Shown piece after piece: positions 1-64,000 of a DNA stretch of 64,000 nt. The position numbers were made by a program, and so were the translations under genes. The stretch's first letter is position 1. The number at the start of each line of letters is the position of its first letter. The stretch is taken from the NCBI GenBank assembly GCA_951406725.2, contig OX597828.1, forward strand, positions 73,842,001-73,906,000, written 5' to 3'. The stretch comes from Octopus vulgaris (Eukaryota). The notes under the pieces are model-generated. The model was not told where the DNA came from. It ran no database searches and saw only the letters and a program-made list of their open reading frames with translations.

Positions 1-130
1 CAAGACTTATACACACCCTGATACCGTCGGTATCTATATATCAAATTTGAGCGCAATCAGATAGAGGATACCCGAGATACTAGAAGACACACACACAGAC
101 AGACAGACAGAACAGATTTCACATAATAGA
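1..130 (-). mobile_element. 5' end of a non-autonomous Helitron-like element, running off the window
   Basis: Minus strand begins A|TCTATTATGTGAAAT, then (CTGT)n and GATTGCGCTCAAATTTG, the layout typical of invertebrate non-autonomous Helitrons. Confidence 0.5.
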
Positions 131-138
131 TATATATA

Positions 139-993
139 TTCAGGTGAAGGCCGGTTTATGTGATTACCTTGGGTTTCCCGTCCATAAAGGGATTAACTTT
201 ATGGCATATCTTCACACCCCAAGACCCCTTGGCCTATGACCTCTTTAACATATGTAGGAGAAAGTCTGGATTATCTCCTTTTGCTAATGGTTATCGACTT
301 TCGACTTTACTTCATCGATTAGTTATGTGGTTAAACCACGAGGGATGATTTCCCTTTCCGGTTGGCCATCAACTTCCGGTGGTTTTCAAAGGCCATCAGA
401 AATCTCCTAAAAGGCAAACATCGCCCGAAAATCTCCGTTCCGGAAATAAGCATAGCCCCTGACTCAAATGAGACCCTTAGGATTCTCGTGTGTTCAGCTA
501 TACATAGCTTGCAGCGTTTCGTCCTGTTAATGTAGGGGCCTGGGCTTTCGAGGATTTTCCATGAGATTGAGACTTCGAATGAGGATCCATAGTTGGAAAA
601 ACGTTTCTTGAATGAATTTTCGATACAAACAATCTATTTCCGTGGACGCGCGACGTAGGTGGTCCACCTATTATTGTCTTGTTGCCACTACTGATGCTGT
701 TGTTGTTCTGGCTATTGTTGATGTAGCTGGTCTTTCGGGAACGCCGAAATTTGACGGCTGAATGGGGAGAGAGAGATCTAATCCCCTGTTGCTGACCTTC
801 ATATAAGCTGATCGATAGCAGTACGGCAGAAAGTGGATAGCCATGAGCAAAGGGAGATAATCCAGATTTTTCCCCTCCATATTTAAAAGAGGATATAGGC
901 CAAGGGGTCTTGGGGTGTGAAGATACACTATAAAGTTAATCCCTTCATGGACGGCAAACCCAGAGTAACCCCATAAACCGGCCTTCACCAGAA
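139..993. mobile_element. MITE-like element with ~160-bp terminal inverted repeats
   Basis: 143-300 (GGTGAAGGCCGGTTTATG...) is the reverse complement of ~830-989 (...CATAAACCGGCCTTCACC). TA-rich flanks; no transposase ORF inside. Confidence 0.75.
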
Positions 994-1076
994 AAAATAT
1001 AGACTGTTCTACTTCGTCTCTGCATCTATGATTTTCTAAATACGATATACATATGTATATATATATATGTATATAT

Positions 1077-1422
1077 ACTTTATTTAAAGCAGCAGAAAAT
1101 TCAACAAAACCTGTTACTCTGAGTTTCCCATTGCCGTTCGTCGGACAGTTTTTGTTAGAATGGAACCGATATGTGAATTCTATCCAGACTACATGAATTC
1201 TATCCAGACTATATGAATTCTATCCAGACTATAGTCTGGATAGAATTAGAATTCACATATCGGTTCCATTCTAGCAAAAACTGTCCGACGGACAGCAATG
1301 GGAAACTCAGAGTAACAGGTTTTGTTGAATTTTCTACCGCTTTAAACAAAGCACATTACTCTACCACTGGTATTTGAGTACTCTTTTTTCTACCTTGTTT
1401 CACATTTATGTGTTTACTCCGG
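1077..1422 (+). mobile_element. Fold-back non-autonomous PLE-type element with a hammerhead-like motif
   Basis: 1077-1231 is the inverted copy of 1232-1352, followed by a unique tail to 1422. Three 20-nt tandem units lie at the apex. TA tracts on both sides. Motif CTGT-CCGACG(A/G)-...-GAAA-CTCAGAG-TA-ACAG at 1281-1318 (+) and 1111-1148 (-). Confidence 0.7.
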
Positions 1423-1632
1423 TATATATATATGTATATATATATATATATATAATAATAAATATTAGGGAATAAATCCAAATTTACAGGGAAAAAATCA
1501 GATTTAGGATTAAATCCAATTTTATAGTAAAATATTATAAAATATTATTAGAGACAAAACCACTATTTTGCAAAACAAACAAGGAAAGACTTAATCAATA
1601 CATAAAATTTTAATAAATAGTCAAAAAAACCG

Positions 1633-1675
1633 CCACTACAATTGTTTCTTGTCTTGATCGACAATCTTCAGGTGG
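1633..1675 (-). ncRNA. Type I hammerhead ribozyme (inverted pLTR copy)
   Basis: Exact reverse complement of 8944-8986. Confidence 0.85.
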
Positions 1676-2561
1676 ACTTCCAATCTAAAATATCAATATT
1701 TTAAAATATAAAAATAATAATTTTAAAATAATTAAAGTATGAATGAAAAAATATAAATATATAATCCATATATAACCTATATATAATCCATATATAATCA
1801 ATATATAAACAATATATAAACTAAAATAAACCTATCAACAATTAAGTATAAAATATAAAATATAAAATATAAAATATAAAACAAAACAAAAAAATAATAA
1901 TAATATAATAATAAACTATATATACACCCATACACATATAACTAATTATATATAACCATATCTAACTACATACACTAAATCACACACCTATATATATATA
2001 TCCCTATACATACACATAAAAACGTCTAGGCAACTATAAATAAATAAAATAGCTAAATACTTCAACACAATACTTATTCATACTCCCACACACACACATA
2101 CAACCCACATTCAGGCTCTAGAAAACGGACATCACTTAAAATTATGAACGGAGAAATGGAATAAATGGAATTAAAAATTATATTCACTTGGTAAAACGAA
2201 CACTACTTAAAAATTATGAATGAAACAATGCAATAAAACAACAGACATCGCAAATAGGCACAAATTACTACGAATTCCTTAACAAACCTACCATGATAAA
2301 CCAAAACTCATAAAAACATATATTGATAAAATCTCCCTTTACTAAACTCTATAACATACCTATATAGCAATCCCCCTAACCTAAACATTCACACACAAAT
2401 ACACACACGTAAACCACACACCCACGACATATACAAATACCCACACCACTTACACATACCTATACATACATATAAACCTCAACATATACTCCAAAAACCC
2501 ACTCAACCCCACACAGACAAATAAGATCGGCTTTACGCCTCACCAAACACTGCAAGATATA

Positions 2562-3212
2562 GACGCTAAATTATGGGCTAGGAATGATACTAGAGATTGT
2601 TTTGATATACATATGGGAGCACCAGATTCTGCACAGGCTACTGATTTAGTAGGTATTTTTCTTTTATCTGAACTCCAATTAGAAAATCTTAAGATAGAGG
2701 GTGGTTTATATAGAGACGATCTTCTACTAGTTACAAAGAATTGTACTAATAGGAATCTAGAAGTATATAAGAAAAAACTATATAGTTTCTTTAAAAGATA
2801 TGGTTTAAGTATTACTATATATAAGGAGAATTATAATGTTAATTATTTAGATGTTAATTTTAATCTTATTACAGGTAAAACACAACCATATCATAAACTT
2901 AATGAGAACCTTAGATATATAAATGTTAATAGTAATCACCCATTTTCTATTAAAAAATCGTTGATTAATAATATAAGTAAACGTATTTCATTACTCTCTT
3001 ATGATATAGAGATTTTTAATAAACATGCTAATTATTATAATGAGGCCCTTAGAGGGGCAGGTTATAATAGGAATATTAAATTTTATAATATTAGTGATAA
3101 AGATTTAAATGATAATTTTCAAGATACTTCTAATAATAATTATAATTTTGTTAGGTTTAGTGGTAAAAATAATAGATATTATAAAAAAAATAATAAAAAT
3201 GATAAAAATATA

Positions 3213-3247
<35 letters not shown>

Positions 3248-4160
3248 TAATAATAATAATAATACAAATAAGAATAATAAAAATAAAAATAAATTTAATA
3301 ATTATTATAATAATTATATTGATAAAATTAATAATATTAATAATTCCTTAAATGCTGTACATAGATATAATTCTGATAATAATTTTAATAAAATAAAGAA
3401 TTATAAATATATTTATAATAATGATAATAATAATAAGGTTAATAAGAATAAAATTTGGTTAATAGTTCCTTATGGAGATCAAGTAAAAACGAATATTATT
3501 AAAGAGATTTTTGATGTTATAGAACTATTTATTAGAGATAATCGTAAATATAGAAACATTTTCTCTTTTAATAATTTTGGAGTTGGTTATTCTACCACTA
3601 ATAATGTTGGTAACATTATTTCTTCATTTAATAAATATAAACTGAATAATTTTTATAAAAAGAAATTATTTGATAATAATATTAATAATGATAAGACTTA
3701 TATTAATTGTACATGTAGAGATAAATCTAATTGTATATTAAATAATAATTGTGATATTAACGATGTAGTGTATAAATGTATAGTTACATTACATGATAAT
3801 AACTTTAAGAATAATAATTACCCAAAAGCGGTTTATATAGGTTCTACTTCCTCAAAAATAAAACTAAGAATCGCACAACATATGAATTCTTTTAAAAATA
3901 AAAACTTAATCAACTCAACCGGACTTAGTAAGTACATTTGGAGTCTTAAATCACTAAATATTAATTATAGTTTAATTTGGGAAATAATTTGTAAAACTAA
4001 ATCATATACTATAGGAGCTAATTGTTGTTATTTATGCTCTAATGAGTTTAAAGAAATTTTATTTTATAAGTATGATAATTTACTTAATACTGGTGAAGAG
4101 CGCAAAATAAAATGCAGACATAAGTTACTTTACCTATATAATAAGTTTCATGATAAATAG
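2562..4160 (+). CDS. 5'-truncated PLE polyprotein: RT motifs 4-7, thumb, Asn-rich insert, C-terminal GIY-YIG endonuclease (probably Hydra clade)
   Basis: The frame is open upstream of the listed Met (W-ARNDTRDCFDIHMGAPDSAQATDLVG). Motifs GLYRDD, VNYLDVNF, YHK..YIN.NSNHP, CTCRDKSNC, VVYKC...VYIGST, R..QH, CYLCSNE, LLN, KCRH. N-terminal RT motifs are missing. Confidence 0.92.
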
Positions 4161-6425
4161 CATTAATAGTTCCCTATTAGGTTACTTTAGTTTAGTTTAA
4201 ATTAGTTTAGATAATTATATTTTTTGGTTATGTAGTCTAGGCTTTAATTATAGTTAGTCTTTATTGATATTTCTTTGTTTTAATTAGTTCATTTTTAATG
4301 TATATTAATATAACAGTTTATGGTATGTTCAAACTTTAATAATTTATATTAGATTTTTTTATTTTCTTTATTTATATATTTTTTTTTTTTTTATTTTATT
4401 TTATTATGTATTTTTATTATGCATTTGTTATATGTATTTTGGAGGATATATTTATATGTTGATGGGTGTTATTTAGTGGTGTATTTATTGAGTTTTGTAT
4501 GTATGTGTGAATGTTTACGATCCCTTTGTTTTTTGTTTTTTATTTGGTATGTTGAATTGACAGATTTTATTTGGGTATTGTCTGTTATAATAAAGTACAC
4601 ACACCCATAACAAATATAAGTGCCCACTTCATTCGCGCGTATCTGGAATTGCATGTGAGCCTCAACATATACACCAAACGGCCACTCCCGCCCCACACGG
4701 ACAAATAAACACATACATCCCCAAAAATGGGCGTAATCCCACTCACACCAATCATATATGTATACAATTATACACACTAGAATAATACATAACTAACCCA
4801 AATATACAGAACATACCAAAAATCACCAATAAACCACCATCACAAATGAAACCCACACCCATACAATGACAAAACTCCCCCTCCATACCCAATTTACACC
4901 CACATAGCAATCCCAATATTTTCATCCATACATGGACGCACGGGCGTGAAGCACATGCACACAACAAATACGTACAACCCCCCCAATACACACTCATATA
5001 CATACGTATTAAGCTCGACATCCACAGCAATACGCATACACCCACTCACACCCAGATGGGTGAGTTGCACAACCAGGGAACGCACAAACACGTGTGCGTA
5101 TTTTGATTGTGCAATTCGCCCATCTGCATGTATGCGGGCGCGATTACACCGTTGCACATATCGAGCCCAACTAGCATGCATATGTACATGTGAGGGGGTA
5201 CACGCACATGCCGTGCGCGTGTACCCCCTGCATTTATACCCGTGCGTGAATATACACATGGAGACTACCACACAGGTTCAAATGTGTATAGTAAAGGGAG
5301 CCCCATCACTTCACTCAATGTATACTCTCACCCATCCGCACGGATGTGAAAGCGAATCACCGGTGTATATATTGAGGCTAATACGTAGCGCTGTGGAGTT
5401 GAACGTCGTTGAAATTGTGAATGAATGGGTGGAGTTGGGAATTGTAACCGGGTGGTGGGCTAGCGTTGCTTGGAATTGGGAATGGAATAGTGTAGTAGTA
5501 AGGCAGGCATCGAGAATAGACTTGGGTTACTGCAAGTTGTTTGTTAGAGCTGCTAAGATGAGCTAAAGCTCATAAATGTATATAATAATTTATCATGGTA
5601 GTTTTATTAAAGAATCCATTCATAATAAATTTTTTTTTTTAAGTAGTGATGGTTTGCCACGTGTATATAGTTTTTAGTTCCATTTATTCTATTTCTCCAT
5701 TCATAATTTTAAATGACGTTTACTTTCCATGGCGCGTATTCTTTTTATACATAAGTTATATTTCTATGGTAACGTAATTTTGGTTTGATTTTTTTAACGG
5801 CTAAGAATTTAATTTCACTTCATAATTTGAAACTGACTTGTAAGTATGTATTTTATTTCTCCTTATGTCATATTGTTATTTTTGATATTCTGGTTAATTA
5901 CGATGTATTTAATGTTGTTTTTCATTGGAGTGTTTATGTATATGAGATTGTGTGTGAGTTTTTAGTTGTATAATTTATTTATCTGTATGAGTGTGGGTGT
6001 GTAAATATTGTTGTATATATCGAGTTTAGTGAGTATGTATATGCGTATATGTGAGGGAGTATATGTATCTGTTGTATGTGTGTGTTTTGCGTGTGTGTGT
6101 GTTTGTGTGTGAATGTGTATATGGGTTTGTTATTTAGGTTTTGGGATGTATGTGTTAATTTGTCTGTGTGGGGAGGGAGTGGGTTTTTGGTGTATATTGA
6201 GGTTTATAAGTTAGTATAGGTATGTGTGAGTGAGGTGGGTATTTGTATAAGTCGTGGGTCTGTGGTTTACGTGTGTGTATTTGTGTGTGAATGTTTAGGT
6301 TAGGGGGATTGCTATATAGGTTTGTTATAGAGTTTAGCAAAGGGAGATTTTATCGTTATATGTTTTTAAGAGTTTGGTTTATCATGGTTTTTTTTTAGGG
6401 AATTCGTGGTAATTTGTCTATTTTC

Positions 6426-8916
6426 GATGTTGGTTGTTTTATTACATTGTTTCATTCATAATTTTTGAGTGGTGTTCGTTTTGCCACGTGAATATTATTT
6501 TTAGTTCCATTTATTCCATTTCTCCATTCATTATTTTAAAAGATGTTCGTTTCCAGAGCGGTTATACTTTTTATACATATGTTAAGTTCCTTGGTAAAGT
6601 AATTTTGTTTGGTGTATATGTTGAGGCTTATATGTACTTGTGGGGGTGTGTGAGTGGGGTGGGTGTTTGTATTTGTTATGGGTGTGTGGTTTACGTGTGT
6701 GTATTTGTGTGTGAATGTATAGGTTAAAGGGATTGCTATATAAGTATGTTATAGTGTTTAGTAAAGGGAGGTTTTATCATTTATGTTTTTGTGAGTTTTA
6801 GCTTATCATGGTAGTTTTATAAAAGAATCCATTCATAATTTTTGTGTTTATTTGTCTGTGTGGGGTTGAGTGGGTTTTTGGAGTATATGTTGAGGTTTAT
6901 ATGTATGTATAGGTATGTGTAAGTGGTGTGGGTATTTGTATATGTCGTGGGTGTGTGGTTTACGTGTGTGTATTTGTGTGTGAATGTTTAGGTTAGGGGG
7001 ATTGCTATATAGGTATGTTATAGAGTTTAGTAAAGGGAGATTTTATCAATATATGTTTTTATGAGTTTTGGTTTATCATGGTAGGTTTGTTAAGGAATTC
7101 GTAGTAATTTGTGCCTATTTGCGATGTCTGTTGTTTTATTGCATTGTTTCATTCATAATTTTTAAGTAGTGTTCGTTTTACCAAGTGAATATAATTTTTA
7201 ATTCCATTTATTCCATTTCTCCGTTCATAATTTTAAGTGATGTCCGTTTTCTAGAGCGTGAATGTGGGTTGTATGTGTGTGTGTGGGAGTATGAATAAGT
7301 ATTGTGTTGAAGTATTTAGCTATTTTATTTATTTATAGTTGCCTAGACGTTTTTATGTGTATGTATAGGGATATATATATAGGTGTGTGATTTAGTGTAT
7401 GTAGTTAGATATGGTTATATATAATTAGTTATATGTGTATGGGTGTATATATAGTTTATTATTATATTATTATTATTTTTTTGTTTTGTATTTATATTTT
7501 ATATTTTATATTTTATATTTTATACTTAATTGTTGATAGGTTTATTTTAGTTTATATATTGTTTATATATTGATTATATATGGATTATATATAGGTTATA
7601 TATGGATTATATATTTATATTTTTTCATTCATACTTTAATTATTTTAAAATTATTATTTTTATATTTTATTTCCGATGTTGGTTATTTTATTACATTGTT
7701 TCATTCATAATTTTTGAGTGGTGTTCGTTTTGCCACGTGAATATTATTTTTAGTTCCATTTATTCCATTTCTCCATTCATTATTTTAAAAGATGTTCGTT
7801 TCCAGAGCGGTTATACTTTTTATACATATGTTAAGTTCCTTGGTAAAGTAATTTTGTTTGGTGTATATGTTGAGGCTTATATGTACTTGTGGGGGTGTGT
7901 GAGTGGGGTGGGTGTTTGTATTTGTTATGGGTGTGTGGTTTACGTGTGTGTATTTGTGTGTGAATGTATAGGTTAAAGGGATTGCTATATAAGTATGTTA
8001 TAGTGTTTAGTAAAGGAGGTTTTATCATTTATGTTTTTGTGAGTTTTAGCTTATCATGGTAGTTTTATAAAAGAATCCATTCATAATTTTTGTGTTTATT
8101 TGTCTGTGTGGGGTTGAGTGGGTTTTTGGAGTATATGTTGAGGTTTATATGTATGTATAGGTATGTGTAAGTGGTGTGGGTATTTGTATATGTCGTGGGT
8201 GTGTGGTTTACGTGTGTGTATTTGTGTGTGAATGTTTAGGTTAGGGGGATTGCTATATAGGTATGTTATAGAGTTTAGTAAAGGGAGATTTTATCAATAT
8301 ATGTTTTTATGAGTTTTGGTTTATCATGGTAGGTTTGTTAAGGAATTCGTAGTAATTTGTGCCTATTTGCGATGTCTGTTGTTTTATTGCATTGTTTCAT
8401 TCATAATTTTAAGTAGTGTTCGTTTTACCAAGTGAATATAATTTTTAATTCCATTTATTCCATTTCTCCGTTCATAATTTTAAGTGATGTCCGTTTTCTA
8501 GAGCGTGAATGTGGGTTGTATGTGTGTGTGTGGGAGTATGAATAAGTATTGTGTTGAAGTATTTAGCTATTTTATTTATTTATAGTTGCCTAGACGTTTT
8601 TATGTGTATGTATAGGGATATATATATAGGTGTGTGATTTAGTGTATGTAGTTAGATATGGTTATATATAATTAGTTATATGTGTATGGGTGTATATATA
8701 GTTTATTATTATATTATTATTATTTTTTTGTTTTATATTTTATATTTTATATTTTATATTTTATATTTTATACTTAATTGTTGATAGGTTTATTTTAGTT
8801 TATATATTGTTTATATATTGATTATATATGGATTATATATAGGTTATATATGGATTATATATTTATATTTTTTCATTCATACTTTAATTATTTTAAAATT
8901 ATTATTTTTATATTTT
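6426..8916 (+). repeat. Near-identical tandem duplication (~1249-bp period) in the PLE 3' region, built from shorter diverged subrepeats
   Basis: 6426-7668 matches 7675-8916. ORF-track peptides 6434-6727 and 7602-7976 share identical C-termini. Confidence 0.9.
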
Positions 8917-8943
8917 AAAATATTGATATTTTAGATTGGAAGT

Positions 8944-8986
8944 CCACCTGAAGATTGTCGATCAAGACAAGAAACAATTGTAGTGG
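8944..8986 (+). ncRNA. Type I hammerhead ribozyme in the PLE pseudo-LTR
   Basis: CCAC-CTGAAGA-TTGTC(GATCAA)GACAA-GAAA-CAATTG-TA-GTGG: intact CUGANGA/GAAA core, palindromic stem III, GUA cleavage triplet. Confidence 0.88.
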
Positions 8987-9073
8987 CGGTTTTTTTGACT
9001 ATTTATTAAAATTTTATGTATTGATTAAGTCTTTCCTTGTTTGTTTTGCAAAATAGTGGTTTTGTCTCTAATA

Positions 9074-9137
<64 letters not shown>

Positions 9138-9138
<1 letters not shown>

Positions 9139-9210
9139 GTAACCACATGTGAATCGCTGGCGATTTTCTACCTCCGTCTTCCTTTTCTATTGGAGTTTCC
9201 TCTGTTTCTG
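9138..9210 (+). mobile_element. Fragment of the hammerhead element family seen at 31546-31785
   Basis: TGTAACC...TCGCTGGCGATTTTCT...TCTTCC...TTTCTGA aligns to the reverse complement of 31681-31759 and stops inside the CTGA core. Confidence 0.6.
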
Positions 9211-9432
9211 AGTCGTGGCAGGCCGTGCAAGACGGCACTGAAGTCCACCCTGCGTTCACACTCGCTACTCGACCCGAACAATCAGTCAAAATGCTGTTGA
9301 AAGGCCTCACACATTTTACTTGGCTCGAGTAATTGGCACCACTGTTCATCTACCAGAGACCGAATGGTTTCTTTGTTACCCGTTGCGACCCCGACACCCG
9401 GGCCTCTCGCGCGGCTCCAACACCTTTGTTCC

Positions 9433-9433
<1 letters not shown>
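9205..9433 (-). pseudogene. Tx1/L1-type LINE ORF2 fragment (endonuclease-RT linker)
   Basis: Minus translation ETIRSLVDEQWCQLLEPSKMCEAFQQHFD*LF...DFSAVLHGLPRL resembles the L1/Tx1 ORF2 linker. It abuts (GATA)n like the copy at 10978-12245. Confidence 0.6.
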
Positions 9434-9507
<74 letters not shown>

Positions 9508-9632
9508 CAGATAGATAGATAGATGCGGTGAAGCATTTTAATCCCGGCGACAAAACTCACAAACAGGAGTGTACATACAAAACTGGTTTGCACTGCTTAT
9601 TCAGACCGAGTTACACTGGCACTCCTCTCACA

Positions 9633-9691
<59 letters not shown>

Positions 9692-9746
9692 TCTGCGAAG
9701 GTTTATTTAAACTATTTGTTAAAATATCTGAAAAGTAATTAGGTGT

Positions 9747-9818
<72 letters not shown>

Positions 9819-10138
9819 ATGTGTGTGAGTGTGTCTACATATAGTGTGAATATAAAAGAGTATTTTGTGCTGCTAGCAATATGTTGTAGATTTTGGGTAC
9901 CATCGACGTTATGTACGAGAGATTGGATTTTCTTTCTATAAAATTTGAAAATGTTTTACATTACTAAATATTGAAAACTTAAATAGCTCGAAGGATGGTT
10001 ATGTACTTTTGCGTACACGCACAAAGACACACACACACAGACATATACACATGAACGTAAACACCGATATACATAAAAATGTTTGTGTTTTTGCGTGTGT
10101 GTGTGTGTGTGTGTACATTCAAATGTGTAAATGTACAG

Positions 10139-10367
10139 ATGAGGTGGGGGCCGGGTACTGAAAAGTTCCTGGCTTTGGGTAATAGAAAATACTGGAGGAT
10201 CAGTTAATTATGATTTTATTCAATATTACCCCCTCTCAAACCCAAAAATTTATTGCATTTGTCCTTTAGTTTTTTTCTAGGCCCTGTAAAAGTACTTGGA
10301 ATGTTGGGCCCCCGACCAGACATTTCGCGAAACCCTTTCAGCCAGGAACTTTTCAGCACTCCTCGTA
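10139..10367. mobile_element. Mariner-type MITE
   Basis: TIR core CTGAAAAGTTCCTGGCT / AGCCAGGAACTTTTCAG. The right end is ...CCTCG-TA, as in mariner TIRs. Confidence 0.7.
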
Positions 10368-10482
10368 TACGTATTCATCTATGTGAATGCATATATTGCA
10401 CACAGAATAATAGGCAGACAGACAGACATGCTGACAGACGGACAGGCAGGCAGGCAGCCGGACAGGCGGATATGTAAATATA

Positions 10483-10677
10483 TTTTCTGCTCTAGGCACA
10501 AGCCCCGAAATTTTTGATGAGTCTGCCAGTTGATTAGATCGACCCCAGTACACAACCGACACTTAATTTATCCACCTCGAAAGGAAAAAAAAGGTAAAGT
10601 CGACCTCGGCGAAATTTGAACTCAGAACGTAAAAACAGACGAAATTCGTGCTAACGTTTTTGCCAGCTCACCGCCTT
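10483..10677 (-). mobile_element. tRNA-derived SINE, family B, with a 13-bp target-site duplication
   Basis: Head GGCGGTGAGCTGGCA, GAGTTCAAATT B-box and GTCGACTTT body. GATATGTAAATAT occurs at 10469 and 10679. Confidence 0.8.
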
Positions 10678-10977
10678 AGATATGTAAATATTAAAATGTA
10701 TTTTGTGCTGCTAACCATAATTATAAACAGCAGATATATCGTAGAATTTGAGTTCTGTCTATGTTATGTACGGAGTAATAAATATGTTTAGTATTTGAAT
10801 ATATTTTACCTTACTAACTATTAAAGTCGTCAATTGTTCGAAGGATATATAGATATATACATATATGCACGATATATATTATAAAGAAACATCTCGTATA
10901 CTCATCGATAGATAGATAGATAGATAGATAGATAGAGATAATAGAGAGATAGAGAGATAGAGAGATAGATAGATAGA

Positions 10978-12244
10978 AATGATTCTTTATTAGCCACACA
11001 GGGCTGCACACAGACGGGACAGATTACAAAGTAGAGCTTTTCTTTTTGGGGGAGAAAAAAAAATAAAAAGGTGAGGTAGGTTTTCGATCAAAAGGGATCG
11101 TAAAAGGGAAAGAAGAAAGAAAAACAAAGGAAAAGAAACAAAAGAAGAAAAAAAAGATCAATAGGTATCGTGTATCACAATGTCATGATGTACGATGTAA
11201 AGGTGGAAGCAGATAAGGTTTATCCGTGGGAAGAAAAGCCTACGGAAAAGACCACGGTAACCTCGGTCAATATTGTTACATGTTACCACATTTGTTTGCA
11301 AGTAGGTAACCCTCTGTTTTAAATTTCCGGGTTCATAAGATTATGCTCAAGGTGGCTTCGTCATTCACACGTGCCATCCTTGCTACATTCACCCAACTTT
11401 TTTTAAAACATTCGCTAGACAAAACTTGCCTCTCTACTCTCACTTTCCTTTTCAAGTGATACTTGAAGAAGTTGATGAGAGATTGACCAGAGAGGAAAGT
11501 GTTTGTCTCTACACCTTTCAGACGCGTCCACCAGATACATTCTTTCGCCATAGCCACAAGGATGATGAAAATAGCTCTTCCTTCCCGTTTGAAGGGAGGA
11601 GGCGTGACAATATTGACGATAGACTCGGCTGATAAACCGACTCGTTCCACACGGAACAGCAGTCGTTCGACATAAGCCCACAGGTCGGAAATGGTTGGAC
11701 ACTGCACAAGTGCGTGCAGAACGGTTTCGTCGCTCTGACCGCATTTCGGGCAGGTCGGCCCCGTGTTTCTCGAGCCATGTCTGTAGAGCTTATCGCAAAC
11801 GGGTAGCACTTCTCGGTAGCACTGCCAGGCCAGGGATCTCTGGAGGTTGTCCATGGGCCCTGGCCCGAAAGTCGTCCTGAACAGGCGGGTCAGGTATTCC
11901 TCGTCGACGTCCAGGTTCGCCCCGAGCTCGTCGTCGTACCTCCCCTCCACTAATCCCCTATAGAGTGCTTTGGTTGTGTTGAGGTCGCTCAAGTTCGACC
12001 CGGGACGGCATGGGTGCTTGAGAGCAGCGCGACACTCGCGGTGCCATTCGCCCTTTCTCGGCCTCTTTTTTGATCCACGACTGCAGTTCGGTCATGGAGA
12101 CGAGTTGCAGGAAAGCGTGCCTCACAAACGGCGACCACACCTGTTCACACCTGTTCACCGTCCTCTACGTAGAGCCTGATATGTCGCAGTCTCAGCGACA
12201 TCTCAGGCTCTACGTAGACGACGGTGAACAGGTGTGGTCGCCGT

Positions 12245-12245
<1 letters not shown>
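10978..12245 (-). mobile_element. 5'-truncated Tx1/L1-type LINE inserted in (GATA)n
   Basis: ORF2 C-terminus, 3' UTR ending AATAAAGAATCATT, (GATA)n on both flanks, and a fold-back at the 5' end. Confidence 0.85.
11333..11992 (-). CDS. LINE ORF2 C-terminal region with zf-RVT-type CCHC zinc knuckle (fragment)
   Basis: AW...EVLPV.DKL...CPKCGQSDETVLHALVQCP...LW...AKECIWWTR. Upstream coding continues with frameshifts to ~12188. Confidence 0.85.
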   Translation of the reverse strand: MSDLNTTKALYRGLVEGRYDDELGANLDVDEEYLTRLFRTTFGPGPMDNLQRSLAWQCYREVLPVCDKLYRHGSRNTGPTCPKCGQSDETVLHALVQCPTISDLWAYVERLLFRVERVGLSAESIVNIVTPPPFKREGRAIFIILVAMAKECIWWTRLKGVETNTFLSGQSLINFFKYHLKRKVRVERQVLSSECFKKSWVNVARMARVNDEATLSIIL

Positions 12246-12334
<89 letters not shown>

Positions 12335-12748
12335 TAGGCAGAGGCGGGGTGGTGTGGTAGATAGTTTGCTTCCGAATCCATGTGGTTTCGGGATAGGTGC
12401 TATTGCATAACAGCTTGGCCAAGTGTCTCCTACTGGAGACCAGGAGCCAACCAGAGCCTTGTCGCTTTATTTGTTAGACGCAAACTTGAACAAACCGCCA
12501 GTGTATACATGTGTGCGTGTACGCGTATGTGTTCGCATGTATGCATTGATGTGTTTGTACATATATGCATGTGTACATGTGTGCGTGTGTATTTGTGTCC
12601 ATTAATTTATTTGGGTTAAAAAGGATGAGAGAGAGCATATATTTTTGTCATCAAGTGTGCTAAAACGTACATACACACATGTAAATAGATACAGATATAT
12701 ACATATATGTATATTCATATACACGTCTATATATATACATATATATAA

Positions 12749-12793
<45 letters not shown>

Positions 12794-14050
12794 AATGTAT
12801 CTATATACATATAAAAGTATATATAATTTTACTTGTGTGCAAGTGTGTGTATATGCATAGTGTAAATGTCATGTAATGGTATATATACATGTATATGTCT
12901 ACATAGATGTACCTATAAATGTAAGTATGTGTGTATGTGTATTTTCTTGTGTGCATGTATGTATACACTCACATATATTTATGCATGTGTGTACCCATGT
13001 GTGCTTGTATGTACATACACACACATACACACATACACACGCATGCACACCTGAGAACTTTCATATGTTTTATATTTTTTGGGTTTTATATTTTTTTTTT
13101 GTTTTCGAAATCCTATCGCCTCTCTAATCAGTCTGTGCCTATCTCACAATTACCTTCTTCAACTTTTAATTGAAGGAAACCGCTTCGGGTTATATGAAGA
13201 AATATTCCACTATTTTACCGTTTTGTTTTTGCAGATATTTGATTAGATTTTGAGATTTAATTTCTTTGTTACTTTCAAACAAAATATATTAAAGATTTCA
13301 AGATTCTCAGCATTTATTCGAAGGATTTTAATTTATCTCGAGATTTGTAATCAAAAGTTGTGATTAGAATCGTATTTGTTCATTGTTTGAACAGCGAGTA
13401 ACTTGTTTGGAACAATAAGATAATTGTATAATGAAAGTAGATCTGTCTGTTAACGAGCCAACGTGAAAAGTTCTACAAAGATGCCTGTAAAGTAAGGCTT
13501 GGTAGCTTTATCAATGAGATGCGTTGGATATCGTAGTTCCAGGTACAAAAACAAGCAACCACCGTTACCAACATCAACTATTGCCAACATTAGCCTTTGT
13601 AGATGCTAATAATAGCAATCAAAACTAGTTAAAGTGATACTTCTCCCTGAAAAGATAAGGTACAAGTAGGACATTAGATCTTAAGATACTCTAAAAATCA
13701 ACCACAGCTACCAACAGCAACCACTGCCAAACTAGGATGGGCAGAGAAGCTTTTACTTGGACTGCCAATATACTAGAAATAGAAGTCAAAACACCTTAAA
13801 CTGATACTTCTACTCTCTGAAAAGATAAAGGACACCCAGGATGTTGTGGTTCAATGGCGGTCAAAGCACCTTAAGTAACATTTTTCACACTTTTGGTGTC
13901 TTAAAAGAACACTTTGGATAGTTTAGTTCTAGATAACTTCTACCAACAATAACTTCTATATATAGAAGTATATATAGATGCTTATATATATATATATAAG
14001 TATATATAGATATAATTATATATAGATACTTATTTATCTATGTATGTATA

Positions 14051-14439
14051 CTCTTTTACTCTTTTACTTGTTTCAGACATTTTAACTACGGCCATACTGG
14101 AGCCCCACATTTAGTCGAGCAAATCGAGTCCAGGACTTATTCTTTGTAAGCCTAGTACTTATTCTAATGGACTCTTTTACCGAACCGCTAAGTTACAGGG
14201 ACATAAACACACCACCATCGGTTGTCAAGCGATGTTGGGGGGACAAACATATACACACACATGCACATATATATATACATATATACGACGGGCTTCTTTC
14301 ATTTTCCGTCTACCAAATCCATTCACAAGGTTTAGGTCGGCCCGAGGGTATAGTAGAAGACACTTGCCGAATGTGCCACGCAGTGGGACTGAACCCGGAA
14401 CCATGTGGTTCGTAAGCAATCTACTAACCACACAGCCAC
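14051..14439 (-). mobile_element. tRNA-derived SINE, family A (CORE-like domain, internal TA/CA microsatellite)
   Basis: GTGGCTGTGTGG A-box, GGGTTCAGTCCC B-box, GGCAAGTGTCTT core-like motif, AGTAAAAG tail. Confidence 0.85.
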
Positions 14440-14467
14440 ATATATATACATACATACATACATACAT

Positions 14468-14505
<38 letters not shown>

Positions 14506-15654
14506 GTTATTTGTCGGTTAACATGGTTGCTATTCGTTTCGTGCCGAGAAGTTTTTGTGCATGAAATTAATGGTTAGCCTATACAATATTTACCATTCAA
14601 TACGGTGTTGAGCACTCTTTCCCACAGTTTGATTTTGGCATATGTATACATACATACACACATACATACATGCACTCACAACAAAATATATGTATATATA
14701 TGTATACACATATGTTTATCCACATGAATATGTGCATGTGAGTGAGTGTGTGTATGTGTGTGTCTGTGTGTAAACTCTTGCTTGCATGTGGTGTGTGTGA
14801 GTCTGTTAGTTGGTGAAGGAAATTATCATTTGGTATTTCGATCCTTTCACGTTATGTATCGTAATTCCCTTCCAAATATTTACCTTACACCCTCCTCCTG
14901 GCCCACTGAAATAAGCACCAGACCTAAACTAGTAGACGTGATAAAATAAAATAAACCATTTGGTGACGTTGCTCCAGCGTGGTCCCAAACCTGTGACTTT
15001 GACCAGTAAAAGAAGGGAGAAGAAATGCTGAAGAAAACCTGAAATTGAAACTTGCTTTGGCTCCATATTTATATATATATATATATATATATGTATATGT
15101 ATATATATATTTGTTCTTTGAGAGTTCTTCGCTTGAAGAGATATGGTATAAATTATGTCGCAAATGGAACATTGAAACACGAAACTAAATAATGAAACAT
15201 AAGACAAGATCGATATTTCTATAAATTTATCAATTATTAACATTATTGATTCTAGCATATAAAATAATTTGCGACAAAGAAAAGAAATGAAAAAAATACC
15301 GTTAGCTGGAGAATTGGAGATGAAGAGTAGCGATGGAGTACATTTGGAATATTGTAACATTAAGAACAACAACAAGAATAATGATGATGATGATGTTGAT
15401 GATGATGATGATGCTAGTGATGGTTTTTATGAGTGTGATGTTAAAAATAATAATAATATTAATTTCATTCGACCCTTCCTTTATCTAAATACCCACACAA
15501 CTTGTCGTCTGTCCTTGTGATATCCACCTCATTTATCCCCCTGTGGTTAATGAAAGAATTTGGTAACAGTTGAGCAATGAGATCGATGTAATCCACTAAA
15601 TCCTTCCTTCAAAATTTCAGGCCTTGTACTTATAGCACAAAGGATTTTGATAAT

Positions 15655-15691
15655 CTCGTCGTCGTCGTCGTCGTCGTCATCATCATCAGTC

Positions 15692-15753
<62 letters not shown>

Positions 15754-15773
15754 TATCATCATCATCATTATCA

Positions 15774-15850
<77 letters not shown>
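15655..15850. repeat. Compound trinucleotide microsatellite (TCG/ATC/ATT)
   Basis: Read directly from the sequence. Confidence 0.95.
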
Positions 15851-15852
<2 letters not shown>

Positions 15853-16211
15853 GGCGACGAAAGGTGGCAAGCTGGCAGAATCGTTAAAGTGTCGGTCAAA
15901 ATGCTTAGCAGAATTTTTTCTGATTCTTTACATTCTGCCGGGAGTGTAAGTGTGCATGTATTTGAGTATTTACAGGAGAGCATACGTACACGTGTGCATA
16001 CATCTATATGAGTATGCGTGCCTGTGTGTATGTCCTTGTTTTGCGCATGCGTTTATCATTGGTGTATGTCTATGTACGATCTTCACATGTACTCGCATAT
16101 AAATATATGAGCATGTATGCATATATTTATGTGTGTATGCATGAATGTATATATGTGTGTGGGCATATATATATGTATGTATGTATATATATATATTTAT
16201 ATATATATTCT

Positions 16212-16611
16212 CTCTTTTACCCTCTTTCACTTGTTTCAGTCATTTGACTGCGGCCATGCTGGAGCACCGCCTTTAATCGAGCAACTCGACCCCGGGACTT
16301 ATTCTTTTGTAAGCCCAGTACTTATTCTATCGATCTCTTTTGCCTAACCGCTAAGTAACGGGGACATAAACACACCAGCATCGGTTGTCAAGCAATGCTA
16401 GGGGGACAAACAGAGACACACGAACGCATACATATACATACATATATACGACGGGCTTCTTTCAGTTTCCGTCTACCAAATCCACTCACAAGGCTTTGGT
16501 CGGCCCGAGGCTATAGTAGAAGACACTTGCCCAAGGTGCCACGCAGTGGGACTGAACCCAAAACCATGTGGTTAGTAAACAAGCTACTTACCACACAGCC
16601 TCTCCTGCGAC
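16212..16611 (-). mobile_element. SINE family A, full length
   Basis: Colinear with 14051-14439. Confidence 0.88.
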
Positions 16612-16642
<31 letters not shown>

Positions 16643-17352
16643 GCGTGTGTGTGTATACATTTACATGTGTATATATATGTAAATATAGTATATATATGTA
16701 TGTATATATATATATATATAGTGTGTGTGTGTGTGTGAGTGTGTATGTGTGTGTGTGTATGTAGTTAGTCGCGAGCACACACACTATATGACTATATACA
16801 TAAGGATGACCAATTTGATAAAGACTAGAAATTATTGAATTCATTAGAATATAGAATTATTGTTTGTGCATATTCTCGCCATCCCCTCCTCCTCCTCCAC
16901 CTCTACGGTGTGTCATTTAGAAGAAAACACGGAAGAAAGAACAGCGAAAACGGAGACTCGAAAGTGCAAAGTGCAGAAAGCGAATACTTTCTGGGTTACC
17001 TATCAACGTTTCCACAACACATCCGCTTTTAATATCTACGACATATTTGAAATTAGAAACCCGAAGTTCTGATATGAAACCAGCGGGAATAATTTAATGA
17101 ACTTTGGTAATTTGATATCTTCCATAGCCAAAGGTTACCGGGGTCCCTTGTGTCAAGAAATACGGTCAGTTCACACTCGCAGAGATACCATAGTAATAGA
17201 GTTATGCATGCTAAGGTTCGGCCATGTTGTGTGTGTTTGTCGGAGGTTGTTGTTCACAGGTGAATGGAATCGGCGATGCGGTTTCGTTCAGTTGCTGTGC
17301 TGCATCTTCAGAGGCATTTTTATATTTTTACTTACGCTGTTCCATGGCATAA

Positions 17353-17393
<41 letters not shown>

Positions 17394-17446
17394 TGTGTGT
17401 GTACGCGCACAGATACACATACATGTAAAGCAAGCGTATATATATG

Positions 17447-17640
17447 AGTCAAAATTAATGAAGAAAAGGTTGCAAGAGGCAACGAAAATTTTAGAAAAAA
17501 AAGAAATAAGTGGAAATTTTACCGGTGAGTATGTTAAATTATAAGGCACCAAAGGAGAATGACTCTCCCCAGAAACAACAGAATATGCTTCAACACACGA
17601 ACTCACATAAAGAATCTTGCAAACCAAATCCGAAAACGAA
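17447..17640 (+). mobile_element. Solo 3' terminus related to the PLE at 46247-47977
   Basis: TTCAACACACGAACTCACATAAAGAATCTTGCA matches TTCAACACACGACTTCACATAAAAAATCTTGCA (~47927-47959). Followed by (TA)n. Confidence 0.65.
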
Positions 17641-17647
17641 ATATATG

Positions 17648-17718
<71 letters not shown>

Positions 17719-17878
17719 TTCGTTGTATGTATATATATGCATATATACATACTTATATGTACATACCTACATATATATGTATATATACATATACATGTAT
17801 GTATATATGCATTTATTTATATATTATTTATATTATCACATGATCGAACGCCACGCATCCTTTTCCAAGTAAGTTATA

Positions 17879-17934
<56 letters not shown>

Positions 17935-18219
17935 AATTTTATAATTGATCAATAATTATAATTGGGGGGTTTGAAATTTAGCACTCATCTTCCAACGATT
18001 AACAGGCATGGTGAAGCGAGTAAAGATGTTAACCCTAGGTAAGCAGTAAGATCTGCTGATGAGAAATAAGAGCAAAAGCTTAAAAGTTCGACTTCATATG
18101 ATAAGAATGGAGAATTATACATCTCATGCCTCATTTGCGACTATCAGCCGCGATGGCAAGTTAATTTCTTTGCGTGTCTCTCGACTTATATCTGCCTGTT
18201 ATGCTTTCATTGAGTTCTG

Positions 18220-18785
18220 TTCTACCTGTATTTCAAAGGGCCAGCCTTGTCATACTCTGTGTCAAGCTGAATCTCCCCGAGAACTAAGTTAAAGGTACAG
18301 GTGTCTGTGGAGTGATCAGCCACTTGCACGTTAATTTCACGAGTATTTTTCGACTCTTATTTTCACAAAACTGGTGCCTCGTCTAGCCTCAATTATAATT
18401 ATTAATTAATTATAAAATTTATAGATTTCCTCTTTTATTGGCTTTAATGCTTGCTGGCCGCTTATAACAGTGTTTAGGGCAGCGAAGTCGCGGTCGTAGG
18501 ATCGCGGTTTCGATTGTCAGATTTGTTTCGAGTTTATTTTGAGTGAAAACACCTAAAGCTCCACATTGCCCCGGCAGGAGGTGGTGGCGAACCCTGATGT
18601 ACTTTTTCACCACAACTGTCTCTCAGACTTTTTTCCTGATTCTGTTGTACCTGTATTTCAAAAGGGCCACCCTTGTCACAATCTGTTAACGGTACACGTG
18701 TCTGTGGACGTTAATTTCACGAGCAGACTGTTCCGTTGATCGGATCAAATGGAACACTCGTCGTCGTAACCGACGGAGCCGCACG
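18220..18785 (+). mobile_element. Two partial copies of tRNA-derived SINE family C
   Basis: TACCTGTATTTCAAAGGGCCA...GTGTCTGTGGA...CGTTAATTTCACGAG occurs at ~18222 and ~18648, shared with 34688-35000 and 49173-49370. Confidence 0.7.
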
Positions 18786-18791
18786 AAATAT

Positions 18792-18841
<50 letters not shown>

Positions 18842-18950
18842 GGACAAAGATTATTTAGTGAATGTTTGGATACGAAACTATAATAAAAATAAACAAGCTT
18901 TTGTGGATGTATAATTCTCCATTCTTATTTGCAGTCTCTAGTCTGTGTCT

Positions 18951-19002
<52 letters not shown>

Positions 19003-19269
19003 GTGTAAATGTACACATGTTTGTGTGTGTGTGTCTATTATTATAATTGCATTTAATTGCCAAGCAAGAAGCGGACTTGCTGTAGTTCAAACGGAAATAC
19101 ACTTCAACCAGTGCGTGGGTTTATTGACGAAACTGACCTCCACAAGTGCAAATATATTAGCTTTAACACAATTTTGCATTAAAATTACTACAAAATAAAT
19201 TAAGTGATCACAACCGTACAATCACACACACACACATTCAACCAGATATCTCAGTGTAAATAAGTGCGC

Positions 19270-19321
<52 letters not shown>

Positions 19322-19341
19322 GTGTGTGTATATATAAATAT

Positions 19342-19373
<32 letters not shown>

Positions 19374-19446
19374 ACACGTCTGTATGTATATACTTACATA
19401 TACATATATATATATATACATATATACACGTCTATATGTATATATC

Positions 19447-19479
<33 letters not shown>

Positions 19480-19779
19480 CACACACACACACACACACAT
19501 ATACATACGCATACACACGCACATGTGTGTACGCATGTATGTATGGACACACTATCACAAAGGGACGTGTGTGTGTGTGTGTTCTTTACTCTGCTTTTAT
19601 TTTTCTAGTCTTAGAGACCGGATTACTGCCATGCTGGAGCAATACGTTGACTGTTTTGGTTTATTTATTTATTTATTTATTATCTGCCGTCGGAGAATGT
19701 TTATGACTGCGAGTTGATTAACTTGTTTCATTTTGTAATGGCTGACCTTGCCCGTTGTAATGGCTGCCGTTAGGCGTTT

Positions 19780-20480
19780 GCCTAACTGATGCGCATAACC
19801 ACACACGAACTCCTATCTACACATACATGTATATATCTATATATATATATATGTGTGTGTGTTTGTGGGGGGGGGATGCGTGTGTGTGAGAGGAGTGTAT
19901 GTATGTGTGTGTGAGTGATAATATGGGTGTCTGTATGAGAATGAGATCGTATGTGTGTGCTTATGTGCATTTGTTTATGAGGGAGTGAAAGTGTATGTGT
20001 GTGTGCGTGATTATGTGGGTGTGTGCATGAAAGAGAGAGTGTGTGTATGTAGGTGAGTGTATGAGAGTGAGATCGTATGTGTGTGTGTGCGTGCGTGTGT
20101 GTTTATGTGGCTGTGTATGAGAGAAAGTATATGTGTGCGTGTGTGTGTGATTATGTGTATGGGAGCAGACAGAGGGAGTTATGTGTGTGTGTGTATGAGA
20201 GTGAGATCGTATGTGTCTTTGCGTGCGTGTGTGTGTTTATGTGAGTGTGTATGAGAGAGAGATTGTATTGTGTGCGTATGTCTGTGTGTGTGTGTGTATT
20301 TTGGGGTGGGATGTATGAAATTGAGAGTGAATGCATGTATGTGTGTGTATGTGGGTGTGTGTATGAGTGAGATCGTATGTGTGATTGCATATGTGTGTAT
20401 GAGATGGATTATATGTCTATGTACGTGTGTGTGTGTGTGTATGCGGGTGTCTGTATGAGAGAGAGAGAGAGAGAGTGCAT
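19780..20480. repeat. Degenerate TG-rich minisatellite
   Basis: GTATGAG(AG)TGAGATCGTATGTGT recurs at about 19933, 20058, 20193 and 20361. Confidence 0.6.
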
Positions 20481-21124
20481 GTGTGTGCGTATGTGCGAGT
20501 GTACAGCCCTACTATGGGACAACTTTGGCAAGTGTGTTACATTGTAGCCCCACCCCCGGCCGACAATGTAGACAGATATGTATGTGTGTGTATGTATGTA
20601 TGTATGTATGTATGTATGTATGTATGTATGTATGTATGTGTGTGTGTATGTGTGTATGTATGTATGTGTATATGTATGTATGTGTGTGTGTGTGTATGTG
20701 TGTATGTATGTATATATGTGTTTGTATGTCTCTTCTATTTTTTTAATTATTATAACTATTCCACTGAGGAGGGAACCGGTTTCCAACAAAGATACAAGGC
20801 TCCATCTTTTGGGATGTAGTCAACACAGGCAAATTCACATTTGGAACTTGAGAAAAGTCTTACATATTTTTACTGTTCCACTCACAGATCGCACGTATGT
20901 ATGTGTGCATGTATGCATGTATGTGTGCATGTATGTATTTGTGTATGTATGTATCTGTCTATCTATCTATGTATCTATGTATGTACACATGTATGCATTT
21001 ATGTATGTATGCATGTATATATGTTTTATGCATGCTTGTATGTATGTATATATGTATGTATGCATGTATGTATGTATGTATGTATGCATGTATGTATGTA
21101 TACGTGTCACGTGTGTCCATGACT

Positions 21125-21310
21125 AACGCTTGGCAACTAGTGCCGCTTTGCTTATACCCAGTGGCGTAGCGGTTCGGCTAACGAAACCGATAGAATAAGT
21201 ACAGAGCTTAAAACCTAAGTACCGTGGTCGATTAAATTGACTAAACAATTCAAGGCGATGCCCCAGCATGGCCTTTGGCCAATCACTGAAATTAGTAAAA
21301 AGTTAAAACT
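21125..21310 (+). mobile_element. SINE family A 3' portion (diverged)
   Basis: TAGCGGTTCGGC...CCGATAGAATAAGTAC...CCCCAGCATGGCC. Confidence 0.65.
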
Positions 21311-23842
21311 TAAAGAGTATATAATTTACTGACCATTTTGCTGCTGTTTCTAGCAGTTCCGTTGCCTTCCTAAAGACCCCTTCGTTGTCTTACGGACATT
21401 TTCGTAATCCTTATACAAGGGCAACGTAATAATATATCTTTCCGTTGAGCGCAGCGTATTAAACACCGAAACGGGTTTTTTGTAGAGATTTACGACTCGA
21501 TATTGCAGGTGTTTACGACTTGGTTCCAACTCTGTATTAGAGACACAATGTCATAGAGCGAAATCGTAAATACGATGAAAGAATCCGCTGCTTACTAATA
21601 TATATTGTTGTAAAATCAATAGAACATCAGAGAAAACAAGTCTATAAGCTATGTTGTTGGTTTTCTTTTTTTTTTTTTAAGGCAATGATATGACTCTATA
21701 TTGATGTATCTTTGCGCTTTAACACAGTTCTCAGCGAAGCACGCACAACAAAGCAACTTCGCATCAACATTTATGTTGCTAATATCCTTTGAAAGGAAAA
21801 GAAAACAAACAAAAACATCTCGGATATGTCTCAACATCACATTAACTCTCTTCAAATGGGTCTTCGGATCGAGTCAAAATGGACGGATTTTATTACAACA
21901 CGAAATTCTGCGGCAGAAAATGGACAAATAACGAACAAAATACATAACAATATTTATATACGTTCATTTAAGTTCCGTGTTCAAACCCAATGTGGGCAAC
22001 TTTGCATTTAAATTTTTCCGGGGTTTTTACATTCTTCCTCATATACATATAAGGCCTGAAATTTGGAGAGAGCGTTAGTCGATTACACGACCCCAACCCC
22101 CAACCACACCCCAATACTTAACTCGTATTTATTTCATCGACTTCGAGAGGATGAACTGCAAAGTCAACTCCGGTGGTATTTCTGAGTTCAAATACCCTCA
22201 GTGTCGACTTAGCCTTTCACCTATTTGGGGCCGACAAAATATGTATCAGTTAAGCACTGGGGTCAATACATTTGACCTACTCTGCCCCGAAATAGCTGGT
22301 CTTGCGCCAAACTTTGAAATCAATATTTAGCTCTCTCTTTTTATGTCCTGCGTTCAAATTCTATCAAAGTTACCCAGCTTTGCTTTTCGTTCTTCCGGAA
22401 TCAATAAAATTAAAATTGAATTGAATTAAGAGGAAAAGAAAGTATTAAGTAACTACATCGTTCGATATAATCAATTACATCCCCCCCTCACTACCATATT
22501 AAAATGTGTTGCTCTGCGTCAATGTTAGAAATTAATATTTAAATTACGTTTTGAGTTCAAATCCGGACCGAGAGGGAATTTGTTTTGTTTTTTTTTCTTC
22601 TTTCTTTCTGGGGTCTCTTAAATCGATTGTATTCCACTCGCCCCACTTCCTGGACATGTTTCGGTTTGTGGATATAAAAGAAATCAACGTTTATAGACAG
22701 GTTCTGAATTCAAATTCCGGGAGAAACCAGTTTGTCTTTTTTCTTCATCTTCTCAAGTTTATGACTGATGAAACATCTATCCAATCACACTCTTTCTCTG
22801 TCCCCTGCTCCCTCAATCACTCACACGCCCGCGCGAGCAACAGGGCTGATCCACAAATGCGCGGTCGAGTACCAATGAGAGAAAACAGTTTTCGATAAAT
22901 TCAGAGGAAAAAAAAAAAAGCAAGAAAGGATGAAGATTAGAAATAAAAAAGAAGAAAAACAGGCAAATAATCGAAAGAAAGAATGGGAAAAAAAAAAGAG
23001 AATAAAGGAAGGAAGGAAGGAAGGAAGGATGGAAGGAAGGGTAGGACAAGACAGCTAGAATCAATTAATGGTTTCCTATGGTATTGGCGATTCTTTCATC
23101 CTTGAAAATGGTGTTTGCTGCGTGCAACATAGAACAGACATAGCAAATATTAGCTTAAATTATCATATTTCCGAACTACAGAAATAATAATGAAAAAAAC
23201 AATAACAACAACAACGACAACAACAACACACGACAATGTATGATAATAAATAGCAACAAGAGCATATAAATTGTGAATTACAATGCGAACAACAACAACA
23301 ACAACATGAGACGAGGAGCAAAACCAAAAATAAAAAAAGTAAAGATAAGGATGTAAAAAATACAGGTAAAAACGTAACGGAAACGAAAGCATGAAAGAAA
23401 ATATTTCAAATGAAAGAAAATATTAAATTTTTTTTTTCTATAATAAAAAACAAAATGGCCGAAAACGTGAAACAATAAATTTTAAAATTATGTTGTCTTT
23501 GCACTTAAGGTTTTTTATTGTTTTTTACTTTAGAAAACTAATTATGTGTTTTTAGGGTTGTTTTTTGTGTTATAGTTTCTATCTTTTTTTTTTTTTTTTT
23601 CATTTTTATTTTGAATTCTAGTCCCCGTTTGTATGTCGGCTCTACAGATGGTTATTCTAGGACGGCATGACTTTTTAATTATTTTAAAATTATTAATTAT
23701 CTGTTTACCTTCATTGTTTATTAACAATGTTTGGAGTCTCATCGGTGGAATGATTCCGAAACAAGTGAACTCTTAAGAAAGTTCAAGTATTCAAGGAGCT
23801 GCTGTAGCCGTTAGTGTTGCAAGTCTAGTAGTGTTGCAAGTC

Positions 23843-23844
<2 letters not shown>

Positions 23845-23897
<53 letters not shown>

Positions 23898-24116
23898 GGT
23901 GGTGGTGGTGGTGGTGGTTGTGGTGGGGGTGGGGGTAGCAACAGCAGCAACAGTAGTAGTTGTAGTAGTAACAGCAGCAGCAATAGTAGTAGTAGTAGCA
24001 GCATTAGGAGTAGTAGCAATAGTAGTAGTAGTAGTAGTAGCAGCAGCATCAGTAGCAGCAGTAGCAGCAGTAGTATTAGTAGTGTTAGTAGTAGCAGTAG
24101 TAGCAGTAGTAGTAGC

Positions 24117-24160
<44 letters not shown>

Positions 24161-24187
24161 CAGCAGCAGTAACAGTATTATTATTAT

Positions 24188-24229
<42 letters not shown>

Positions 24230-24268
24230 CAGCAACAGCAGTAGTAGTAGTAGTAGTGGCAGCATTAT

Positions 24269-24303
<35 letters not shown>

Positions 24304-24304
24304 T

Positions 24305-24374
<70 letters not shown>

Positions 24375-24380
24375 GGTAGT
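23845..24380. repeat. (TAG/CAG/TGG)n microsatellite
   Basis: Read directly from the sequence. Confidence 0.95.
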
Positions 24381-24491
24381 GATTTTAGTCCATGGTAAGC
24401 GTTGATACTAAGCAGAGAAGTATGATCAATGGCGTTCCAAATTTTAAAGTTCATGACCATCCCGTCTATGCGTTAGGCATTCAAGTTCCCT

Positions 24492-25035
24492 AGACGTGGC
24501 TGTGTGGCAAGAGGCTTGCTTCCCAACTATACAGTCTTGGGTTCAGCCCCACTGAGCGGCAACTTAACATCGGTTGCAAGCGATGGTGGGCGGACAAGTT
24601 TGCTTCCCAACCACATGGTTCTAGGTTCCGTTCCATGGCACAGCACTTGGGGCCAGTGTCTTCGACTATAGTCCCGGGCTAGCCAAAGCCTTGTGAGTGT
24701 TTTTTTACGGAAACTGAAAGAATCCCGTCGTATAAATATATATGTGTATATATGTGTGTGAGAGAGAATGCTTTTGCTTATGTGTATGTTTGTATGTCTG
24801 TGTGTGTGTATGTCTGTTTTTATGTGCTTGCCCCCTACTACCTCTTGACAACCGGTGTTGGTTTGTTTATGTCCACGTAAATTAGCTGCTGCGCAAAAGA
24901 GAGCGATAGAATAAGCACCAGGCTTAGAAAATACCTTCTGTGGTCGATTTGTTTGACTGAAACCCTTCAAGGTGCTGCCCCAACATGGCTGCAGTCCAAT
25001 GACTGTAACCAGCGAAAGATAAAGGATGAAAGATA
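24492..25035 (+). mobile_element. SINE family A with a duplicated, rearranged head
   Basis: TTGCTTCCCAAC...GGTTC occurs twice (~24515, ~24600), separated by an inverted body fragment, then a normal body and tail. Confidence 0.75.
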
Positions 25036-26529
25036 GAGACGTTTATTAACGTGTGAGATTACTGGTAGAATACAGAGAAGACACGGTAGTCAGCGTTAAT
25101 AACGTAATGTGATGGTATTTAAAGTGTGATGGTATTTAAAGAGTCTAAGGGAATTGTCAATTACTAACAGTTTCATCGTAAAGGTTCTTCCTACAAAAGA
25201 CAGGTATTTCTGATCATGCCCACATTGTTCAATATAACAGTGTACCACCATTTCTAAAACAGGAACAGAGCCTTAAAGAGTTGAAAGGAACGCTTGTTTA
25301 TATCGACCTACGAAGTGAATAGTATTTAATTCTAACGAGCCCAGTATGATGAAAGAAACAGAAGCAACATGTATGAGAATTGAAATCCAGTTAGTTAGTG
25401 CTATCACACTAACAATAACACAAACTACTCCATGTATATGATTGGACTGTTTCATTCCACCGTTGTCTGCTTTTGAAGAATTTGTGATGTCACATCCATT
25501 TAAAGCGAATGTTTAAGAAACTCAAAAAATAATACAAAAAGTAGTGCGTCGTTCTGAGAGATCAATGCGCTAGAAATAGTAGCCATACATACTTGAAAAT
25601 ACATTCCACCTTCATAATGTTATGTTAAAGTCTCTGGTTAAATAATGCCAAACTTGACCTCTTAAATTACCAACAGAAATGTCACGGCTGGAATTTCTTT
25701 GATTGTGTGTCTTCTCGATCAAGACTGGCTTGGGGTTAAACAATGGCAACCACAATAAGCAGTTCTGAGACGGTTGATGTATAATATAACTCCCTTGACA
25801 AATATCTCTGCTAATTCTGAGAAAGAATTTGAAGGAAAATATTTGGCATCTTTTATAATCAATTAGAAGCATATTAATCAGCGATAAGGTTTCTTTAATT
25901 ATATTAATTAAACACCTTTAATAGCACACTTACCTTTGATCCGGTCAGAATTTCTAATAATGCAACGGCTACTTCTGGCTTTTGCTGTAAATACGAAGAA
26001 TTTAAGATGTAATTAATTTAGATGCAGCTCACATACTTCAACGCTTCTCAAAGTTATTGGTATTAGCATCGTTTAGAATGGTACATTGCTTAGAATCGGC
26101 GCTGCCAGATTAAATGCCTCGCAGTAATTGGTTACACCCATTTATGTTCTGCATTCAAATTCTTGCGAAATCGACTTTGCATTTATTAAATTCACTATAG
26201 GATCGATAACAATGCAATGAAATGGGTCTCCGTCGTTTTCGACGAAGACATGTGAATATTTCTCGTTAACGTAATTCTCAGGTATAATCAGCCTGATGAC
26301 AGGTGACAAGACCGAGCATTTGCATCACGGCTAGAGTCCAGTCTTCCACGCCGTGTCTGTCTTCCCAGTTTTTCTAACAAGTATTGGAGTGACATGAAGC
26401 TGTAAAAAATAAATACTGACCCGAGATTCCGCATAGTGGAGTCGAACCTGGGATCGAATTGTTGCGAAGTAAATGTCTTGCGTACATGGCCACATCTGTG
26501 TAAGTGTAAACAATAAAGCCCCCCCCCCT

Positions 26530-26800
26530 TTGGTCATGAATGACCATGGGATTACACCTAGAAAAGTAACCCTTCAAGTCCGGGCCAGGTTGTTTATGGA
26601 AGACCAATAGTCACCCATGCATACCAGTCTTCCCTCTCTACGCCACTGATTTTATTCAAGGGGAAGGTAAGGGGTGAGTGAACTGGAGCAATGTGAAATA
26701 AAGTGTCTTGCTCAAGAACACAACACACAACCTGGTCCACGAATCGAACACACTACCTCAGGATGGTAAACCCGACGCTCTAACCATTGAGTCATGCTCT
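26530..26800 (-). mobile_element. tRNA-headed SINE with a family C head and a different tail
   Basis: Minus strand GCATGACTCAATGGTTAGAGCG...GTTCGATTC...TTGAGCAAGACACTTTATTTCAC. Confidence 0.6.
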
Positions 26801-27191
26801 TTCACCATACCAATGTACACATCAATAAAATAAATATTAATCTGGTTAATGGCGTGGGACAAGGTAAACTCTAACACTCGTGCTGAGCCTTAATATGTTT
26901 GGTCTTTGTCTTAAATTTTGATTTTGTAATTACCTGGTTTTAATTGGACTTCAAACACAGCCCGAACTTAAATGAACGTACTAATGGTTAAAATGGCGTT
27001 ATTCTCTAGGGGATCGGGCGACCGTGCAATCCAATATGCATCCACCTCCGCCTTTTTTTTTTCATAGAAAGGGGTTTAATTGGAGAGAGTGACAGCAACA
27101 TATGGAGCTGTCAACTAAATTCTCTTTACAAGATGGTGGACAACACAAAGGCGCGTAGACGATAAAAGGACAGATTAACGTACTTAAAACT

Positions 27192-27325
27192 GATACTTAT
27201 TTTATCGGTCACTTTCTGCGGACCTGCTAAATTACGAAGACGTAAACACACCAACAACGGCTGTCAAATGGTGGTGGGGACAAATACAGAAACAAAGACA
27301 CATACATACACACACACACACACAT

Positions 27326-27358
<33 letters not shown>

Positions 27359-27397
27359 CACACATACATACATATATATATATATACATAAATATAT

Positions 27398-27432
<35 letters not shown>

Positions 27433-27600
27433 AATATATATATATATACGACGGGCTTCTTTCAGTTTCCGTCTACTAAATCCACTCACAAGGATTTGGC
27501 TCGATGCTATAGTAGAAGACATTTACTGAAAGTACCAGGCAATGGGACTGAACCCTGAACCATGTGGTTGGGAAACAAACTTCTTACCACACTGCCACTG
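27192..27600 (-). mobile_element. SINE family A
   Basis: Colinear with 16212-16611, with an expanded internal microsatellite. Confidence 0.8.
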
Positions 27601-28179
27601 CCACTCGAAGCCTTACATTTATTTCTAAGAATTCTTCAACTGTAGTTGGGAGTTGGGGTGAATATAATTAGTTTAATTGATCCCCAGTATATTTCTGGTA
27701 TTCATTTGTCCTAGCCTTGATTTGATCTCAGGGCATAAAGTGGCGTGACTAAATATCGAAAGTAATTTTTTTTTCCTGGCACCAAATCAGTTGATCCATC
27801 ATCTTGGCTGCTACTCTGCCAATTCGTGGATCAGTTGTTGCTTCTGACGCTCTACCGATTCTTTCAGTCCAATGCCTTGGCCTCACCATTCATGATGTAG
27901 CTAAATATTATGCTGAGTTCCAATTATATTGCATTATTTCGGGGTAATATTCATTAAATTTATTACATTTATAAATTAGAAGAGGTTTATTCCAGATTTG
28001 GCACTCTGGATGCACACTTGATCTACGACTTGAATATCTGAAAACCAGTGTTGACTTTTGGAATAAAAGTAATGTGAAGAACATTCCAGAATATATTTCG
28101 AGAGAGGAAATATTGAAGAAGTGTTTTACTTCAAGAATTTATGGCGTTATTCAAAAAGTTAGAATTTGATATTTAAACA

Positions 28180-28337
28180 GGTGCAGGCGTGGCTGTGTGG
28201 TAAGAAATTTAGTTTCCAACTGTATGGTTCCCGGTTCAGTTCCACTGCATGGCACCTTGAGTAAGTATCTTCTACGATAGCCTAAGGTTGACCAAAACCT
28301 TGTGGGTGGATTTGATGGACGAAAACTGAAAAAATCT

Positions 28338-28384
<47 letters not shown>

Positions 28385-29190
28385 TGTCATTGTAACTCAC
28401 ACACACACACATGGAAAGGGTATGGCCTGGTCAGCCTGTAATGACATGCATAAGATCTGGTCATCAAATCTAAGTAGAGACTTCAAGCTTGAAATCTTCA
28501 AAGCCACAGTCGAACCAATTCTACTATATGGCTCAGAAACCTGGACGTTATCAAAGAAGCTTGAGAGGCGGTTGGATGGAACCTACACTCGCCTCCTTAT
28601 GAGAGTTCAAAATCTCTCGTGGAAGCGCTATCCAACCAAAATGCAAATATATGGGAAACTACCACCTGTGTCATCTCTTGTGAAAGGTAGGAGAGTCCAG
28701 TTTGCTGGACATTGTTGTAGAGCTGAAAAAGAGGTAATTTCTACTCTCCTCCTCTGGAAGCCATCTACTCGCAATGCCAGAGGGTGCACACTCTCCTAGC
28801 CTGATGTAATCTCCAGGGATACAGGCATCCAGCAACAGGATCTCCGTAATGCCATGATGGACTGTGAAGTCTGGCGTAACATGGTAAATTCCATTGTCTC
28901 AACCACAGTCGAACAATGATGATGATGATGATGTGTGTGAGTGTGTGAGTGTGTGTGTGCGTCTTTGTGTACGTGTTTGTCTTCCACCATCGCTCGACAA
29001 GCATTGTTGGTGTGCTTACGTCCCCATAACCTAGCGCTTCGACAAAAAAAGCCCGATAGAATAAGTACCAGACTTTACAATACAAGAAAATAATATGTAT
29101 CTGGACCAATTCGTTCGACTAAAATTCTTCAAGGCGTTACCCCAGCATGGCCGCAGTCTAAGGACTGAAGCAAGTAACAAATAAAAGATA
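28180..29190 (+). mobile_element. SINE family A split by an RTE insertion
   Basis: The head half (28180-28340) and tail half (~28970-29190) flank the RTE fragment. Confidence 0.8.
28413..28933 (+). pseudogene. RTE-clade LINE 3' fragment (RT C-terminus) with a (TGA)n tail
   Basis: KGMAWSACNDMHKIWSSNLSRDFKLEIFKATVEPILLYGSETWTL...LDGTYTRLL...RRVQFAGHC. In-frame stop at 28797-28799. Confidence 0.9.
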
Positions 29191-31496
29191 TCTGTTTATA
29201 CATCTCCATTGCACACTCAGTAGGTGTTGTGCACACTTATTGCACTCATTGTATCTTTCGAATGATAAATTAATCAGAAATGTTGCTAATATTTGTTCAT
29301 TTTCTCCTGTGAAAATGAAGCCTATGTACAAAGCTTTCTTCTGTGCAAAGAGACCAGCTTTCTTCAAGGACCACGTTTCTCATTTATCTTCTTACTTGCT
29401 TCATTTTGGCACTGAAGTCATTTTATAAGCACTTATCTGATGGCGTCAAGTAAAGTAGCGTCGGGAATTACCAAAATCCAGTCTCTCAGGTACACAAACG
29501 GGCAACTAATAGGAACCAATTAAGAATAGAATGCTGCAGAAAAATATATTTATTCAATATTCCAACTTTAAGGAGCTGCAATCATTCACTGAAAATGCTG
29601 AAATGAGAAACAAGGTGTAAACATTGACGCTAATATAATGAAACTTGTGAAGCTAAAGACGGAGACCCTACACCATCATTCATCCACTTAAAGAAACAGC
29701 TAAATCTCTCTTCAATTACACTGTACTGTTAAAAATAAGGGAGAATGCATTGGATATTTCAGTCGTGGATCGTATTTAGCCATTGATGATAGATGGAAGC
29801 CTTGATTGCCACCGCACAGCATTTCAACAAAATATGGAGCAACGTGAATGACCGAAGATTCACGACCGCAAGCACATATCCCACCACACATTCCATGTGC
29901 TTTTGAAAGTGATAAAACGACCAATGTGGTCGTCTTCGTTGTCGTAGGCGTAAGCTTTTTACCCCCAACTCTCGCAACAAATTCTTTTCCATGTGTTTTT
30001 GATTCCAACAACTTTGCCTTTGTGAAGATCGCTTCGACCGTCACCCTTAAACCTAATTCGCAGAATCCCCGTAATTATACCTTTCTTTTACTGGCTGTGA
30101 TCCCCGTTTACTATCTCCGAAACTATGCGTCTATCATCGCTGTACGGACCTACTCTAACCCCTTTAGAATGAAACTTCATTTCACAAATGAGAAACGAAT
30201 TTACAAACCTGTTTATATCGGCCCCATCAAAACTTCGGAATCGAGTATCTTTCGTAATCGAGTAACGTGCGTGAGTGGGGGGGGGGGGGGGCTGTATGTG
30301 TGTGTTGTGTGAATATACATGTGTGTATGTGTGTAAAATTCCCGCCTTTTAATAATGTATTGTTGGTATTTTTGTATTTAGTCTTACTTCGTTGTCACCA
30401 GAATTTCAACATGATTTTAATGGCGTTGGATTCTTAAAATCGTTGGATTCGTAAATCGTTGGATTCTTAAAATCCTTAGGGCGTCTAACAAAATTCCTGG
30501 CAGTGTCTCTTAACATTGCTTCCATTCGTACTCCATAAAATAAAGTTCCAATGAAGTAAGTATTGGAGTTTCTTTAATTCCAACCCCAAAGGGTTATCTT
30601 CATACTCAGATAATATTTCGAACGAATTCAAAATGTCATTGAAAGAGTCAATCCGAATTTTCTTGTTCCTTCTTCCTCCTCCTCCTCCTCTCCTGCTCTC
30701 TTTCTCACTTCTCTTTTTTCCTTCTTTCGCTCCCTCCTCTCTCTCTCTCTCTCGTCTCTTTCCTTGCTCAACATGTGTCTTTTACTTGAAAACACTCTCC
30801 GTTTTTCCTCTCTTCCTCCCCAACATTTCTCCTCTTCTTTGTCCTTCCTTCACTTTATCATCTCCATATGTGGAGCTTAAATGTCAATTATACTTGAAAA
30901 TATCTTATATGATAAAGCAATGGCCTCCAGCTGAAGTAAGTCTTTACGATACATCATCCTGGCTTATAACTCGATAATTTCGTGTTCGCTCATAAATAAT
31001 TGTGTTAGCATTAAATAGACCCCCAAATGTACTTTACACACGTTTCATCTACTAAAAACGTGCAATGAAACGAGAAACATGATGGCTGTAGAGAGACTAA
31101 TGTGTTGTAGAACACAGAATTGGTGACGAATATATGAGGTTACGATGATGACTACAGGTCCCAGTTTTATAGAATTCTTAACTGATGTATTAAAATGTGT
31201 GTCTGAGAATCATAATTCTGAACAATTTTCCGGTTGAATAAACCTTTGGATACCAACCCCACCCATAGCGATGATACATGCTTCCCTTTTAAAGTGATCT
31301 ATATTAAGACCTTCAACCTAAATTAGTTTAGGGGCATGACTCGGTAGTTAAGGGGTTGGACTCATGATCCTAAGATTTCGGTTCCTGGCCCGGGTTGTAT
31401 TTTTGAGCAAAATACATCGTTTCACGTTGCACCAGTTCACCCAGCTGGTAGAAAGTAGTATCTCTGCGACGGATTAGCATCTCATATAAAGAGAGA

Positions 31497-31545
<49 letters not shown>

Positions 31546-31549
<4 letters not shown>

Positions 31550-31782
31550 AAGTTAATCCAAACATGAAAACACAAAGAGAAACCACAACAACGCGAGGAC
31601 GTGGAACAAGTATAGGGTTATTGGATGCTCAGGAAAGGAAAGAAAGAAGGATGATTTAACGTTTCGAGCGGAGCTCTTCGTCAGAAATATAGAAAAAGAG
31701 AAGGTCCAAGGAAGGGAAGATGGAGAAAGAAAATCGCCAACGATACACTCACGGTTACATATTGAATGACTCACTTAAATTA

Positions 31783-31785
<3 letters not shown>
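31546..31785 (-). mobile_element. Short (TA)n-inserted element with a hammerhead
   Basis: Minus 31688-31654: ATTT-CTGACGA-A-GAGC(TCC)GCTC-GAAA-CG-TT-AAAT. TA tracts on both sides. Confidence 0.78.
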
Positions 31786-31813
<28 letters not shown>

Positions 31814-31817
<4 letters not shown>

Positions 31818-32120
31818 TAAAAAAAATGGAGTTAACGCAGGTGTAATCAAATATTTTCGACACAGTCTAATTTTACGACTAGAAATCTTATCTACATTAT
31901 TGAATTTACAATTAGACTGTGTCGAAAGTAAAAATATTTGATTACACCTGCGTTAACTCCATTTTTTTATTCATATTATTCAAAATATTCAACGTAAACA
32001 CGAAGTTTCTACCTTTATAAACAAGGAGTTACAACACCTTTACTTGTGAGATTTTTGCTGCCCTGGTAACTATTTATTTATGTTTTCCGTGTTAATTGTT
32101 AACAAGGTAAAAATACACTC

Positions 32121-32128
<8 letters not shown>
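31814..32128 (+). mobile_element. Short (TA)n-inserted element with a 5' inverted arm (PLE-type architecture)
   Basis: 31814-31870 is the reverse complement of ~31910-31973, followed by a unique tail. No hammerhead seen. Confidence 0.65.
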
Positions 32129-32187
<59 letters not shown>

Positions 32188-32343
32188 GAATCCGGGAAAC
32201 CGGCCCTAAAAATCTGTATGACTCGAAAGGTGCTTTATCCTTCATTTTTTTTCATCTAAATTTCATATTTTAAGTTTCAAACAGTAGATTACTAATAGCT
32301 ACAAGTTTTGGCGCCATCAATTTAAGTGGGGATTGTTCTAGAG

Positions 32344-32533
32344 AAGTGGTTCCCAAACTTTTCACTACCAAGGACCCCTGTTATCTAAATAAATTTTCTC
32401 ACGGGCCCTTTTTAATACGCCTATCCTTATGTGTGTGCGTGTATATATATATATATATATATATATAAATGAAACTTTGAATTTAATTCACGGACCCCTC
32501 AGGGGTCTGCGGACCACAGTTTGGGAACCACTG
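32344..32533. mobile_element. hAT/Charlie-type MITE
   Basis: TIRs AAGTGGTTCCCAAACT / AGTTTGGGAACCACTG. 8-bp TSD TTCTAGAG / TTCTATAG. Confidence 0.88.
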
Positions 32534-33920
32534 TTCTATAGTAATGACTCCGAGTACTTCACTGCTATGATATTTTATCAACCCTTGAGGGACGAAGGGC
32601 AAATTTAGCCCCTGCGGAATATGAACTCAGAACATAATGGGTCGGAAAGATACCGTAGAGTATTTCATCCGACGCTCTAATGATTTTGCCGTTTCGCTGT
32701 CTTACACCAGCTTAAAGATGAAGAAAGTTTACTAGATTCTCCATTATTATCGAAATTAATTGAAAAAAGGTCAGTATATTTCTACTGAAATTCGGTAATA
32801 AAATGGTTACAACTGAAGGCCTTGGTGCTTTAAATCTGATATGAAATCCAGTGGCGATCTCAACGTGCCATCTGGTCTTCGTGTTTCAGTATTCTGTGTC
32901 CACCATTGGACAATATGAAGTTCAAGACGAGCCATTGACTTAGGCCCTACGTGGGAAGTAGACACGTCACCCAAATGTCTCTCAAACTACAGTCTGGCGC
33001 CTGAAAAATTAAAAGGAAGGAGAAACAAAGCATTGAATAATGTAGTTCTAGATACACAATGCTAGAAAAAAGTGGATGGGGTCATGATTGGAACGATTTT
33101 AATCATAAGTGGGATCGACGGGGGCTGACATTCTGCCCAACAACAGCAAAACTAAATTTAGTGATAGTCCGTTTATCATGGCTGAATAGCTTGAGGATTG
33201 TGTTTATATAACTTGGATGTGGTGATATGTCACGGCTGGAGAGCTTTTGAGCATAGGCGTGCTCGTTCCGGGCCAGCTTAGTTGTAAACAACAGTTTATA
33301 GGGCTTAACAATTAACGCAATTATTAAAGTCTAATAATAATACCAATCCACCTCAGAGATGTTTGCTATATTTGCTACAGTAGCGCTTCTAATTGGATTT
33401 TTTTTTATCTTCATTAAATATATTCCCTGTTATTTCATTATTGATTTTCATGAAGATGGCTTCACGGTTAGTTAACAATTCTGCTTTATTCATTGGAATC
33501 TAATAATTTTCTATGCCTATTGATTCCTTTATCACTAATTCAGCACACCGAAAGAGGTCTCATAGGGCTGAAACATGTTCGAAATTGTCTCCTGCATTTG
33601 CGGAAATTATTGAAGTAACATTAATCATTTCGATGATATTTCACCGTACCCATTGCTGCATTAATCTGTCGTTGTGATGTTTTGAATTAAATATTTTACC
33701 CATTACTTGACAATAAATAATGATTCTTTACAAAACTAAGGAATTGTGTTCTCTTGCTACGGAGACTAAATTAGAAGCGGCCTAATTCCTTTACAGACTC
33801 CGCATGAAGATACATTTGTAATCGTGTTCCTGTGCTGCTTTGATTTGGTTTAGTTTGCCGAAGTGATTTAAATGGCAACCGTAGGCTTCGTGCAAACATT
33901 TCTGACGTTGCACAAGATAC

Positions 33921-34107
33921 AGTTCTATATTTGAGAGATGAGGAATTACGTACATTATTTACATTATTTACATTCGACGGATATTTGTCCTCACCTTGTT
34001 TGTTGTTAACACAAAATTTCGGCTGATATACTCTCCAGCCTTTATCAGGTGTTTTGGGCAAATTTCGAACCTGGGTTCTCATTCCTAAGGCATTTTTCGA
34101 TGTTGTA
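33921..34107 (-). mobile_element. 3' part of the hammerhead-SINE family (decayed core)
   Basis: Reverse complement of ~34425-34566. Core reads ACAC-CTGATAA-AGGCTG...CAGCC-GAAA. Confidence 0.75.
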
Positions 34108-34123
34108 GTTATTATTATTATCA

Positions 34124-34175
<52 letters not shown>

Positions 34176-34339
34176 GATTATTATTATTATCATTATTATT
34201 ATTATTATTATCGTTATTATTATTATTATAATCTCCTAAGCAGACCTAGGGCAGATATGAGTAGCCTATGGGAACTGATATTAAGGAAGGATAGGCAAAT
34301 ATTAAATTTATAAGCCCTAAAATTCACTCCATAGTCACT

Positions 34340-34570
34340 GCGTGTATATGGCGTAGTGATTAAGAGCACAGGCTACTAACCCCAAGATTGGGCAGTAACC
34401 CGAATATTAATAATAACAACAACAACATCGAAAATACCTTAGGAATTAGAACCCAGGTTCGAAATTTCCCCCAAGACACCTGATGAAGGCTGGAGGGTAT
34501 ATCAACCGAAACATTGTGTTAACAACAAACAAGAAGAGGACAAATATCCGTCAAATGTAAATAATGGAGA
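34340..34570 (+). mobile_element. tRNA-headed SINE-like element carrying a hammerhead ribozyme
   Basis: A-box-like TGGCGTAGTGATTAAGAGC at 34349, GGTTCGAAAT at ~34456, and GACAC-CTGATGA-AGGCTG...CAACC-GAAA-CA-TT-GTGTT at 34475-34520. Confidence 0.72.
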
Positions 34571-34687
34571 CAAATCGTGTATCAAAAAAAAAAATTCATA
34601 TAAAATTATTTTTTATAAGGGGAAGTTATTTTAGCTATTTTCGAAATACCTTACTTTTTTATCTTCTGTTATGAATAAAGTGACACA

Positions 34688-35000
34688 CCGTCGGGTACAA
34701 CGATGAGTGTTCCCGGTAAACCGAGCAACAGAACAGCCTGCTCATGAAATTAACGTGTAAGTGGGTGAGCAGTGCACAGACACGCGTACCCTTCACGTAG
34801 TTCGATGGAAGAGTCAGCGTGAGTGAGAGTGTAACAATGCTGGTGCTTTGGAATACAGGTACAATTCGTTTTTGCGAGCTGAGTGGAGTGGAGCAACGTG
34901 AAATAGAGTGTCTTGCTCAAGGACACAACGCGTCGCTGAGAATCGAACTCATGTCCTTACGATCGTGACCTAAATACGTTAACCACTAAACCAGGCGCCT
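34688..35000 (-). mobile_element. SINE family C, near full length
   Basis: Minus GGCGCCTGGTTTAGTGGTTAA...GAGTTCGATTC...TTGAGCAAGACAC...CGTTAATTTCATGAGCAGGCTGTT. Confidence 0.82.
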
Positions 35001-35178
35001 CCTCAGACGTATGTGAATACGTGTGTGTGCGTGCGCGTGTGTGTGCGTGTGCGTGCGTGCGCGTGTGTGTGCGTACGTGTGTGTATGTGTGCTTGTATGT
35101 GTATGTTTGTATGTGTTATGTGCGTGTGTGTGTGTGTGTGTGCATGAGTATGTATGTGTGTATGTGTGTATATATGTG

Positions 35179-35212
<34 letters not shown>

Positions 35213-37006
35213 CATAACGGAATGTTTTGGTGAGAGAGGGAGAGAGTATATTCTCTCTATTCCCTCTCAAACACAATATTTGTCCTGTTTAATGTTTTAT
35301 TAAAATCAAAATGGCGTGCAGGGAGTAAAATACGAATATGCATTGTAAAGTGTTTGGAAAACTGTAGAGAGGATTGCCATGAAAGAACCCCTCATTTAGA
35401 GCATATAACATATTTAGTATCAAACTAGATTTTTCAGGAGTCGATTTAGGGAGTCGTTCAACTATGGGGTTGCGGAAGAGAATAATATTCTTTCCAGCTC
35501 TCAACTGGAAAACTCGGTTCCAAGTTAAAATATCCCCATAGTCAACTTTGTATTCCGCATTTTCTGGAGTAATGGTAAATACCAGACTATAGGTAGAATA
35601 GCAGAATTGTTCGAGCATAGACAGTACACCTTGTTATAATTGTTCCGGCCCTGTGGATTCTGGGCTCAAATTGTGCTCCCGTTGCCGAAAAACAGTAATA
35701 TTTTTATCAACAACTGTGACCGGCAGACAACATCAGAAATTTTGAAAATAAAAATAAAATTGGAAATCAATGGAAACAGTTTCTCGGGTTCAATCAGAAG
35801 ATCTATTGTTATCACGATAGGTTTTCTTTTATTCTGTAGTTATTATCTTGGTTTCAGCCACTGAACTGTCGGCAGTAAAGGACCACATTGTAGGATAAAT
35901 TTGATTGCATTGATTCCAATAATAGGTTTGTTGCTAAGAGCTAAGATTATTTATCAAGGAAACATGTGCAGGGCGCTCTTCAGATGTTATGTAAGAAATA
36001 GGAATCTTTTGACGATTCCGTTATCAAGACTTTCTATCAGCTCGGCAATCTAAAATTCTCATATTCTCATGTCCTATCACCATTATGTTTGTTATTTCTC
36101 CTTTGTGCGTATTCAGTAAGTGTTGCTATCTCGTATCTTCGGTACATTAGTGGCGAGGGTATCAACCAACAGTGTCAGAAAGAAAGATAAACGTTTCCGT
36201 TGCTGTTAACAAGATCTTTATAGGATTTTCTCGTCAGACATGTTGTCTCTTTATTCAGAGAGTTGCAAATATAACACGTGAAGATCATTCATGTATTGTA
36301 CAATACGATGATAATGGGTCATTTTCGTAATTTCACCTGTCACTGTTAAGTGTACTTAAGAGAAAGCAAGATTTCAAATTCTCAGTTGATACTTCTAAAC
36401 CAAACAAAGAATTTTCCATTCTCTCAAAGATATCCCATAAGTAAAATCTCGATAAATATTTCCCATTTAAGGTTGTTCCTTCATTAAGTCAGAATCGGAT
36501 AAATTGTTTATACTTTCTCGTTCAACAATAAAAGTTGAATTTTGTGTGTTTTAAAGCATCAAGAGGGGTTTTACCCAAATAATTATGTTTGCTTTGGTAA
36601 CAGGAAATGAATATAAAATATATTTTTATGGATATAAACCAGCATCATTGAGTTTAGATGCGTGTATGAGTTTATGGGTATATGTGCATATGTGCATATG
36701 TGTGGGTCTGCTTTAATATATATTAGAGTCTTCAAAATTTATCGACAATTCATTTCGGGATACACCAATAAATTTGCTACACCCAGAAAGATGTTTCTAT
36801 ATAATAAAAACAAACGAAAATAGCATCGCCAAAAGTAGTTTTCTCTACGCACAGATTCTTTCTTATATTTTACATCACATGTTTTGCAAAAGATAAAGTT
36901 TAGATATGTAACTGGCTTATTTTCAGTCTTTTTCAATCGGGAGCCAATCAAACCTCAATGTACTTGTGATTATTCACATTTCCATACACCTCTAACTACG
37001 TTATAA

Positions 37007-37037
<31 letters not shown>

Positions 37038-37044
<7 letters not shown>

Positions 37045-37220
37045 TGAGGGTATATAGCTCCGAGAGAGAAGACAAAGACAAAATAAACTAGAAAAATAAT
37101 TATTTTGTTAGTTTATTTTGTCTCTTTGTCTTATCTCCTGGAGCTGTATGAACATTTAATGTAGTTTTAGACTCAAGTTTTGGCTGCTGTATCTAGCATG
37201 GTGGTATCTCTTAGATACCC

Positions 37221-37228
<8 letters not shown>
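37038..37228. mobile_element. Short palindromic insert in (TA)n
   Basis: Ends TATAATTGAGGGTAT / ATACCCTTAATTATA, plus an internal inverted pair 37058-37090 / 37110-37145. Confidence 0.6.
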
Positions 37229-37267
<39 letters not shown>

Positions 37268-37268
<1 letters not shown>

Positions 37269-37611
37269 TTAGCTTCGACGAGACGAGGTCGTTTATTTAT
37301 GATACGTTCAGAACCAGTCTTGCTGATGAGTACGTAAGTACGAAATCACAGGTGATGCAAGACTTAATTTTTTAAATGTCTTGCTTTGAAAGATTGCATT
37401 TGGGTAGAATTAGTAAAATTTTTGGTAGAAATGACTAATGTCCCTCTTAGCGTGTGGCATGTATGTATAAGAATGCCCTCTATATATAAATTAATATGTT
37501 CAATAAGAAAGAATTATTTTCGAAATTTTTATCTTATGAGGTCTTTCACGCTATCTATCTGATAATTTCTTGTTAAGATTCCTTATTAAGAGGTTATCCT
37601 TAATTGTTAAA

Positions 37612-37617
<6 letters not shown>
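37268..37617 (+). mobile_element. (TA)n-inserted element with a hammerhead fold
   Basis: 37316-37364 AGTCTTG-CTGATGA-GTAC(GTAA)GTAC-GAAA-TCAC(AG)GTGA-TG-CAAGACT. Confidence 0.82.
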
Positions 37618-37678
<61 letters not shown>

Positions 37679-37680
<2 letters not shown>

Positions 37681-38008
37681 TGACGTATTTTTGCCATTTC
37701 AATATGGCTAACCCCTAAGGGTGGATGCTACTGTAGTTTTTAGCCCCAGGAGGACACACTCCTCCAGCTGGCCATAGACACACTTTCTGTGTCCTGTCAG
37801 TATTTGCAAAGGGAAGTCATCCTTCCCGTCTTCAACTTATGATACATACGGACTCGAGTTTCGAGGGTATTGACCTCTCGTCAGCGTGTGACAATCATAG
37901 TTGTCGCCGAGAATTAGATTTCCTTCACAAATACTTATACTTTTTCCAGCGTCCACTGTCGCTGATATTGAAAAAGTGAAATCAAACAATGATAAATATC
38001 AAGGTGAG
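37679..38008 (-). mobile_element. (TA)n-inserted element with a canonical hammerhead
   Basis: Minus 37889-37846 ACACG-CTGACGA-GAGG(TCAATAC)CCTC-GAAA-CTCGAG-TC-CGTAT; GUC triplet. Confidence 0.85.
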
Positions 38009-39228
38009 TTATATATATATATATATATATATATATGTTACCGTGCTAATTCCTTATATCTAGTCATGCTGTCTTCCTGTATTTTCTAAGAGACTTCCAT
38101 CCTCTAAAATCCTAGCTCTTTATCGCCCTTCACTTCTGTTACAGTCTCCGCTAGATTCCTGACATTTCCAATCAACGCAGAACCACGGTCCGAGTGTTAT
38201 TCCTGCTGCTAACTTCTACGAAACACCTTCCTTGGAGCAGTTACTCGTATTGTTTTAGCCATTACTTGCTCGTGATGTCAGTGGCATATAGAAGTAAGGG
38301 ATTTGGGTCACTTCTGCTCCTGACCATTCCTGAAGCAGGTGCCATTCTAGAAACAACGGTAGCAACATCCATGGCCACACCGTCTGAGACCTGTTAATGT
38401 TGTTGTTGTTGTTGTTGTTGTTGCTGCTGATGCTGCTACAACTACCATGCTTCGCTTTCTTTTCATCTTCTTCTGGGTAGATACCCATCGCGTGGCCTTC
38501 ACTATCACCCTTCTGGCAACTGACAGTTCCAACCCTCGCCACCAATAGGATTGACCAACAACTGCTTCCTCAATGCAGATATGTTTTGAAAAGCCTTGTG
38601 GTGTTGAGATTCATCGGAACCGCGATGAACATAAACATCCCACCCGACTAAATGTTTCTGCGGGTAACCACCCCGTTCATCACTTGCTAGTCTCGTTCCT
38701 CAAAGATAACGACAAACTAACCTCATTAACACCCTCTTTGGTTGTGACACCGCATATCGCTGTCCCTCGTATTGCGGCACCATTGATTGAGTACTCGTGT
38801 GACGCACCATTTCAGCTTTCTACTTTACAACTTTCTAACTTTTGAAACTCGCAGTGACTTAAGGATCTCTCGTTTCTGTCGGTTTTCTCAAATGTTGAAT
38901 AATAAGTATAATGTAGACTGGCTGGTGATGGGGGGGAGTTCGGGATGGTGGTGGCGCTGGTGGGTAGCGGTGGGGAGTGCAAGTGGTCGTAGCGGTGGTT
39001 GTGACAATGATTGTTGTTGTTGCTATTGGTGGTGGTAGTGATGGTGGTGGTGACGGCGGCGGTGGTGGTGATGGTAATGGTGGCGGTGGTGGTGGTGGTG
39101 GTGGTGGTGGTGGTGGAGGGATGGGGTGGTGGTGGTATGACGATAACGATAACGACGATGATGCTGATTAACTTTACATTTAATAGGAATTTCAATCACA
39201 ACATAAAGATGATGAAGAAGAAGAAGAA

Positions 39229-39316
<88 letters not shown>

Positions 39317-39556
39317 TTCGAAAGCACGAAAATGTCTAATTGAATTCAGATCTATATCAAAATGAAATGCAGCTGCCATTTTGAAAAGCTATCAACTACT
39401 TCGCTCCTTCTCTTTCTCCATCTCTCCCCCTCTCTCCCTCTCTCTCTCCCTTTCTCTCCATCATTTTCCACCTTAGTCCCTCATTCTTTCTCTTCCTCTC
39501 TCACATTCTTTCCTTCGTCCAACCTCTCCCACATAAAACAGCAAGATGGTGAAAGA

Positions 39557-39596
<40 letters not shown>

Positions 39597-41026
39597 CGAG
39601 AGAGACAGAGAGTAAGAAGATTGACGTGGTTAATGTAGCTATATTGAGTAATCCTCCATGAATATGATACTGAAATCTTAGATAAAATTCAATCCGTTAT
39701 CGTCAGGTTTATAATGAATAAATACAGCCATCTTCAACGTCAAAATGATTGGCTGGATTTGTACAAAACCCACTAGAAACATGTTTGTTATCTTCTGTAT
39801 TATGACCATCATCGTCACAAGAATGATATTTTGATTAAGTCTTTTGATATTTTAACACTTTACATTCCAAGATTAGGTCTTTTTATTTAAATATCATTTT
39901 ATTTTATGCACTTTCGTAACAGAGATAGTTATAAGTTTCCAAAGGGTGGCTCGGAGATTCTCTGGATTTCTTTATCGTATTTAATGAAGACAAAGCCTGT
40001 GCAATTCGGACAAAATGTTACAGGATCTTTTCCAACATTTTTGCATCTTCGCCGATATATATATCTTTTCCTACGGTATGTATATCGTAGATATACATAT
40101 CTACGATATGTGTATCCTTTCACACGGGCATATCTTTATGACGAGTTTGGATATTAATTCCCTTCTATTAATAATAATAATATTTTATTAAAAAATATAT
40201 GTATCTATCGCTCGTATTAAATATATAAATACTTTAATAGTGTTGATATTTTTATACAATGGAGCACTCAATATAAATTCAGTATATAATATTCTTATTG
40301 AATATATTACCTAAAGATTTATATCTTTTCCTAATGTAAAAACTATTTAGATACAAACATCAAAACATGGAGACAGAAATTATGGGTTCGAATCCTGCAG
40401 ATGGAGTTATAACTGATTGCCGCCTTCTTTTATATTAAACATAGCCAATACTCCACTCTGAATACTTGTTAGTTTATTCGTATTTAAACAGGTGGTCGTA
40501 CATTCAATTATTTAGCGTCTAAAATCACGAATGAATTTGTCTGCATACCGTTTAGCTTAATGGTAAAACACTCAGCTGGATTCTTCGAGGAATATAGGTT
40601 CGAGTCCCATGCCTGTCAGTTGACAATACTGACTTGTAGGTACCAGTTATTTTGTTATTCAACCATAATATACGATGAAGTATATTTTTATAAGTCAACA
40701 TCACGTTCTTCAGTGTTAGCAGAGCTTTTTACATTATTTTGTTATTTTACATTTTTATTTCTAAAGAAATTTATTGCCAACACTGATAAAGTTATTTGAC
40801 CAATTTTTCCACTTTGTAAGGGTAATTTACACAGTATTTCTACTGTTCTAACAGCAATTCTGCATTCGAAAATATATCTTCTAATTTTTATCGTTCTATA
40901 CACATTTCGACGCTCATAACAACAAATGTTAGTTTGTTCATATTTATTTATACATACGTACATACACACATACATACATACATACATACATACATACATA
41001 CATACATACATACATACATACATACA

Positions 41027-41108
<82 letters not shown>

Positions 41109-41387
41109 ATACATATATGTATATAATGCATAAATATATATATATATATATATATACATTCCACATAATCATCACACAGAGGAATCTAATACAGAATGTT
41201 CACGCTGATGAGATCCATAAGTTCCGATCGATGAAAATATTTCATAAAAAGATTATAAAACATAAAAATGATAAAACCACTTGACACCCTTTGGGTTACA
41301 GCCTTTTCGAAGTCTTGTTCATGTACTAATAGTTTCAATGTGAACGAAATCATGCTTACAGGTTTGCAATATTAGGCATGTTGCAAG

Positions 41388-41600
41388 AAGGCGAAATGAC
41401 AGAAACGTTGGCGCGCCGAGCAAAATGCTTGAGTTGTATTTCGCTTGTTTTTAGGTTCTGAGTTCAAATGCTGCCGGAGTCGACTTAGCCTTTCATCCTT
41501 TTGGAGTCGATAAATTAAGTACCAGAGAAACATTGGGGTCGATGTATATGACTAGGCCCCCTCCCACTAAATTTCAGGCCTTGTGCCTATAGTAGAAAGG

Positions 41601-41669
<69 letters not shown>

Positions 41670-41855
41670 AAGGCGGCGACCTGGCAGAATCGTTACCACG
41701 CTATGAACTGAGTTCAAATTCCACCGAGGTCAATTGTGCCTCTTATCCTTCCGGATCAGTAAATTAAATACCAGTAAAACACTGGGGTCGATGTAATCGA
41801 CTTATCCTCCACCCCACCCTAGAGTTTCGGGCCTTGTGCCTTTAGCAGAAAGGAT
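41388..41855 (+). mobile_element. Two tandem SINE family B copies separated by an (ATT)n tail
   Basis: GAGTTCAAAT...CCTTTCATCCTT...TAAGTACCAG...GGGGTCGATGTA...GGCCTTGTGCCT occurs twice. Confidence 0.82.
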
Positions 41856-42109
41856 TAATATACGTGTTCGGAATATTAAAATACAACTGTAAATTCACAA
41901 ACCAATGCAAACAAAGAAACCCAGCTGAGACTCGCCGGGGACTTGAACTCAGGATGTAAAGGAATGCAGCTAAATACCACAAATCGATTTCTCCGATGAT
42001 CTACTGATTTTAGCAATCCAGCATTAGGAACTCAAGTCGTTGTCTGACAAATGATTTATAAAGTAGTCTTATAATCAGTCTTACAATTCATCTTCGTTAG
42101 CCACTTATA

Positions 42110-43130
42110 ATGAAGATGATGATGATGATGATGATGGCGTGGTGGTGGTGGTGGTGGTGGTGGTGGTGGTGAAGATGAGGATGATGATCCTCATGATGAT
42201 GAGGAGTAGGAGGATGATGATGATGCTGACTGATGATGATGATGGTGACGATGATGATGATGATGATCATGATGGCGATGATGATGATCATGAGGATCAT
42301 GATGGTCTTGATGATGACTGATGGTGATGATGATCATGATGATCGTGATGATCAAGCTGACGATGACTGATGGTGATGATAGATGATGACCGCGAGAATG
42401 TTGACAATGACGACGATAATGAAACGAAAAAAACAAACAAATCAATTATCGATACGGATATCTGATGATTGATGAAGATAATATTAATTCTTACAACGTT
42501 GATTTGCTGCCGATGTTGATGACGATGGTAATGGTGATAATGGTGGTGTTTATGACCATGACTTACGATGAGGAAGAGTGTGAGGAGGGGGCTGGGAAAT
42601 AAAAGGACGGTGGTTGCGTTCATGATGATGATGATGATGACAGTGTAAATAACGATAACGCGACGATGACTATCGATGATAGTAGTGATAGTGATGATGA
42701 AGTCGGCGATGATGATGATGGTGATGATGATGAGGAAGAGGAGGGAAGGGGGAGAGGAGGTGTAAGCTCGTGAAGATGATGATGGTGACGACTGTGATGA
42801 TAATGATCACGAGAGAAGAAGTAAGGTTTACAAGCGAACTAGGGTGACGAAACTATTGCGCGTTGGACGTGGCAGAGATGACGGAGATGGTTCTGGTATT
42901 CTTGATGATGATGATGATGATGATGATGACGATGATGATGATGATGATGACGATGATGATGATGATGATGACGATGATGATGATGACGATAATGTTGATG
43001 ATGATGATGACGACGATGATGATATAAACGATAATGGTGATGTAAATGATGGTAATGATAATGATGTTGACGACGACGACGATGAGGATGATGACGATGA
43101 TAATGATAATGATGGTGACGACGATGGTTT
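42110..43130. repeat. Long degenerate (GAT/GGT/GAC)n tract
   Basis: Read directly from the sequence. Confidence 0.9.
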
Positions 43131-43962
43131 CTGCTGGTAACGCATTCGCCATGCACTGCTGGCGCTGTGTGTATGGCTGCTTAGACAAATGGATGGCGGT
43201 GAGTCTGCAGGGATTGCGCCTCTCTAAGTGTTTCGACTCAATCAAAGCTCCATCAGTTGGCTTCACCTGTGAAACATGTTGACACAATTAATAACGGATT
43301 TCCAGTGGGAAATTCATTGATCAATCCATTCTTATCGATCGATCTTGACAACAACAACAACAACAACAACATCAACAGCAGCAGCAGGAGCAGGAGCAGC
43401 GGCAGCAAGGACCAACGAGCGGTCTTGTATGCCGTTCAGTTTAGATATCAGAAATAGCAGCCAAACCTTCCTCATGCCGCATCGTATTTCTTCTCTTCCA
43501 AATTCCAAAAAACAAAGAGGATGAAATACACACTTCATTGGATTTTCTCAAACAGTTCCTCTTCAACACAGTTGACCTAGGGTTGAACAACCACAACAAC
43601 AACACCAACAACAACGGCAATAGTGACAGTAACAGAAGCGATACTACATTACACCTGGAAAGCAAAAGATGTGATTGCCATGGTTACTGTATCTTTCATC
43701 TTAGGTTTGTTCCATCAGGTTTGATCAAGGACTAAATGCAACAAAAGCAACCGTATATACATACACGTATGTATATATATATATATGTATATATTTTTTC
43801 TGTGTGTGTTTGTGTGTGTGTGTGTGTGTGTGTTTGTGTGTATGTGTAAGGGAAAATGTGGTAAACGCTAAATGCAGTTTATATTGAATCCTACTGTAGA
43901 AAGTGTACATGTAGACGTGCACACAGGAAATGGTTTATGTATGTTTATATATATATATGTAT

Positions 43963-43999
<37 letters not shown>

Positions 44000-44516
44000 T
44001 ACACACATACATACACACATATACACACACACGCACACATATAGTAACAGAAAGGGAGGAATTTCGATTATCTTCACGTGGTGAGTTGTAATACATATAA
44101 GAAATTAAAGAAGGAAACTGCACACACTTTACATAGTTTTAATATATTTTTTATTTATCTTATATTGTGCTTGTCGACCGGTTTCGATTTCGCTAATCAT
44201 GATATTAAAAGTATTTTAATTATGTATTTTCTCAAGAAAAATTTATTTTGTCCATGTTGTGTGTGGAATTTATAAATAAGTGATTCAACAAGTAGAAAAA
44301 TATAAGGGAAGGTAACTGGTGATCGTTATTATTGTTGACAGGGAAGATAATTGTTCATCTTTCAGTGGGGAGGAAAAATATATATACACAAAAAATTCAA
44401 AAGCTAGAATAGTGGGGGAAATATGTAGTGATGCGTATGTAATCGTGAAACAAAATACGTATAGAGATCAAAGTTGGTTATGCGTGCATATTTAGACCTG
44501 TTCTGTATTTTTCGAC

Positions 44517-44925
44517 AGGCGGCGAGGTCGCAGAGTTGTTAACACGCCGGGCGAAATGCCGCTACGTTCTGAGTTTAAATTCCGCGGAGATCGACTTTGC
44601 CTTTCATCCTTTCGGGATCGATTAAATAAGTACCAGTTACGCACTGGGGTCGATTAAATAAGTACCAGTTACGCACTGTGATCGATATAATCGACTTAAT
44701 CCGTGTGCCTGTCCTTGTTTGTTCCCTGTGTTTAGCCCCTTGTGGGTAGTAAAGAAATAGGTATTTCGTCAACCGTTACATTCTGAATTTAAATTCATAC
44801 GAGGTCGACTTTGACTTTCATCCTTTCGGGGTCGATAAATTAAGTACCAGTTGTGTGCTGGGGTCAATGTAATCGATTGCCCCCCTTCCAAAAAAACATT
44901 CGAGCCTAGCGCAGAGAGTAGAAAA
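44517..44925 (+). mobile_element. Dimeric SINE family B
   Basis: Two GTCGACTTTG.CTTTCATCCTTTCGGG modules; same layout inverted at 57896-58240. Confidence 0.82.
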
Positions 44926-45708
44926 GTATACATATAGAGAGATAGTAGTGGTACAACAAAGCACCAATGCTTACTGGGAATAGCAGTCGATACATTTACG
45001 ACGCTATGGTAAAGCTTCAATGTGTATATATGAAATTGTATGGTCTAGTGGTTAGGATGTTGGGCTCATGACCTAGACCCGGCGGTGCGTTGTGTTCTTG
45101 AGCAAAACAATTAATCTCACGTTGCACTGCACCTGTTCAGACTCCGTCGACTTGAGAGAGGGAGGGAGATAATGTACGGGACATTCATTTGATCAGTATG
45201 AACCAATCATATGTGCAGGTTGTTCGGTAAAGGGTGAACGCTCATACATCGTCTGCGGCGGGAAACTCCATCGCACACACACACACACACACACAGGGAT
45301 TACAGTATAAGAAATTTCACTGGTTTAATCACCAACACTGTTGACGAATATCTCTCTAATATATATGGGATTATTATAAGTATAAATATGATTAAAGAAG
45401 AAAAATGGAGAGTTGGTATGGATATAAAATTAATTTAGTAACATACTGCCAAAATAAAGCCTACGTGCGTTTCAATTCGATCCAATATATATAATAAAGA
45501 CATACGTATATACATTATTGGTCGTCACTAAAGTGATTGATGCTGCCATTCAACAAAAGAGTCTCTTAGAAGATAACTCTTAGCCACGTGCGAGCACTTT
45601 TCACTCTTATTTCTAGCAACGCTGGTGCTGAATAGCACACTCAGTCAATGTTGTGACGATTTGCACTTGTTGCCTTTCAGTTGTAAATTGTGAATAGCCA
45701 ACTTAATA

Positions 45709-46057
45709 TTATATATATAATACTATATACTGTCTGTGTGTGTGTGTTTAGGGTTACTCGAAATCCTCCCACACCGTCCAACCGCTTTTAATGATTTTTG
45801 GCACATAGGTAGATCACATGCCCTGTGATTTTTCGAAAACTTGATAATGGTCAGTTGGCATCGACTTTTGTGAGTTCAATCGGGCGTTTGAATGCAAATT
45901 CCCATAACGATGTTCTTTTTCCTGCAGCTTTTTCATTTTTTCACGTGTAAAAATTTCACTAACACCAAAAGAATAATCTCTAAGGATATACTTATTCAAT
46001 ACAAGGTCAGACGTGGAAAACACGAAAAACACGAGCAATGCTGGGTCAAACAGCTAG
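45709..46057 (+). mobile_element. Non-autonomous Helitron
   Basis: 5' TATATATAAT...CTGTCTGTGTG; 3' imperfect hairpin CACGAGCAATGCTGGG followed by CAGCTAG|T. Confidence 0.7.
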
Positions 46058-46123
<66 letters not shown>

Positions 46124-46148
46124 TATGAGTATGTGAGAGTGAGTGTAT

Positions 46149-48048
<1,900 letters not shown>

Positions 48049-48408
48049 TAAAGAGGACAGCAAAATGGAATATTAGAATGGTACATATTAATGTTATTCT
48101 AATCATACCATTCTAATTTTCCTTATTATTTCTCTATTTGTCTCTGATAAAGGAATATTTCATTCTCAGGGATATCCCGGAAACAGCTGTAAGACTGAAT
48201 TTTTTCCAATAATAATATTGTATACGACTTGAGATATTTGCCTTAATCTTTGTTGTCCTCTTTTTAACAATTATATACCCGCTACATCAGAAATCTGCAA
48301 TGGCTCCATAACCATTGTTCTGGACTATATCCTTGGAGCCCTAGTAATCCGATACAGTACTTACCTAGCGTAACTAATCGTGTAGATCGCCTGTGAACGA
48401 AACCCCCA

Positions 48409-48412
<4 letters not shown>
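48049..48412 (+). mobile_element. (TA)n-associated element with a hammerhead (G8>A)
   Basis: 48140-48195 GTCT-CTGATAA-AGGAATAT...ATATCCCG-GAAA-CAGCTG-TA-AGAC. Short 5' inverted pieces. Confidence 0.72.
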
Positions 48413-48465
<53 letters not shown>

Positions 48466-48470
<5 letters not shown>

Positions 48471-48696
48471 AAACAAGTCAAAAATAGAAAATGCTAAGAT
48501 AATTTTACAGTGAATCTTTCAGTACCGGTTTCGGTCATTTTGAGACCTTTTCAACTGTAACGATTAAATAATTAAATTTAGAAAAATTAGAAGAAAAGCT
48601 TTTTTAAAAGAATATTTCTGTAGTAGTGTTCAGATATAAGTAGCATTCTGCCTTTCTCTGACTCCCTTGTTTGCACTTGTGTGTTCGAGGTCGTTT

Positions 48697-48698
<2 letters not shown>
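48466..48698 (-). mobile_element. (TA)n-inserted element with a hammerhead-like variant
   Basis: Minus 48557-48520 CAG-TTGAAAA-GGTC(TCAAAAT)GACC-GAAA-CCGG-TA-CTG. Confidence 0.65.
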
Positions 48699-48751
<53 letters not shown>

Positions 48752-48754
<3 letters not shown>

Positions 48755-48985
48755 TAATATTAGGGAATAAATCCAAACTTACAGGGAAAAATTAGATTTA
48801 GGATTAAATCCAATTTTCTAGTATAAATATATTATTATATTATACTATATTAAATCAGAGATAAAATCACTATTAGGCAAATCAAACAGTGAAAAACATA
48901 AGCCAATACATAAAATTAATTTTAAAATATAAAAGTTAAAAATTAAAAAAATATTTAAATAATTTAAAATTATAAATTTTAAATA
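48752..48985 (-). mobile_element. Solo terminal fragment of the PLE family at 1458-9083
   Basis: AATATTAGGGAATAAATCCAAACTTACAGGGAAAAA.TAGATTTAGGATTAAATCCAATTTT matches 1461-1523. Confidence 0.82.
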
Positions 48986-49021
48986 TATATATACAAATGT
49001 ATATATATATGTATGTATGTA

Positions 49022-49068
49022 TATTGTTGTATTTAGGAATGGTCATTTTGCCAGTTTAGCCAATAAAC
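49022..49068 (-). mobile_element. 46-bp terminal fragment of the second PLE family
   Basis: TTGTTGTATTTAGGAATGGTCATTTTGCCAGTTTAGCCAATAAA matches 46248-46291. Confidence 0.75.
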
Positions 49069-49135
49069 GTATGTATGTATATTTTTATATTTATATATTA
49101 TTTTATTTATTTATTTTTCTTTTTTTTATAAATAT

Positions 49136-49172
<37 letters not shown>

Positions 49173-49173
<1 letters not shown>

Positions 49174-49615
49174 AAGGCACATGGCTTAGTAGTTATGGGT
49201 ATTCAGCTCACGTTCATAAGGTCGTGCGCGTTGTGTCCTTCACCAAGACAGTTTCTTTCACGTTGTTCCAGGTCTCTCAGCTAACAAAAACGAGTAGTAC
49301 CTGTAATTCAAAGGGGCCGGCCTTGTCGCACTCTGTGTCCCACAGAATCTCTCTGAAAGCTAGGCTTGGTGGCAGGCAATGAATACATGAACGCTACACG
49401 ACATACAGACAGTGAGGAAAAAAGATATAGAGATACAGTAAGGGGCATTTCATTTGGCTTTACTTTTCGAAGTTCAAATTCCACCGGGGTCAATTTTGAC
49501 TTTCGTCCCTTCGGAGTCGATAAAATCTGCACCAGTTAAGCACTGGGGTCGCTATGATTGTCTAGACCCCTTCCTCCAATATTTTAGGCCCTATACCTAT
49601 CATAAAGAGGATCAT
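49173..49615 (+). mobile_element. SINE family C fragment followed by a SINE family B fragment
   Basis: GGCACATGGCTTAGTAGTTA head and family C body; AGTTCAAATTCCACCGGGGTC...GGAGTCGATAAA...CACTGGGGTCG. Confidence 0.7.
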
Positions 49616-49785
49616 TATTGTTGAAGTGACAGAGCAGTACACGGCATCGGAGAGACGCTGGGCTACAAATATATGAAGCTTATGTACCTACGATAATTAC
49701 ACTTCTCCCAAGGGTACACCAGGTATATCCATCATAATCAGATATACGCAACATGGTGATCTCATATCAAGATAAGCAGCGCATC

Positions 49786-49886
49786 ACCTTGCAGTTCCAA
49801 GTAAGACCGACTTTTGCAACACAGATGGGTTTTTTTCGGATTGGGTGGTATTGAACCCAGTACTCCGATGACAATAGGATAACCTT
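49786..49886 (-). pseudogene. C-terminal fragment of an R4/Dong-type (restriction-like endonuclease) LINE
   Basis: PIVIGVLGSIP and, in another frame, LQKSVLLGTAR. Abuts an (ATT)n tract. Confidence 0.65.
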
Positions 49887-49888
49887 TG

Positions 49889-50450
<562 letters not shown>

Positions 50451-51295
50451 TTATATAATCATTTTTATTGTGAAATGTCGCGTATTTATGTGGATGTTTT
50501 ACTAATTGACTTTTGATTATGCAGAAATATTTTAGAGTTCGTTTCGTGCAGTTATTGTGTTTGTCTACACTTGACAATGTCTACACGAAGGCGAATTATT
50601 TTGTAACCTAACTACATTGTTCAAATATTACCCAAGACATTATCAGCCCATCTTCCATTTGGGGATACATTCGAGTCTTTAGCATCGATCGATCGATCGC
50701 AATCATTCGCCATTTTGAACGACAAGAGATGACAGGCATTTGTAGATTCGCCCATGATGATATCGACGGATATAGAGCTGCTGCTGACGATGATGATGAC
50801 GACGCCGAAGACAGCAGCAGTAGCGGCGGTGTTGGTTGTGGTGGTGGTGGTGTGGGTGGTGGTAGTGGTGTGGGTGGTGGTAGTTGTGGTGGTTGTGGTG
50901 GTGGTGGTCGTGGTGGTGGTCGTGGTGGTCGTGGTGGTGTACATGATGAAGTCGTATACTTTGGCAGAAAGCTATAACCGTAAAGAGGTGTTAGAACTAA
51001 TTGAATATATGACTCGAACAGGTGATTACAGTACGGACAATGTAATGGCCGCCAGCCAAGTGAACTCAAAAGAGACATAAAATGACAACATTCACTTACC
51101 AACGATTCAGCAACCGGTGAGTATTTAATCCGACATTCTGCCAGTAGACCAACTCGGCGGCCATCTTTTCTCTTATGCTAAATATTATTATTGAAATTAA
51201 GCAATGACGATGTGGGGCCGACCACGTGAGAGAATTGGCCGACCACAACAGGCAGAATATTATTCTCTCGCTTTATTCTCTACCTCCCACTTCTT

Positions 51296-51357
<62 letters not shown>

Positions 51358-51633
51358 CATATATGTATGTATGTGTGAGAGAGAATAGATTTCTGCGCGC
51401 GCGTGTGTGCGTGTGTGTGTGTGTACACATACTAAAAGTTGTAAATTAACGTTGAAGATTTTAGATATAAATTATACAAGGCGTTTACAGACAGAAGACA
51501 GTGTTGCCTCTTCTATAGTATTAAAAGTATTAAGTGTACGTATGTTATATACGTGTGAGTGTGTGTGCGTGTGTGCATGTGTAAATGTGTATATGTCTAT
51601 GTGGATGTTTATATGTGTGTATATATATATATA

Positions 51634-52308
51634 TAGGGGTTGGACAAAATAATGGAAACACCTAGCATCATAGCACCATAATTTTGAAATATATCTATAA
51701 AACCGTCAAAAGCGTGTTTATTTTTATGTTTTTTTATTTATTATTAGTGTTGCTTAATATGTTTTGCTAAAATTGCTGTTTCTTTTCAGAGATCATCAAA
51801 AAAAGGGAATTAAAATTCATTAAAATGACAGATCTATCGGACTTTCAAAGAGGTCAAATTGTTGGTGCTCATATGGCAAGCGCTAGCGTAATTAAAACAG
51901 CCGAAATGTTTGGTGCATCAAGAAGTACTGTCTCGAAAGTAATGAGAGCCTTTGAGAAAGAGAGAAAAACCTCCTCGTCGATACGAAAGTTCGGAAGAAA
52001 ACCAAGACATTCACATAGAGATTGTCGGACTCGTACACGAATTGTTAGAAATGATCACAAAGATACAGCTCCCAAAATTAGTGCAGAGCTTAATGACCAC
52101 CTCGAGAACCCTGTTTCCATAAAAACTGTTCGCGGGGAGCTACACAAAGCCAGATTTCACGGGTGGGCTGCAATCAGAAAACAATTACTTTCAAAAACAA
52201 ATGTTTCAAAACATTTAGAGTGGAGTAAAAACCTACAGAATTGGTCCCTAGAGCAGTGGTAGAATGTTATTTTCACGGACGACTCATCCTTTACCTTATT
52301 TCCGACCA
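51634..52308 (+). mobile_element. Truncated Tc1-like DNA transposon (left TIR and transposase 5' half)
   Basis: TA then AGGGGTTGGACAAAATAATGGAAACACC TIR; ORF follows. Confidence 0.88.
51825..52308 (+). pseudogene. Tc1 transposase N-terminal HTH region to the first catalytic Asp
   Basis: DLSDFQRGQIVGA...SRSTVSKV...GRKP...VSIKTVRGELHKA...W*NVIFTDDSSF (the WxxVxFSDES motif with a nonsense codon). Confidence 0.9.
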
Positions 52309-52498
52309 GAATCCTTATCCAGAATCTTTATCTGGTACCGAATCGATTCCAAAATCTAATCAGTTCGTGCCAGTCACGAGGCGAAATATCCCTGAAAGAT
52401 ACATCCGAATCTATCCGGCGGTTCTTGAGATACCTTGTCCACGGACAAACAAAGGCGACTGAAAACAATACCTCCGCCTTCACTAAGGCGGAGGTAAT
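52309..52498. mobile_element. Helentron/HINE-like terminal fragment
   Basis: CCAAAATCTAATCAGTTC...GAAAACAATACCTCCGCC-TTCACTAA-GGCGGAGGTAAT terminal hairpin. Confidence 0.65.
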
Positions 52499-52544
52499 GA
52501 TAATAATTATCAGTATTATAACAATCATTGAGACAAGACTAATA

Positions 52545-52722
52545 TGGAGGAGAGGTAAGTCGATTACGTGGCCCTAATGCTAAAATAGGGTTTATTTCAT
52601 TGATCCCGAAAGAATGAAAGGCAAATTCGGCTTCAGAGGAATTTGAACTCGGAGCGTAAAAACGGACAAAATGCTTAGTGACACTTTGTCCGGTGTGCTA
52701 ACGAATCTGCTAACTCACTGCC
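52545..52722 (-). mobile_element. SINE family B (diverged)
   Basis: GATCCCGAAAGAATGAAAGGCAAA...GGAATTTGAACTC...GCTAACGA. Confidence 0.7.
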
Positions 52723-53781
52723 GTACTTGAAGAATTCGTAATATTATAAGTAATAACAATTATTACTGATATAATAATAATACAGTCGTTGTTGTTGTCT
52801 TCGTCGTCAGTGGTGGTGGTGGTGGTGGTGGTGGTGGTGGTCGTCGTCGTCGTCGTCGTCGAAGTCGTGGTGGTGGTCGTCGTGGTGGTCGTCGGGGTGG
52901 TGGCGGCGGCGGCGGTGGTGGCTGTTATTTTCTTATTATTGCGCGATGTTCATTAGTAAAGTTTCTCATTAACTGAGTATAATTTTTGTTTACTTGAAGA
53001 TGTGAACAACAGCCACCAGATGTCGCTGTAATGCTGTGATTAGGATTGGCTACAATATTATCCGGCGTTTAGGAAAATAAGTTTTGAAATTGTCATAGGA
53101 AGAGAAACATAATCGACAGATCCGTTGATTATATTTCGGCCTTCCCTTAAAATTCTGGCTTGATCACGTGGGTATAAATTGATTTTGTTGGAGAAATTAG
53201 GAAAAAGACACAGCGAGTGATAGATATCAATAACTCACAGCCAAATCGATAGGAAAGAATACTAAAATTCCATTCCAGAGAACTGTCTTTGCATTATATT
53301 TGTTTGCTCAACCATTCGACTACGTAATTAAATTCCATGGTCATTCTTGTAATGATGTTAATTATCCACCCAAAACCATAATTGATATTTTCTGATTCTG
53401 AAATAATTTTTACGGTTTTCATATTCCCAACGTAAAGTACTTGATTGTTGCTCTGGAAAGTGGTATTTCATGAGATATTACTTGTTTAGTTTATCTCTAC
53501 AGACTTTCTATACATTGAGTGTTTCATCTGCTGGAGTTAAGGTAAGCCAGTTGCTGTGCTGATGACACTTATCGAGGAAGAAACACATATCAACATCTGT
53601 GCTCTTGTCTTCCGGTAGTCAGATTTGGATTATTCTAGATCTTCGAGATTATCTCTCCTACTTCATATGAAATTGATATGAATTAGCATCAAGCGTTTAA
53701 TCAACTCTTTCTGGAAGTGGAAATAATTGCAATAAATAAATAATTTGTACATACATATATAGACACGCACATACATATATG

Positions 53782-53838
<57 letters not shown>

Positions 53839-53842
<4 letters not shown>

Positions 53843-54408
53843 GAAATATTAAAATGACTAAGTCTCTCTAAAAGAGATTACGGCAGCGTTACTGGAAATT
53901 AATTGTTATCGCCATATTAATATGGCAGTCTTATAGATATAAGACTAAAAGCTGTCGCTGATTAGCTCCATGAGGCCATCGCCTTAAGATAGCTATTTGA
54001 CACACAAACTGTGTCCATTAGAACCTTCGAACAAGGGAGGTCAGCGCTTCACACTGCTAGTCTGACAGCTACAGGCGCGTTTTAGGGTATTTGCCCCTTG
54101 TCAATGTAGCGTAGTCGACCCAGCAGGTGTCGCCACTGATCGTCTCTGTTCGAAAGTTCTATTTACTATATATTATAGTCGTCAGCTAAACTTGACTAAA
54201 TGTGTAAACAACACCCACATTGCTAGAATTAGGAGCTAAAGCGCTCCAATGTTGTTGACGACAATGATTTTCCTTTACGGTAAAGCATCGGAGCAGTTTA
54301 ACTCCTCTTTCTAGCAATGTAGGTGTTATTCACACCCTTATTCAAGTTTAGTTGGTGACTATAATCTTCTTTTACGGTATAATGTTGCAAACAGTAATAT
54401 TCTTATTT

Positions 54409-54411
<3 letters not shown>
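53839..54411 (-). mobile_element. (TA)n-inserted element with a decayed hammerhead and an internal ~80-bp inverted repeat
   Basis: Minus 54110-54068 GCTACA-TTGACAA-GGGG(CAAATA)CCCT-AAAA-CGCG-CC-TGTAGC. 54172-54251 is inverted at 54286-54365. Confidence 0.68.
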
Positions 54412-54475
<64 letters not shown>

Positions 54476-54477
<2 letters not shown>

Positions 54478-54665
54478 AATTTATAAAAAACAAACAAACA
54501 AAAGATGAAGACGTGTGAGTAAACAACAAACAGTTGCATTAGTTTAACGTTCGAGAAGGTGAGAAAGTATTTTACATTTCGAGCCTTAGCTCTTCAACAG
54601 AAAGGAACACAGAAATAAACAGGGAGAGGAAATAAAACAAAAAAAGGTTTAGTGGCTAGCGATCA
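54476..54665 (-). mobile_element. (TA)n-inserted element related to 31546-31785, with a hammerhead variant
   Basis: Minus 54603-54570 TTT-CTGTTGA-A-GAGC(TAAG)GCTC-GAAA-TG-TA-AAA. Confidence 0.68.
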
Positions 54666-54753
54666 ATTATATGTATGTATGTATATATATATAGTTCGTA
54701 TTTGTATTTGCTATGCATAATGCCCGTCCCAAGGTTCCATAGTATATATGTAT

Positions 54754-54801
<48 letters not shown>

Positions 54802-54840
54802 ATGTGTGTGTGCGTGTGTATGTGTGTGTATGTATGTATG

Positions 54841-54871
<31 letters not shown>

Positions 54872-57039
54872 TCTTTTAGCAGTTGATATTGCTACAAGAT
54901 TTACTGAAAGGATTAGCTTTTCGTGCCGGTACACTGGTTAAGGTTAACAAGTACTTCTTCACGAAACTCTAGACCTTTGATAATTTCCTACCAATAAACG
55001 ATTATATATACTCTACATTTTGTATTCAATTATCATTTTCTCATTGCCAATACTAAACGTAACCAATTCGTGTGTTTGTGTTGTTTTTTTTTTCCCCTTT
55101 TTATATGTTAGGATTTCTACCTGAAGGAAGGAGCTGGTTTCTACGTTTTTCTTTCGGATTTATTTAAGTTTACTTGTTTTTTCCTTTGCAGAAGTCAAAC
55201 CAGTCACTAAGAAAGTGACAAGACTCTTTTGTTTAAGTCAAAGCAGCTGTCGCTATTTGTGATATTTCTATTGGTTGCTGTGCACAAATACGTGTGTGTG
55301 TGTCTGTGAGGCGCCTATGTTAGTCTACTCGTGGCTAAACTTAATCTTGTGTCAGAAGGTACGCATGTCTCTTTAATACACAAATGTGTGCGCTTCATTA
55401 TTGTTAGTATGTGTGCGTTTGTATGTGTGTTCCATATTTCCATATGGTTGTGTGTCTTTATGTATGCATAAAAGCTGACGGGTTTGCGTATATGCTTAAT
55501 GTGTGTCGTATAAGAACTTGAACGCTATAGATTGATTGTACGCAGCCATATTGAAGATCTGCCGATATATTGACAGAGAATGGATTGTCTTCTGATCCGT
55601 CGCTCATTAATCATGTCCGTCTAATGAAATGTCTGTGACCTAGAGGAATATGGGTTCAGCCATTTGAACTTTTCTGTGACACATGAAATAATATCATATT
55701 CTTCCGTTATGATCCGTTAGCAATGTCTATAGAAATATGGGACACTCTGCATAATTTCTGTGTATTTCTTTACTTTTAATTTCAAGGTTACTTTACTATT
55801 TTCTGGTTAGAACTAATGAGATATGTCCAATATCGGTAACACTCAAGCATTTGCAACGAACACGGAGACACTCCAAACGTTCTTGGTCTCTTTCTCACCT
55901 CTAAACTTCAAACTCTACCAGATCACTGGAATTGTCAGACTGCCGCCTTATTGCGACGACTCAGTACACATTGACAGCCAACACAGAAGCCCTCCAACGA
56001 ATCTTCAAGTCAGTCTGGTTGACCGAGACCTACCATTTCTATGCAAACTATCTCTGGTAGCCCATGTGCTTCATCGGAGCATTTATGCAAAGCAATGGAA
56101 CCATCTTCCTAAATATGTTTCTCTATCACACCTACACAACAAAATCTCATGGTCCCTTAACTGATTCTTTCATTCCCTTTCCACAAGGATACCCAATAAT
56201 TTGCAGAATCATTCTTATTTATAGTTCTCAACCATAATGGCTCTTTGACCAATAACCACGGGAGTATTTATAAGTACGAGCAGTGTCAGCGAGTGTTCTA
56301 AAGAATACTCAAGCAGGCAATTGGCATTTTGAAAAATACTCGACAAGACTCAACCTTTACTGCCATCAGTGCAACCACTTCCACACGATAGGCTAGTTAA
56401 GTCTCCTCCACAATGCCTGCCTTCTATTCCGACCAGAGTGACCAGCGTGCGAACTAACATACCAAGATTCGGAAGAACCTCGGGTCACTTCAGTTTAGCA
56501 AAGCCATCGGTCATAGCGATTTCCTTACAAACACCTTCAAACAAAGCTTTCTTTCATAAAATTCTGCAATCAAGACACGTGACAATCTCTGATCAAACAT
56601 CCACAGACATTGTTTCTTCTCCTCTGTTGTATTCACCTCTGCCACAACGTTCTGTGCTCCTCCGATCTTATTGAGTTCCTTCCACATCTACTCGACCACT
56701 CTCAATTCGCGCTTCCCTTTCCCTAACCCTTTCATCACTCAAATCATGTTCAACTATCCCCCCACCCTACAGCCGACCCAAACCACCCCAGGCGCTGCAC
56801 TACTCACCACACTCAATCCTTTCACGATAGAAAATAACCCCTCTGTAATTACCTCGCGCACATCATATCTCTCTTCCAGGCATCAACCGGTAACAAAGTG
56901 GAATCGGTTTGGCTTCAATAAGCACCCGTCTTAAAGGGACGGTGAAAGGAATGGCGAATGTACTTTTCTCCAGTTTTTGCTACAACAACAACTACTACTA
57001 CTACTACTACCAACATCGTATATATATATATATATGTGT

Positions 57040-57076
<37 letters not shown>

Positions 57077-57895
57077 TGTGCGTATATAATCATATGTATA
57101 TATATATTTACATACGCATCGGTCAAAAGTGATAAACAACCCTCACTTAAACGTCCGTTAATGTCATATCGCCTCAAGAAATGAATGCGTGAACATTATC
57201 TACACGATGTCCATGGATACTTAGGGTTGTATTGTAATCATCCCAGGAATATGGACGATATGGGATCTTCATGGACGCGTGATTTGTGGAAACGTGCATA
57301 GCTATGCATTGTTGTTATTATTATATATTATATTGTTATATTGGCACAGCTCGATGCAACCCCGAAATCTGTTATTGCCAGTTGACATCATTAGGCTGTA
57401 GTGGGGGGGGGGCTTATACGCATATTCAAATCGTTTCCCGTAAGCAAACCTAAAGGATAAACACACACACACACACACACATATATATATCATGTGATCA
57501 CGTGACCGACCAGACAATCAGATGTTGTTACACATCGCTGGTCACAATGCGTTCGCATTGTTTTAGCCTTCGAATGACGCCATCCCGCTGGCTAAGCGAG
57601 CAGGCCAATATATATATATATATATATATGTGTGTATATATATATATATATACACACACATACATTATACATATATACATATATTATACATATATACATA
57701 GGTGTTTCGCTCATAAACACACACGTCGCCCCTTCTGAGATTCGAACTCACGACCCATCGACCGTGAGTCCGTGAGTCCGCTCTAACCACTAGGCCATAT
57801 GTCTCCTATATTTGCTCATTTGTTCCGTAGCTCATAACTTGCAATATTACACAATACAGGAGTTACTCTAGAACTCTACAAAAAGTTGATTGGAT

Positions 57896-58240
57896 CTTTT
57901 TTCTACTCTAGGCACAAGGTCCTAGATCGACCCCAGTGCGCAACTGGTACTTAATTAATCGACCCCGAAAAGATGAAATTCAAAGTCGACTTCGTCGGAA
58001 TTTGAACCCAGAACGTAAAGACAGATGAAATACCTATTTCTTTATTACCCACAAGGGGCTAAACATAGAGGGGAGAAACAAGGACAGACATAGGTATTAA
58101 GTCGATTACATCGACCCTAGTGCGTAACTGGTACTTTATTTATCGACCGCGAAAGGATGAAAGGCAAAGTCGAATTTGAACTCAAAACGTAAAGACAGAC
58201 GAAATACCGGTAAGCAGTTCGCCCGGCGTGCTAACGCTTC
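57896..58240 (-). mobile_element. Dimeric SINE family B
   Basis: Reverse complement of the layout at 44517-44925. Confidence 0.82.
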
Positions 58241-58355
58241 TGGATTATGAAGAATCTGACTGGATTATGAAGAATCTAGGTAGAGCTTTAAACATAGCAA
58301 AAGAAGTCGTACACCTTGTACAAAGAATTTTACTGTACATATGTATATAAATATA

Positions 58356-58398
<43 letters not shown>

Positions 58399-58584
58399 TG
58401 TATGTGTGTGTGTCAGTGTGTCTATGTGTCTGTGCCTGTGTCTGTACTTCAGTGCTTTCTCAAACTCTCAAAGACCCCACCTGCTCTCTGTCTGGAGCTA
58501 GCATTAAAATGCTACACTGACATTATCAAACGAAAAAATTCCAACTCGTAAACTTTCATATCATCATCATCATCATCATCATCA

Positions 58585-59375
<791 letters not shown>

Positions 59376-59629
59376 GTGTAAGTAAAAATGTAACCCAGAC
59401 ACTCAGATGATTTTAGTTTTAATATTCAAGACACCATTAAAGCAAAAAGCGACGACAATGTTACATTGCATTCTATTGGAAACAACAGTTTGTTATTGTA
59501 TTCACAGACATTAAAATAGAAATCATATCAGTAGAGCTTGGTTCCTCTGGAAAATTGGAAAGGGGAGGGTGGATGGAGTGAGTCTTCATTTTCCAAATAT
59601 ACGTGTATATGTGTGTGTGTGTATGTGTT

Positions 59630-59676
<47 letters not shown>

Positions 59677-59744
59677 ATATCTGTGTGTAGTCATATATGT
59701 ATATATATATGTGTGTTTGTATGTGTGTATATATATATTCTTCA

Positions 59745-59945
59745 ATTCTTTTATTTGTTTCAGTCATTTGACTGCGGCCATGCTGGAGCACCGCCTTTTG
59801 TCGAGCAATTCGACCCCAGGACCTATTCTTTGTAAGCCTAGTACTTATTCTATCAGATCTCTCTTGCCGAACCGCTAAGTAAGAGGGACGTAAACACACC
59901 AACATCTGTTGTCAAGCGATGCTGGGGGACAAACACAGACACACA
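59745..59945 (-). mobile_element. SINE family A 3' half
   Basis: Matches ~16230-16420. Confidence 0.82.
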
Positions 59946-60629
59946 AACATATATATATATATATATGTGTGTGTGTGTAAAGAAATACAAACTGGGACAA
60001 GAACACAAAACATTTAGAAGACGATACAAAAAGCACGGACGGGACATTCGAAGCTTTCAATCTTCAGTCAAGAACCGGATCATCCTCGCAATTTCGGCTG
60101 GTTAATCTTGAGATTGCTCCGATCTGGCCAGCCCCAAAGGAAAATCTAAGCCAAGCGCATTAGATGCCTTGGAAGACAGCCTCGAATGTATACAAAACAA
60201 GGACGGAAAAACGGACGATGTTACACGAATAAGAATACAAAAAATACGTAAAAACAATAATGATAATAATAATAATAACAAAAACAGGACGTCACAGACA
60301 GGCGTCTTTCGACAGGACGAGTGTTAGAAAAATGCCTTAGGGCAGAGAGAATAAATGTGTCTTGCCGCGACGACTGCTAAGCACGAAATCGGTCAGTCAG
60401 TCACGTGTGAGGAGAAGAGAGAGGAAAAGAGGGAAAGATGAATTAAGGAGGGGGAGAAGAAAGAAAAAAGGGGAACAAGGAACAAAGGCGGAGGAGAAGA
60501 GAGAGAGAGAGAGAGAGCGAGAAAGAGATAGATCAAAGTGGAGTGCAAAGTGTGAAAGGCAGAGAAATGTAAGTGAGGGGGGAGAGAGACAGTGTTATAG
60601 AGTCTCAAAAATGAGGGTGAAAAATTGTA

Positions 60630-60990
60630 TATTAATTTAATAACATCAATTTAACAACAGTGGTTTAGCGCATAAAAACCTGAGATTCAGTAAATATTAT
60701 TAATACACATATGAGAGAGAATCCACTAAAGTGGACGCCCTTACGCTAAAGAGAGATCCGCATGAGTCTCAACCACTAAAAATTGTTCTCAAGAAAAACT
60801 TAGCACACTATGAACGTAAGCGAGCAGGACAAATGAAAAATAACCAAAATATAGATTAACCCCATACAATTGTTTCACTGTTAATAAATTATGCAATTTT
60901 ACTTACACAATTAACTTGCAGATCATCAGTGGAGTCCGTCAAAGATATAATTTGTCGAACTGCACGCCATATATTAACACGAGGTCAAAA
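60630..60990 (-). mobile_element. Element with a hammerhead bearing a long stem II
   Basis: Minus 60933-60861 TCCA-CTGATGA-(~46-nt stem II)-GAAA-CAATTG-TA-TGGG. Abuts (TA)n. Confidence 0.75.
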
Positions 60991-61010
60991 TATATATATA
61001 TATATATATA

Positions 61011-63422
61011 TAATATAGTGATAAGAGTAAATAATTTCTATAAAGGCTTTTAAAAAACCCCAATTATTTACTGGTAGAATTCGGTATGTAAATATAGCCG
61101 ATTACTGGCAGGAACTTCTGTAAAGTTCAGTATATATATTGTATATAAGAAAAAAGGGACAGGCAAAACAGGTTGCTTGACCGCATACCGAAAAAATAGA
61201 AATAGCAGTCAAGAATGCTTATTTCTATCAAAGTTGGACTCCGGGCATGACAGACCCTGTAATTCACATATCCCTTTTTCTTATATACAATATATATACT
61301 GAACTTTACAGAAGTTCCTGCCAGTAATCGGCTATATTTACATACCGAATTCTACCAGTAAATAATTGGGGTTTTTAAAAGCCTTTATAGAAATTATTTA
61401 CTCTTATCACTATATTACTATTTGGATTTTTCACTCCCTTTGACAACCTAACTGTAGTGCGCATGGCAAAATTTTGGAGGGAAGATTTATGAATTCAAAC
61501 GTCTATGTAGGTTTAGCCTTTGCTCACTCTCTTCAAATATTTTGATGTCGCATGGTCAGAAGGTTTGAGGTACGTAGCATTTGATAAATCTATGATAAAT
61601 CTTTTTCAATGGAAAGCTGTGCTGAAGAAGGATGTGAAATACATTTGCAATATATATGAAATATATATCAAAAATATATGGAATATATATTCAATATGTT
61701 TATAATCCAGAAACATGATGTTCACAGATAACCGCCAGACTTCGTATTCGTTATCTATTCCTTCTGTTTTGCATATGTGAATTACAGGGTCTGTCATGCC
61801 CGGAGTCCAACTTTGATAGAAATAAGCATTCTTGACTGCTATTTCTATTTTTTCGGTATGCGGTCAAGCAGAACTTTACAGAAGTTCCCAGTAACTTTGA
61901 TACAACCTAACTGAAAAATAATGAATTCAAACGTTAGGTTTAGCCTTTGACTGCTATTTCAATGGAAAGCTAAGAAGGATGTGAAATATATTTGCAATAT
62001 ATATGAAATATATATCAAAAATATATGGAATATATATTCAATATGTTTATAATCCAGAAACATGATGTTCACAGATAACCGCCAGACTTCGTATTCGTTA
62101 TCTATTCCTTCTGTTTTGCATATGTGAATTACAGGGTCTGTCATGCCCGGAGTCCAACTTTGATAGAAATAAGCATTCTTGACTGCTATTTCTATTTTTT
62201 CGGTATGCGGTCAAGCAACCTGTTTTGCCTGTCCCTTTTTCTTATATACAATACATATACTGAACTTTACAGAAGTTCCTGCCAGTAATCGGCTATATTT
62301 ACATACCGAATTCTACCAGTAAATAATTGGGGTTTTTTAAAAGCCTTTATAGAAATTATTTACTCTTATCACTATATTACTATTTGGATTTTTCACTCCC
62401 TTTGACAACCTAACTGTAGTGCGCATGGCAAAATTTTGGACGGAAGATTTATGAATTCAAACGTCTATGTAGGTTTAGCCTTTGCTCACTCTCTTCAAAT
62501 ATTTTGATGTCGCATGGTCAGAAGGTTTGAGGTACGTAGCATTTGATAAATCTATGATAAATCTTTTTCAATGGAAAGCTGTGCTGAAGAAGGATGTGAA
62601 ATATATTTGCAATATATATGAAATATATATCAAAAATATATGGAATATGTATTCAATATGTTTATAATCCAGAAACATGATGTTCACAGATAACCGCCAG
62701 ACTTCGTATTCGTTATCTATTCCTTCTGTTTTGCATATGTGAATTACAGGGTCTGTCATGCCCGGAGTCCAACTTTGATAGAAATAAGCATTCTTGACTG
62801 CTATTTCTATTTTTTCGGTATGCGGTCAAGCAACCTGTTTTGCCTGTCCCTTTTTCTCATATACAATATATATACTGAACTTTACAGAAGTTCCTGCCAG
62901 TAATCGGCTATATTTACATACCGAATTCTACCAGTAAATAATTGGGTTTTTTTAAAAGCCTTTATAGAAATTATTTACTCTTATCACTATATTACTATTT
63001 GGATTTTTCACTCCCTTTGACAACCTAACTGTAGTGCGCATGGCAAAATTTTGGAGGGAAGATTTATGAATTCAAACGTCTATGTAGGTTTAGCCTTTGC
63101 TCACTCTCTTCAAATATTTTGATGTCGCATGGTCAGAAGGTTTGAGGTACGTAGCATTTGATAAATCTATGATAAATCTTTTTCAATGGAAAGCTGTGCT
63201 GAAGAAGGATGTGAAATACATTTGCAATATATATGAAATATATATCAAAAATATATGGAATATATATTCAATATGTTTATAATCCAGAAACATGATGTTC
63301 ACAGATAACCGCCAGACTTCGTATTCGTTATCTATTCCTTCTGTTTTGCATATGTGAATTACAGGGTCTGTCATGCCCGGAGTCCAACTTTGATAGAAAT
63401 AAGCATTCTTGACTGCTTTTTC

Positions 63423-63425
<3 letters not shown>
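61011..63425 (+). mobile_element. Head-to-tail multimer of a 615-bp non-coding unit with an inverted 5' arm, in (TA)n (retrozyme or pLTR-like)
   Basis: Units start at 61272, ~61871 (internally deleted), 62233 and 62848. 61011-61271 is the reverse complement of the unit junction. Minimal CTGAAGA...GAAA-TA(C/T)A-TT motif in each full unit. Confidence 0.8.
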
Positions 63426-63483
<58 letters not shown>

Positions 63484-63571
63484 TTATACAAAAAATGTTT
63501 CTTCTAACTACTTGGTAAAATTATTAATTAGTAATTGACTAATTAATTTTTTAGCCTTTTATTATTATTAT

Positions 63572-63616
<45 letters not shown>

Positions 63617-63619
63617 GTT

Positions 63620-63677
<58 letters not shown>

Positions 63678-64000
63678 AAAAAAAAAATATATATATATAT
63701 GTACGTTTGTATATATATATATACGTATGTATGTATACACGCATGCACATATACGTGTATTATACCGCCACAGGCATACGTACCATGTCAATGGTTGTTA
63801 TACGTTTGCTATACAACACGGTTGGCGTGTATGTAGCGACACTTATAAATTCTCGGCGACATTTTATTGCAGATATTTAATGTTTCTTTAATAGTCTTTC
63901 ATGTTGAGTACGAAACCATATTTATGTTTATTACGCAGCCATGTTTAATTGAATTTACTATGGAGCAATGCTTAACTGTGTTTGATACGGAGCAATAACT

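Follow-up and report, generated by a model that had tools for sequence, protein, structure and literature searches.

The 64-kb stretch of octopus DNA analysed here (the window) contains a young, Hydra-like Penelope retroelement, and it is in the 3′ UTR of this element that the initial annotation had marked an inverted repeat whose mismatches are almost all G.U (Table 1). The tail at the end of the element's inverted copy has the sequence with which tandem units continue beyond their 3′ end (L050). Because of a private 1249-nt duplication, unique to the window copy among 38 loci, the 3′ UTR is 4.9 kb long here and 3.65 kb in L050.

Table 1. Coordinates of the insertion, the inverted segments and their partners in the window
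Feature	Position	Strand	Remarks
(TA)n, left end of insertion	1423..1465
Tail of ~75 nt, at end of inverted copy	1455..1531	-	by comparison with L050
Inverted pLTR-type copy of the 3′-terminal 993 nt	1532..2524	-	made at this insertion
Hammerhead inside inverted copy	1633-1675
ORF, 5′-truncated	2567..4160	+	RT C-terminal part (YRDD), Asn-rich linker, CxCX5C, GIY-YIG-type endonuclease
3′ UTR/pLTR	4161..9088	+	G+T-rich modules
Inversion 2: segment in opposite orientation to family C copies	4596..5590	+	A>G at 77 of 380 ancestral adenosines; a partner exists for 75 of these
Arm 1 of the initially noted repeat	4604..4679	+	9 A>G, 4-5 C>T
Older, putatively hyper-edited layer of inversion 1, returned to its first orientation by inversion 2	5094..5387	-	A>G 44/90 and 14/32 in the minus-strand reading
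Arm part with the heaviest putative editing	5390..5590	+	about half of adenosines; left limit approximate
Partner module of ~4913-5079	5941..6130	+	carries A>G
Partner module of the 5390-5590 arm	6334..6480	+	carries A>G
Tandem duplication, 1249 nt	6419..8917	+	6419-7668 / 7668-8917, 99.5%
Arm 2 of the initially noted repeat	6607..6682	+	A>G at 6640, 6642, 6646, 6665, probably 6657
Type I hammerhead motif	8944..8986	+	stem I CCAC/GUGG, CUGAAGA core, GAAA, short palindromic stem III
(TA)n, right end of insertion	9080..9138

Copies of intact length encode a protein of ~840 aa, and the RT and GIY-YIG motifs are conserved across 22 aligned proteins. Neither Pfam nor PDB gives the ORF a name: Pfam finds no RT or GIY-YIG domain in P0001, RVT_1 in one of the 22 members and GIY-YIG in one, and the best PDB match has an E-value of 0.92. 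The motifs described for the Hydra clade in the parts of PMC8557442 that concern it are present: KWK (RWK in most homologues), DKT, CTCRDKSNC (CxCX5C), CYLC (CxxC) and CRH (CxH), with no CCHH. The canonical hammerhead, the inverted 5′ copy, the tandem and inverted arrangement, the tail and the (TA)n target are also shared, and of 48 copy ends, 21 continue into (TA)n and 27 into a tail or the next unit. The candidate hammerhead matches in layout those of the supplement to PMC8557442, and its stem II covaries between subfamilies; the MFE structure computed for 8925-9000 (z 0.21) does not contain it, and an Rfam search of positions 1-12000 gives no match reaching the gathering score. The label “Hydra-like” is used because the unit, ~6.2 kb from the ORF start, exceeds the usual size of the clade (<3 kb, a descriptive figure): Hydra families listed in PMC8557442 span 1.1-3.0 kb (Hydra-1_Obim, with another hammerhead, has 2507 bp), whereas the octopus unit includes a 3.65-kb UTR.

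The inverted repeat and its two inversions

Recounting 4604-4679 against 6607-6682 gives exactly the figures first claimed: 56 Watson-Crick (WC) pairs, 17 G.U, no A.C and 3 other mismatches. The G is in arm 1 at nine wobbles and in arm 2 at eight, and shifting the register by 1 to 3 nt in either direction leaves just 17-29 WC pairs. When a block scan gives G.U and A.C equal scores, the repeat lengthens to 4598-4679/6607-6688 (62 WC, 17 G.U, 0 A.C, 3 other), and a further G.U-rich block appears at 5472-5589/7045-7162 (73 WC, 31 G.U, 3 A.C). Two of the 16 blocks listed have the opposite skew (7 G.U and 33 A.C in 4892-5001/5174-5283; 9 and 21 in 4981-5086/5093-5198); both involve the older, apparently edited layer that was flipped back. 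Other inverted repeats, the control named in the initial annotation, give 180 G.U to 215 A.C over 24 pairs elsewhere in the window. The palindrome at 1078-1351 has 2 to 4, the inverted pair at 131-1001 has 9 to 7, and the element's own 5′ inverted copy (1532-2524 against 8096-9088) has 0 to 1 and is unedited. The 17:0 ratio alone is partly compositional, since arm 2 holds only 9 A and 2 C, and the weight of the evidence, which is that of sequence comparison, rests on polarising the changes with relatives rather than on this ratio.

The 76 nt first noted form one end of a longer segment of ~1 kb (4596-5590), which lies inverted within the 3′ UTR. Un-inverted relatives from the same genome were used to polarise the changes, with two family C and four C2 copies as the only outgroups; simple drift by C>T and A>G, at first taken to explain the skew, was rejected on the strength of these un-inverted relatives. 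In a tree built from partner-less segments, the un-inverted C2 copies are basal, followed by family C, which carries inversion 1, and then by B, B′, A′ and A, which carry inversion 2 (100% support). Exact junction matches number at least 33 for heavily edited copies, at least 6 for lightly edited ones and at least 12 for copies without inversion 2.

A>G changes follow predicted pairing

With pairing judged from complementarity, A>G in the window arm affects 75 of 234 paired adenosines versus 2 of 146 unpaired ones (p 7e-16), and T>C is found at 2/94 sites. At a stricter partner threshold of 0.9 the contrast drops to 41/112 versus 36/268. C>T (19/135 paired versus 12/134 unpaired, p 0.25) and transversions (26/492 versus 17/447, p 0.35) lack this contrast. 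The A>G contrast is present in all 24 arm-bearing copies examined (33-80 paired versus 1-4 unpaired), and it extends to the partner strand, with 21/139 versus 1/98 (p 1.3e-4) and T>C at 3/306. After inversion 1, the earlier and independent one (L141 versus C2), on a branch that elsewhere has about 0.03 substitutions per site, A>G reaches 73/135 and 29/53, or 102/188, with T>C at 0/103 and C>T at 3/106. There is no sense-strand G>A signature of the APOBEC type, the counts being 1/22 for inversion 1, 2/29 in the window arm and 6/745 on internal branches of the window's young family. Along the arm, the bins of 951-1100 have 13/24, 13/28 and 11/24. Counting against editing, those of 201-300 have nearly none although their scored partners reach 72-83% identity. 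In a filtered BLAST search of 80 loci, arm-bearing copies and family C yield clean inverted blocks in which G.U dominates, the blocks elsewhere being weak or of low complexity. Alternative conformers must be assumed, because the partner modules carrying A>G cannot share one nested fold and arm 1 of L050 has another module as its partner in the MFE structure. Not every one of the 17 wobbles is an edit, 12-13 being A>G and 4-5 C>T; a change at 6620, counted among those of the partner, is also present in the arm and is older than the pairing. The module at 6184-6284, paralogous to arm 2, is unedited.

With respect to the 5′ neighbour, A>G is most frequent after A or U (about equally), less so after C and least after G, and the depletion of 5′ G that the initial annotation proposed to look for is seen, on few 5′-G sites (15, 19 and 7). 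For inversion 2 the A>G counts are 59/85 after A, 33/53 after U, 19/67 after C and 3/15 after G (p 2e-7; within-bin permutation p 5e-5); on the partner strand no 5′-G site of 19 has changed, and for inversion 1 they are U 43/60, A 29/54, C 25/58 and G 1/7. On the 3′ side, ADARs prefer G in mammals and lean towards A in invertebrates. Here the counts for A, C, U and G are 51/86, 38/79, 25/53 and 0/2 in inversion 2 (p 0.17) and 33/51, 32/57, 30/66 and 3/5 in inversion 1, with 8/24 at 3′-G sites of the partner strand. A 3′ A may be weakly preferred, in line with invertebrate reports; for the 3′-G enrichment anticipated in the initial annotation, the arms offer only 2-5 sites. The hyper-editing motif given for invertebrates and octopus in the consulted portion of PMC5625713 combines 5′-G depletion with a weak 3′-G preference. 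The genome has four loci with a PF02137 deaminase domain, a count that takes the ADAR1, ADAR2, ADAD and ADAT classes together.

Copies differ in what they carry. Among five B copies, which date from early after the inversion, the A>G clusters vary from copy to copy, and the two tandem copies of the single insertion L142 have 21 A/G among 25 differences over a 390-nt arm piece. Perfect WC runs reach at most 54 nt in the unedited source, 23-28 in B and 13-22 in B′, A′ and A, and the edited lineage kept amplifying with intact ORFs. Against the editing view, no privately hyper-edited copy was found in the window's young family, with 0-5 private A>G per UTR over the 45 segments listed. On its internal branches C>T prevails (42/413 versus 19/952 for A>G); A>G is still partner-biased (12/312 versus 2/270, p 0.015), and these 19 A>G have no ADAR-like context.

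Probable editing write-back and its alternatives

The most probable reading, at about 85%, is that ADAR hyper-edited an RNA duplex of the element and that reverse transcription fixed the edits, repeatedly, in a still-amplifying lineage. The initial annotation had put forward either editing written back by the retroelement or a wobble duplex under selection. The first is supported by A>G changes that are duplex-confined, on both strands, clustered, 5′-G-depleted and repeated after two inversions; the second is not. Two successive inversions in the Penelope-like 3′ UTR set sequence against its own repeated modules, and the element's RNA is predicted to form long duplexes in vivo. Of the adenosines paired there, between a third and a half were probably deaminated by the host ADAR, and reverse transcription by the element's own enzyme probably turned these edits into A>G of new genomic copies. 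Editing may then have slowed since I.U pairs, now G.U, disrupted the perfect helices. The remaining wobbles would come from a second process, a diffuse drift of C>T on the sense strand that takes no account of pairing.

Drift of the sense strand towards G+T, by transcription-linked or RNA-level deamination of C and A, could erode inverted A+C-rich segments whatever their pairing. It accounts for 4-5 of the 17 wobbles and agrees with the young family's internal branches, where C>T far exceeds G>A (6/745) and A>G exceeds T>C (6/1540), with C>T being alike in paired and unpaired segments (19/172 versus 19/168), and with the G+T richness of arm-less sister subfamilies. It fails for A>G, which is in 20-fold excess where there is a partner; inversion 1 yielded 102 A>G yet 3 C>T, and two-fold ORF sites remain A-rich (A 134 : G 39). 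We regard it as quite unlikely. Purifying selection on a functional duplex, passing only wobble-forming changes, is less probable still. The few G>A (6) and T>C (6) on internal branches would suit it, and the sense UTR folds much more stably than the antisense (-1015 versus -610 kcal/mol, without a shuffle control), but G+U richness predicts the same gap. Pair-breaking transversions are not purged from paired segments, either in the arm or on internal branches (30/1271 versus 25/913). Selection only removes changes and cannot account for a short branch on which A>G has risen to 30-55%; the equally wobble-forming C>T is not elevated, and relatives exist without the arm or with a UTR of ~200 nt (L137, L147).

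An RT of the element that placed dC opposite A while unwinding a structured template would likewise produce changes linked to duplexes and fixed at reverse transcription, with no host deaminase needed; the fidelity of Penelope-like RTs is not known to have been measured. However, no RT is known to make a single transition at ~50% density, the order of 5′ neighbours is that of ADAR, and the rate drops as perfect helices shorten even though G.U helices persist; we give this reading a very low probability. Lowest of all we place mis-polarisation, in which the arm would keep the ancestral letters and every un-inverted module would have lost C through C>T. Such a drift does exist in the lineage, but T stands at the nine sites in 17-20 of 20 outgroup modules, sister subfamilies included, and the G count climbs within the arm-bearing clade from 33 (L143) to 80 (L134). 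Tandem copies of one insertion differ in both directions, and the nested pattern of edits contradicts it.

On the ADAR reading, the A>G sites would be a fossil footprint showing where the RNA was paired in vivo, and ADAR would have to act in germline cells or the early embryo. The sequences would be evidence that in an invertebrate A-to-I editing has repeatedly become heritable at the DNA level, in a still-active element whose before-and-after copies coexist in one genome. It is conceivable, although we lean against it, that write-back is a recurring engine of this lineage's evolution. The G+U-rich UTR of several kilobases would then have arisen through repeated rounds in which a segment was inverted, hyper-edited and altered by C>T drift; new inverted repeats would become wobble duplexes and so evade surveillance for dsRNA, and host editing would rescue the element rather than restrict it. 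Comparing internally inverted Penelope or LINE copies with their un-inverted relatives offers a simple genome-wide test of the share of retroelement sequence rewritten by ADAR.

Comparison with known systems

Editing fixed in DNA is already known for retroviral proviruses, and no published case was found for an active non-LTR lineage. The search for genomic ADAR-type editing in Penelope or another active non-LTR family returned no report; subscription journals and bioRxiv supplements lay outside its scope, so an earlier description may exist. At the RNA level, octopus is among the highest for hyper-editing of repeats and lizard Penelope RNA is heavily edited (PMC5625713), while edits in repeats are ubiquitous in squid (PMC9068888). 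The sections of these reports that treat repeats describe dsRNA A>G clusters with 5′-G depletion, as here, but as RNA-versus-DNA differences, whereas the changes in the octopus element sit in genomic DNA. APOBEC “DNA editing” of LTR retrotransposons also leaves clusters of one substitution in genomic copies, polarised by relatives, and is reported absent from 19 invertebrate genomes; as outlined in PMC4866542 and PMC2873906, it is a sense G>A made on cDNA with no tie to RNA duplexes, in contrast to the duplex-confined A>G of the octopus element.

The deaminase-driven reverse-transcription mutagenesis hypothesis, in which ADAR edits are copied to DNA, models host genes in somatic cells in the part of PMC11817618 that sets it out. 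The octopus case needs only the element's RNA and RT, and it lends no support to write-back into host genes. A close parallel is the ADAR-type A-to-G hypermutation described in avian retroviral proviruses, for an inverted repeat of avian leukosis virus and for U3 of RAV-1 (Hajjar and Linial, 1995; Felder et al., 1994; as summarised in PMC12925331). There too, nearly 50% of A become G in an inverted-repeat region and reverse transcription fixes the change in DNA. According to that summary, the avian cases are single clones of exogenous retroviruses, whereas the octopus element is endogenous, non-LTR-type and heritable, with two inversions and putative edits that build up over copy generations with intact ORFs.

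The retroelement and its inverted repeat

The inverted repeat lies in the 3′ UTR of a Penelope-like retroelement, whose copy in the window is 5′-truncated and inserted into (TA)n, with an inverted copy of its own 3′ end and tail on its left side. A 1249-nt duplication is private to this copy. Of 514 candidates scored in a DNA search, 40 yielded a total of 73 matches, the long ones mostly 92–98% identical; an open frame of 839–862 codons is present in 5 of the 15 long copies examined. The domains of the element protein, P0001, received no name in a Pfam search. The Hydra clade's protein motifs (PMC8557442) are present and a hammerhead of Hydra layout lies at the 3′ end, but the element unit is twice the listed family length. 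A long Asn/Lys-rich low-complexity insertion between the RT and endonuclease makes the ORF ~130 aa longer than in most homologues.

The initial annotation had counted 17 G.U and no A.C mismatches between two arms of the UTR. This count is reproduced exactly, and a register artefact is excluded. A scan scoring G.U and A.C alike finds more G.U-rich inverted blocks in the element, whereas 24 control inverted pairs outside it are balanced (G.U 180 : A.C 215). Since arm 2 has just nine A and two C, the 17:0 ratio is uninformative until polarised. By vote of 20 outgroup modules, the wobbles comprise nine A>G in arm 1, three A>G in arm 2, and five C>T in arm 1; if site 6657, which is A in the nearest modules, is counted as A>G, the split becomes 13 A>G and four C>T.

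Features of the window, related copies and element protein
Feature	Coordinates	Strand	Remarks
Left inverted copy of 3′ end	1455-2524
5′ truncation of window copy	~2567
Reader's arm 1 / arm 2	4604-4679 / 6607-6682
Segment flipped by inversion 2	4596-5590		family C UTR 1463-2592, reverse-complemented, one internal deletion, accounts for all of it
Edited layer of inversion 1	5094-5387		flipped back
Inversion 1 in family C	1668-2100		relative to C2
Penelope-like 3′ fragment	131-1001	-	inverted ends, mismatches balanced 9:7
MITE-like palindrome	1078-1351		encloses 20-nt tandem repeat
LINE 3′ fragment	11333-12091	-	zf-RVT-bearing
Second Penelope-type fragment	46284-47244	+	weak GIY-YIG match, E 4e-4
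L091 UTR block	449-605 / 720-876		G.U-rich, 36:1, older subfamily
L096 UTR block	449-584 / 745-881		G.U-rich, 32:1, older subfamily
L110 UTR block	488-887 / 3280-3681		G.U-rich, 67:20, older subfamily
Asn/Lys-rich insertion in P0001 (residues)	~490-610

Two inversions and the A>G changes

Among 60 loci of sister subfamilies (endonuclease 88–94% identical), the G+T-rich modules are present and the A+C-rich arm has no match. Of 20 further close copies, 12 have the arm, two (family C) have its source un-inverted, four (C2) lack both inversions, and two have short UTRs. A tree built only from segments that have no partner branches in the order sisters, C2, C, then B/B′/A′/A. Related copies have a hammerhead ~200–240 nt past the stop codon (L073, L079, L084, L099) or a very short UTR (L137, L147); judging from these sequences, the multi-kb UTR may be dispensable, or gained.

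For inversion 2, the ancestral state was taken where both family C copies agree (1077/1130 sites), and segments whose local complementarity to the remainder of the UTR reached 75% or more were called paired. In the window arm, A>G affects 75/234 paired adenosines and 2/146 unpaired ones, with T>C at 2/94, C>T at 19/135 paired vs 12/134 unpaired, and transversions at 26/492 vs 17/447. The contrast is stable at partner thresholds of 0.6–0.8 and weaker at 0.9. All 24 arm-bearing copies tested, 12 of 35 young copies among them, show the pattern, and the partner strand does so as well (21/139 vs 1/98 without partner; 1057 of 1270 sites polarised). The 5′-G depletion that the initial annotation expected of ADARs is seen (edited adenosines after A 59/85, U 33/53, C 19/67, G 3/15), and this bias persists after permutation within 50-nt bins.

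Inversion 1 is an independent repetition. In copy L141, A>G reaches 73/135 and 29/53 in its segment, with T>C 0/103, C>T 3/106, G>A 1/22 and seven transversions; the L133 spectrum is similar. Because this edited layer was later flipped back, the scan contains two A.C-rich blocks. The low-identity blocks of L091, L096 and L110 may reflect earlier editing rounds or composition.

Five family B copies have 33–62 paired A>G each, in differing clusters. Two tandem copies in the L142 insertion differ by 25 substitutions over 390 nt of arm, 21 of them A/G, and by just two A/G and three others over the remaining ~650 nt; this fits separately edited RNA templates, although two differently edited parents would produce the same picture. 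The longest perfect helix has fallen from 54 nt to 13–22 nt. Editing in the window's family is almost spent: no copy there has private hyper-editing, and a leftover partner bias of A>G persists on internal branches (12/312 vs 2/270). Those counts leave out transition rows ≤2 nt from a gap, columns covered by fewer than 12 copies and any ambiguous reconstruction. The 5′ inverted copy of the window insertion, for which an RNA duplex stage is not required, is unedited. Internal 5′ inversions are frequent in young copies (L031, L041, L061, L062, L063, L066, L067), therefore fresh duplex substrates keep appearing. Amplification is ongoing, and exact junction matches include at least 33 heavily edited, at least six lightly edited and at least 12 without inversion 2.

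Probable editing, its rivals and known systems

The spectrum, its confinement to paired segments, its context and the two inversions support the initial annotation's proposal that editing is written back into the genome by the element, which we consider likely (about 0.85). The flipped segment and its partner modules would form an RNA duplex in vivo, ADAR would be the deaminating enzyme, and editing would occur in the germline. RTs read inosine as G, and the element's own would thus fix A>G in DNA. The genome contains deaminase-domain loci (PF02137).

The annotation's alternative, a wobble-tolerant duplex under selection, does not hold: changes that break pairs have not been purged, nor is C>T raised. 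As the source of A>G, general strand-biased drift fails too. A second process explains the minority of wobbles: on internal branches C>T stands at 42/413 vs G>A at 6/745, alike in paired and unpaired segments, and it may sustain the G+T-rich UTR. RNA-level C deamination, transcription-linked damage and selection on composition are candidate causes. In the active lineage, across window 4161-9088 and L031-L068, this sense-strand bias is diffuse and favours sites with 5′ A and with 3′ G/A; in general, few substitutions lead away from G or T. APOBEC, considered as a source of the editing, would give the wrong substitution type.

The A>G motif matches the invertebrate hyper-editing motif reported in PMC5625713. 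Two other reports record ADAR-type hypermutation in avian proviruses, working as in this element (PMC12925331), and APOBEC editing of LTR elements, a parallel reported absent in invertebrates (PMC4866542). In the literature searched, we found no account of such editing in Penelope-like elements or any other non-LTR lineage that is active. The new feature of this case is that editing was serial and heritable along a lineage that kept expanding, with the unedited ancestors of edited copies still in the same genome.
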